Positions 1 through 64,000 of a stretch of 64,000 bases of DNA are shown here, in pieces. The stretch is from Callorhinchus milii. Its lineage: Eukaryota. A model generated the notes under the pieces. The model worked only from the letters and a program-made list of their open reading frames with translations. It was not told the origin of the DNA and made no database searches. The stretch lies in the NCBI RefSeq assembly GCF_018977255.1, contig NW_024704742.1, forward strand, positions 115,632,001 to 115,696,000. Reading direction: 5' to 3'. A program made the position numbers and the translations under genes. Position 1 is the stretch's first letter. Every line of letters starts with the position of its first letter.

Positions 1-245
1 TAAATCTGGACCCAGGTGGAATTTCTCTCCCATTGTGCTTTGACTCTATATAAGAATTGCAGTTCAGCTTCGAGATCTTATACAGAAACTGGTGATGTGG
101 GGACAGGGTCTGGGGTGAATAAAGAGAGTCTACACTCACTGCTCAGATATGAATTCAAATTCTGTCTAGACACGTGAACCGGGATAGTCTTTTCTCTATA
201 CCCTTTCAGTAGAGGGGGGAGAGTTTCATACCAATGACTATAAGA

Positions 246-499
246 CAGATTGACCATAAATCCCCGATTTTCAGGGCTAGTCCTGGGATGACTTGTTGTG
301 TCCCTGACCAAATTTGCCCCGTCTTGAGTTCAGCAATAAACTGAGTAAGAATAATAAATCCTAAAACAGATACACTCATCAGAGAATTAAGTCATTAATC
401 CAACAAGCTTCTCCAGTATTGCCAGCATCAGGAATTGTGGTGAGTTCAATTTATTTTATGTGTGTTTCCGGATTTGGTTTACAAAATATGGTCACCCTT
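246..499. mobile_element. Non-autonomous hAT (Blackjack-like) MITE
   Basis: Right end TATGGTCACCCT with a degenerate left counterpart AGATTGACCATA; (T)AGGGTGACCA termini are typical of hAT-Blackjack. An inverted partial second copy lies at 16079-16210. Confidence 0.55.
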
Positions 500-552
500 C
501 CTACCTAATGGTCTGTTTCTGTGCAGTATCACTATATCTAACTACCGTATAT

Positions 553-905
553 GTAATAATAATAATAATTCTGGCATTTGATATAGCACCTTATTACGTC
601 TGCGAGAGGTCTCAAAGCGCTTCCTACAATATAATGTAAAGTGAATTGGCTGCATATTATCTGGGCGCACACGGCAGCCAATTGTGCACTGCAGTGTCCC
701 TTAAACAGTCATAGATTGAGTGATCAATTTTTTTTTGAAGGGATTATTACCCATGGAAAAGCAATCCGCCAATCGACTATCAACAAGGTTTCTACTTACT
801 ACTAGGTAAACAGAGGTGTTGGAGTAAGGAAGCTTGCCCAACGCTTTGCCCTGCCCTGAATTCAAACCCAGGTCCTCTGCCATGTGTCTGCCCATTTTAC
901 CATTC
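553..905 (-). mobile_element. tRNA-derived SINE, long-insert variant (older)
   Basis: (AAT)n tail at left, L2-type tail hairpin, extra internal segment shared with 31447-31810 and 55870-56175, degenerate tRNA head. Confidence 0.8.
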
Positions 906-907
906 TA

Positions 908-1222
908 TAATAATAATAATAATCCTTGCATTTGTTATAGCGCTTTTCAATCTTCTAGATGTCCCAAAGCGCTTCACAGAATATACTGTAAAGTGAATTG
1001 ACTGTATATTTGTGGGCAAACGTGGCAGCCAATTGCACACAGTAATGTTCCACAAATAGTCGTAGATTGAAAATGACCAATTTATTATTGTTTTGTTTTG
1101 GAGGGATTATTATTAGGCGTGTGGAGTAAGGAAACTTGCCCAAGGTTTCGCCCTGCCTGGAATTGAACTCAGGTCTCTCACTTGCAAAGCGAGTGCTCTA
1201 ACCACTGAGCTACAGGACTCCA
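908..1222 (-). mobile_element. Young tRNA-Ala-derived SINE (full length)
   Basis: Head TGGAGTCCTGTAGCTCAGTGGTTAGAGCAC with A and B boxes, Deu-like 3' body, (ATT)n tail; near-identical to many other copies. Confidence 0.93.
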
Positions 1223-2610
1223 GATAGCAGCTTTCGTCTAAGTATATTAAAACCCTGTTATGTGGCAATAAGTGGGTCCATAAAATTCTAGCCAACCTTA
1301 AAATGGGATGCAATCAAGAACAGCCACCACAGCAACAGCATTGTACACACAAGCAGAAAGTCCACCAGCTTCCCACACTAACCAATGGCTGGCTTCCAGG
1401 TTATCAGGTCACAACCAACATCACTTCTCGTGTGCATGCTGTGCGCAAGAAGCTTCCTGCATGTGGATGACATACATGGGAAGTGATGTTAGCAGTGACG
1501 CAACAACCTAGAAATTGGACCTTTCTTAGCACATGGGTAGTCTGACAAAACCAATGGCAGATCTATAGGTCACCCACCTTATAAGAGAACTATTGTTATG
1601 ATGGGGTATCTTACAATGGGATTCTACTGTATTTTGTTTAGAAAAAAGTTGCAAACTTGTGAACTATAAATTGAATTACTCATCCAATACAGGTGATCGC
1701 ATGGAGAGCCATATCAGAAGGTACATTCAGGTACATTTCTAATCTAATACATTAGGAATTGCTAAGATTACACCCCAATATTGCGCAGTTATGCTGTTTG
1801 CAGTGAAAGCTAGAAGAAGAATGCATTGGAGGACAATGCTGACAAGGTCACTGTGCCTGCCACGCCCCATGTTAACAGCTTTTCTTTGCAGTTTGTTCCT
1901 ATAATGAAGAGTTAATCTGTGGCTCCTTTTGCTGTGTTGCCTTTGGGTTGCATAATAGCAGAGATGCAGAAGGGATTGTACTGGCTGTATTGGGAAATCA
2001 GTTTCAATAACATGCCACATAAATAACCTGCAAATTGTCATTAATGTATTGAGATGGAATTGAAGGGGAAATTGTGCAGTAGTGCAGATGAATGCAGGAT
2101 GTTGTAGAGCTATGATTTGATTTGTAACTTTGATCTTTCTCCACATGGGTTTCTAGAAATTGGTTCCTACTATGGTCCTCATGAGAGGAACGAGCAAATA
2201 TGTCACAAACAGAACAAATCACCCTAAAAATATATGAGATTTCATGGGAAAGTAGAATTTAATATCTGGTTGAGAGACTAAAAGTACAAGTGAAATAGAT
2301 GTGAATCCTCGTTGAGTCAATGATACTGGAGGTGGTAGATGCGGAGGTATTCTAACCTCAGCAGTAAGAAAAGTTGAAAATATTGTTAAAATCCTGGTGT
2401 TATTTTACTCTGAATTCTTCCCTTAGATTGAGGATTACGCAGGCTATGTTTCAACCAGACGTCATGAAACACCTGTAACAATAATGTAATAGTCCTTGCA
2501 TTTGATATCGCGCCTTACCACATCAGCAAGATGTCTCACAGCATATTACTGTAAAATGCTGTAGCTGTGTATTTGTAGGTAAACACAGCAGCCAATTTGT
2601 GCACAGCAAT

Positions 2611-2930
2611 GTGGAATCCTGCAGCTCAGTGGTTAGAGCACTCGCCTTGCAAGCGAGACACCTGAGTTCAATTCCAGGCAGGGCAAAACTTTGGCCAAGT
2701 TTCCTTACTCCACACGCCTAATACTAATCTCTCCAAAACAATAATAATAAATTAGTCATTTTCAATCCATGACTGTTTGTGGGACACTGCTGTGCGCAAT
2801 TGGCTGCTGCGTTTGGCCCACAAATATACAGTCAATTCACTTTACAGTATATTCTGTGAAGCACTTTGAGACGTCGAGAAGACATGAAAAGCGCTATATC
2901 AAATGTAAGGATAATTATTATATTATTATT
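2611..2930 (+). mobile_element. tRNA-Ala-derived SINE (full length), abutting an inverted SINE tail at 2480-2610
   Basis: Same head, body and tail as the other copies. Confidence 0.9.
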
Positions 2931-2934
2931 CCAC

Positions 2935-3212
2935 AAACAGTCAATTTTATCTGGGGGAGGGGAAGTAGGTTTGTGCTGGCCAGGATACTAGAAAAAATTA
3001 TCTTCTCATTTCAAATAGTGCCACATGATCTTTAATGTTCACCTGAACAGGCAGACAGGGCCTCGTTTTAACACGCTTCTGAAGGATGGCACATTCAACA
3101 ATACAGTACTCCCCTAACACTGCATTGGAGTGTGAATCCTGACAAGGGGCTTGAACCCACAACTTGCTGAATGTGAGATGAGAGTGCTAACAACTGAGTC
3201 AAGCTGGCACAC
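2935..3212 (-). mobile_element. Ancient DeuSINE (SacSINE1/AmnSINE1-like) fragment
   Basis: Reverse complement matches the Deu-domain blocks seen at 21140-21555, plus a tRNA-like head (CTTGACTCAGTTGTTAGCACTCTC...GGTTGTGGGTTCAAG). Confidence 0.75.
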
Positions 3213-3759
3213 ATTTAAGTCTACAGTATTAAAAATTTATATTTCGAACAGCAAGCATGTTCACAGGCTATTCCGTTCTGACTTATCCTGTGTCATCTTT
3301 GGCATTGAAACACACAAGTTACTATGATTAATTGTATAAACCATTAGTTGTGCATTACTACAAACATTGAGTTGCACAACATAGTTGAAAGTGTTTCACT
3401 TTTGTTTCTGCCTTCTCATTGTGGAATGGAAGCTTCCACCAGTTTAGGCTTTTCATACTATGCACCAGGAGATAACCAAAGATAGAGCTATAAGAGAACC
3501 CTTTAAACAGATCCAGCAGACATGCATCAAAATTATGTGTACATTATTAATTGACATGAACAAGAAGCCTTGGGAAGGGACTGGTGCCTTATGTCATCTT
3601 CTATCCTCAGTCCAAATTATGCTTCTCCTTCAAGAACGATTAACCCTGAGGTTGAATTTCCTATTCATTCATACGCATTTTTAATGCCTTCCATTTGTTG
3701 CATTAAGACTATTAAGACAATATTTTGCTTTTTTTTCTGTACAAAGAACTCATATATCA

Positions 3760-4010
3760 AATCATAGAATCATAGAATATTATAACACAGAGCCATTCAT
3801 CCCATTAAGTATGTGCTGGTATTTTTCTCCAGAAGAGCCATCTAACCAATCTTCCTACTCTTCTTATTTCCCAACCACCTGATTCCCTTATAAATAATTT
3901 ATGGACTGCTTCAGCAACCATGCTTTTGGATGCTTTCTCCCACCCTATCCCTTCTTTGATCCAACTCCACAGCTGGAAACAATACCATACAGCTGGGTGT
4001 TTTAAGGATG
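3760..4010 (-). mobile_element. CR1 LINE 3' end
   Basis: (ATTCTATG)n-type terminal octamer (ATCATAGAATCATAGAAT on +) followed by CR1-like 3' UTR. Confidence 0.6.
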
Positions 4011-4924
4011 TCATGTTTGCCTCCTGTTCTGCAACAGTTTAATATGTAAGTTGTTTTATGAAAGTTTTTATCATTGCTATTTGGAGACAGATAGTCTGAA
4101 AAGGAAGAGACTGCTTTTCACTGGTTTGTGGCATTGAGATTGGTTGCTGGGGTGAAGCATGATTATTATTCATCTACACAAGGCATTTTGAGTAATTAAA
4201 TGGTTAGACGATAATTAAGTTCTAAAGACACAGAGAAAATCTAGAAAATTCATTAGAAAACGTAGGTGAGATATATCGATGAGGTTATCAGCATATGAGC
4301 TATAAAGCTGTTTTAAGGGCAGGCAGCACATGTGAAAGGTTTTAAAAACATAGATTACATATGAAATGATAAGCAGGGCTTCACTGTTGTTATAAAGAGG
4401 GTTTATCTTTCCATTAGTGAAAGGCCTCAGCGCACATTATACCGGAGATCACAGAATAGCAGCCAGTACTGTGGTGATCAGCTCCTGCTCTGAACAGTAG
4501 ACATGCAGCTAGCAGGACTGTGCAAGAGGTTAAACTCTTGCAGAAATGTGCAGTGATGTATTTCAATACTCTTATCATCCTGTACATATATAATGTAGTC
4601 AATGTTATATGATCTGGACAGAAATAAATATTACTGATCGTAAATGACTCAATAATGGCAGGCATTATAGCTATGAATAATTACTGTTCTGGGCTGCAAT
4701 TTGATCTCCTTCAAGCAATAGGGAAGAAAGGAACTGAATTTATTTAAAAAGGGACAGATGAGAGAATGCAAAGAAGTAAAAGTTGAAACAGTTCTTTTTC
4801 AAGAAATGTGGAAAACTGTTTTCCAGATTATGACTGAATCAAAAAAATCTTAAATATTAAAATAAAGTAGTCTTACAGATTAAGGCTTTGGAACTTTACC
4901 TTATCTAAATGTTGCTCATAACTA

Positions 4925-5180
4925 TAGCTAATCCTCTAACATTGGAGATCATCCTGTGAGATCTCCTCCACACTGCCACTAGAGCCATCACAATGACCTT
5001 ATGTCACAGTGACCAGAACTGCATGAGGTACTCAAGGTGAAAGCACTGTATCATTTAACTATGACTTTGGGGGATCGGAACTCAACTGATTTGACAATAT
5101 AGTATGCTTTACTGTTCTCCTTGTTTATCGCTGTCCTACATAATTTTGACATGATGAGCGATGAGTCAACTAACACCCCT
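4925..5180 (-). mobile_element. Old CR1 ORF2 fragment
   Basis: GACCAGAACTGCA...GTACTCAAG encodes LEY.xQFWS on the minus strand, matching the CR1 at 16.7 kb. Confidence 0.6.
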
Positions 5181-6278
5181 CAGTCTCTTTGAGCTTTCCC
5201 TTTACAGGTTCTACAATAACAGCTTGCATTCGTATAGCACCCCTCACACAGCATCTTGGAGCGCTGTCGTATCCATGTCGTATCCTCACACAATTAATCT
5301 GATAAGAAAGATATACATTGTAGTCAATAACTAAGGTCTGCCGATGGATGTGAACCTCCTTCAACTTTAGTATAATGATTGGGCCCAAAGATCAATTCTG
5401 TCCTGTTGTTGGCGAATGTGGAGGGGGCACAGTTCACAGGATACATCAGCTGAATACAATGGGGGTGAGGAGGAGAAGTTCATAGTCATGGCCATCCTTT
5501 AATTATCAACTCAAAATTGTGATAATTCTTAACAGATTTGATGCATGAAATTTCGTGTCCTCACAGAATTACATAGAATATTAGAGCAATGAAACAGGCC
5601 ATTCAGCTCAATTAGCCCATGCCAATGTCTAAACTCTACATTACTCTCCTAATCCCTCCTCTATTCTTTCCTTCCTTTATAATCTCTGCATTTGATCCTT
5701 GTATTTGGTATAATGCCTTTCACACTGCTTCACAGATTTATTGTATTGTGTAGTGACTGGGTATTTACTAGGCAAACATGGCAGCAAATTTGCTCACAAG
5801 AATATCCCGCAAACAGTGCTGAAAATCCCTTCTCTTTTTGAGTAGTGCCATGGGATCTGCTCCTGGTTGTCTTATATTTATGCCCCCTCATTTTGGACTT
5901 ACCATCAACTGTGGAAAATTCTTTAATGATTTAATTTGGAAGCCAACTCATTTTAAGAAATGCCGGGAAGCAGCATGTCAACTGAAGCTGAGCTAAGAAT
6001 TTTACAAGTTTTACCTGATCTTACATTTTAACAAAAGAATATCTTACAGGTTAAGGCTAGGCAGAATTTCAAGCCTTTGTTGTTCATCAGGTTCGTTAAG
6101 AAAGATCCCCATTTTGATTCCGTTACAAAAACTAAGGGTTAAATACGTGACTTAAAGGCAGTAATCTCTTCCTGAGGTGGTGGTAAATGTTCTAGACTAC
6201 AGTGGAGGTTATCAACAATTTTGTGTTGTTCAGTATCAAACTCTAGACCACATGATATGAATCCCAGTGATGAACACA

Positions 6279-6820
6279 GAACAACAACAAAATTACATTT
6301 GTATAGCGCCTTTCACGTCGGGAGGACATCCCAAGGCGCTGGACAGACAGCATTTTGAACCTGAGCTGGGGGTCGGGGAGGGTGGAGGGCAGGGGGGGAA
6401 GCAGGAAGATCGAAAGCCGAAGAGGATGGACTTGAGATGGGTCTTGAAGGTGGCAAGGGAGGGGGCGTGGCGGAGGGACTGTGGGATGGAGTTCCAGAGG
6501 GTGGTGGCAGAAGGTCCGCCCGCCAATAGTGGGGCAAGCGAGGCGGGGGACATGAAGCAGGCCGGAGCCCGCTGAGCGGAGAGAGCAAGCAGAATGGTAG
6601 GGGGTTAGGAGGACGCAGAGATAGGGGGGAGTAAGACCATGGAGAGCTTTGAAGGTGAGGACCAGGATCTTGAACTGTCTCCTCTGTGTGATGGGAACCC
6701 AGTGGAGTCGGGCGTGGATGGGGGTGATAGGGTCGCGGACCTGATGCAGGAGAGGACACAGGTTGCAGAGTTCTGGATGATCTGCAGCCTATGAAGGAAG
6801 GAGTTGGGGAGGTCGACTAA
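6279..6820 (-). mobile_element. L2 LINE 3' fragment
   Basis: (TTG)n tail and tail hairpin; ORF2 C-terminal motif LWNSIPQSLR...FKTHLK. Confidence 0.9.
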
Positions 6821-9454
6821 ATGTTAGCTGTATGTATACAATAATAATCCTTACTTTTGGTAAGTGCCTCCCAAGTCAGAAGGATATCTCAAAGGGCTTC
6901 ACAGAATACATTGTAAATAATAATAATAATCCTTGCATTTGATATAGCGCTTTTCACATCGTTGAGATGTCTCAAAACACTTCACTGAATATATTGTAAA
7001 GTAGATTGACTGTATTTTTCGGGTGAAATGTGGCAGCCAATTGCGGACAGCACTGTTGCACAAACAGTCATGCATTGATTGAGTGACCAGATTTTATTCT
7101 AGGGATTGTTGACTATGACACTGGGAGGAATGACACTCCCTTCTCTTTTCAAATAGTCCATGGGATTATTACATTCACTATATTGTATTCATTGTATGAG
7201 AAAACAATGGTCTATATCTGTGCATGTGTGGATATGAACATCTTTGGCTGGATGTGTATATGTTTTGTGCATATGATTCATATAAAAGTTTTGTCAGTGG
7301 AACGCTGAACTTAATAACCAAATAAGTAATAAATAAATACATTCTTATACCAACAGTGAATTGTTATTTAATAATAATCCTTGAAAACATGATGGTCAAC
7401 AGATGGCAGCACTGTAGACAAATTGTAATCATAGTGACTGACCCCTGCCATTTGTTTTTAAATAGAGTTAGATATATACAAAATATTGTTTTCTGGTCCA
7501 ACTAATATGTTGGCGATTGGTAATATGAGCAATAAAAACAAATAATCTTTAAAAGTATAAATCTGATGAGGTAAGGAAATTACGCATATCATGTTCATTC
7601 AAGATCGAGCCCTTCAGGTGCCTGTGAAGGTCACCTGTAATCTCGTCCTTGATGTTGAGGACAATGTGTATTGGAAATTATGAACAAAAAACAGCATGAA
7701 AAAAAATAAAGGTGAGCACTCAAAGTGAAAATGTATGGTTTCTGACCTTAAATAATGGTAATACAAGTATGTCAAGCTTTTCCCTGATGTTTCCTATCAA
7801 GTATATTTTTATTAAGACACACATCTCTAAAGTGTGCAGTGCAGAGAGATAATATACAATCTATGATTGTTTTAGCATTGACATTCATTGATGTTGTTAT
7901 GTAACACTTTTTGGTTTAAAATCTTGATCACGGTTCCACCACCGAAACTGAGTTGCCTTCAGTGCTTTCAGAATCAAAGAGCCACTGTATTATTGAAGGA
8001 GCTTGGCTCTTGCTGCCAGTAGAATTCTGAACTTAACAGGGAACAACAGAGAACTAGCTGGGTATTGTTGGCAATTCAATAACTGAGAGGCACCAGGGGT
8101 AACTTCAAATTGAATTTGCCAGAAAAGCAACTTTTACACAACTTGCTCAAGACCAGATACTCTGAGGCACTTAGTCTTCTCAGAAAAAATGAACGTCATT
8201 GCCATTTTACCAGCTCTGAATGTTTGGGGGAGAGCTGCAGATGTTATCGTTGTGGCATCATACAGCTGTATGAAGAGCCTCTGATGTACTCTTTGGCTGC
8301 TGACACTGAGCCAGCCAAGCCACACAAGAAACGTCTAGTGTTCTCATTACATCAACGTTCCGGGAAATCTAGGAAGAGAGAACCTTAAATGAAGGAACAT
8401 AAGATCCACATTAGACCAGAAAAGGCAGAGAACTGCATTTGATTTTTTTAACCCAGTAAATGTTAGAATTCCAATTTCTGTAAAAATGTCCATTTTGGTC
8501 ATCTCAGTGATAAGTCAAAATGGAAAGAATACTTCTGTGCTAATCTATGTTTGTACATCGCCATCATTTAATATAGGAGTCTAATTTTCACTCTTTCTTA
8601 ACAAGATTCCTTAATAAAGAATCAGAGTTGCTCAAATGGATGGCCAGAAGTGCATCATATCAACCTGCAGAAATTCTGTCCAATGCATTTCCAAAGTAAT
8701 TCAACAGGAATTTTAATGAAATATTTTAGTGCAGCCATCCTCCCCCTCCTCCTTTGCTTGGGATCTAACCCCATCTTTCTGAAGCGCTCTGAGACGTTAT
8801 CCTACCTGAGAGATGCTACAGCAAGGTTTGCTGTGGTAAGGAATTGCAACAGTACTATAAATACTGCAAACTGCATGTTTGAAGAGAGTAGAATGGAGAA
8901 GAAATGTTAGCACTATTCGTTGGTATATGTAATACCAATTGGTATTATAGTTAGTACTGGTTGCGTGTTAAAATGCAGTCACTACACGTTTGAGATGTTC
9001 TCCTGACATGGAAAACAGTATATCTATTATTTATTTGTTTTGCTTATTTTGAAGGACTTCACCAGCACAAAGACATTGTTGTGACCCTTAAACTAATCTT
9101 CAGAACAATTTTTATTTCACTGGTGTAAGCATTGAACTGAGTTTGATTAGTATATTTAAATAAATACTGAATACTTCATTGGCCTGGACATTGACATTTT
9201 TTGTTACGATTCGGGCTTGGTTTTAACCATTTGTAACCAGAATGCACTGTCCTCTTCTCAATAAGCACCTTTTGCTGTTTTTATTGTTCTTAACCAAAGA
9301 AAGATTATCTGAGCATAAGTGAAATATCAATTTTCAAAAAAACAAACGGTCCTCAGCACCACTCCCTGTGGCACAAATATCTCAAGAGAACAGCTGCTAA
9401 GAAAATGAACGAGAACTGTCTTGCCTGTCAGTGCCACTGCTGTCCATTTAAGGC

Positions 9455-9660
9455 AACAACTACAACAAAATTACATTTGTATAGTGCCTTTCTCGTCGGG
9501 AGGATGTCCCAAGGCGCTGGACAGTCAGTGTTTTGGACCCGAGCTGGGGGTCTGGATCGGGGAGGGTGGAGGGCAAGGGGGAGAAGGAGGGTGATCGAAG
9601 GCATGGTCGAAGAGGAGGGTCTTGAAACGGGTCTTGAAGGAGGCAAGGGATGGGGCGAGG
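9455..9660 (-). mobile_element. L2 3' tail fragment
   Basis: Same 3' UTR and hairpin as 6279-6820. Confidence 0.85.
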
Positions 9661-10589
9661 AAATATAGGCTTTACAGTAAATCTTGTGAAACAACTTGAG
9701 ACATCTTCCTGATGTGAAAGGTGTTTTCACAAATGTAAGGATTGTTATTTGTTAAATTTTATTTGAACACCTTACAGGATGTAACTTTTATTGATCATTT
9801 GTGATCAAGTCTGGCAGAGCCTTCTATGTCACAATCTGAGCAGTGTTTATTTTTAAAAGTGACATTAAATTAAAAGGTCACATTTTTAAACCTATTGAGT
9901 GACACTTGGCAGACCCAGGCAAAGGATATGGGATCTAACATGTGTTCTTTGCTAGCACGAGTGTATTTTACATCCCGTCCTTATATAGGAACACGAGCAT
10001 AGAAATAAGCTGCACGACCTGTTGAGCCTGCTTAATTTCTCATTATAAGCATAAACTGAAACTTTGCTAGCAATAACAAATATTGCATTCTATTTAAACC
10101 TCAAAGTGTTGTATACAACTACTCTCTATTGTCTCTACCCTGCTATTCTGTCTTTTGGTAAGCTGGTGCAAAATCGAGCAACAGTGCTCTTTTCTACTGT
10201 GTTCTCAGTCTAAGTCTTCTGTGATGCATTTGTATTAAGATTATGGTTTGACAAAGATAGAGTGACATAGCATGTGAGAATCTTTGAGAAACAGTCATCT
10301 TCTAAGTGGCTGGAACAGGTTTCAGCTTTAAACATTTGTAAAACAAAAATAATTTTATAAAGGACAGTTATTTAATTCTAAAAAAAATTCAAAGAACACT
10401 TCTTATTTTGTGTAAAATTTAAGTTGGCAGAAACAAATTATTTTCCTATTGCAAGAAAAAAGACATACTGGTTAATCTGACAAGACAATTTGTACTCAAT
10501 CACTTGATCTCATTCTGCCACTAAACCACTTCTTTAAAGGGTGTGTTTTCATATCGTGCAGTTGGGCACAAAGGCGTTGCCAAGTATAC

Positions 10590-10735
10590 TCAATTCCCTC
10601 CTTTTCCGCCCCTGCCCTCCACACTCCCCGATCCCAATCCTCCAGATCAGGTCTAAAACGATGATTGTCCAGCACCTTGGGACCTCCTCCTGACATGAAA
10701 GGCGCTATACAAATATAACATTGTTGTTGTTGTTC
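10590..10735 (+). mobile_element. L2 3' tail fragment
   Basis: GTCCAGCACCTTGGGACCTCCTCCTGACATGAAAGGCGCT followed by (TTG)n. Confidence 0.8.
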
Positions 10736-11008
10736 AAGATTCTATTCAACATGAACTTGGCAGTCAGTATCAATGGAGTATTGAAAGAAGAAGTGAACAG
10801 CTGTGTCCTTAGAAATGAAGGTCATAGACAGGCTTTGCACTGGAGCGGTGGTAATATTTGGATCTGGACTCTAGTGCTCTGTTATGTTTTCCTGGAACTC
10901 AAAACAGATGTTGAAATTAATACATTTTGTTTTGCTTCTATGAACCAACTACCAACATTTTATTTCATAACTACCTTTTGTGTTGAAGTTAATTTTGACT
11001 TGAGGAGT

Positions 11009-11046
<38 letters not shown>

Positions 11047-11385
11047 TGACAACAACAATAATAATAATAATAATAATCCTTGCATTTGATATAGCGCCTT
11101 TCACGTCGGGAGGACGTACCAAAGCGCTTCACAGAACACACTGTAAAGTGAATTGACTGTATATTTGTGGGTGAACACGGCAGTCAATTGCGCACAGCAA
11201 TGTCCCACAAACAGTCGTGGATTGAAAATGACCAATTTATTATTATTTTTTTTTTGGTTTTGGAGGGATTATTATTAGGCTGTGTGGAGTAAGGAAACTT
11301 ACCCAAGGTTTCGCCCTGCCTGGATTTGAACTCAGGTCTCTCACTTGCAAAGCGAGTGCTCTAACCACTGAGCTACAGGACTCCA
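11009..11385 (-). mobile_element. Young tRNA-Ala SINE with expanded (AAT/AAC)n tail
   Basis: Full-length copy with a ~70 bp microsatellite tail at 11009-11077. Confidence 0.93.
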
Positions 11386-12921
11386 CTATCTCCTGTGGGG
11401 AAATTGCTCCAAGTTTAGTGATATGAGGATACGTTACAAAAGTATGCATAATCTATTATAATTGTAATATTTAGCAGCCCTGTAATAAATATATTTCAGG
11501 ATTATTAATAACACTTATATTTTATCACAATAAAAGTCACTATATCAAGATGCAGTTCATTTGCACATACTATCTGTTTCATTGTCATATGTAGACCCTG
11601 TACTTAAGGTCCCTTATTTCATTATATTTTATATAATAATTTCTGCAACAATTATAATAATAATGATAATGATCCTTGCATTTGATATAGTGCCTTATCA
11701 CGTCATTGAGATGTCTCAAAGTGCTTCCCAGGATATACTGTGAAGGGAAATGACTGTCTATTTTGTGGGTGAATTATATGACATTTAATTTTGTAATAAT
11801 GATTCATTAGACCAACACTTTAGATAGCAGGAGTTAACCCAAGATTCAAATCTTTTTTGTTAATGGAATGCATTATACACTGATATTTTCATAAAGACAC
11901 AGTGCAGAGATTGCTATTTCTACGAATCAGCGTATGTCAGATACCACCTCTCTCCAATGTCTTCCCTCTACCAAATGTGACCAGGTCAGGTTCATCAAGA
12001 ACACTAACAACATTTACTCAATGGCATTTCAAAAGTGGAAAACACAAGTCTATAAATTATTCAACATTTGGTGTCAGCTTGGCCTAGTTTGTAGAACTCT
12101 CACCTCTGAGTCAGAAGGTTATGAGTTCAAGCCCCAAATTAAATCTTTGAACTCACATAGTCACTACACTTTACATTAAATCCTGTGAAGTACTCCCAAC
12201 ATAGGAGGCACAAATCAAATGCAAGAATTATTATTATTATCATCATCATTTTTGATCAACCATTAGGCCTATTCTAACTGTATTTTTAAAAATTGTTAAC
12301 ATAACCTAACTAGTTCCAAAGAAGGTTTCTGTCCAAATCTTTCCAGACTGTTCAATATGTCAAGCAATATGTGATACAGGGTATTTTGTTTAGTCTTGAA
12401 GAATTTTCTCTTTCTTTTCCATTATCCCATCAAAAGCAATTCACAGTAAACCCAGGCTAAATACTTCAAAGGGAATCAAGAAAGTAAAACCAGAGAACCT
12501 ATTACAAATCAGTAAAGCTTTACGACAGATAACAAGATGGCTGGAATAATCCATCAAACAAGCTAATACAGGCAAAAATATTGAGGTTATTCAAAATGCA
12601 AAAATAATTTAGAAAGCATAATGGGCAACTAATATTTATAAAGTCTAAGATTTTCTGGGTTTAGATGAACAGGAGAGTGCAGAATGGAGAGAGTACACAA
12701 TGAAGATAAGGGCAAATTGCCAGTCATATGTACAGTCAGTCTGGTTTGCATACTCTTAAGCATGGTGATGTGTTTCCTCTGATGTCAGAGCATGTGCATC
12801 GGTATTCTGTCCTTAAACAAGTTACCAGATGGAAAAACATTTTAAAGAAAGAATGTACACATTTGAAAATGCAAAATTAATCTGTGCTGCATCAAACCTG
12901 TCTATATTTATTATTTATCTG

Positions 12922-13150
12922 TCTGGAACTCCACCCGCAGTCCCTCTGCCTTTTCCCCTCCCTTGCCTCCTTCAAGACCCATCTCAAGATCTCCTCTTCA
13001 ACAGTGTTTTCGATCACCCTACTTCCCCCCCGCCCTCCACCCTCCCCAATCCCGACCCCCAGCTCGGTCCGAAACTCTGACTGTCCAGCACCTTGGGACA
13101 TCCTTCCGACATGAAAGGCGCTTTACAAATGTAATTTTGTTGTTGTTGTT
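12922..13150 (+). mobile_element. L2 3' fragment
   Basis: SLASFKTHLK motif, hairpin, (TTG)n tail. Confidence 0.88.
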
Positions 13151-13158
13151 TCACTTTG

Positions 13159-13338
13159 TGGAGTCCCGTAGCTCAGTGGTTAGAGCACTCGCTTTGCAAG
13201 CGAGAGACCTGAGTTCAATTCCAGGCAGAGGGCGAAACCTTGGGTAAGTTTCCTTACTCCACACGCCTAATAATAATCCCTCCAAAACCAAAAACAATAA
13301 TAAATTGGTCATTTTCAATCTACGACTGTTTGTGGGAA
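13159..13338 (+). mobile_element. tRNA-Ala SINE, 3'-truncated, joined to a second L2-type tail (13340-13428)
   Basis: Intact head; body stops at CTGTTTGTGGGA. Confidence 0.85.
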
Positions 13339-14964
13339 CCGTCATCTCTCCCCTCCCCCCCACCCCCTTAAGTGCTCTGAGATGCTACCTGGTATGGAGG
13401 GCACTATATAAGTGCACGTTGTTGTAGTTTTTCTAACTTTCAAGTTGGAAGGACTCTCAAAGCACTTCACAGAATATATTGTTGAAAGTAGTAACTGTGT
13501 ATTTTGTAGGTGGAAGCTTACAAAAGATGTATTCATGATGATACACTGGAGAATGGGCGAACCTGAATTCTCTCTCTGATCTATGAATCATTGTTACCAA
13601 ACATTTCCTCAAAAGGAAGTAGCACACAATTTAGAATATTTAAACTTATCAGCAAACTGCAGAAATTGATTTTACTTCCTTATTTGCGCCACAATGATCA
13701 AAGTGCAGTTGATTTTGTGACAGCTTTTGCACTGTGGATGATGTCAATACTATATGAGTCACAGTCTACAGTTATTCTGACAAATTCTACAGTGATTCAT
13801 CCCCACAAATTCCTTTTAAACTATCATAATTTCAGAAGGAGGGAATTGCATCCCGTCTTCAGTGATGACCTTGAGACAGTTTTTGTGAGAAATTGTCTCG
13901 AATGGAGCGAATTTTATTCTCAGTGCATTGGGTCCTTTGACTGGTATATTGTGTCTCACTGTGCCTTAAGGCATTGAAGGGATAATTTTATTTGCAGACA
14001 TAAGGAGTGGCATTGCCATGTTGATTAGCCTATTTGAGTCCAATTTCAGCTTTGTTACAGGATTTGTTAGAGTCTCCGTGGACATCAGGCAGAAAATTAT
14101 CTGGCACTTTTTTAAAAGGAAAATACTATACAAGTCATCAGAGCCTTCTGGACATTTGATTCATTAATGTCAGCTATGAATAGTTTTGTTTAAATCATTT
14201 TGTATTAACCTGTTCACTACTATTGCTCTTTATTTTATTTTGCTCCACTGTAATGATACTTCCACCTGTCCGTGATGCTTTACCAATGATAGCTTTGGAT
14301 AGTTATTACAATAGTAATGTGGCTGGAAAATTGATTCAGCATAAATTCTCTCTGTCGAATAGTTCATTTTTTNATATTATCCACAGATACAAGGTGTCTT
14401 TCCAAGGAAGGAATGGGCTTTCATGCCATTTCAGAATTTGGGTTTGCTGATTCTAACATTACTTCGAACCTTGAACCATAGAAACTAATTATAAAAATTC
14501 TTGCATTTGATAAAGTACCTTTTCAAGTTGTTGTGGCATCTCAACTGTGAAGTAATGTCTGTGTATTTGTAGGTGAAAAGGAGGCCATTTGGCTCATCAT
14601 GCTTGTGCTCAGATATTTATCTAGGATTCAGGTTTCCATTGTCAAAATTTCCATTTTAAGATTGTACAAAAGCAGGAAAAGCTCCCTCATCCAATTCACA
14701 TTATTTCTCCAGCCTATCACATCCCAAGTCCATCAACCATATCTTCTCTATCCCCCTTCATTCCATCCACCATAACATATCCAACGTCTCTCATTCTATC
14801 CACCATGCTTTCTCCATCCTATCCTATTACATCTACCATACCATGTACATTATACCCAGAAGAAGGTCTTACTGACTTGTATCATGTTTCTGATACTGTT
14901 GCTATTTTATTGCCAATTGTGCTGCCCCAGTTGGGTCTAATATATGTATTTTGGGAGGGGGAGT

Positions 14965-15155
14965 GGGGGTTGATCAGCTGGTATCTGACTCATGCAGAGA
15001 CCTGTCACCATGATTAAGAGTAATAACACCTACACATGGAAATTTGCCTGACTTGAATGCGCTCTTTCCAGAGGGTCGTACCCTGCTTATCTAACTACAA
15101 AGAGAATTAGGCGCAGGTTAGCAAGAGCGAAGACTTGGGACTCCAGAGTAGCATA
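14965..15155 (-). repeat. Unclassified ancient repeat, 3' part
   Basis: Reverse complement aligns with the 3' half of 50040-50560. Confidence 0.6.
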
Positions 15156-16209
15156 ATGTATGATAATTTCCACCCAGATTCTTTAATGAGGAAAGTCATT
15201 GCGCTAATTCACAGGAATGCTGGACTGATGCAATGTACTTTTGGAGTGGAGTTCTCATGTATTAGCATGCAGAGTGGGGATGAAGTCCACTCACATTGTT
15301 TATTAAGGAATTCAATCTGAAATAGCTCCAAGTTACAACTAATTAGCATTACAGAACATATAATGTTTTGTAATTTATAGACATTACTAGTATCCAGTTG
15401 TTACATTAATCAGATTTCTCTAAATGAAAACATGCGAAGAGTGTGGACTAAATACAGGAGCAGTTATAGCAGCAATTTATTGATGTGTTTTAAGAAAAAT
15501 ATAGCATTGGATTGGAGTGCTGTGCTGCCGCTTCACACTTATTGTTTCTTTTTGGTTGGCAGCACGACAGCTAACAGGAACTCACTGAGCAATAAGATTA
15601 GAATGTGCAGCTGATTGTGAGCATACTGAGAATGACTGTCTTTCATAATTTAGTAAAAGTCTACATTTCCCTGATTCGTTTATTTTTAATTCTAAACATT
15701 CGCCTGATCTCCTGCAGGGCTGTTTACTTCAAGGCAATCTCCTACAGCAGAGATCTGACCCACTCAAGTGCCCTTTGCTGCAGTCAGTATTTTTCTATAA
15801 TTGTGAGACAGACCACCGAATGGGAAGGGATATCAGTTTTCCCTTTTGGCAACTTGTACCATCCATAGCATTGTATCAGGATACTCCATCTGGTGGCACA
15901 GCCAAGAGTTGCTTCTTAACATAGGCCATGATCTTGAGTGACCTTGGTAATCAAACCAGCAACATGAGAGGCTGGCCTGTTACTCTGAGCTGCTCTATCC
16001 AATGTTACTTAATCCGAATCATATCAACAATGTACAAAAAGAGTTCTGACCATGATTCAATTACTAAATAACCTATTATAGGATGACCATATTTTGTAAA
16101 CCACATCCAGGGACACATATATTAAAAAAAAATCACCACAAGTGCTTTAGAAACTTGCTGGATTAATGGCTGTATTTCTCTGCTGAGTGTATCTGTTAGG
16201 AATATTATT

Positions 16210-17695
16210 AACATAAGAACATCAGAAATGCTAAACGAAAAAAGACCAAGATCCATCTAGTTCGCCTTTCACCTACCTGGCAGTCACATTGCATGTATGT
16301 CCCGAACTACCTATGTACAATATCCCATAATGTTATTTCCTAATTTGTGTTTGAAAGAATCAACGCTTCCTGCTTCAACCGTCTCACTAGGGAGCCTGTT
16401 CCACAGGTTCACTATTCGCTCACTGAAATAGCGTTTGCGTAGATTTGTTGTGAATTTCCCCCCCTTCAATCAGAGGCCGTGTCCTCTGGCTTTACTATTC
16501 TGGACAAGTTGAAACAGCCCGTCATGATCTATATTGTTTAGAATGTTAAAGACAGCATTCACGTCACCTCTCAATCTTCTCTTTTCCAGCGTGAACATGC
16601 CCAATTTACTTAGTCGCTCCTCATAGTCCAGTCCCTCCATTCACTCAATCATCTTGGTGGCCCTCCTCTGTATCTTCTTGATTTCTCCAATATTCTAATG
16701 ACCAGAACTGTACACAGTACTCTAAGTATTGTCTCACCAATAATTTATACAGTGGCAGGATTACCTCACTATTTTGGCCCACTATTGATCTTTTCAAACA
16801 TCCCAACATCTGGTTTGCTTTACTTACTGCCGCAGAGCATTGTTGGGAGAGCTTCAATTTATTGTCAATCAGGACCCCCAGGTCCTTTTCATTTTTCATA
16901 CATGTTATTTTCCTTCTGTTCAAATGATAGTCCCTTCCAGGATTTTTTGTCTCCATATGAAATACTTTACATTTCTCCAAATTGAATTTCATCTGCCACC
17001 GATCTGCCCAATTCCCAAGTATGTTCAAATCTTCCTGTAACCTATCTAGTTCAGCTTTGCAATCCACCACCTTCATTAGCTTGGTGTCATCTGCAAACTT
17101 AGCCACTGTGCTTGCAACTCCTATTTCTAGATCATTTATAAAAATATTAAACAAAAGAGTTCCCAAAACAGATCCTTGTGGAACTCCAATTGTAACATTT
17201 TCTCAGTCTGGTGATATTCCCTGTATTACCACTCTCTGGGTTCTTCCAGTCAACGAGTTGCGCATCCATTGAATGTACCTCCACTGATTCCCGCTTTCTT
17301 TACTTTCAATACCAGCCTCTCAAGAGGAACTGTATCAAAGGCCTTACAGAAATCCAGATGTAAAACATCGACAGCCTCAACCTTATCAAGCTCACTTTCA
17401 CACCATCAAAGAAAACCAGTAAATTAGATTGGCAAGACCTCCCCTTCATGAACCCATATTGGCTATCATTTATGATTTTATTTCTGTCCAAATGCTCCAT
17501 GATTTTATCCTTAATAAGAGTCTCCGTAATTTTACCCACAATGGATGTCAAGCTTACTGATCTGTAATTTCCTGGGTAACTTTTGTTACCTTTTTTAAAA
17601 ATAGGAGTAACACAAATGTTATTTTGTCCTTTGTCCAGTTTCCCCGGCATCTCTCCAGTATTCAATGATTTTTTGAAAGATTTGTGCCAGAGTTT
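16210..17695 (-). mobile_element. CR1 LINE, 5'-truncated, frameshifted ORF2 (reverse transcriptase)
   Basis: PGNYRSVSLTSIVGK, QYGFMKGRSCQSNL, LFNIFINDL, KFADDTKL, WQMKFNLEKCKV, LEYCVQFWS; CR1 terminal repeat (AACATAAGAACAT on +). Confidence 0.96.
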
Positions 17696-19032
17696 CTATT
17701 AGCAATAAAATCCTGTTATAAAAGGTCACTAATTTGAGCATTTGTCATGTAATAGATATGGTTATATCACGTTTTGCCCACAACAGTCACTACACTATAC
17801 AGTATATTCTGTGGAGCGTTTTGAGATGTCTCAACAACATAATAATGTGCTCTGAGACACCGTCCGGCGTGGAGGGCGCTATATAAATCGAAGTTGTTGT
17901 TGTTGATAAGGCGTTATATCAAATGTTATTATTATAGCTAACTGCTCTTCTTAAACCCCCAGTTTAAGACAAAGGCAGGCTATTCTGCTTAGTATATTCT
18001 ATATGACACATATGCTAGACACTGTTCAGTAAGTTTTGCCATTTTTTCCATGCACATTTTATAAATAACTAATGTAATTATAAAGCATGAATCAGATTGT
18101 AAAATTAAACCATTTTTTAAAAATTATATAAGCACTGAGATCAATTCACAATATTTGCAAATGATTTTCTGACTCTGTAAAGATAATTATTTTTTTAAAC
18201 GAATTAGAACCCAGTTTCCTTAAGTAACTTTTATGATACGCACAATAAAAGCATATCGCTCAGCCAGCTGCAGAAAGAAAGCAAACTGCTGTTAGCAGAC
18301 AATGCTCAGCTCATCTATCGGGTAAATATAATAGCAACACTACAAACAGAGCCCCTCCCTACCTCTGGCGATGGCATCTCCCAATATTAGTCGCTGTCCA
18401 CTTTGAATATAGCTGGTGACATTTTGCTCACCCACCAGAGGTATGGTATCACCATCTGACCTTTTACAATTGAGGTGTGTTCAGGAGTCAAAGCATTGAT
18501 ATTTTTTCTCCAAATTACTGTTGTTAAAATAAATGTTTCAATTTTCAGGGATTACTGAATATTCAGAAGTACTAAACTTTAACCATGAATTTGCATGATT
18601 GTCAATAGAACTGTTAATTCATCTTGCTCAATGAAATTTGGTGACCTGCAGTTTTTTTCAATGTGGCCCACATTGTTCCAGTGTGTTCGTGGGACTGATT
18701 CTAGACAATCTCTTTCATATGATTCACCTAAATGTGTAACGTTGCCATGGTGCAGTCAGCAAAGAAATACTGCAAATCCAATTGCCAGGATTACTTCAAT
18801 GATATTTCACTTGGGCATTCAGTATGCATCCTGCTAAAAAAAAGTTTCCATGACATTGTGTTTAATGTGGCAAAACCACAACACATGATTTTGTTTTGTG
18901 TCACATAGGATTGTGCAGTTACTGGAGAATCATTTGCTATGCTGGAAGTCAGAAAAAAAACAATCTTATTTCACAAAGTTATGATATTTGAGTAGTGTAG
19001 CATTATTACTGGATTGTGATCTAATTAACATT

Positions 19033-19597
19033 AATTGAGCCAGCCTTCTGTGGTGGTCTCATGGTCCAGATCATGAGCCAGGCAGGTCCGCAATGTTCCA
19101 GGGCACTTCTGCTGACAGCACAGCCGGCCTGGCTCATCAGCAAGACATGGAAGACCAGACAAGTCACTCAGAGCAGGGAGTTATCCCACTCAGCTCCTGT
19201 GAACTTTGCAAGGGAAAGGCATAACGGATAGGATAGTCCTAGCTAGGCAAGCAGTGGGAAAGCTTGCCAGACAGCAATATCAATGGCAAGCTATGCGGAT
19301 TTAGCTGGTTAGACTCCAGCTATACCCCAACGCACACTCTGGGCTCTTGAATTAGGATGCATCCCTCCAGGGAGAGATTCCATTCCAACAATCTATCTCT
19401 GGGATTTCCATGTGTGTACAACAACAACAAAATTACATTTGTATAGCACCTTTCATGTTGGGAGGACATCCCAAGGCACTGGACAGACAGAATTATGGTC
19501 TCTGTAGGTAGGATACGTGAAAATCTCAACTTGGTGTGGTTACTCTTAAGCTTGGTGATGGGTTTCCGCATGTGTCTGTCACCCGGCTGACCGAATT
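19033..19597 (+). repeat. Unclassified ancient repeat, interrupted by an L2 tail (19419-19490, minus)
   Basis: Colinear similarity to 50040-50560 on both sides of the insert. Confidence 0.7.
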
Positions 19598-20369
19598 AAA
19601 AAATATATAAGCATAAATGAACTGCTGTAAATATATGAAAGATTGCATGCTCTATTCAGCAAGATTTCACTTTCACCTGCCCTAATGTTTCCGCTGTTGC
19701 ACAGAGTGTACGTGTGACAGACGTTCTACAGTTGGACACAGACAGCTCATGTCAAGAGGAAGAACGTCAGAGAGGAGATTGCAAAGGATTACTACAGTTG
19801 CAATCTAACCTAAGGCTCCTTCCCTTTTAAAACCAATCAGATGTTCACCAAAGCATCAGAAGAAAATGCAACCCATGAGCCCATGAGTCCATCATTTCTA
19901 CATTGGCAATACCATTGTTAAGTATTGCCAATATAGAAATGAATACTGTTTGGCTTTTTTGACAAATTATTTTCATGAACATCACTAGTGACCATTGTTG
20001 ACGAGTGAGTTTAAATGAAATTAATAAACAAATGTAGATTGATTGAAAGTCAGGGCTGCAGAGTAACAATTTTCTTTCCTGCCAATTGTGCACCAAATTG
20101 TGACCAAATTTTTTTTGAAGGGATTGTTAATGTTGATGTTGATCAGCCATGTGCTCTTTGCTCACATCATCTCAGTGTGTAGCCAACATCATTTGTTGAA
20201 CAAAATAACAATTTAATTTAATTAAGTTGGTTTAGAAATTGTAATTGATTTGTTGCTGATGTACACTAATGTCTTAGTAGAGATAAAAACTACACTGATT
20301 TAGGTTTAGATACAATGATTGACTTATTTTAATTTAATTCACTGGTTTAAATGTTATGTTCTAATTTAA

Positions 20370-20563
20370 ATTCCCTTCGCCTCGCTCCCTCGCTTCCCAT
20401 TTTCAGGTCTCTGCTGAAGACCTTTCTTTTCGACCGCGCCTTTGGTCACCTTCCCCCCCTCCCCTTGGCTTGGTCCCGGGATCCGAAACTGTAAAGCGCT
20501 CTGAGATGCCGTCTGGCGTGGAGGGCGCTATATAAATCCAAGTTGTTGTTGCTGTTGTTGTTG
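20370..20563 (+). mobile_element. L2 3' end, second subfamily
   Basis: CTGAAGACCTTTCTTTTCGACCG, hairpin AGCGCTCT...AGGGCGCT, (TTG)n; related tails at 13370-13428, 17848-17905, 50810-51045. Confidence 0.8.
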
Positions 20564-21139
20564 TAAATTACAGCTGGTTCTATGTATTAAGACATAAAAC
20601 TTAATCCACGTACACTAGGCATCCCAATGAACAGACTGAAGTGTGAAGTGAAATCTGTGTATTGACTTCTATTGATCCTAAAAATGCCAGAAACAGCTTC
20701 ACTTGGACTTCTGAAGCTCAATGAACAGTAAGCTTGCTGAATGATAAATCAGTCTTACTGAATATAAATAGGAACCCTGGTGTTGTCACACTTATTCATT
20801 TGTTTTACTTATGTCATTTTCTAATCACCTGGAATAATAGTCGATGTATTAATGTCTTTATTGTATTAGGAGTAAATAGTGTGTAACAGTGGGTGCTTGT
20901 TGCTGCAGAAGATATTCTTCTATGGTTGCTCATATTGCAAATACAAATGCCAGGATTAATGGGTCAAAATGCACAGGGTCTAATACGACATACTCTCCCC
21001 AATGGGAGAGTTAAGATTACTTAAGCACATGCAATACAATACAAAATTACATTTGTATAGCGCCTTTCTTATTGGGAAGATGTCCAAGGTTATTGATATT
21101 GAAGTGTACCTTCTCATTGGGAATGGTTTTCCTGTAAAA

Positions 21140-21560
21140 TGTGGCAGCCTGGATCAGTTGGTAACATTCTCGCTACCAGAAGGTTACGGGTTCAAGCTTC
21201 ACGTCGGGACTTCAAGTCTAGGCTGACACTCCAATCCAGTGCTGGATTGAAGTGACGTGTCACTAGTGACATTGCATTGTCACTGGTGATATCTTTCAGA
21301 TGAGAAATTAAACCACTGTCTTGTCTACCTTTTCAGATGGACGTTAAAAATTTGAAAAGAGAAGGGAGTTGCTCTGGGTGTCCTGGCCAACAATCCACCA
21401 GATAAAAAAATGATCATTTGTTGCATGGCTGTTTGTGGAATATTGCTGTGTGCAATTTGGCTGCCAGGTTGTCTACAAATACACAGTCACTGCACTTTAA
21501 AGAAACACTCTGAAGCTTTATGAGACATTGTGACATGATAAGGCACTATATCAAAGATTA
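21140..21560 (+). mobile_element. Ancient full-length DeuSINE
   Basis: tRNA-like head; Deu-domain blocks GGCTGACACTCCA, CTTTCAGATGAGA..TTAAACC, TCAGATGGACGTTAAA, GGTGTCCTGGCCAA, GCTGTTTGTGG..TTGCTGTGTGCAATTTGGCTGCC; L2-like tail. Confidence 0.8.
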
Positions 21561-21719
21561 CAGGTATTATTAAAATTGTAAGTGAATTTTCAGGATTTAG
21601 AACACAGTATTTGAAAGAAGGAAAGAATATGAGAAAAATCACGAATGAGTAGTTATTCAACACCAAGTTTCAGTTTTAAAAAACTGAAGCTCTTAGGACA
21701 ATATGCAAGTTCATTGATG

Positions 21720-23685
21720 AGATGACGGGTGGGTTGGTAGGAGGTTAGGAGGTTAGGGTGGGGCAAGACCATCGAGGTCCTTTGTAGGTGAGGACCAGGA
21801 TCTTGAACTGGATCTCTGAAGGATAGGGAACCAATGGAGTCAGGTGAGAATGGGGGAGATGGGGTCACAGAGTTTGGTGTGGGAGAGAACACGGGCTGTA
21901 GAGTTCTGGATTATCTGCAGCCTGTAGAGGGAGGAGTTGGGAAGGCCGACAAGCAGGGCATTTGCATAGTCGAGCCTGGAGGTGACGAAGGCATGAATGA
22001 GTTTCAGCGGCCTGAGGGGTGAGGTAGTGGCAGAGTCGGGCGATATTACGGAGGTGAGGGAAGGCAGAGTGGGTCATGGCTTGGATGTGGGAAGAAAAGA
22101 CAGTTGAGGATCGAACAAGACACCTAGGTTCCTGACTGGCTTGGTGAGTTGAAGTGTGCGACCATGGAGTCCTGTAGCTCAGTGGTTAGAGCACTCGCTT
22201 TGCAAGCGAGAGACCTGGGTTCAATTCCAGGCAGGGCGAAACCTTGGGCAAGTTTCCTTACTCCACACGCCTAATAATAATCCCTCCCCCCCAAAAAAAA
22301 CAATAATAAATTGGTCATTTTCAATCCATGACTGTTTGTGGGACATTGCTGTGCGCAATTGGCTGCCGCGTTCGCCCACAAATATACAGTCAATTCACTT
22401 TACAGTGTGTTCTGTGAAGCGCTTTGGGACATCCTCCCAACGTGAAAAGCGCTATATCAAATGCAAGGATTATTATTATTATTATTATTATGAAGGTTGA
22501 TGCTGCCAGAGCCTGAGGTGCAGAGGTGCTGGCGCGAGCCAATCGGGAGGGCCTCAATCTAGTTCACATTCAACTGTAGGAAGTTTGCCCTCATCCATGA
22601 CTTGATGTCTGACAGGCAGTCTGTCCTGGAGTTGAGGGTGGAGGCAGAGAGATAGAGTTGGGTGTCATCCGGATACATGTGGAAGTTTACCCCATGTCTG
22701 TGGATGATGTCACCAGGGGGGAGCATGTAGATATTAAAGAGTAGAGGGCCAAGGACAGAGCCCTGAGGGTCGCCAGACGTGACAGTGCCGGGACTGGAGG
22801 AGAACCCGTTAGAAGCAAAAAAGTGGAGATGGTGAGAGAGATAGGAATCGAACCAGGCAAGGGCAGGTCCGCGAAGATTAAGTAAGGAGGAGAGGCGGTG
22901 TATGAGGATGGAGTGGTCGACAGTGTTGAAGGCGGCAGAGAGGTCGAGGAGGACAAGGAGACAGAGGGAGCCCTGATCACAGATGTTCAGAATGTCATTA
23001 GTGACTATGACCAGGGTTGTTTCCGTGCTGTGGGCAGTGCGGAAGCCGTATTGGAGGGGTTCAAAGAGGGAATGGCGAGAGAGAAAGGAGTGGAGCTGGG
23101 ACGCGGAGAGGAATGGGAGGTTAGAGATGGGGCGGTAGCTGGAGAGTAGGGTCCAGGAAAGGTTTTTTTTCAGGATGGGGGTGATGACAGCTGTTTTTAG
23201 GGGGGTTGGAACTGAACCAGTTGACAAGGAGAGCTTGATGATATCGGACAGGAGAGGGGCCAGAAGGTGGAGCTGGGAGAGGAGGAGAGAGGTGGGGATG
23301 GGATCGAGGGAGCAGGTGGTGGGTTTGAGTTTGCGAACAATCACGGAGAGAGATGAGGGAGGGATAGGGTCAAAGGAGTATGGGGGTGATGGGTGGATCA
23401 CGAGGGAGAGGTGATGTGGGGGTAGCTGTGGATGGGGTAGACGTGGCTGAACGTATCCCCTCGATTTTGCTTTCGAGGAAACCTAGCATCTCCTTGCAGT
23501 TGGAGTTTGAGGAGAGGATGGGCGAGGCATGGCAAGGTGGATGAGGAGACGGTTTGTGGTCGAAAAGAGAAGCTGGGGTTGTCCTTTACCTCCAAGATAA
23601 CGTTGGAGTAGAAGGAGGATTTGGCGGAGGCAAGAGCACAGCAGTAGATCTTGGTGTGGTGAAGCCAGATTTGCCAATCTACACA
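21720..23685 (-). mobile_element. L2 LINE ORF2 (RT) fragment, split by a SINE
   Basis: 280-aa ORF with TCSLDPIPT, YRPISNLPFLS, QYGFRTAHSTET, LLDLSAAFNTVDH, PQGSVLGPLLFNIYM, MYPDDTQLY; continues left of the SINE (HLRNIARL). Confidence 0.95.
22164..22491 (+). mobile_element. Young tRNA-Ala SINE inserted in L2
   Basis: Full-length copy; anticodon arm CTCGC-TTTGCAA-GCGAG. Confidence 0.95.
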
Positions 23686-23689
23686 CTTA

Positions 23690-26271
23690 ATATAGATGAA
23701 AATGCTTAATAGTAGCTGAAAATCAAGTCTTACACTTGTACATACATAAAATAAAGTCTATATAATTGACATTCATTAAAATTACGTTAAATAAAAAAAC
23801 TAATTGAGCAGACATTTATTCGATATTTATTAATTTATTCAAATATTGATGAGAATGTGAGAAGGTCACTCAATGGGAAGAATGAAAGCGCTAATGTGCG
23901 TTAACCAGACAATTGAAGTCAGGCATCGTCTCTGTTGTTGCAATGTGGAGTACTCAGTCATCACAGATCTATGTTTTGATTTATTGAATTTCCTCACAGA
24001 AAATGTCTCCTCACATATGTATGTTGATCCAAACAGCACAAGCATCCTCCGGGTATGAGCCTTTATTTTTGGAAAGGTATATTCATTAAGAGAGGCGTAA
24101 AAACTGGGAAGCGGCACTGATTTGAATTGCTCCACAAGCAATGGAACACATTGCAGGTCAACAAGCTTGAGTTGGAGGTCAAATGGGGCTTTGTCAACAT
24201 CAAATGAGAAAGGTGAAGAGATCAAAGACAGATCATTTTCCAATCCAATTGAAAACCTGGAATCGGTGAGAAAATTCGGCATATAAGTCAAGTAGTGGAG
24301 TCCTGTAGCGTGGAGTCCTGTAGCTCAGTGGTTAGAGCACTCGCTTTGCAAGTGAGAGACCTGAGTTCAATTCCAGGCACAGGGCGAAACCTTGGGCAAG
24401 TTTCCTTACTCCACACAGAGCCTAATAATAATCCCTCCAAAACCAAAAACAATAATAAATTGGTCATTTTCAATCTACGACTGTTTGTGGACATTGCTGT
24501 GCGCAATTGGCTGCCGCGTTCACCCACAAATATGCAGTCAATTCACTTTACAGTGTGTTCTGTGAAGCGCTTTGGGACGTCCTCCCGACGTGAAAAGCGC
24601 TATATCAAATGCAAGGATTATTATTCTTATAGTGACAAAATATACTTTTTAAGGCTTTGATCACAAACAGTAATCTGCTGCAAAGTTGTAAAGTGGGTGA
24701 ACAGCCTGTTTCCTATCTGACGTGATAAAATAAATAATTTCATCATAAATGACTTGACACTGCAATGCAAATCATGCACAAAGGCTCCCTTCAGTTGCAG
24801 TTTTGAATTCAGTTCATTCATGTGGCCCACGATATCAACGGCAAATGCGAAATCAGAGAGCCAATTTGCATCATTCAGCTGTGGGAAATCCGAATCTTTT
24901 TGTTTTATGTCCAAAAATCAATCAATCTCTGTCCTCAGTTCCCACACTCATTTCAAGACCTTTCCTAAACTAAGCCATCTTACATTTGTTTGATACAGAA
25001 CATCCGTGTGCTCGGATTCCAATTCCTCAAGCAGAGTTACAAATTGCCTGTGGTTTAATCCTCTTGCTCGAATGTAGTTGACCACTTTCATAACTGTGTC
25101 CACAACATTGCTTAGTTTTAGAACATTCTTATAGAGGACTTCTTGGTGGATAATGCAGTGTAGAAAAAACAATATTCTGTTCTGGATTTGTTTCTTTGAC
25201 GTGATCTTGAATTCTTTTGAGTAACCCAACATTTTTGCCTGTCAGATTTGGGCTTCCATCAGTGGTCACATTCACCAATTTTTTCCACTCCACTTCTAAT
25301 TTTAAGATATACTTATTTACTGCCTCCAAAAAGTCTTCTCCAGTTGTCGTATCTTTCATTGACTGCATTGATGCCAGTTCTTCTGTGATGTTTGGTGATA
25401 CCTCGAATAAAAATTATCAACTGGGCTGTGTCTTTGACATCACAACTCTCATCAAGTGCCAGTGAAAAACATGCAAAATTGTTTACTTTGTTTTGTAACT
25501 GCAGATACAGGTTCTCAGAGATATCCTCGACACATCTCACAATAGTTCGCCTTGATAAGCTAATGTTCTCAAACTGGTCTTTCTTGTCTGGGCATAAAAT
25601 AAAGGCAGAGTCAACCATACATTGCTTTATAAATTCTCCTTCAGAGAATGATTTGCTGTTCTTGGCGATTTTGTGTGCAATCATGTAACTCACTCTTGTA
25701 ATCTCATCCTGGGGGATGCAAATTATTTTGTGAAAATGCTTTGCTCTTTTTGCATTCGAACAACCATCTCATCAGCTTTCTTTTCTTTGGCGGAAACATT
25801 CTTATGTTTTGAGAGCAAGCATGTTTGCTCTCAAAATGGCGATTCAATTTGTAGTATTTGAGCACTGCCACACTTTCTTTGCAAATTAAGCACACAGCTT
25901 TTCCACCCACACTGGTAAAAAAANTATTTAGAAGTCTATTCTTTGTTGAATATTTGGCCTTCAGCGTCCACATTCCGCTTCTTTGATAAACTCATTACGA
26001 ATTGACTTCCTCTTCAGTGAAAAGTATTGCCGCAAGTGTGTTTGAAAATTTGACGATCTGTACATTTCTGACGTCAGCCTTAAGGGAGCATGCGTACAAC
26101 TAAGCAGTGTGATTGGCTGATGTTTCTGGTCTGATTCAAATGTGAAATTTGTGGGACTTTCTGGTACTGAACAAACTATAATTTTTTCTATTGCTAGACA
26201 CAATCACGGGCCAGATAGAATCATTTGGTGAGCCCGAAATAGCCCACAGGCCATATTTCTGTCCATCCCTG
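23690..26271 (-). mobile_element. Decayed autonomous-type hAT DNA transposon (GTF2IRD2/EPM2AIP1/SPIN-like transposase)
   Basis: Frameshifted ORFs: CLICKESV...RHFESKH (BED-type Zn finger), [53 protein letters not shown]. 5' terminus CAGGGATGGAC at 26271 flanked by ATCTAAAC (hAT-like target). The other TIR was not found. Confidence 0.93.
24295..24626 (+). mobile_element. Young tRNA-Ala SINE inserted in the hAT transposase
   Basis: Full copy with a duplicated first 15 bp (GTGGAGTCCTGTAGC x2). Confidence 0.95.
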
Positions 26272-28244
26272 ATCTAAACCATGTTTGGTCTGATCGTCTG
26301 TACTTCTGTGAATGGTCTCTGTGAGATAGAAAAGACGAAAGCCTGAAATCTGACTATAATTACAATTCTGGGCCGGTCAAATAAAAAAAGTAGAGATGAA
26401 ATGGTTAGGAAAGGGTGTGAGGCATATGCATATGACATAACCATTGCTCACTGAGAATATCATCAGGTCAAATTTGAATGAAGTACATATCGTCAAGAAT
26501 GAGTGAACATCTGGTGAGATAAGCAAATGATGGAATATCTGAGTGGCTTTGACAAAACAAATAATGCTCTGTTTATGAAATTTCTTTTTGCCTTCTTTAC
26601 TGAATATCGTATCCATAACACAAGAGGCAGTTATTCCAGAGAGAGTAAAATGTCAAATATTGATCTCTGGAAACTGCAAATATTTATATTTAAACTTGTG
26701 CAATAAGCATGAAATACCACAATAAAGCAAAATATTATGGATTATCAATATATTATTTTTGTTTTTGTTGCAGATTCCGGGGCATGTCTTAGTTCTGTCA
26801 AAAAATACATCATAGTGTTCTGTATGATTAAAGGGGGTGATGTGTAATGGCATTACATACTGTGACTGTACAAGCTAGGCCAAAACACCTTTTTGTTTCA
26901 GGGATCAACATTTCTGTGTACCAGCCCGATCTAGCCATGCTGAAAGGAATGGTTGCTATGGATTAACTGGTTGAACAAAGCCTTTGAGTAGGCCATTGAT
27001 CCATCAAAGCTACCCATCCAATTCATCAAAAGATTCCTTCAGCACATCTATCTTGTTGTCCAATAATCCTGGATCATTTTCCTTCCCATACCTCATTGAT
27101 ACAGAATACTTTAGTTTGGGGCTATCTTGGATTAGCCATTCTAATGCCCAGATTCTGTTCATATTCTGGCCAACAATCCCTAAAATAAAATTTGTTATTC
27201 ACTTCATGGTTGTTTGCAGGACATTGTTGTGCACAATTTGGCTGCAGCATTCACCCTGAAAATACAGTCACTACATTTTCTTTCTTGCACTGCGTTTCAT
27301 GCCGTGTTATGCTCACAAAACACACTTTCACTCCATAAAACACACAGTCACTGAATTTTACAATATATCCCGTGAAGCACTTTGGGCCATCCTCCCAATC
27401 TGAAAGGTGCTATACCAAATCTAAGGATTTTCATTATTATATTTTGTTGGGTAAGCCATGATAAATGACCTTGTTATTGCTCCATGAAAACTAACGTCCA
27501 TTTCTGAAACTTTTACCATAGATGTACGTTTGATTCCAGGTTTGTTTCCTATAATGTTTGTTCCCAAAAGTTAATTAATTGTTAAAGCCTATAAATGATT
27601 AAAATATCATTTTAATTTACAACCAACAATTAATTTTTGCACATGAATGTGGATGATACAGAACACATGATTCAGTTCTGATTACCCCCACTATTTACTT
27701 AGTAACTGCCAAAATTGCTTTGCCAACTTCGCCACAGGACTTTTTCTGTTTCTTATTTATTTAAGATTACTGCTGATATTCCAATCAATTCAGCAGCTTC
27801 TGATCCAGACGTTTATTACTGTGTATTTAATCTTTTCATGTCAGGAAATTGTTACAGAATTAGCCATCATCCACTCTGACTCAGCCATTTACTGTTCCTG
27901 TCACTTTGGTATATTGATTATTTTCTCTTTGATATTGGTGTCACATAACAGTGTAAAATGTTTAATAAAATGTGAGATGGGCTCAAGTTTATTTGCTGCA
28001 TAGTTGAAACAATACCTTTAGTCTGACAAGCCTTCAAAATCATGGACTTCGTCCCAAACATCATATTTGGTCTGCAAGCAAATAATGGTTTTCCTCCCTT
28101 AAAAGATGATATGCTTTTAAATCTTTGTGGCAAACAATCTGATGCCATAGATTACAATCTGATACCATAGGTAAGAATAAACCCTGACATAAAAGTTAAT
28201 TGTATCTTTCATCTCTTCAATGAATGTTAAAATAACTAATTATC

Positions 28245-28395
28245 AGTTTGACATCTCACCTGAAGGTCAGCACCTCCACAATTTAGTACTCCCCCAGCAC
28301 TATACTGGAGTGTTAAAGGCACAATGTGGGTTTGAACCCACATTCTTCTGACTTAGAGGCAAAAATGCTACTAACTGAGCTAAGCTGACACACAC
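28245..28395 (-). mobile_element. DeuSINE 5' fragment
   Basis: Matches 3060-3212 and the head of 21140-21560. Confidence 0.7.
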
Positions 28396-28547
28396 CAAGT
28401 TATTATCTTGGATAAAGGAAATAAAATGCTTGAAGAATTATTTGGTAGCTCCACAAGAACAGTGCAGAACATTTTAGCCACTGTAAAAGTATGTCTATTT
28501 ACTGCATTATTGAATGTGAAATGCACTGGATGTAAGATATCCCTGTC

Positions 28548-29065
28548 TCAACAACAACAACAAGATTACATTTGGATAGTGCCATTCACGTATGGAGAGG
28601 GGTCAGAGGGGGAAGGGAGGGGAGGGGAAGAGGGTTGACCGATGCATGGTCGAAGAGGAGGGTTTTGAGGTGGGACTTGAAGGAGGCTAGAGAGGGGGCG
28701 AGGCGGAGTGATTGGGGGGTGGAGTTCCAGAGGTTGGGGGCAGAGTGGCTGAAGGCTCTCCCGCCAATGGTGGGGCGGGTGGGTCGGGGGACGTGGAGCA
28801 AGCAGGCCAGATCTGGCTGAGCGGAGGGAGCGGGCGGGTTGGTAGGGGTTTAGGAGGTTCCAGAGGTAGGGTGGGGTGAGACCCTTGAGGGCTTTGTAGG
28901 TGAGGACCAGGATCTTGAACTGGATCCTCTGAAGGATAGGGAGCCAATGGAGTCAGGCAAGAATGGGGAGATGGGGTCACAGAGTTTGATGCACGAGAGG
29001 ACACGGGCTGCAGAGTTCTGGATTATCTGCAGCCTGTGGAGGGAGGAGTTGGGAAGGCCGACAAA
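28548..29065 (-). mobile_element. L2 3' fragment
   Basis: GGRAFSHSAPNLWNS...FKSHLKTLLF; (TTG)n tail. Confidence 0.92.
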
Positions 29066-30483
29066 CTTTTATGTGTTATATGCAAAACTATTCAGATATT
29101 CAAAAAATTGATTAATTTATAACACAAGCATAGCTTTCAATACCAGTTATGAATGTTAAATAGAGCACATATGTATTCAACCATGAGATAAATGGTTTCC
29201 TACATATGTAACTGTGTAAGAAAAAGAATAGTCATTTGAACAGTCACTCCTGAAAGATGTCACTATTTTTGACATTCATCTATGTTTGATCATTTTTGCA
29301 TTCATCTTTTGTTTTAAAATATGCAGGATTTTATAGCAACTTTCGAATAAATTCTATTAATTCTGTTAATAAATTAATCTAATGAGGATTGAAGATTTGC
29401 AATTGATTTAGCAGTTTGCTTTAATTCTGTTTTATTAGCAGAAATAAATGCAACATACAATAAATATAATGCCCATGACATGTAACAGAGATTTGGGAAG
29501 TAGATTATTTATGTGTTGTTTATTATTTGCGGTTTATCTTTAGCAGAACCAGGATAGATTTTTTTGTTAAAGAATCATTTGTTTCCCAAGTAAGCGTTTC
29601 AATGGAGAGGCTTAAATTGCCTTTCAATGTTCTAAGAATTCAAATAATATTTTTATACCAAGGTAGAAAGAAATGATTTGGGATAGATATGTTATGTCAA
29701 TGCTGCAAAACTAGACATTTCTTAAGGTTATTTACGTTTAGTATTAATTAATTTTAATATTTTGTATTAAGTGATAGATATTAATATCGATTGATTTTAT
29801 TACCAGATAGTAAATAAATTAAAGCAACGTTAGTCTTTTAAAAACTGCAAATATCATCGAGTTGGTGCATTGGTGAATCGATTATCCTTCAGTGTTACAT
29901 TCTCCATTTTGTTTCTTCCTGCAGTTGTGGCTATATTGATGGTGGTTTAAGTGATCTGCATTTCTCTGGCAACTTTCCCAGACAGTGATCTCCCAACCTG
30001 AGCAGCCTCATATGCAACCATCCTAATGTTTAGCTGTCTGTCATGTGTCTGCTTCCTGCAGGAAAATATTGTGAAGCCATAATGTATAATCATCTTCTGC
30101 TAATGACCTAATCTTACTTGTGATATATACATTGTTTGTGGCTCCTCAGTAAACAGAGAAACTGGATAAAATTGTAAAACCTCATTCAGTTTGAAAAGCT
30201 TTTTCCTGGCTCGCTCCCCGGAATGTATTTTAGGAAAGCTCTACTATGTTTGGGTGATTTGCACTAAAGATTTGAAAGCATCTGGTCATGGGAACACTTG
30301 AGAAATAATGAAGCTGTTCTCTGTCTCTCCTCTCCCTGCAGTTGGTAGCTCATATATACTTTAGTTGCATGGGTGCTAGTGCAGTAATTGAAACAGGTGG
30401 TCATTTTTTATATGGAAGTTCAGATAGGGAATGTTTGTAGACTATTCTAAAGTTGAGAGCTTCACAGCTGAGCATGATTCTCA

Positions 30484-31120
30484 GGAGTCCTGTAACTCAA
30501 TGGTTAGAGCATTCGCAAGTGAGAGACCTGATTCTTGACAGGGCAAAACCTTGGGCAAGTTTCCTTACTCCACATGCGTGATAATAATAATCCTTGCATT
30601 TGATATAGCGCTTTTCACGTCGGGAGGACGTCCCAAAGTGCTTCACAGAACACGCTGTAAAGTGAATTGACTGTATATTTGTGGGCGAACGCGGCAGCCA
30701 ATTGCGCACAGCAATGTCCCACAAACAGTCGTAGATTGAATATGACCAATTTATTATTGTTTTGGGTTTTGGAGGGATTATTATTAGGCGTGTGGAGTAA
30801 GGAAACTTGCCCAAGGTTTCGCCCTGTGCCTGGAATTGAACTCAGGTCTCTCACTTGCAAAGTGAGTGCTCTAACCACTGAGCTACAGGACTCCACGATA
30901 ATAATGATAATAATCCCTCAAGAAAAAAAACAATAATAAAATTGGTCACTTCAATCCAGTACTGTTTGTGGGACACAGCTGTGCGCAATTGCCTGCCGCA
31001 TTTAGCCAACAAATATACAGACTAACAACCTGGTTCCTACTTTACAGTATTATTCTCTGAAGTGCTTTGAGATGTCTAGAAAACGTGAAAAGCGCTCTAT
31101 CAAATGCAAGGATTATTATT
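30484..31120. mobile_element. Nested SINEs: young minus-strand copy (30580-30896) inside an older plus-strand copy
   Basis: Host head at 30484-30580; host body and tail resume at 30898. Confidence 0.92.
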
Positions 31121-31446
31121 CTGCCTTCACCTGAGGGATAAAATTGGTAAAAATACTGACCTTGACAATCTGAAATTATAATGAGAAAATACAGTTAGAA
31201 GTGCATATTAATGAATTAGCATTAATTGGATGTACCCTCACTTTCACCCCTATCCCCAAGTCTACGCACATGTACTTTTTCCAGCAGATTGTCACTGAAT
31301 AGTAATCATGAACAAGAATTATTAGTGATTTTTTTCCTCACCTCAGGCCAAATCAGCAAACTCAGCACAGATCAAGCATCCAATTTGAGGCCTTCCTGTT
31401 CTGCATAATGTATAGTAGTACTAAAGCATATAGTGCTTTTATATAA

Positions 31447-31810
31447 TAATTATAATAATAATCCTTGCATTTGATATAGCATCTCATTACATCAATGAGC
31501 CATTTGAAAACACTTCACAGAATATATTATGGATTTGACTGTGTATTTTGTGGGCGAAACGGGGCAGCAATTGCGCACAGCAGTGTCCTAGAAACAGTCA
31601 TGAATTGAGTGAACAATTTTTATTAGCGATTATTACCCCCGGAAACTGATCCACCAATTGACTAACAACCTGGTTCCTACTTACTGCTAGATAAACAGAG
31701 GCATGTGGAGTAAAGAATCTTGCCTAAGGTTTCGCCCCACCCAGGAATCAAACCTGGGGTTTCTCACTTGCAAGGCGAGAGTGCTAGCAACTATGCTACG
31801 GGATTCCACA
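31447..31810 (-). mobile_element. tRNA SINE, long-insert variant
   Basis: Shares the internal segment with 553-905. Confidence 0.85.
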
Positions 31811-32499
31811 TTTTATCCAATCCTGCACTTCAGTAGAGAGACTACACCTTTGAAGAATAACAACAACTAGCGTTTATGAGGGGCTGTGTTTCGGAGCACT
31901 GCACACCTATCTGTGTTTATCTGTTCTCTAGTTTGTCAAAGGCCTTTGTGTAAATATTTTACCTGTCTACTAAAGTGCTAAACTTTCATAGTCTCCTCTT
32001 TCTTCAACTGGAAATGTCAATTTCCAAAAATGATTGAAGACACAGGATTGATCTGCAGATAATCCCTTCCTTTATATGCTCACATATCCAGATTTGCTTT
32101 AAATGGATTGCTCTACTTATTTGCAAGTTGTATTAGCAAACTCTTGTGTCCTGATTTTAAATAGATTCATGTTTCCATTGTACATGTTGGCAACCACATT
32201 CAATATCAAATATTTATCTTAGAAGTAGATTTCCTATGGCAAACCAACAGTGAAGGCATCTCAGGTATGGGTCGCTGGCTAAACAGACCCTGAGCTTTAT
32301 GGAAACAGGACACTTGTTAACACAAATCCAACAGCTCCTACATTTTTCAGTTTAATTACAGCATTCACATTCCATTGTATTCATTCATATCAGTTTGTGC
32401 ACAGGCTCAGAAGACAATTCTTATTATTTTAACAGAGGAATGATATTTGTCATGGCACATCCAAACCAAAAGAGGTGCAATTGACCTGAAGATATAGTA

Positions 32500-33260
32500 G
32501 AGGTATAGCCAGTCAAAGATCTGCTTTCTAGCTGCACTATTGAGTCCATTGGTGACTGCTCAGCACTTTCATTAGTTCTCAATTCAGCTGCAACATAGCA
32601 TACCATGTCATACTGTGAGCTGGTGGATCCAATTTCATAGATGAGCATATCATGGTGGGAGGAGTTAAAGGTTCATCTCTGATAGATGCCAATGCCAGAC
32701 TTACTCAACACCAACTGCTTTTTCCAGGTCCTCATGCAAGGGGCTTTAGTAAGTAAACATGTCCGTTGTGAAGCCAGCTCTGACTCCAGTGTGCTTAGTG
32801 ATAGGTCAGTCAAGACTGGAGCCCTCCCTTCCTACAGTTGCTTCCTGTGTTTGCCGCAAATCCACCTCACTGCTTGATCCTGGTCTTGGCAAACGAGCCA
32901 GAGGAAGTCCCTCCGCTGCATCCCCAAGAACTCAAATCCATAAAGGAGAACTGTTTGCACACAGGTCTTATATGGCACAGGTTTGACTTACTGTCAAAAG
33001 GACAGCTTTTGACTTTGCTGTCCTTGAAGAGGGATGAGCATGACCAGAGTGCCCTTCACCCCTTCTCTGCTTGATCCTTCAGGACAGTATCCAAGCAAAG
33101 TTAATGTCCCCACACGACTCAGGTACCAATATGAATCAACAATTGGGACTGATGCTCTTTGTATCTTCCAATCAATACTCTGAATGTTCTCTTGAACCAT
33201 AAAGAAACAAGATTCTGCACTTTGAAGCACTCACTACTTTGTCCTACCAAGTGCTGCTGG
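32500..33260 (-). mobile_element. Degenerate RTE-type LINE RT C-terminal region
   Basis: Minus-strand translation gives IVDSYWYL and then YKTCVQTVLLYGFEFLG (32922-32972), the LY..V...LLYG.E.W motif of RTE-like elements. Boundaries approximate. Confidence 0.65.
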
Positions 33261-33519
33261 TGGACTCACCTGGGGACCTTTTGCACTGCACTAGCTGTCT
33301 TGAACGCTGGATGCATTTAAAAAGTAGCTTGATGCTGTGACAGAAAGGCAGGAGGTTGGGTATTTTGGAGGAATTAGATCAGATGGGCCGTAGAGCCTCT
33401 TCATCCCAACCAATCTTGTGATCTAGTGAACATGCAATGTGATAAATATCTGCTAAATTGACCCCATTGCATCTTGTCAAGAATCCAGCTCATGCTGGAT
33501 ATGGTTTCATTGTATCACA

Positions 33520-33745
33520 CTCATTGATCATTCTTCCTCCCTTTCCTCCTTCAAGGCCGGTCTCACGAGCTTTCTCTTCAATTGTGCCTTCAGCTAGACT
33601 CTCTACCCCCTCCTCGCTCCCTCCCTTCCCTCCACTCACCCTGACCATTTCACCCCTGCTTGGGTCCCGATCCAACTGTCCAGCGCCTTGGGACATCCTC
33701 CCGACGTGAAAGGCGCTCTATAAATTAAATCTTGTTGTTGTTCAT
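33520..33745 (+). mobile_element. L2 3' tail fragment
   Basis: Hairpin AGCGCCTT...AAGGCGCT and (TTG)n. Confidence 0.85.
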
Positions 33746-35789
33746 TCATGAGTCCAAATAGTGAGTGGCATGGATTGTCCCACATCATCATGGCCGAACC
33801 TGTTCCTGTTCTTGCCCAAATTTGACACACACACTTGCACTTCTTGGCAAGGAATTCATGAACAGCAAAAACTTGAATTTATATAGTGCTCTTCATGTGG
33901 GATAGTGTCTCTGAGCCCTTAAAGATTGAGCATCCAATTGCATCTAACTCAGAAACTCAGAGGCTGATTGTAGCACTACTATGATCCAGGCTAAAACCAG
34001 TTGATAACAAACCCATATATAAAAGTATTTGTCCCTACTATTAAAATGCCTCGTCCCATGAATAATTTCCGAGGAAAAACAAGGCACCTGTTTCTAGATT
34101 TCTGAAATGCCATTCTAATGCCAATCCAATGCTGGCTGTACAGAAGAATGGAAGAGCAATCTGTAATGACTCAACACTAATTATTTTAGATGAATGTGCA
34201 CTTAAACCCTTCCCTGGTCCAAGGTCAGCTTCTCAACTATGTGGTGTTATGATCATACACTGCATCATTGCAACATGAAATGAATAGAATTACTCTTCTT
34301 GTTCATCCTCACGAGGAAAGCCATCATGAAAAAAAGTAGAAGAATTTCTACAATTTACCTTCTCTCGTTTTTAATGTGAAACCTATTATTCTTGCGCCTA
34401 GGCTAGATTATATATGTATTCTCATAATCTTAATCCTTGCAAACAAATTGGATAGATAAGGCCATGTATGTATTTGTTTGAAAAAAAGACTTTGATCCGA
34501 ATAACACTGAATGATTCTCCACTTGCATTTTAGTCAGGGTGGCTGTAGAATTTGTTTCTATAATATTTATCTCGCCAATAAATAAGAGTATATGCTTTCT
34601 GGCTTTGTTCATGGAATTTATGTTAATATTAATGAAATAATGTTTCTGAGATAGAAGGGTATGAGAAAGAGGGTGTGATTCAAAAAGCCATTGAAATAAC
34701 ACAGTTCATTGTTGGAATAATAAATTCTCAGCATTAGAAAGTGACGCATTCACACACACTGCATCAGACAGAGAATGTCAGCATGCGTCAGTATTAACAG
34801 CGTACATAAAGAGGCAAAAGCATTGAATAGAAAGACAGTACCCAGTAAATATGCTAATTGATTAAGAATTCAAATCTTTTGTGAATAAATCACTAAGCAG
34901 ATGTGTTGGAATTAATATATTAAATAAAGTTGATTGTTTTGCATTAAATTTGGAGTAATTAACTGTTACCACCTTTTGCAGTCAAGAACTGTAAATCTCA
35001 GTTACACATGACATAACATTATATTAGGCCTAGCAAAAGGTAGCCACTGACATTTATATGGCTTAGACTTAGCTAATTCTATGAATTCTTAATTAGCTGA
35101 TTTATCATTGCACATGGTATAAGGCAACATTATATTCCTGCAGTGAGTGTTTTTGAAACAGTAGCTAATTAAATCATATTCATCCTTATTGGTCAACAGG
35201 AAATCTTCTAACACTCAGGATTAGTGATGATTCAAATTAATATGATATAATTCCCCTTTCAAATAAACAATGGTAAAAGCAGCAAAATATACCAATTCAC
35301 CAGACATGTAGTAATTATTTGTAACAAAATGTGAAGCAACATGTTCGGTGACAGTGACAGAGCGCATATGGAATTATAATAATAATAATCCTTGCATTTG
35401 ATATAACGCTTCATCACGTCTTCGAGACATCTCACAGCGCTTCACAGAATATACTGTAAAGTGAATTGGCTGTATATTTTTGTGGGCAAAATGCGGCAGT
35501 CAATTGCGCACAGCAGTGTCTCACAAACAGTCGTGGAATGAAGTGACCAATTTATTATTATTATTCCTTATGAAGACTGTTGAGTTTCCACTATCTTAGA
35601 AATTCTCCAGAAAACTTTCAAGCTGCTCTTGGGATGATTCTAAACAAGGTGATTCTAAACAAAATAAAGTCCATCTCCAGGTCCAAATTCAGGATTCTGG
35701 GGATGTGTTTGTTTTACAATTCCCGTTGGTTATATTCCCAAATGTGAAAAAACTACTAATACTCTAATGCTTGACAAATCATTGCTTAT

Positions 35790-36135
35790 AGTTCATTCCT
35801 CTAATGCTGTGGATCATCTTCCAGAACTTGAGGGCATATCCAGAACTAGAGAGCATAGTTTTATAATCATAACTGAGAGGTCAAGAACGGAGAGTGGTGG
35901 CAGTGTGGAATTCTCGTCCAAGGTCAGTTGTTGGGTGGTAACCATGTGCACATTCCAAAAAAATGACTTGATATATGAATGAGGGAGAATGAAGTTGAGG
36001 GATGTGAGGAAAGGGACTGAATATGGGTCCAGGGATAGAATCTGGGATGGGCATTTATGTGGAGCATAAGCATTGATCAGACTGGATGGGCTGAATGGCC
36101 TGTTTCTGAGCTGTATTTTCTATGAATCCATGAAT
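35790..36135 (+). mobile_element. Old CR1 3' end
   Basis: AGAACTAGAGAGCATAG...GGGCTGAATGGCCTGTTTCTG...TTCTATGAATCCATGA; similar ends at 38700-38980 (-), 47690-47880 (+), 63080-63225 (+). Confidence 0.65.
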
Positions 36136-36529
36136 CCTCATTGCTCTGCTGGTATGGCTGATATATAAATTTGCATTTATATAGTGCCCTTCATGCAGAA
36201 TAGCATCTCGGAGTGCTTAATAACAATACTTGCATTTGATATAGCATCTATCAGGTTGTCGAGATGTGTCAAAGTATTTCACAGGAGTTACTGTGAAGTG
36301 TAGTGACTGTGCATTTGCAGGCAAATATGGCAGCCAATATGCGGACACCAATGTCCCACAAACAGCCATGAAGTGAATATCCAACTTTTATTTAAAGGAT
36401 TGCTAGTCATTGGGAGAAACCCTTTTGTTTTTGAATATTCCATTGAGATCTTTAACGTCCACCTGAACAGGCAGACAAAGTAGCATTGCATTAGAGTGTC
36501 AGCCTAGGTATTTCCATGTTTGCTACCAA

Positions 36530-37110
36530 TGCATGGAAACTTCTCAGAAACGAATGCCCAGAGGGACACACCCTGCTTACCTAGTTCTGGGGAATATTAA
36601 GTGCAGTTGGGAACTGCCAAGGCTTGGGGACCCCAGAGTGCTGGTGTTTAACCATCAAAAGCCACATTGCCATTGTCTGGCAAACTTCTGGTTGCTTGTT
36701 CAATGAGGACCATCCTATATGTTGGAACTTGAGAATACAAACTGTTGCTGAGTGGGAAGAATCCCTGTTCCCAGTGACTGGTCTGCTCCTCCAAATTGTG
36801 CAGATGAACCAGAGTGGCCAGTCTGTCATCTGCAGTGCTCTGGAGTCTGCAGAGCCACCTCGCTCAGGAACCACCAAACTACCAGTGAGGTTTGTCTGAA
36901 TTTTGACATTCTGTTTCCAAGCAGGTAACCTTGGAGGCAGCTCGGATCAAAGGAGACCCTACGTACTCCCCCCCCTCACCCCCGCGCTGATAGTCCCCAG
37001 TTGATCATTTGAAACAGGACAAGTGCAGATTTCAGCCCTCACGAGGTAATTAGTAGGTACCTACAACTGTCTGTGAACTTCCTGGTGAGCAGCACATCTC
37101 AGCATGAAAT
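36530..37110 (-). repeat. Unclassified ancient repeat (long copy)
   Basis: Reverse complement has GAGCAGACCAGTCACTGGG, TCCCACTCAGC, CTAGGTAAGCAGGGT; 5' extension similar to 63470-63550. Confidence 0.7.
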
Positions 37111-38301
37111 GCACGAGAGTAATGCCATCCTTTTAAGAACAAAGATATATTGGTTGGTGATTTACCACAAATGTGTCATCATAAAATTTGGTCTTGGAAA
37201 CAGGCTATTTTCTGAGATGACAAACCAATGTTTGTCCTTTCACATGAAATACATCTTATTTTGAAGAGAAATAGTCCTCAACTCAATTTTCACATAATCC
37301 TTAATGAGTCATTGAGACCAGTAAATGTAGAGGTCTCTCCTCATATAACACTCCAGTTTACTTGATGATTCAAGTGCTTATACTGTAATTCCCTTTTAAA
37401 ATAAGCATAAGCAAAAATACAGCAAAGATTTAATTTTCTGTCAAAATTCCATGATTATGCACCAGGCATCAAGTCATCAACTGTGTCTGGTGTAATAATG
37501 TGAAGCAACATGTTGAGTGACAGAGCACAGGTGGAGTTCTGAAGACTGTTGATGGTTTCCAGTAACTTACAAATTCTGTGGAAAAGTTTCATACTGTTCT
37601 TGGAAATCATAACAAGCTGTGCTTTTAGGAACAAAGACAATCTGAATGTAATAAAATCTGTTTCGATGTCCATGTTAAGGGTTCTGAGGACACAAGACAT
37701 TTGTTATAATATTCATCTTTGAAAACAGTTGTTGCAAAAACAAATTGCATGGAGTTAACAGGTACTTGAAAAAGTATAAAACTCATATCTGGTCACTTGG
37801 AATGAAGTTGAAGAGCTTGTGTTAATTTGCCACAGCCATCACTGGCATGTTTCTAGGACTTTGAACTAGGTTCATGTTTCATCAGTGCTATGAATCATAG
37901 ATGGAATCATGGCTATGGCTATGGCTTTCATCCAACATAGGAATGGAGACCCAGCTCTTGGAATGTATCACATGGAGCACTTCAGCAGCCATGAACCACA
38001 TTGGGAAATAACCGTATATCTCAGCAAAGCAACAACTGTTCATTCCTGGGGTTGTTCAGTCCAGAATTACCCCTCGTGTTATAGCGTTACATTAGTCATA
38101 TTTTGAGGTCTCCAGCACCTTCAGACTGGTAATGAAATTCCTGCAACACAAGTAAAAAAAATTATTTTGCGAATCAAATACAGCAGACTGATGTTTTGTT
38201 CATTCATATGATTTTTAAAAAAAGGGATACAGCATGCATGGTGAATAAGTGGATAATACAATTCCAATTCCAAATGTCTGTCATTTAATGATGTCTGCAT
38301 T

Positions 38302-38648
38302 TAATAATAATAATAATAATAATCCTTGCATTTGATATAGCGCTTTTCACGTCAGGAGGACGTCCCAAAGCGCTTCACAGAACAAGTGAATTGACTGTAT
38401 ATTTGTGGGCGAACGCGGCAGCCAATTGCGCACAGCAATGTCCCACAAACAGTCGTAGATTGAAAATGATCAATTTATTATTGTTTTTGGTTTTGGAGGG
38501 ATTATTAATGTGTGTGGAGTAAGTTTTGGAGGGATTATTAATGCGTGTGGAGTAAGGAAACTTGCCCAAGGTTTCGCCCTGCCTGGAATTGAACTCAGGT
38601 CTCTCACTTGCAAAGCGAGTGCTCTAACCACTGAGCTACAGGACTCCA
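38302..38648 (-). mobile_element. Young tRNA-Ala SINE with internal tandem duplication
   Basis: GTTTTGGAGGGATTATTAATG.GTGTGGAGTAAG is present twice. Confidence 0.93.
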
Positions 38649-38979
38649 GGACTACAGGACTAAAAGAAATGTATTCCTTTAGAAGGTTTGGCAGGGTTTA
38701 GAACCATAGAACCATAGAAATTTACAGGACAGAAGAAGGTCATTTGGCCTTCATGTCTGTGCCAGCTCCCTCAAGAGCAATCCTGTCAGTCCCATTTATT
38801 TGCCTTTTCCCAATCACCTATAGTAGACTTTTTTTCAAGCTGTTTGTCTAGTTCTCTCTTGAAAACTAATACAGATTCTACTTCCACCACCACTCCTGGC
38901 AGGGCACTACATATCCTAACTACTCTGTGCTTGAAAACATTTCTCCTAACCTCCCTATTATCTCGTTTACTAATTATCT

Positions 38980-39287
38980 TAGCTCAGTGGTTAGAGCACT
39001 CGCTTAGCAAGCGAGAGACCTGAGTTCAATTCCAGGCAGGGCGAAACCTTGGGCAAGTTTCCTTACTCCACACGCCTAATAATAATCCCTCCAAAACCAA
39101 AAACAATAATAAATTGGTCATTTTCAATCTACAACTGTTTGTGGGACATTGCTGTGCGCAATTGGCTGTCACGTTCGCCCACAAATATACAGTCAATTCA
39201 CTTTGCAGTGTGTTCTGTGAAGCCCTTTGGGACGTCCTCCTGACGTGAAAAGCGCTACATCAAATGCAAGGATTATTATTATTATTA
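38980..39287 (+). mobile_element. Young tRNA-Ala SINE
   Basis: Missing the first ~10 bp, otherwise complete. Confidence 0.93.
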
Positions 39288-40882
39288 CTTAATTTGATGC
39301 CCTCCAGTTACTGACTCACCGATAAATAATCATTTATTTGAGTTTATGCTAAATCACAGGGAAAATAAAAGATTTCCTGAAAGATATTTTGAGTGTGATA
39401 TTAAGACAGTTCAATAAAGAGAATTTTATAAATATTAACCAAGATGCATGTTCTGGACATTCAGTGATGAAAACTAATTGGATCTAATTTGTGGAATTCC
39501 TTGTTAAGGATTCCTAACAGAATTTCCATCAGTCCATGGGAACTCCAATTCAGAAGTAGATTTGATCATTTTTAGAGTCTAAGTTCGCTAACCTTGCTCA
39601 GTTCCCAAAAATCTACCACAAAATATAATCCGCTTTTAAAGATTTTAATTTGACTAATTTGGACATTTATACAAGTCCTGTATGATAACATCCAACAACA
39701 CATGCTGTTGATGACTCTTAATGTTATTCGAATACATCAATAACACCCCGCATTTATTTAGCATCATTCAGCATCTCAGAGTTATCGATGTTAAAGAGGG
39801 CTTGATTAGTCACAATGCGGGCTATTCTCTCATTTTGTTTGTTTTCCCATTATAAGTAAATTATGCTATATGTCAATAAGTGCCCCTTCAAAGAGATATC
39901 TCCCTGATCCAATCATTTAACCTTTTGATGACCAATAACCTTGAATCCTATCTGAGCTGCAGTAGTCTTCCTCACCATCTCCAAAAATTCATTAAAGTAA
40001 AATGTTCCATTTCACGTACAGCATATTTCAAGCAGAGAAATGGTTCAAACATTGGTGCATTGCACTGAGTGCGTTCTGTAAAATATGATTGGAAACCCTA
40101 CTTGTTTAAATGAAAATATATATTAAGCAATTCACAGATGGCAGTTCTATCACTAAAATCAGGGCTAGTATTACCTGCTAGGTTGAAACTCCATATCAAC
40201 ACAGCACAGCACAACTCTTCTTATGAATGGGATAGCTCTGAATTTTCTAGACATATTGGATTGCAGTATGAATGGAGATCACATACTATTTGACATTTGT
40301 TTTAATGAAATATAACTATATAATGTAGAGTAAATCAGTCAAAGCTAAATACTTCAAAACATTTTAATATTTATAAATGCTTTACAATGATCATATTAAT
40401 TTTTCATTATCTTCCAGCGGTTTCATAGATGGTGCAATAGTAAAGAGTTGTGGATTAAGGCTATTTATACTTTAATTTATGTTTGAGATATTTATACTAG
40501 AAGCCATTTGTCTCCACAAATGGCTTCTCCTCCAGTCCCCACAGAACACATTTAAATGTATTTACAATAAATTTAAATTAACATACATTGGTGGGCAAGA
40601 ACATCATTTTCCTAATGGTTGCTTCTATCCTCCTTGGGGAGGAGCAAGGTTAACAGAGTGTCTTTGAAACTGGATTGGATCCAAGGTGAAATACCTGGCA
40701 ATAGAATCAAGTCAATCCTCACCTGGAATCAAGTCAATCCTCTTTGCTGGTCTTCATAGTCAGATTGGTGAGCCAGGCAGATCCCACCAGCTCAGGTTCA
40801 GATCCCTGACTGTCCAGCGCCTTGGGACGTCCTTCTGCAATGAAAGACGCTATACAATGTAATTTATTGTTGTTGTTGTTGT

Positions 40883-41228
40883 CCATGGTACTCTAAGGCA
40901 CTGTTGATGACAAACCAGCCACTCTGGCTTGTCAGGATTTGGAAGAGCAGACCAGTCACTGCTTGCCACTTGGCAAACCAAAGTCTTAACAGACAGGGTG
41001 ATCCTAGTTGGACAAGCAATGGGAAGCCGGATGATTTTAGCTGGTTGAACTCCAACAGCACTTCAATACACACTCTGAGGTCACCTAGTCTTGGCTTTTG
41101 ACAATTTGCATCTAATCTCACCAGGATTAGGTAAGCAGAGGGTACCCCTCCAGGAGAGAATGCATACTCCATACGAAATAAAAGGAAACCATTCACATTC
41201 AAAAGTCTCTTTAGTTTGGTTTGGAGAC
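40883..41228 (+). repeat. Unclassified ancient repeat
   Basis: GGAAGAGCAGACCAGTCACT, GATTTTAGCTGGTT, TTAGGTAAGCAG blocks. Confidence 0.7.
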
Positions 41229-42604
41229 GTTTATAGGCTTCTCCAAGTGTTAAAGGATAGCATGAACAAATTCATGGATCAAAATTATGTACACTTCTTG
41301 GCAAAGTGAGGTTATATTGGAATTTCCTAAATGTAACAACACAATTGGCTCCTCCTGGTGATCACTTACCTACTGGGAGGTGCATTATATTGACCACATT
41401 TCTAAACTGAAAGTAAAAGAAAACTATGACCGTAAAGCTTAATTTGATTTCATTCTTGTACAGAGTTAATATACTGTTCCTCATTTTGTCTCCAACATTT
41501 TACATCTCCATGCAGTTCAATCATTAAGCCCATGAAACTATATCTCAACATAAATCTGCCAAACAATTTTTTGCCTTATTAAAGGTGCAGACTTGGCTCA
41601 GTTGGTTATATTGTTTCTTCTGAGCAATGTAGATTGTAGATTTAAGATCACCAGATTGGGACTTGATATCATAGTCCAGAGTACATTTCAGTGAAGGACT
41701 GGGGAAGCAGTGCATTATGAAAGATACCAAAGACAAGGTTAAATTGAACCTGAGGTGTCCTGGCATTTAAGTGCTAGGTTGTGAGATCCTATTTTTAAAG
41801 TTGAGTAAAGCTGGTATCCTGTGAACCATCTCAGAAAAGCAAGTCAAATCCTGGAGGCCCCTTCAAGCCCAACTATTTTGATTGTCGGAGTGTTCGCACA
41901 TATCCACATCGACAAGAGGAATTTCTGACAATGCAATACCATTACAGAACACATTTACAAAAAAACACATTTTGGGATTGTCTCCAGTTTGCTGCTCTAG
42001 TGCTCAAGTTTTGAACTTGACCATTTCCCTGACCATTTCCCCCCTGCTCGAGTCTTGACCCAACTGTACAGCACCTTGGGACATCCTCCCGACATGAAAG
42101 GCGCTCTATAAATGGAATCTTGTTGTTGTTGTTGTTGAACTAGTCCTGACTTCAGTAACTGCGTTGTTACTCTTAAACATTTCGTTTAAAGTCTAGAATA
42201 GTTCTTCAGTCCTTTCATGTGGAAAACAGTGCATTTTTCAAAGACAAGATGGATGTAATCAAGAAATCTGCAAAAGAATTATATGACGATGCCTCATAAA
42301 TCATACACGTTTTAAAAAAACTTCAAAGACCCACTTTTATGTGATAAATATATTGTTTTTTCATCAGTTTAAATACTGAAGGTTGGAATCCTAAGCATGG
42401 TGTGAATTTACTCTTAAATCATCAAGTCTTCAATAAAAAGGAAGGTAAATTTGATTATTATTTTCACACAGTAAAAGTAAAAGACTGATACTAAAATATT
42501 TATCCGCAAAAAAAATCAAAATTGTAATACAAAGATCTTTTGCTGGGACAGCCTGTGAGACACTTAAGGAGCTTATTAGTTACAGGGTATCCAAATCTTT
42601 GCTT

Positions 42605-43920
42605 CCATGTCATCATCCACAGACATGGGGTAAACTTACACATGTATGCGGATGACACCCATCTGTACCTCTTTGCCTCCACCCTTGACTCCAGGACCAC
42701 TGCTGGAGTGGTCAGACATCAAGTCCTGGATGAGAGCTAACTTTCTACAGTTGAACATCAACAAGACCGAGGCTCTCCTGATTGGCTCCTGTCAGCGCCT
42801 CCTCACCTCAGGCGCTGACAGCATCACCATCCATGGATGCACACTTCACCTTACTAAGCATGTCTGAAACCATGGTGTTTTGTTTGACCTTCAACTATCC
42901 TCTCTACCCCACATCCATGCCATGACCCGCTCTGCCTTCTCCGACCTCTGCAACATCGCCCGGCTCCGCCACTGTCTCACACTGCAGGCCACCAAAACTC
43001 ATTCCTGCATTTATAACATCCAGGCTTGACAATGCAAACTCCTTGCTTGTCGGCCTCCCCAAGTCCTCCCTTCATGGGCTGCAGATCATCCAGAACTCTG
43101 CAGCCCGTGTCCTCTCCCTCACCAGTCTCTGTGACCCTATGATTCCCATGTTCGCCTGACTCCAGTGGCTTCCCAGCTCACAGAGGATACAGTTCAAGAT
43201 ACTGGCTCTCACCTTCAAAGCCCTCCATGGCCTCACTCCCCCCTACTCTGCAACCTCCTAACCCTCTACCATTCTGCCCGCTCCCTCCGCTCAGTGGGTT
43301 CTGGCCTGCTTCACGTCCCCCTGCTCGTCTGCCCCACTATTGGTGGGTGGACCTTTGGCCACTCTGCCCCACCCTCTGGAATTCCATCCTGCAGTTTCTC
43401 CGCCTCATCCCCTCCCTTCAAGGCCCACCTCAAGCCCCTCCTCTTCGACCATAATAATAATAATAATAATCCTTGCATTTGATATAGTGCTTTTCACGTC
43501 GGGAGGACGTCCCAAAACGCTTCACAGAACACACTGTAAAGTGAATTGACTGTATATTTGTGGGCGAACGCGGCAGCCAATTGCGCACAGCAATGTTCCA
43601 CAAACAGTCTTAGATTGAAAATGAACAATTTATTATTGTTTTGGTTTTGGAGGGATTATTATTAGGTGTGTGGAGTAAGGAAACTTGCCCAAGGTTTCGC
43701 CCTGCCTGGAATTGAACTCAGGTCTCTCGCTTGCAAAGCGAGTGCTCTAACCACTGAGCTACAGGACTCCGTGCTTCTGATCACCCTTTTGTCCCCCCTG
43801 CCCTCCACCCTCCCCAATCCTGACTCCCAGCTCGGGTCCAAAACACTCACTGTCCAGCGCTTGGGGCGTCCTCTGGATGTGAAAGGCGCAAAACAAATGT
43901 CATTTTGTTGTTGTTGTTGC
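42605..43920 (+). mobile_element. L2 LINE 3' portion, split by a SINE
   Basis: HMYADDTHLYL, DIKSWMRANFLQLNINKTE; 3' UTR resumes at 43771 and ends in (TTG)n. Confidence 0.93.
43451..43770 (-). mobile_element. Young tRNA-Ala SINE inserted in L2
   Basis: Full-length copy. Confidence 0.95.
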
Positions 43921-46900
43921 ATGCTTTTCAAAACCAATACATTTGCTTTTGCATTCATGGGCACTTTTAGCTTTGGGATTTCAATGGTATACATTTCAAT
44001 GGCATACTCTGTCCCCACCCTCTGGACCTCCATCCCGCAGTCTGTAGAGAAGTGGTTTTCTTCTACATTCTTCTATATTCTTTCTACATTCTCGTACATT
44101 CTTTGATTACTAAAGAGTAATCAAAGAGTTTGATTACTAAAGATTATTTAATTGAAAGAATGTATCATTCACTTCATGCCTGCTTATGGGATATTGCTGT
44201 GCACAAATTGGCTGCCGCATTGACTTACAAATACCTAGTCACTATTCTTCGCAAAAAATCCTCCGGTGTATTTTGATGACGTAATAAAGTCACTATGTCA
44301 AAGAAGGAAAGGGAATAGAGAGAAGTGGGAAAGTAGATTAAGAAAGATGAAATAAAAACACTCTTGTGGACTGATTGGGCAGGATTACCTATTTCCATGC
44401 TTTAACAGTCTATGCAATAAATATAAATCATGCATTAATTTAATATAAATCATGTGACACTAGATAATCAGTTCATAATGTGTTGCAGATAGCAGCATTG
44501 ACAGAACTTTACGGATCTAATTGTGATTTGTTTATAAATTTATAGAATGAGCACAAGCTCTACCCTTCAACCCCCTCCACCTCCCACACAAATAACACAT
44601 GGGAGGTAAATTGTGAATGGGCAATTAAAATTTTTATATGAAGGCACTGTTTTTAATATTGATGAGAATTGTTTTCACATATTTCCATGAATGTACTTTT
44701 ATTATAAAAAGTGTCTCTGTAGTTGTTTTTACCCTCCTTTATTTATGAACTGAAATTTGCCCCTGGAGGACAGTGAACCTTGACCACATGATGCAATACC
44801 TCACGATCAGAAAGAGTCTGTGAGGAGCTCTGGTATTATCACACTTATCTAGTTATTGTATAAATATGACCAAAAGTCTATAAAAATACTGAAATCTTGG
44901 TCATTTATTGTTTTGGGATTTCATACAATGAAAACAGTGAGTAACCAATACTATTTGAACTATTTCAATTTACAATAAATTCTTGGCAAGCTACTTCTAT
45001 GAAAGCCAAGTAACTTGATACTTTGAATAGACTTCATCTGGATACATAACTGAGAACAGGAATGACTGCAACAAATGTGAAAACTGAAGGATTATCTTCA
45101 TCTTATTCCTTCAGATTTAGGCTGCTTTAGTCAAATAATTGAAAGATGGAAACATTTAAAGAAACTATAAAGAAAATTGTGTCATATTCTTGAAGCACAC
45201 TACAGTATTGTTATTATATATACAACAAAAGGGCTGAGAGGAATTAATATTCTCTGAGGTGTTAACTTTGAAATTGCTAGTAACCTTGAAACACAATAGT
45301 TAAACGTTCTGTCGTGTTTAGCTTTTATCAATTTCCAGAAAGAATCTTTTAAAAAATTCACTAACATGAATTAGTATATACGGTTGTACAGCTGTTGTCT
45401 GATTTGAGCAATATTAAATTAAACCCTCTGTGAATGCAACATGAGGCTTTTGTCAATAGTTTACAAGAATGTTCTAGTTTTTTCTCCCAAATGTGCAAAA
45501 TTATTTTATAAGTGCCAGCATTCCTCTGTTCCTCTGGTTCTTATCAAAGTAGTCAGTCTTCATGTTTAAGCCTATACAGTGAATCTTTGTAGATTATTTG
45601 ACTGTGTAGGCTACTAGCCAGCCAAGAATGTGTCTGAACCTGATCTACACACACACACTTTCAGTGGACAGTGTTAAAAAATTTGAATCCTGGTTTATTT
45701 TCATTCCCAATGATCAAACTTCACATCGTCTGGTCTATATGGATCAAAACCATACCATATAGTTAATTTACCCAATGAGTCTCCTTCAATACCTTTCAAC
45801 TATGGTTTGGCTCTGAAGACCCATTTAGTAACACCAATTAAATAGTTTACCCGGCCTTAAACGGTTCCATTCATGGGCAAACATTACAAGACCAATGTTA
45901 TTTCTCACATAATTTGAATAAGTTATTTCTCACATAATTTGAATAGGTAAAAGGTGTCCATTGTGAGCACTCAGGACGTGATTTACATTAACCGGTTACT
46001 ATTAAGTGCAGTGACTAATATGTAAGCAAATGTGATAACTAATCTGTGCTTGCAACACATATCAATAAGTAAAATGTCCAACCAACTGATAACAAATTAA
46101 ATCTGTTGTTTTTACTAATTTTTTGATGAGTCTGAAATATTAGAAAAAAAACCTCAAAATCTTCTTCAAAACAATTCTACAATTTTTTATATCTATTTGA
46201 AACCCTGGATTACTTTCAAAATGTGCCAGAGGAAAAATAGGGGTAAAATTCTGCCTTTCTTCCCTGCACTTACTGTGATAACAATAAAAGTTTTCCGCCA
46301 ACGGAAATCTGAGGCATTATGACTTCAACTGCGAGAAGCAAACCAAATCTAATGTCTCCATAATGGCTTTAAAGGCAACGGTGAAACAACGTTTTACAAA
46401 ATTTCTCAATTTCACTATATAGAAACACTTAAGAAGAAGATAACTAGCTTGAGCAATTCAAGCTGTCAGCAAGGTTGTCAAATTACTGCTAAAAACTGAT
46501 TAAATTGTCAAATGTCACAGGTACTTTGAGGATTGCTAAAAGCACATCATTGGTTTATAATACATTGCTAGACAAAAAATGTGTTTCAATAAAATACAGT
46601 ATTAACAAAGCAAGGTACTGCTATATCCAAATTGCCATAGACAGAAGAATATACGACCTTAATATTCCACTTGTAGAATAGGCAACTGCTGACACCTCCT
46701 TTCAATCTATTGAATTCATCTCAGATATATGAGTAATAACCTTAGATATAAAATGCACATTGTTGGTATATATATTGACGCCCTTACAAGCATACGCAAA
46801 TGTTCTCTATGATCATTTGCTTTCTGAATAGTTGAATATAATTTGATTTTAAATGACTTTTGAAGAATTATTTTATTATAGGGTTGAACCTTGTGACTTT

Positions 46901-47169
46901 TTAGTGTTTTCTTTGTGCCAAGGAATTGATTATAAAAACTTAAATTTTACCGCATTGTCCTGAATTAGTGCCCAACATTTATTCCTAATGCCTCCCTTGT
47001 ACATCCTCAGGATCAACACAATAGGACCTTTGAGGAGAAGGAGAATGAAGATGACATTTAAACCTATAATAAGCTTATACTGCAAAGGTCAGCAAATTTA
47101 CTAACCAGTCGAGAAGCAATACACTCTCACTGGCTAAGGCTGGTAAATGTACAGATAGTAGATCTTACC

Positions 47170-47690
47170 CTGACAATATGAAAAGGAAGTTACAACAAGG
47201 AAACCAAAAATGAGAAGTAAAAAGGAAGAATATGAACCATATAAAAATAAGAAGACATATACTGCCCATAAAGTTGGAAGGAGTAAAAGAAACACATGAA
47301 GAATTGAATAATAGAAGGAAAGAGTTTTGAAGAATATAAGAAGCTCAAAAGCCATGGATTGCTCTTTGTAGGTTTAAGACTCCAAGTCACATATTCATGT
47401 ATGCTGTACAGCAAAATAATGCTATCCTTAGAAAGTTATGCAATACATCTGAGTTGAGAAATGACCTGTGGAAGGTGAACATTGAGATAGGGGACTATCT
47501 ATGGGTGGACCTGGATCCTGGAATGATAATTGCCAGACAACTGCAGCAGCTGGCAAAATGAACATGACAGATGTGAATGAAAGTTTTAAAGGGACACTGT
47601 CTTCATGAATAAAGTTTCTCCAGTAATTTTTGTCAAGATTTGTTTGCATAAGAAACGTAATGTTTTCAATGTGGCATAGCATAGATGTAT
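47170..47690 (+). mobile_element. Probable degenerate Ty3/Gypsy gag relic
   Basis: Interrupted translation LPIKLEGVKETHEEL...QKPWIALCRFK...AILRKLCNTSEL...IARQLQ...CFQCG (47661-47675) follows the motif order of fish Gypsy gag (KP..IAERF, LR.L...CEF, CCHC knuckle); stops and frameshifts present. Confidence 0.5.
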
Positions 47691-50039
47691 TTATAGCATA
47701 GATGTATTTTTGGGAAAGCTAGATAGTTACGTGAGGGAGAAAGGAATAGAAGGTTATGTTTGAAGGCTTAGTTGAGGAAAGACAGGAAGAGGCTCATGTG
47801 GAGCATGAACACCAGCATCGACCAGTTGGGCCGAATGGCCTGTTTCTGTGCTGAATATTCTAATGTATTCTAATGTATGTGATTTCTACCATCAGACTGT
47901 AAGTTTGCAAACCAAGAAAATGTTTCTCAAATAGTTTTTCATAAAGAGAATGTTCCTTTAAATGAATAATACAAGGTAAACAAAACGCATCAAGTATTTG
48001 AATGCAAGTCTAAGATTTTATATTTTGTGCAATTACATGGCTATAACATTGATGTTTCCTTCTATAACAACAATTTTTTTCAATTATGGCGTATTCCAGG
48101 CTTCAAAGGTATAGTAAAGAATAATAAAGCATTCAAAAGTTAACAATGCAATGAATATGAACTCCAACGTACCATTGTTATAAAGAATGTATGGGACATA
48201 AAAACCCATGGGATTTATAGTCTTAGTCTATCACAGACATGCATCCATTATACCAATGTCAGTAATATGAATAGAAAGTACAATAGTTCACACCATTAAA
48301 GGTGCATTTTTCTATTTAGGAGAGCTTTGGGCACAGTTGAGTGACTAATATGCAGAAACCCATTGCCATGTTTAAGGGGATCCAAACCAGACTGCAAATT
48401 CCACAATTTGTGGAACATGTTTCGCATAAACTAATATGGAAAGTTTGGTCTATTGCACAGAATTGAGACATCTCAACAATGTGATAAGGCACTATATCAA
48501 ATGCAAAGATTATTAATATCAATAACAAAATCTAAATTGTTCCATTTTCTCATCAGCTATATATATATTAGCAGACCTTTATCCTGAAATTGCAGGTTTT
48601 GCTGAGGAAACTGAAGAATAAAAGATTTAGTAAAAATATTGGTTTACAATGAAAAAATAGATGTTTGATGACTGAAATTATTTTGCCAGGATTAATCATA
48701 ATAATAACCACACAAAATTACAATAGTCTTATAATTATCGTACATTCTATGTGACATTGCAAAAGCAGCATTCTGTATAACTAATTATAAGTAAATTTTG
48801 TAATTACAGAACATTTCTAGGCATCTAGTGAAATTCAATTTATTTTCTTTAAAAATATAGACAGTGTTGAATTTTGGAATTGCCAGAGCCACTGTGTGGT
48901 TCTCAGGAACAATTAGTATTTAGATCAGACAAACTAATGTCCCATCTGCCTGTTCAGGTGGGTGTTAAAGATCTCAAAAATTGAAGGGAGTTTATTCAGG
49001 TGTCCTGGCAACAATCCCTTAGATAAAATTGGTCAGGGCTGTTTGTGGGACCTCTCAGAGACAAGAGTGCTACCAACTGAACCAGGCTGACACACTAGGC
49101 GTTTTGAATTGTATCAAAGCATGACGTGTTTCTTAAGAGGATAATGCTGCTTTAGAATTTCCTAATTGATATGATTATGTAACAAACATATTATTAACAT
49201 TCGCTTGAAGTGCAAAAGCTACAATAGTATTTCAATGCATTTTAATGGATTACTTTTATGATTCAAGACATATTTTAAAGTAATGTATTATTAATTCTAA
49301 TTATCTTTACCTTATTGACTTCAGTAAACACTCAACAAGGGAATTGAATTCAAATGCTTCAAATAACCTAAATAATAATGTCTAGACTGTCTCTCCAGTG
49401 CTGAGAGTCACAAACTTAATAATTTATTTGAAATACATACAAAGTGGTACCTCCAATCCATAAATTATAAGCAATTTGTTTAAAATATACAAGTTAATAT
49501 TCATGTTTGGAGCAGAAATAGAGGTAGAATTATGTTCTTTATTTTATATAATGAAAGTATATTGTCCCTATTCTAGTCTTCTGTATTATTGTGGTAAAAC
49601 CCTGCACTCTGCTGTTTGTTCTGCCTATGAGTTTCTATTTTTGACAGATTGTAGATTTATTTTCTCTACTATATCCTTGTCTGATCTCTTCCCTGAATAC
49701 AATATAACTAACAATTAGTATTAATGGAGTACTATCCAGAACCTCTGGTGATTAGCCCATATATGAATCCTATTTATACTGGACTTTGTATAGCAGTTAG
49801 TATAGCTGTTCCAATTGGTAATACTATTTTGCTTTAAATTTCAAACATTTGAAGTATAGCTATTAGAGCTATGGACTGTAAGGTGTAGGTGTTATCAATC
49901 GCAACATCTGCTGAATTTAGAAAAATCAGCATGAACCTTCCTCTGCATTTCTTCCAAGCTCTCCGTATGGTTTTCTAAACACCTTTCCTCCTCTATGCTC
50001 AAGGTATACAAACAACTTATGACTGCTCTCATAGGGGAG

Positions 50040-50560
50040 AGGAAATCATGGTCTCCTTGGAAGTAAGACAGAATATTGAAATTGAGTCCATGCTCTGTGG
50101 TAGTTTCAGTAGGCTGGTTCCTGAGTCAGGTCGGTCTACAGTATTCCAGGACACTGCTGTCAACACATCAGCTTGCTTAGCTTGTCGGTGGGCTTGGAAG
50201 GGCAGACCAGTCACTGGAGCAAGGATTCCTCCCACTCAGCTCCTGTTAATACTGCAAGCCAAATCCCTAATGGGTAGGGTGGCCCACCTGGATGCTATGC
50301 TTTTAAGCATGGCAAGCTATGTGGTTTTAGCTGGTTAAGCTCCAGCAGTATCCACACTTTCTGGGTACCCAAACCTTGACTCTAGCCAACCTACAAATAC
50401 TCTCCACAATTAGGTAAGCAGGGTGGTCTCTCTAGGGATAGAGTGCATTCTATTCCAGTCACAGGGAAATTTCCATATGTATATGGAACTCTCAGTCTGG
50501 TTTGGCACTGTTAAAACATGGTGGTGAGTTCCTGCCTGTTTCCAACACTCCGCTGACCCC
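50040..50560 (+). repeat. Unclassified ancient repeat (most complete 3' end)
   Basis: Contains all shared blocks; 3' fragments also at 12728-12790 and 52130-52240. Confidence 0.72.
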
Positions 50561-51608
50561 CAAAAGTTACCATACTGTAATTAAAGCTCTTCCTATTGCC
50601 TTCAACCCCACCTCACTCTTTCCTAGGATAAAATGAAAGCAGAACTTCTTCCCTTCCTCCTACAAAAGGCATTAGAATGCCAAGTTTACATCACCACTTT
50701 TATTTCCTTATCCTGTTTTCATAGCTACTATTTTCACCCTTGGTGATATATTATCCAATAGGCCTTGAGCCTTCACCTAAGTTTTCAATGCAAAAAATAT
50801 TGTGGATTTTTGATCATAGCACTTTTAGCCACTTTACCCCGAAACTCTGGAACACTCTTCCTCTATCCCTCCGCCTTACCCCTTTCCTTCCCCATTTTCA
50901 GGTTGCAACTGAAGACCTTCCTGTTTGACTGTGCCTACGGTCACCAACCCTCGGCTCAGTGTCATGCTCCACCATTGTTTAGCACTCTGGGACGCTACCC
51001 TGTGTGAGGGTCGTTCTATAAATGCAAGTTGTTGTTGTTGTTGATTACGGACCCAGTAAAATGCAATGCAAAGTCGGTTACCAGATTTGCAAACAAAAGT
51101 GATATGATATTTCTTCTAGCAAAATGATACAGATCAGACAGCCTGGTTTATATACTTGCTCCAAATTTGCTCTCACAAAAGGTTGAGCGAACATAAATGT
51201 CCGTGTGATGCTTTTCTAATCAGTTTTACTTTTTGCTGTTATTTAAAGAGCCAGTTCCCCCTTTTTAACAGCTTGTTTTCAGTATGTGTTTGTGTTTGAC
51301 CCATGTGGAAGGAACTCCATTGAAAAGTTCAGATAATTTGAAATAAACTAGGGGATACACTGTGTACGTTAGTTGTATTATCCTCAAAGACATTTGTCAA
51401 GGTATGGGGAAAGGGCTGGTAAATAGGATTGAAAGGTTTGCTTTTAAAAGAGCAAGCAAAGACAAGCAAATGGCTTTCTTCTGTGCTGTAAATTTATATG
51501 GTTCTGTTGGTATCATCTTCTCCATTCTAAATCCACCCTGGGTATTTCTTATTAAGTTATTGCTATTCTATTATTCCTTCAACCTGCCTTCCAGAAGGGA
51601 TTCCATTT

Positions 51609-51934
51609 AATAATAATAATAATAATCCTTGCATTTGATATAGCGCTTTTCATGTCGGGAGGACGTCCCAAAGTGCTTCACAGAATACACTGTAAAGTGA
51701 ATTGACTATATATTTGTGGGCGAACGCGGCAGCCAATTGCGCACAGCAGTGTCCCACAAACAGTCGTAGATTGAAAATGACCAATTTATTATTGTTTTGT
51801 TTTGGAGGGATTATTATTAGGCTCTGTGTGGAGTAAGGAAACTTGCCCAAGGTTTTGCCCTGACCTGCCTGGAATTGAACTCAGGTCTCTCGCTTGCAAA
51901 GCGAGTGCTCTAACCACTGAGCTACAGGACTCCA
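51609..51934 (-). mobile_element. Young tRNA-Ala SINE
   Basis: Full-length copy. Confidence 0.94.
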
Positions 51935-53089
51935 TTTAATCTACATGTTCTTGATATCAGGCTAATGGGCTTTCAACTGCCTGAGTCAGTTTCCTTATCC
52001 TTTAATGTATGAACATCACATTTGCCTGCTTACAGTCCTGCAGTAACATACCAATGCTTATAGAAAAATATATGTTTTATGTAATCTTAAATGATATGGT
52101 TGTGGTGGCATTATGGAAAATAAAATAACATGGAAATTTACATGTATAGGTGCATACATATGTGGAACTCTCAGTCTGGTTTGGCTATTCATGAGGATGG
52201 TGATTGGTTTCCTCCTATGTCAGTCACCCAGCTGACACCACCCCCCCCACCACCACGCCCCATGGAAAATGATTAATGGATGGATAAATAAATAACGCAT
52301 AATTATTCTCTCAGGTGTTAGTTGATGGTGGGTGACAAACCAGAGGTATGATGATACAAACATAATCTGAAGAAAATAAATTTTTAGAAATATTATTGTG
52401 TTTATGCTGAACAGAAAGACTTAAGAACATATACTATCATAAGTCTAAAGAATAGATTTTGTTTTATTAATTTCTAGACAGCCCACAAAAAGAGCGTTTG
52501 GTGTCAAACTGAACACTTGGTAACTATTATGATTGAACACATTCTGATGGAGTGAAAGTATACCCAAATATTTTTTGGGTGTGGGGAAGAGGAGAGAACG
52601 AAACCTTTGAACCTGGTAAATTATTGCTTATGCTATTGGGCAGACAATTGGCATTCATCAATATGCATTTGCACAAGGCAAGACCTATGCAAAGGCACAG
52701 GTAGTTAGGTAGATAATAATAATAATCCTTGCATTTGGTATAGCACCTTTCACATTGGGAGGATGTCTCAAAGCATTTCATAGGATTTGATGTGAAGTGA
52801 TGGACCTTTGTATTTCTAGGTGAATGTAGAAGGCACATTCGCCCACAAATATACAGTCAATTCACTTTACAGTGTGTTCTGTGAAGCGCTTTGGGACGTC
52901 CTCCCGACGTGAAAAGCGCTATATCAAATGCAAGGATTATTATTATTATTTGCAGACAGCAATGAACGACGAGGGTATGGTAGAGAGTAAGGACCGGGTG
53001 GCAACTCATGTATAGTAAAGACACTGGCATGGACTGGTTGGGCCAAATGGCTTCTTTTTGTACTGTACAGCCTAAGCAAATCTGTGCAA

Positions 53090-53550
53090 CAACAAAAGAA
53101 ACAACAAAATTACATTTATAGAGTGCCTTTCACGTCAGGAGGACGTTCCAAGGTGCTGGATAGTCAGGGGTCAGGACCCGAGCATGGGAAGGGGTGTGGT
53201 AGGGATGAGGGAAGGCAGAGAAGTGGGAGGGCAATTGAAGGCACGATCAATGAGGAGGGTCTTGAGACCAGCTTTGAAGGAGGCAAGAGAGGAAGCGAGG
53301 CGAAGGGACTGTGAAATTGAGTTCCAGAGTGTGGGGGCAGAGAGGCTGAAAGCTCGGCCACCGATGGTAGGGCGGGTCGGGTGGGAGACATGGAGCAGGC
53401 CAGAGCCTGCTGAACAGAGGGAGTGGGCAGGTTGATAGGGAGTCAGCAGGTGAGAGGGGCAAGGATGGATGGCCTTGAAAGTGAGGTTGAGGATCTTGAC
53501 GTTCAGCTGGAGAAAGTTGTCCCTCGTCCAGGACTTGATGTCGGACAGGC
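53090..53550 (-). mobile_element. L2 3' fragment with internal deletion
   Basis: CLSDIKSWTRDNFLQLN joined directly to KILNLTFKA...GGRAFSLSAPTLWNS. Confidence 0.88.
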
Positions 53551-53554
53551 AATA

Positions 53555-53822
53555 TTTGTATTTGTATTCAGTATTTGTGCAAATACCCCACAAGCAGGAA
53601 TGAAACAAATGACCAATTTTATATGGGGGATTGTTGACTAGGACAACGGAATAAACTCCCGTCTCATCGAAAGGAAGGTACCTGCGACAGTGCAAGACTC
53701 CCCCACCCCACCCCCTCCCCCCAGCACTGCATCGGAGTGTCACGAGTAGACCATTTGATGATCCGACGTCGGGGTTCAAACACACAAACCGCGGCGGGAA
53801 CGCCAGCCACCACCTGTGCCTG
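53555..53822 (-). mobile_element. CpG-rich DeuSINE at the CpG-island edge
   Basis: CCGTCTCATCGAAAG...ACCTGCGACAGTGCA...CAGCACTGCATCGGAGTGTCA is the reverse of the Deu block; degenerate head at 53765-53822. Confidence 0.65.
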
Positions 53823-54350
53823 GCGGACACACCCACTGGGCCAGGTTTACAGCAGGAGGGTCAGCAGGGAATGCCTGGGTGGGTGAGTGAGTGGGAATTG
53901 AAAGCTCCTCAGACTGAGGTCCAGCCCATCCTTTGCGTTGCCATGGAGACGGGCCGGGGCAGGATGTGGTCGCCCTGGTTACCGCCTTGGATGCTGACCA
54001 ATCGGGCGGGCCGCTGCGGGCACGTGACGCGCTCTTTGTTGGGCGCCATTTCAGGAGCGGCGAGTCACTGTCACTGATACCGACCACTGTGATGGTTTGG
54101 GTACGTGTGTCCTTCACCTCATACTTACCTTCTTGCTGCAGGTCGTAAGTTGATTTTACTTCAACTACCTCCCTCCCCCTCCCCCCGACCCCTCCCCCCC
54201 CATAATAATAATGACAATAATAATAATAATAAATGTGATGTGGAATAAATAACGATTATGCGGTTTATTTGTTTTTAAATCATTCTTGAAGCGCCGACAC
54301 GGACCGGGCGCCCTTCAGGCCGTAACTGTCATTAGAGAGGCTTCGGTTTT
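53750..54350 (+). promoter_or_regulatory. CpG-island promoter (TATA-less)
   Basis: Dense CpG against a CpG-depleted background. X-boxes GTTGCCATGGAGAC (53937-53950) and GTCGCCCTGGTTAC (53969-53982), CCAAT 53998-54002, GGGCGGG 54004-54010, GCACGTGAC 54020-54028, YY1-like GCGCCATTT 54043-54051. Confidence 0.85.
54035..54100 (+). other. Putative first (5'-UTR) exon of an unidentified gene
   Basis: Lies just downstream of the promoter motifs and overlaps the YY1 site; donor TGG|GTACGT at 54100/54101, alternative GTC|GTAAGT at 54144/54145. TSS approximate. Confidence 0.55.
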
Positions 54351-55028
54351 ATTTATTCTCTCTGTGTATTTATTCACGTATTTAAATGCGCCTTTGTTTT
54401 TTCTTCCTCGAATAATTCTTAAACTGTGAGGTGTTAACGCTGCGCTGACGGTAGACTGTTTGGTTCGCAGCACCAAACGGTGGTGTGTGTGTGTGTGTGT
54501 CAATGTCAGTGAGGGCTGATGCTGAAGGTTGTCGGCGGTCTCTTCACCAGCGACCACTTTTAGTGCCTTGTTTTTCGCTCAAAATATTGAAGTATTTGTC
54601 CAGGTGGATTGGTGGCTTGAGGGTGGCTTGGGTCAGGTTTGGTTTTTTTTGGAAAAATAATTCAACTGTGGTCTGTCTCTGAAGCAGTTTTTTTTCCAAA
54701 AAAAAACTATCCCTCGTTAGTCAAATTTCAAAGGATGGAGATTTTCCAGAACCAAATGTTTTCTAAGAATGACTAATCAAGGAGGTAATTACCATGGTTG
54801 GTAAGTTGGAGAATTGTGACTGGCACACGTGTTGTGTCAGGTAGGAGACAATATTTCTGGAGTATTAGACAAGTCAGGATGGTATAGATGCTGTCAAAAC
54901 AGGTGAGGAAGTAATAAACAAGATGCTGTGCTATATTGGTAAATCATTCGAGTTTAAATCCCCAGATGTCATACTCAAGCTGTATTAGTGCTCTGTTCAG
55001 ACTGTACCTAGATTACTGAATACAACAG

Positions 55029-55349
55029 GTGAGTGAGAGCACTCAGTGGTGAGAGCACTCGCTTTGTAAGTGAGAGACCTGAGTTCAGTTCCAGGCAGGT
55101 CAGGGCGAAACCTTGGGCAAGTTTCCTTACTCCACACAGAGCCTAATAATAATACCTCCAAAACCAAAAACAATAATAAATTGGTCATTTTCAATCTACG
55201 ACTGTTTGTGGGACATTGCTGTGCGCAATTGGCTGCCGCGTTCGCCCACAAATATACAGTCAATTCACTTTACAGTGTGTTCTGTGAAGCGCTTTGGGAC
55301 GTCCTCCCGACGTGAAAAGCGCTATATCAAATGCAAGGATTATTATTAT
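55029..55349 (+). mobile_element. Young tRNA-Ala SINE, 5'-rearranged, flanked by AACAG duplication
   Basis: The empty site is visible in the paralogous copy at 58170-58324. Confidence 0.93.
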
Positions 55350-55869
55350 AACAGCCGTCAAGTCCCTAGAGGTCAAGTGATACTTTTTGTTTGGTGAATT
55401 AAGAACCAGTTAAAAAAATATGCACTTTCTCCGTTTAGCTTGCACTCTTATCTCATTCATCTCATTATGCAGTACTGTTTCACTTCAAATTATGTGATTG
55501 CACCACTGGAGCCTTCAAGTTGTATCCTATGATAACTGGTGATATTTATACCTTTACATATTTATATTTATGCATATTTTGAGCGTCAAATTATTTTCCC
55601 TAGAATCACATGGATTGATTTTATATTGAAAGATAAAATATTGTTGGGGTGAGAAGATATGTTACGTAGCAGAAAATTGATGAGGATGAGTTAATTTTTA
55701 TGAACCTGTTGATGATTGAGGTGGGGAGTGGTGTGATGATGATAATAATGGCATATATCAGAAGAATTTTACGTGGTGTAAAATTTACCTTTTCCGCAGT
55801 TTAAAGTTCATGCTCTAATTACCTCAGTTGAGAAATGATGTTTTGCTTGAATGCAGTATTCAGCAGATT

Positions 55870-56175
55870 TTAATAATAATAATCCTTGCATTTGATAGAG
55901 CATCTTATGTCGTTGAGACGTCTCAAAGCCCTCCACCGAATATATTGTAAAGTGAATTGACTGTATTTTGTGGGTGAAACACGGCAGCCAATCGCGTTAA
56001 GCAGTGTCCCACAAACAGTTGTGGATTGAGTGACCAAATTAGTATTATTATTTTTTTGTAAGGATATCTTGAATTCCGAGCACTAAGTAGGGTTCCTACT
56101 TACTGCTAGGTAAACAGAAACGTATGTGTGTGGAGTAAGGAAACTTGCCTGAGGTTTCACCCCGCCCGGGGCCTC
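55870..56175 (-). mobile_element. tRNA SINE, long-insert variant
   Basis: GGTTCCTACTTACTGCTAGGTAAACAGA segment shared with 553-905 and 31447-31810. Confidence 0.8.
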
Positions 56176-56399
56176 TCACTAATGGGGAAGGTGATGGTGG
56201 TAGGAGGGGAAAGGAGTACAGTTATACTATTATTCTTTGATGACTCTTTGGACTGCAATAATACTAAAATAGAGGTGCAGCAACATGTAAGATATTAAGG
56301 AAGACCAAAGAGTTTATCCCAAATTATTGTGTTCTGATTAGGAACCATCTAGATTCTGTGTTATGGACCAAGCTAGATAAGTGAAAGCATCAAGGCTGA

Positions 56400-56718
56400 T
56401 AATAATAATAATAATCCTTGCATTTGATATAGCGCTTTTCACGTCTTCTCGACGTCTCAAAGTGCTTCACAGAATATGCTGTAAAGTGAATTGACTATAT
56501 TTATGGGCGAAACACGGCAGCCAATTGCACACAGCAGTGTCCCACAAACAGTCGTGGATTGAAAATGACCAATGTATTATTGTTTTGTTTTGGAGGAATT
56601 ATTATTAGGCGTGTGGAGTAAGGAAACTTGCTCAAGGTTTTGCCCTGCCTGGAATTGAACCCAGGTGTCTCGCTTGCAAAGCGAGTGCTCTAACTAACCA
56701 CTGAGCTACAGGACTCCA
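56400..56718 (-). mobile_element. tRNA-Ala SINE (full length)
   Basis: Head, body and (ATT)n tail. Confidence 0.93.
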
Positions 56719-58380
56719 CCATCTTACTGTATGGTTATGAAATGTATTGTATTGTCATTTTCCTACCCCTAAATATTGAAAATGAAAGGAAGAGCTACCA
56801 ATGGTCTGAGATTTAAGTATCTATCTTTGGACTGAACCTAGTCCTTTTTGCGTTGTTGTTATTGTTAAATCCTCTGTTAAACTGACAGGCAGGAGGGAAT
56901 GTGCATCTTCCCCTGCCCTGCCCAATAGTTCACTTGCTTTGATTGAGTCTTTTGTATTGAGACAGGAATTGGATTATAACTGTTCAGTTTGGATGATTAC
57001 GCTCTCCAGTATTAAAGGAATGAGCTGTGAAGAATGACTAAATAAGCCAGGGCACTTAAGCTTTTGAGAAGAGGCACCTAAGAAGGGACTTTGTATATAA
57101 GATCATTAACAGAAAAGAGATTGTAAATGTGGAACAGTATGTTTAGACGTGCTTGGGCATCAGAACAAATCTGCATAAAAGGTTACTGAGGGCATATTAG
57201 GATTTAGGAAGTATTTCTTTATTCAGAGCACAATGAACATGTAGTATGGGTTGCAAGAAGGGTGGCGAAGACATTGTACATGGTTTGAGAAATGCTATAG
57301 ATGCTGTAATTTAGGGCTGATATTGTGAAAGGACGAAGTAAAAATTTGAACTTTGCTTTTTAACCTGCCCATGAGTGCAATATTAGGACTGGAACAGCAT
57401 CCCTACTGAACAAATTTGATAGAAAACTACAATACTTATCAAACCGTAGATATTTACAGTACTGAAGGCTTTTAGGCCCATTGCCTCGTGGTGGCTTTTT
57501 GAAAAATATCTGAATATAAAATTTGATTTCTTGATGATTTTCTACAAGTGCTTGATCTAAATAAAGTTTAAACTAGTGATAACCCTCTTTGCAAATCACA
57601 TGTGACATCACATTATTCTCACAAAGGTGCCACTGTATGTATCTATGTGATGACATGTTGGCTACAGAGCAGAACCTCACATTTAACCTTTTGCAGTAAG
57701 GGCTGCACACAATCTCTCATATTTGCAACGTTTGTCACAGCTGTCAAGATGACAATATCAACTCTATATTTTTCCAACCCAGTCGTCAATGTACATGTAA
57801 TTAATTCCCCTTTAGAGTTCTATATTATTTTCCTTCTTTCATTCTTCTTTACTTCAGTCTTTACTGAGTTAGTTTAGTTATTCTTCCTGATCCATATGGT
57901 AAGTAAGAATGCGAAACACATGTACTCCCAAGAATGCAATAGAACTCAAAATTTATCTCTTTGTGCTTTTGGTCATCTTTGCTCTTCCCATGACCCTTGG
58001 CACCCACCATCTCCTCAAGTGCCCGTCCAGCACTGTTTAGCGCTTTGAGACATCTGTATAAAAGTGAAAGGTGCTGTATAAATATTGTATATATGTACTG
58101 TATGGTAACTTACAAAATGGGCAAGCTGAAACTATCTGGGATGTCAGTTAACTAACTCATTGCTCGCTATGTCAAAACAGGTGAGGAAGTACTAAACAAG
58201 ATGCTGTGCTATATTGGTAAATCATTCGAGTTTAAATCCCTAGATGTCATACTCAAGCTGTATTAGTGCTCTATTCAGACTGTACCTAGATTACTGAATA
58301 CAACAGCCGTCACGTCCCTAGAGGCATTGTAGAGGAGGGCAATATGGATGATCTCAATTGTTCAAAGAATGAGCTATGAG

Positions 58381-59260
58381 CTGCGCCAATAGAATAGTGT
58401 GGCCGCAATTTTTTCCGTGAATCTGCTAAAAACAACGCCCTCCACTAAAAATCTGAAAAATCTAATTTTCCTTGGCCCTGGGCCCCTGCGTGCTGCTGCC
58501 AGCTGTTTATCCGATGCTACTATGGGTGGAGCGACTCCGGACACTGCGGCATGAGCAGGAAATGGGCTTTGCTCATCCAGAGGCCCCGCTGTTGAAATTG
58601 TGTGTCTCTCCTCTGAATGTACATGTGTTTGTGAGTGTCTCTATGTGAGTGTGTATGTCTCTCCCTCCTGTGTGTGTCTGTGTATCTCTCTCTGTCTATG
58701 AATGTGGGTTTGTCTCTCTCTGTCTGCGAGTATGTGTCTCTCTCAGTCTGTGAGTGTGTGTCTGTGAGTGTGTGTGTCTCTTTCTTTGTATCTCTGTGTG
58801 TGTGTCTCTCTCTCCGTCTTGGAGTGTATGTGTGCATGTGTGTCTCTGTGCGGGATCTGTGTCTGTGTGCGGTGGTGGGCCCTGAGAGGCAGGAGGTGGT
58901 GACCTCCTGTAGTCCCGTAGTCAGGATACTGGCGAGCTTGGAGGCCAATGTTATTTTTTGGCAGATCTCCAGGTCCTTTGGGCCTGCAATGGTGTTCCAC
59001 TCTCCACCCCCGAGGGGGCCACCAGTTTTTGTTAAAGAAAGCATTATTTTTTTTTGCACAATCTAATTAATATGTGTTATTTCTTCATGCTTGTTTTTTA
59101 TCAATAAAATGAAAACGTGTAGGTTGGCAGTAAAATGTACCTCAATAGAACCAATGAACTCTCCGCAAATTTTGTCAAATTTCCTTGCAATTTTCTGCAA
59201 AATTTGTGAAATTGCCCTGCAATTTTTGGCAAATGTTTCTGCAATTTTCTATTGGCCCTG
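58381..59260. mobile_element. Non-autonomous hAT element (880 bp) with 8-bp TSD
   Basis: TIRs CTGCGCCAATAGAA / TTCTATTGGCCCTG (12/14 match); perfect TSD GCTATGAG at 58373-58380 and 59261-59268; internal (TG/TC)n tract. Confidence 0.9.
58600..58870. repeat. Mixed (TG)n/(TC)n low-complexity tract
   Basis: Direct inspection. Confidence 0.9.
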
Positions 59261-59769
59261 GCTATGAGCAACGATCATACAAGCTAGGGCTCTTCAATCT
59301 TATGGGAAGATGTCTCAGAGGGGATGGTATAGAAGTGTATAATATTTTAAATGAGAATGAAACAGTAAGTCTATAAGAATACATTAGGATGTACCATAAT
59401 CGTAGAACAAGAGGTTTATGTTTACAGTTGTAAAGAGCAATTTCAGGACAGAATGTTCTTCTTTACTCAGAAGGTAGTTGACAATAAGCAAGTTGTCAGA
59501 AGAGATGGTTGAGACTAAAATACTGGATTCATTTAAAAAAAGATTTGATATTATGATAGGATGACGGTAGGGTGGTATTCTGGAGGAATGGGATCAGATG
59601 AGCTGAAGAGCCTTCTACATCTAAACTAATCTTGTTTGATTTTTGTGGTATGTAGTTCAGATTGGCTGCTATTTTGCTTCTACAAATCACTATATTTTAA
59701 AATCTCTCATTGTGTGAAGTGCTTTCAGGGATTTTCTGATGAGGTGTTTTAAACTGAATTAATGATGGA

Positions 59770-60060
59770 ATTGGTTAGGTGAGCACACTGCCCCATTAAC
59801 ATCTGAGATATGGATTTGAATCTAGATCAATGAAATGGAAGTCTAATCTGTTTGCTTCAATACAGCAACAGCAACAACTTGAATTTATGTAACACCCTTC
59901 ACGCGGGATAGCGTTCCGGAATGCTTTGATTCTATGCGTTTGGGTATTCTCAACCTACCTCATTCTGGGTAAGTGCCCATAGCATAAATCTGCACTGAAT
60001 TTGGATTAATTGAGGCACTGAAAGAACTACAAAGCTAGTGCTGTCTGTAGGAGGAGATTT
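59770..60060 (+). mobile_element. Possible LF-SINE-like relic interrupted by a LINE tail
   Basis: tRNA-like head (GGATTTGAATCTAG) and a block resembling my recollection of the LF-SINE core; highly diverged. Confidence 0.35.
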
Positions 60061-60493
60061 CTTGGTTGTTGGATTTATTCCACCTCCAAATGGATGGCAA
60101 CAGCTGGACAGAATCAAGTAAAAGTAAGGAAAAATCTTAAAACTTAAATTTGATGATGAAAGGTACAATTACTTCTAAACATGAGAGAAATAGAAGTTCT
60201 GGATTGCGATGAGACTTGTGGTGGGAAGAGGGTAACCAGACAAGCAGAAATTAGCAATAATAATAATTAGTAATAATGATGATGATCATTTGATTTAGCA
60301 CTTTTCATGTTGAGATGTCTGAAAGCGCTTCATAGGATTTTACTGTAAAGGTTAATGAGTGTGTATTTGCATATAGCAGTATCCCCCAAACAATCATGAA
60401 ATAAATGACTAATTTTATGTGGGGGATTATTTGCCAAAACACTGAGAGAAATTCTTCCTCTAAAGATTTCTACATTTTGTTCTTTTTTTACAG

Positions 60494-60599
60494 TGTATCA
60501 TGAAGGTTATAATCACTAGTGTATTGCGAGAAATATATGTGAGATGGACATATAATTTTTGTTGAGCCTAAACAGGGAAAAGTGCCAGCTTTGCTTGAG
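60494..60599 (+). other. Putative non-coding (5'-UTR) exon
   Basis: Strong acceptor TTTTGTTCTTTTTTTACAG| and donor GAG|GTTAGT; 106 bp; stops in all three frames. Confidence 0.5.
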
Positions 60600-60689
60600 G
60601 TTAGTATGTGCTTAAACTTAAAAGGAATGGGATAATAGTCTTTAGTGTTTTATTTGGACTATCCGTCAAACCCTACATTTGGATCTCAC

Positions 60690-61160
60690 TTGCTCTGTCT
60701 TTCTATACTTTGCCTGCTTCTGCTACAACCTCTCCCGTTGGGCTACTAAAATTCTTATCCTTTCCTTCATCAAATCCCAGCTCGATTATTCCAATGGCCT
60801 CCTCTCTGGTCTCCCAGCTCCTTCCGATACAATCTGCTGACAATCTAGAACTCTGCAGAACCATGCCTACTTCCTCACCAGGCTCTGCAGGTGCATCTGT
60901 GGTATCCTCCACTGGCTCGCCATCCACCAGCAGATCAAATACAATAAATAGCCTGGGTTTCAAATTCTTCCATGAGCTTACTTTACCCTGTGACCCGCTG
61001 TGACCCTACTGCCCTGACTGCTCCCTCTGCTCAGTAAACACAGGCTTCCCTCGCCTACTCTGCCCACTATTGGACACACTTTCAGCCATTCTTTCCCCAC
61101 TCTCTGGAACTCAATTCCAGTGCCCAGATTCATTGTTATGGTCTTTGAATCCCTTCAAGG
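60690..61160 (+). mobile_element. Old L2 ORF2 C-terminal fragment
   Basis: CTCGATTATTCCAAT (LDYSN), CTCCACTGGCTC (LHWL), CTCTGGAACTC (LWNS); further old L2 pieces at 61900-62500. Confidence 0.7.
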
Positions 61161-62637
61161 TCTCATCCCGCTGATCCCGTTAGAACATAACATAGGTAAC
61201 CCTGCTGAGTGCGATGGGTTACCTATGTTATTTTCTAGTGTTCTACATTCTAGTCTGCATCCTGCTCTCTTACCATTCTCGTTTATTCGCCTACGTCTTT
61301 TCCTTTGTACCTCCTCTGACCGAGCTTTCAGCCACCATATTCAATAAGAATTGTACTTAGTCAAATGTGAGTGAAAGGTTGTAACTCAATCTCTGGTTTC
61401 AGATATTGGCCATAAACTCTGTTAGTCATCTGAACTGCGAGTAATTTTATTATTTGCTTTCAGCCATTCATTTGGGGGGGGGGGTTGGTGGGCGGAGAAG
61501 AGGAATCAATTAATTAGATGAGCCAACAAGTGGCAGATGACCAATATTCTTTATTCTTTACATTACGTTACAAGAAACAACAATGAGTGCAAATTGAAGT
61601 GTGTCCATTAACAGGAATATTGATGATATTTGGCTATGACGTGGTGCCTTACGTCAAACATCACAGAATGCTTCAAACAACAAGTTGCACACACTGTTAT
61701 GCAGGCAAATGTGGCATCTATTGGCGCCAGCAGCACCCCCAATGAAATCAATGAAATACATGATTATTTTTTTGTTTATATTTGCATGAGCCAGAACTAT
61801 TGGCAGGAGAACACCCTATTGCCCTAATAATGTAGCGGCATGGGATCTTTAACATCTGCTGAAAGAAGCATTTGTACCACTGAATGCACCTTTGGCTTAA
61901 AATCTTATCTCTGACCATGTCTTAATTTACTGCCTCCTCTTGCCAAACCTGTCACCATCGCCTTTCCTCCCTTGAAAAAANTCCCCACTGTCTCACAGCT
62001 GCCCTTGAGTCTTACAAACTGTTGGCTCTCTGGCCTTCTGCCTGCTTGAAGCTTCTTCTCTGTCAAGTTTATGCACAACTCCCTCATTGACATTCGCAGC
62101 ACTTTCTCTACCATCACTTCCCGAACTGCAAGTGTTCCTTGGTATAACAGTCAGTTCCATGCCCTAAAGTCCCAGGCCCAAATTGCTGAGTGAACATGGC
62201 TCAAATCTAGCCTCACAATCCATTACCAGATCAGGCTGGACCACACTAAAGTCTATCATTGCCTATATTCACCTCAGCCAAATTGTCATTCTACTCCGCT
62301 CTTTGGAACTCAATCCCAGGGTCTCTGTGACTCTACCTCTTGCCTTTAAAGCCCTCCTTGACATCTTTTTGACTTCACTTTTGATCCTATTTTTCCTCCT
62401 CCTTCACCCTCCTCAGCTTCTCTTCCCCATCCCCACACCCAGTCAACTGTGTGAAGCACTTTGAGACGTCCTCCCGAAGTGAAATGAGCTATATTAATTG
62501 CTATCCAAAGAATAGAACCTTCTAAGAAATTGTGGAGTTGCTTCCATTTTTATTTTGTGAGTGGTATCACTGAAATCTACATTCCATATTGGATCCTTTG
62601 GTTGCAAAATTAGCTTCAAAATGTACAGCTAGTCTCA

Positions 62638-62848
62638 AATAAAAAAGAAATCACTGGGAACACTCAGCAATTCAGGCAACATATTTCGAGGAGGAAAGTG
62701 GGTTAATGTTTCAGGTCGATGACCTTTCGTCAGAACGAAAGGACAAAAGGTCTGACGAAAGGTCATCGACCTGAAACTTTAATCCACTTTCCTCTCTCCA
62801 TAGATACTGCCTGGGCTGCTGAGTGTTCCCAGCTTATTCTGTTTTTAC
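62638..62848. mobile_element. Palindromic Penelope-type element with two inverted minimal hammerhead-like motifs
   Basis: ~97-bp inverted arms around a 16-bp spacer; each arm carries CTGACGA-A-AGGTC-ATC-GACCT-GAAAC. Confidence 0.7.
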
Positions 62849-63317
62849 TCAATAATAATACTCCTTGCATTTGACATAGCGCCTTATCGTATCTTCGAGA
62901 CTTCTCAAAGCATTTCACAGAATATACTGTAAAGTAATTTCTAAAAGATTTCAATCCTTCTCATTGTTTGGTAAACCCATACCCAGCGGTCAGAAACCTA
63001 GGCGTGTCATTGGAAGAATTGGGATGTAGGGTAAGAAGGGGGAAAAAAAATGTGTTCATTGCAGAGGAAAGGAAGGCTTTAGATGAGCATTTAAAGAGGA
63101 ACAATATGCTTTATAATATGAGGAGGAACCCAAAAATAAGGATTAAATCCCTCCAATGGAGGAACTGGCACTAGCACAGGCTTCATCGGCTGATTGGCTT
63201 CTTTTATACTGTCATTTCTATGATTCAAAATAATTTATTTATTGAAGTGTTCAACAATATTTTGAACTGCTAGCATGATTTGCATCTATCACCTGGTTGT
63301 TTTCTTCTTTGCAACAG

Positions 63318-63479
63318 GGTGCATTGTAGCAGATTGGCTGGACATGTACTGTGTTCTACCCTCCCCATAAGAATTGAGAAATAGCTCAGTTTGCCAATTG
63401 TTGCATTTTTTTAAGTGATTAGCAGTTGCTGGACAGTAAACTAAGTTATCGGGAAATGTACCATCCTACTTTGAGGAAG
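63318..63479 (+). other. Possible exon (5'-UTR or first coding, MYHPTLRK)
   Basis: Acceptor TTTTCTTCTTTGCAACAG|, donor AAG|GTAATC; ATG near 63456 is open to the donor. No recognised homology. Confidence 0.3.
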
Positions 63480-63960
63480 GTAATCAGGTTCTCTGGGGCC
63501 AAGTTGATTCCAAAGTAACGAGCCTGATAATGGAATATTGGAATTGAGCCAATCCTCTGTGGCAATCTCAGTTCTGGTCTCTGAGCCACGCAGATCTGCT
63601 GTACAGTCCAAGGCACAGTTGAATTTCTGTCATGTTATTAAATTCGTATTAGTGGAACTTAGAGCAGACCAGTCACTAGGAGCTGTGATTGTTCTCTTTT
63701 GACTTGTTAACCCTGGAAGCCCAAAACCAAATGGTTAGGGTTGTCCTAGCCAGATAAACAGCAGTAAGATTTCAGTGTTCATGGTAGCAAGCAGCAATTT
63801 TAGTAGTAATTTGATGAACGCGCTGGATTCCTCTGGATTTCTAAAGCTGTGGCCCTTGGCCGTAACCTGCACCGAAATGTCCTGGTCTAGGTAAACAAGG
63901 TGTGCCCTGTAGAGACAGAGTACACACTCGTTTACTAGACAAATGAAAAACACACATGTA
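63470..63960 (+). repeat. Unclassified ancient repeat
   Basis: AATTGAGCCAATCCTCTGTGG, GAGCAGACCAGTCACT, CTAGGTAAACAAGGT blocks. Confidence 0.65.
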
Positions 63961-64000
63961 GATCTATCAATAGTTTAGTTTTGAAATGCTTAAGCAATGT

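Follow-up and report, generated by a model that had tools for sequence, protein, structure and literature searches.

A fold-back stub with opposed, probably dead minimal hammerheads in the genome of Callorhinchus milii, most likely left by a Penelope-like element

The inverted repeat at 62638-62849 of the window (the whole 64-kb stretch of repeat-rich animal DNA analysed here) is best explained, with a probability of roughly 0.8, as an old insertion from a Penelope-like element (PLE) of the endonuclease type, inactive, truncated at its 5' end and joined head to head to an inverted partner. As part of the same reading, and held with the same confidence, the stub would comprise roughly 100 nt from the 3' end of the element's pseudo-LTR, including a minimal hammerhead ribozyme (min-HHR). 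The arms are very abundant, and the majority letters of their family complete a min-HHR of the PLE type. The locus is most likely ordinary genomic debris of a known kind; its new detail is the centre, which is two tandem copies of an 8-mer of the arm itself (Table 1).

The first-pass annotation of this DNA had described an inverted repeat of about 210 bp with a perfect inner 27 bp and diverged outer arms, and this geometry is confirmed. The inner arms (62691-62734/62751-62794, 44 nt) are 95% complementary and the outer arms (62641-62690/62796-62845, 50 nt) 74%, with no arm-against-arm mismatch in the inner 27 columns and 16 mismatches in the outer 68. The long hairpin RNA that had been foreseen is borne out by folding, in which 62620-62870 reaches -129.6 kcal/mol (z -15.6), while none of 200 shuffles was equally stable. 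The retention of CpGs, proposed at the same time, holds for two of the three core CpGs of each arm but fails for the CpG at 15.2-16.2, which the left and the right arm have lost through different changes. Within the 64-kb window no other copy of the palindrome was detected by blastn or nhmmer.

Table 1. Features at the palindrome and its right-hand neighbour
Feature	Position	Strand	Description and basis
Left arm	62638..62736	-	5'-truncated 3' end of a repeat family; arm alignment and contig depth
Centre	62735..62750	+	An 8-mer of the arm, present twice in tandem; tiling test, fold, depth
Right arm	62751..62849	+	Second 5'-truncated copy, beginning one base before C3
Minimal type I hammerhead, left copy	62702..62736	-	Structure search and comparison with the consensus of PMC4209133 Fig. 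S3
Minimal hammerhead, right copy	62751..62783	+	Structure search and contig depth
SINE-like 3' tail piece, neighbour outside the element	62851..62935	-	(AAT)n end abuts the right arm

Both strands read CUGACGA-A-AGGUC-AUC-GACCU-GAAAC, followed by A-U-U-AAC on the minus strand and by U-U-U-AAU on the plus strand, and in both arms the CUGANGA and GAAA boxes flank stem II. A relaxed hammerhead descriptor finds the two cores, confirming the proposal of one per strand, with two matches in 64 kb against 0.027 per 64 kb expected from 150 Markov simulations, the two matches being a single motif and its mirror image. The strict descriptor, which requires the 15.2-16.2 pair, has no match in the 64-kb window. 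The hammerhead search suggested at first pass thus succeeds with the relaxed descriptor but not with Rfam, where six weak matches at E up to 10 in 60000-64000 include no hammerhead family, none on the hairpin and none at the gathering score.

In the left copy, stem I is formed by the GUU/AAC pairing noted at first pass (62736-62734 with 62704-62702, 3 bp), C3 lies at 62733, an extra A at 62726 precedes a stem II of 5 bp, and GAAA occupies 62712-62709, with a putative cut site at 62705/62704; position 16.2 is A (62707), which breaks the helix III palindrome. The right copy has C3 at 62752, the extra A at 62759, stem II at 62760-62772, GAAA at 62773-62776 and U at 16.2 (62778), where the family majority is G, while its stem I (GGU/AAU) is broken through the truncation, the arm beginning at 62751, and through the letter at 62783. 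Positions 15.2-16.2 consequently read C-A on the left and C-U on the right, a palindrome in neither arm. The 10.1-11.1 pair is A-U in both arms as opposed to G-C in the PLE consensus (>80%), but A-U occurs in two of the motifs listed in PMC4209133 (D. willistoni and Latimeria 2), so that G10.1-C11.1 is typical rather than obligatory. The extra A before stem II, formerly suspected to be a defect, is rejected as such and is instead a hallmark, as one nucleotide between 9 and 10.1 is conserved among the PLE motifs of PMC4209133, which describes it along with a 15.2-16.2 palindrome and with paired motifs on opposite strands, separated by 100-700 bp.

The inactivity that had been thought likely is supported by the change of 16.2 in both arms, by the opposite strands of the cores and by their burial in the hairpin at a cost of about 37 kcal/mol. 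In folding calculations a hammerhead-compatible structure costs +37.7 and +36.8 kcal/mol for the two cores, for 371-nt transcripts of both strands the probability of stem II is 0 after rounding, and even isolated arms favour pairing with the centre, with stem II probabilities of 0.07 and 0.0003. Cleavage by min-HHRs depends on dimers (PMC6765202, PMC4209133). As 16.2 is A on the left and U on the right, the four-base helix III of a dimer would retain two of its four pairs. Because of the opposite orientation of the cores, any single transcript carries a core together with the complement of that core, for which reason a cis-dimer of the two cores is rejected. The hammerhead copies of this locus are, as modelled, very probably dead and without self-cleavage; if transcribed, the locus would yield a passive double-stranded RNA hairpin. 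Selection on cleavage is unlikely, since 16.2 is lost in both arms.

Selection might alternatively have kept the inner hairpin as a source of small RNAs, miRNA-like or endo-siRNA, directed against the element family. The perfect 27-bp duplex adjoining a 16-nt loop is in keeping with such a source, and transcription of the site could start from a promoter-like stretch near 53.9-54.1 kb, but none of the six weak Rfam matches in 60000-64000 reaches a gathering score or falls on the hairpin, and the mismatch gradient has neutral explanations, which leaves this alternative very improbable.

The family to which the arms belong is seen in Logan contigs from 4 of 24 runs (X1, X2, X5 and X7, the last from a second organism), aligned to 62300-63300. 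Summed contig depth, which is not a copy number, rises in X1 from about 7 in the unique flank to 14,461 at 62701, 22,547 at 62778 and 121,042 at 62806; the arms thus represent a very high-copy family, its copies numbering roughly in the thousands, and the family occurs in the second organism as well. At 62778 the majority letter is G in each run (X1 17,140/22,547; X2 29,934/37,660; X5 18,192/20,254; X7 19,614/33,517) and at 62783 it is C, by which the family majority reads GAAA-C-G-U-U followed by AAC, a complete minimal hammerhead with a palindromic 15.2-16.2. The first-pass annotation had reckoned with a family lacking the core as grounds for abandoning its reading; on the contrary, the majority G completes GAAAC-G-UU in all four runs, and its proposal of a PLE-type minimal hammerhead in inverted arrangement gains support from this majority and from the traits given in PMC4209133. 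The family consensus is seen in part, through the displayed substitution rows with 107 further rows outside them. Near the cut site depth is flat (22,547 at 62778 and 23,304 at 62783).

By the displayed rows each arm carries six private changes from the majority, which suggests that the arms are of equal age, and the symmetric pair 62701/62784 deviates from the majority in both arms, a shared change that fits either a common template or conversion.

An origin as a MITE or other DNA-transposon derivative, in which hammerhead-like words arose by chance, would suit the size of about 210 bp and the long inverted arms. The chance rate of the descriptor and the completion of the core by the family majority speak against it, as do variable centres, one-armed pieces and the lack of a target-site duplication (TSD); neither a fixed two-armed unit with a constant centre nor a superfamily TSD was found, and the explanation is hardly credible.

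Among 32 listed contig pieces, outside which lie 67,884 more, 18 cover the right arm without entering this centre and the left arm, one covers the left arm and terminates at its edge, at 62736, and six bridge the centre, each being 2-12 nt shorter there; two of these six probably represent the same locus, seen in different runs, and partner arms may be among the contig pieces beyond the 32 listed. Strand-switch joints occur at several other positions among the listed pieces, and centres clearly vary between copies. In X1 the depth at 62740-62742 falls to 62-71, against 14,461 and 22,547 in the arms, which marks the 16-nt centre as copy-specific and not family sequence. The shortfall at the centre, the one-armed pieces and the low centre depth fit PLE ends that are truncated on the 5' side and have an inverted partner peculiar to each copy. 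From the alignment of the arms, the tiling of the centre and the listed pieces, an inverted 5'-truncated copy is joined head to head at a junction that differs between copies.

The same data do not sustain the distinct non-autonomous element that had been claimed at first, as the bridging pieces are 2-12 nt shorter and depth is in the tens at the centre but exceeds 14,000 in the arms. A palindromic mini-retroelement spreading as a unit and using both hammerheads would draw on the high copy number, on other fold-back copies that turn near the same place and on the existence of non-autonomous hammerhead elements derived from PLE ends (10.64898/2026.07.22.740005). However, the present centre is almost unique to this copy, and centres elsewhere are of other lengths, the retrozymes described in that work are same-strand tandem repeats, and cores on opposite strands cannot dimerise within one RNA and are sequestered, so that such an element is improbable. 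No same-strand tandem hammerhead units were found: there is one core per strand and no further copy in the window.

Many family contig pieces (Logan) span 62751-62847, and one Logan contig confirms 62776-62879 letter for letter. No Logan contig of the locus itself, among those listed, spans the centre, the sequence of which therefore rests on the assembly. A perfect core produced partly by assembly or polishing, with reads of other copies pulling both arms towards the majority, would be compatible with the lack of a listed contig of this locus across 62708-62775. But arm-private letters beside the core are kept and confirmed by the exact contig, and the centre is copy-specific; an artefact of this kind carries very little weight.

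Within the centre, 62735-62742 equals 62755-62762 exactly and 62743-62752 matches 62755-62764 at nine of ten positions, the single miss being a change of CpG to CpA, while 62723-62730 pairs perfectly with 62735-62742 across a 4-nt loop. Tiling of the centre in two pieces onto the first 40 nt of the arm gives 15 of 16 matches, a value reached in 6 shuffles and in 7 window draws, out of 20,000 each; with the two bases explained by stem I omitted, the 14-nt tiling is equalled in 84 and 68 of 20,000 in the two nulls. The resulting p of 0.0003-0.004 belongs to a statistic picked after the pattern was seen. The reading of G at 62750 as a point mutation was rejected, a junction base being simpler.

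Such a centre would be a templated scar of repeated snap-back synthesis, left either at insertion or in later repair; in end-joining repair, too, synthesis in repeated rounds is described as producing complex templated insertions (PMC2943611). Formation at insertion has about even odds, later repair comes behind it as a serious contender, and some other origin is unlikely. One centre CpG has already decayed, and the scar is thus probably not recent.

Under the preferred reading as a PLE stub, the left arm would be the pseudo-LTR end of the element with its sense on the minus strand, its plus-strand reading being interpreted as first-strand cDNA. In the simplest mechanism, target-primed reverse transcription would have made this cDNA and halted at the 5' edge of the hammerhead (62736), whereupon the cDNA 3' end could have folded back with a 2-nt primer and a 4-nt loop. 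An extension of 6 nt, a slip and a second extension would leave two short abortive tandem 8-mers, and re-priming followed by copying of the cDNA to its end would give the right arm. The arms would have been identical at birth and decayed about equally later. That the centre is a record of how PLEs build their inverted partners, by repeated 2-nt snap-backs with the hammerhead sequence setting the turning point, is a tentative extension of this scheme; the self-priming polymerase would then be the reverse transcriptase or a Pol-theta-like enzyme, acting where the cDNA halts at the hammerhead edge.

Equal decay would not lead one to expect a perfect inner 27 bp, which the first-pass annotation had ascribed to conversion within the hairpin. 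None of the 16 mismatches falls in the 27 of 95 columns anchored at the centre (hypergeometric p 0.0027), whereas a permutation for the longest run, in which 27 clean columns may lie anywhere, gives p 0.046, and clustered mismatches counted as 8-12 events give p 0.02-0.07; these values come from a locus chosen for readable cores among thousands of copies. The gradient between inner and outer columns (p 0.003-0.07) lends the claim modest support, and the displayed rows, with 107 further rows outside them, include no shared change in the core; conversion of the core is possible.

Given a mechanism, this idea would be that the same PLE stub had its centre rewritten later: a palindrome perfect at the outset would have broken or halted replication at its middle, and templated repair, by snap-back end joining or template switch, would have inserted the 8-mers and recopied the inner 27-44 bp of one arm onto the other, a course that concerns the core only and is compatible with a PLE origin. 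The centre-anchored gradient (0/27 against 16/68) suits it, as do four of four inner CpGs intact with both 15.2-16.2 CpGs lost, and a bridging piece that is 12 nt shorter and occurs in both X1 and X2 would fit a loop-free junction; repeated templated synthesis is known (PMC2943611), and template switching can perfect stems (PMC8794818). On the other hand, the clustering of the mismatches and the longest-run test weaken the gradient, the selection of the locus bears on it too, conversion should leave shared core changes such as are lacking among the displayed rows, and the decayed centre CpG makes a recent scar improbable. Late rewriting of the centre is accordingly doubtful, and a later homogenisation of the core is a proposition of about the same standing.

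Further points counting against a PLE stub are the A-U pair at 10.1-11.1 and the lack of a TSD above chance and of an identified tail. No TSD, which is optional in PLEs, stands above chance (best score 6, with 219 of 300 random flank sets scoring at least 6). At the place of a one-sided tail of 30-40 nt, likewise optional, for which the family sequence is displayed up to 62847, the SINE-like tail adjoins the right arm at 62851, and it may have erased the boundary of the element. This SINE-like repeat is abundant in the window, and loose contig ends pile up at 62851 and 62935. For a link to a PLE reading frame, five scans (two of viral contigs, two of metagenome contigs, one of prokaryote genomes) gave no pattern match, and in a protein search, a weak test, the 40-aa frame crossing the right arm had no match at E up to 10. 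The nearest of three RVT_1 matches in the window lies at least 39 kb from the palindrome.

With respect to the surroundings, a Pfam scan of 397 ORFs (stop-to-stop, at least 45 aa, under half repeat content) gave the three RVT_1 matches and three sub-threshold matches, with no host-gene family above cut-off, and a strict exon scan gave six unconvincing candidates. The region 53930-54130 is promoter-like and CpG-richer, has splice-donor-like sites on both strands and contains a palindromic GTTGCCATGGAGAC box as well as CCAAT- and E-box-like words; it is possibly a bidirectional promoter. Unique sequence at 63042-63285, about 80% alike in the second organism, adjoins an AG...GT-bounded stretch at 63318-63479, and the two together (63042-63479) are a candidate conserved element or 5' exon. 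The promoter-like stretch, the AG...GT stretch and the match of about 80% make it plausible that the site is intronic, as stated at first pass, and lies in a 5' intron of a gene on the plus strand. Run X5, guessed to be RNA, has no depth in 62946-63300, which is evidence neither for nor against expression.

Other repeats of the window comprise, left of the palindrome, a short fragment at 62572-62605 with a depth of 36,086 in X1 and without another copy in the window, and a second small fold-back at 61181-61237 (22-nt arms, 95% complementary, 13-nt loop), which is devoid of hammerhead boxes and has short matches only elsewhere in the window. SINE-like tails form inverted pairs at 52713-52949 and 30583-31120. 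Broken minus-strand frames at 23866-25768, interrupted by a SINE-like copy, resemble a hAT-type transposase (no Pfam match). Decayed LINE reverse-transcriptase fragments (RVT_1) lie at 16645-17695 and 22559-23482, and further LINE-like remnants were seen by eye near 60605-61160 and 61900-62480.

Taken singly the locus matters little, as PLE hammerheads and inverted PLE ends are already described and this copy is broken. The steps of PLE insertion after first-strand synthesis are, however, still unvalidated (PMC11167929), and self-priming has been inferred solely from junction palindromes (PMC3846280). Repeated snap-back synthesis predicts a centre of this sort, built from abortive copies of the arm in tandem, and such centres can be counted genome-wide. 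If the reading is true, thousands of stubs in this genome would offer ready-made material on how the second strand arises in PLE transposition, a step still unsolved, and the same stubs would inform on the homogenisation of arms in short palindromes. In the open-access literature, subscription papers and Repbase/Dfam being outside the scope, we found no paper that has fold-back PLE stubs with hammerheads in cartilaginous fish as its subject.

Among known systems, the min-HHRs of metazoan PLE pseudo-LTRs (Cervera and De la Pena, 2014, PMC4209133) share with this locus CUGANGA, the extra nucleotide, stem II, GAAA and a short stem I, a two-base palindromic helix III (here in the family majority) with a U-rich 5' side, and the occurrence as close opposite-strand pairs among mostly dispersed truncated copies. 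They differ in the 10.1-11.1 pair, A-U here, in 16.2, lost here in both copies, and in spacing, the present cores being 18 nt apart against the roughly 100-700 bp reported; the rows of that paper's alignment considered here include no cartilaginous fish. Animal non-LTR retrozymes (10.64898/2026.07.22.740005) are likewise non-coding, hammerhead-bearing and PLE-derived, and are reported there in the single chondrichthyan genome sampled, but they are same-strand tandem repeats capable of cutting twice, in contrast to the inverted pair found here.

In PLE insertions an inverted 5'-truncated copy often adjoins the 5' end (PMC8557442, PMC8969392, PMC3846280), and Arkhipova et al. (2013, PMC3846280) interpreted palindromes at head-to-head junctions as the outcome of self-priming on an antisense template. 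The locus shares head-to-head inverted ends and a self-complementary junction with insertions of endonuclease-bearing PLEs (PMC3846280; Craig et al., 2021, PMC8557442), and unlike these has about 100 nt per arm, no ORF and no detectable TSD or tail, and, compared with the simple palindrome of such junctions (PMC3846280), two abortive tandem extensions. In PAc, the Poseidon element of Anolis (Frangieh et al., 2024, PMC11167929), the hammerhead also lies a short way upstream of the 3' end, the uncleaved RNA is the template, and cleavage depends on protein, while insertion can do without cleavage. While PAc is active, autonomous and cleaved with the assistance of protein and the present copy is a mutated stub, a template of uncleaved RNA fits the missing depth step at the cut site here.
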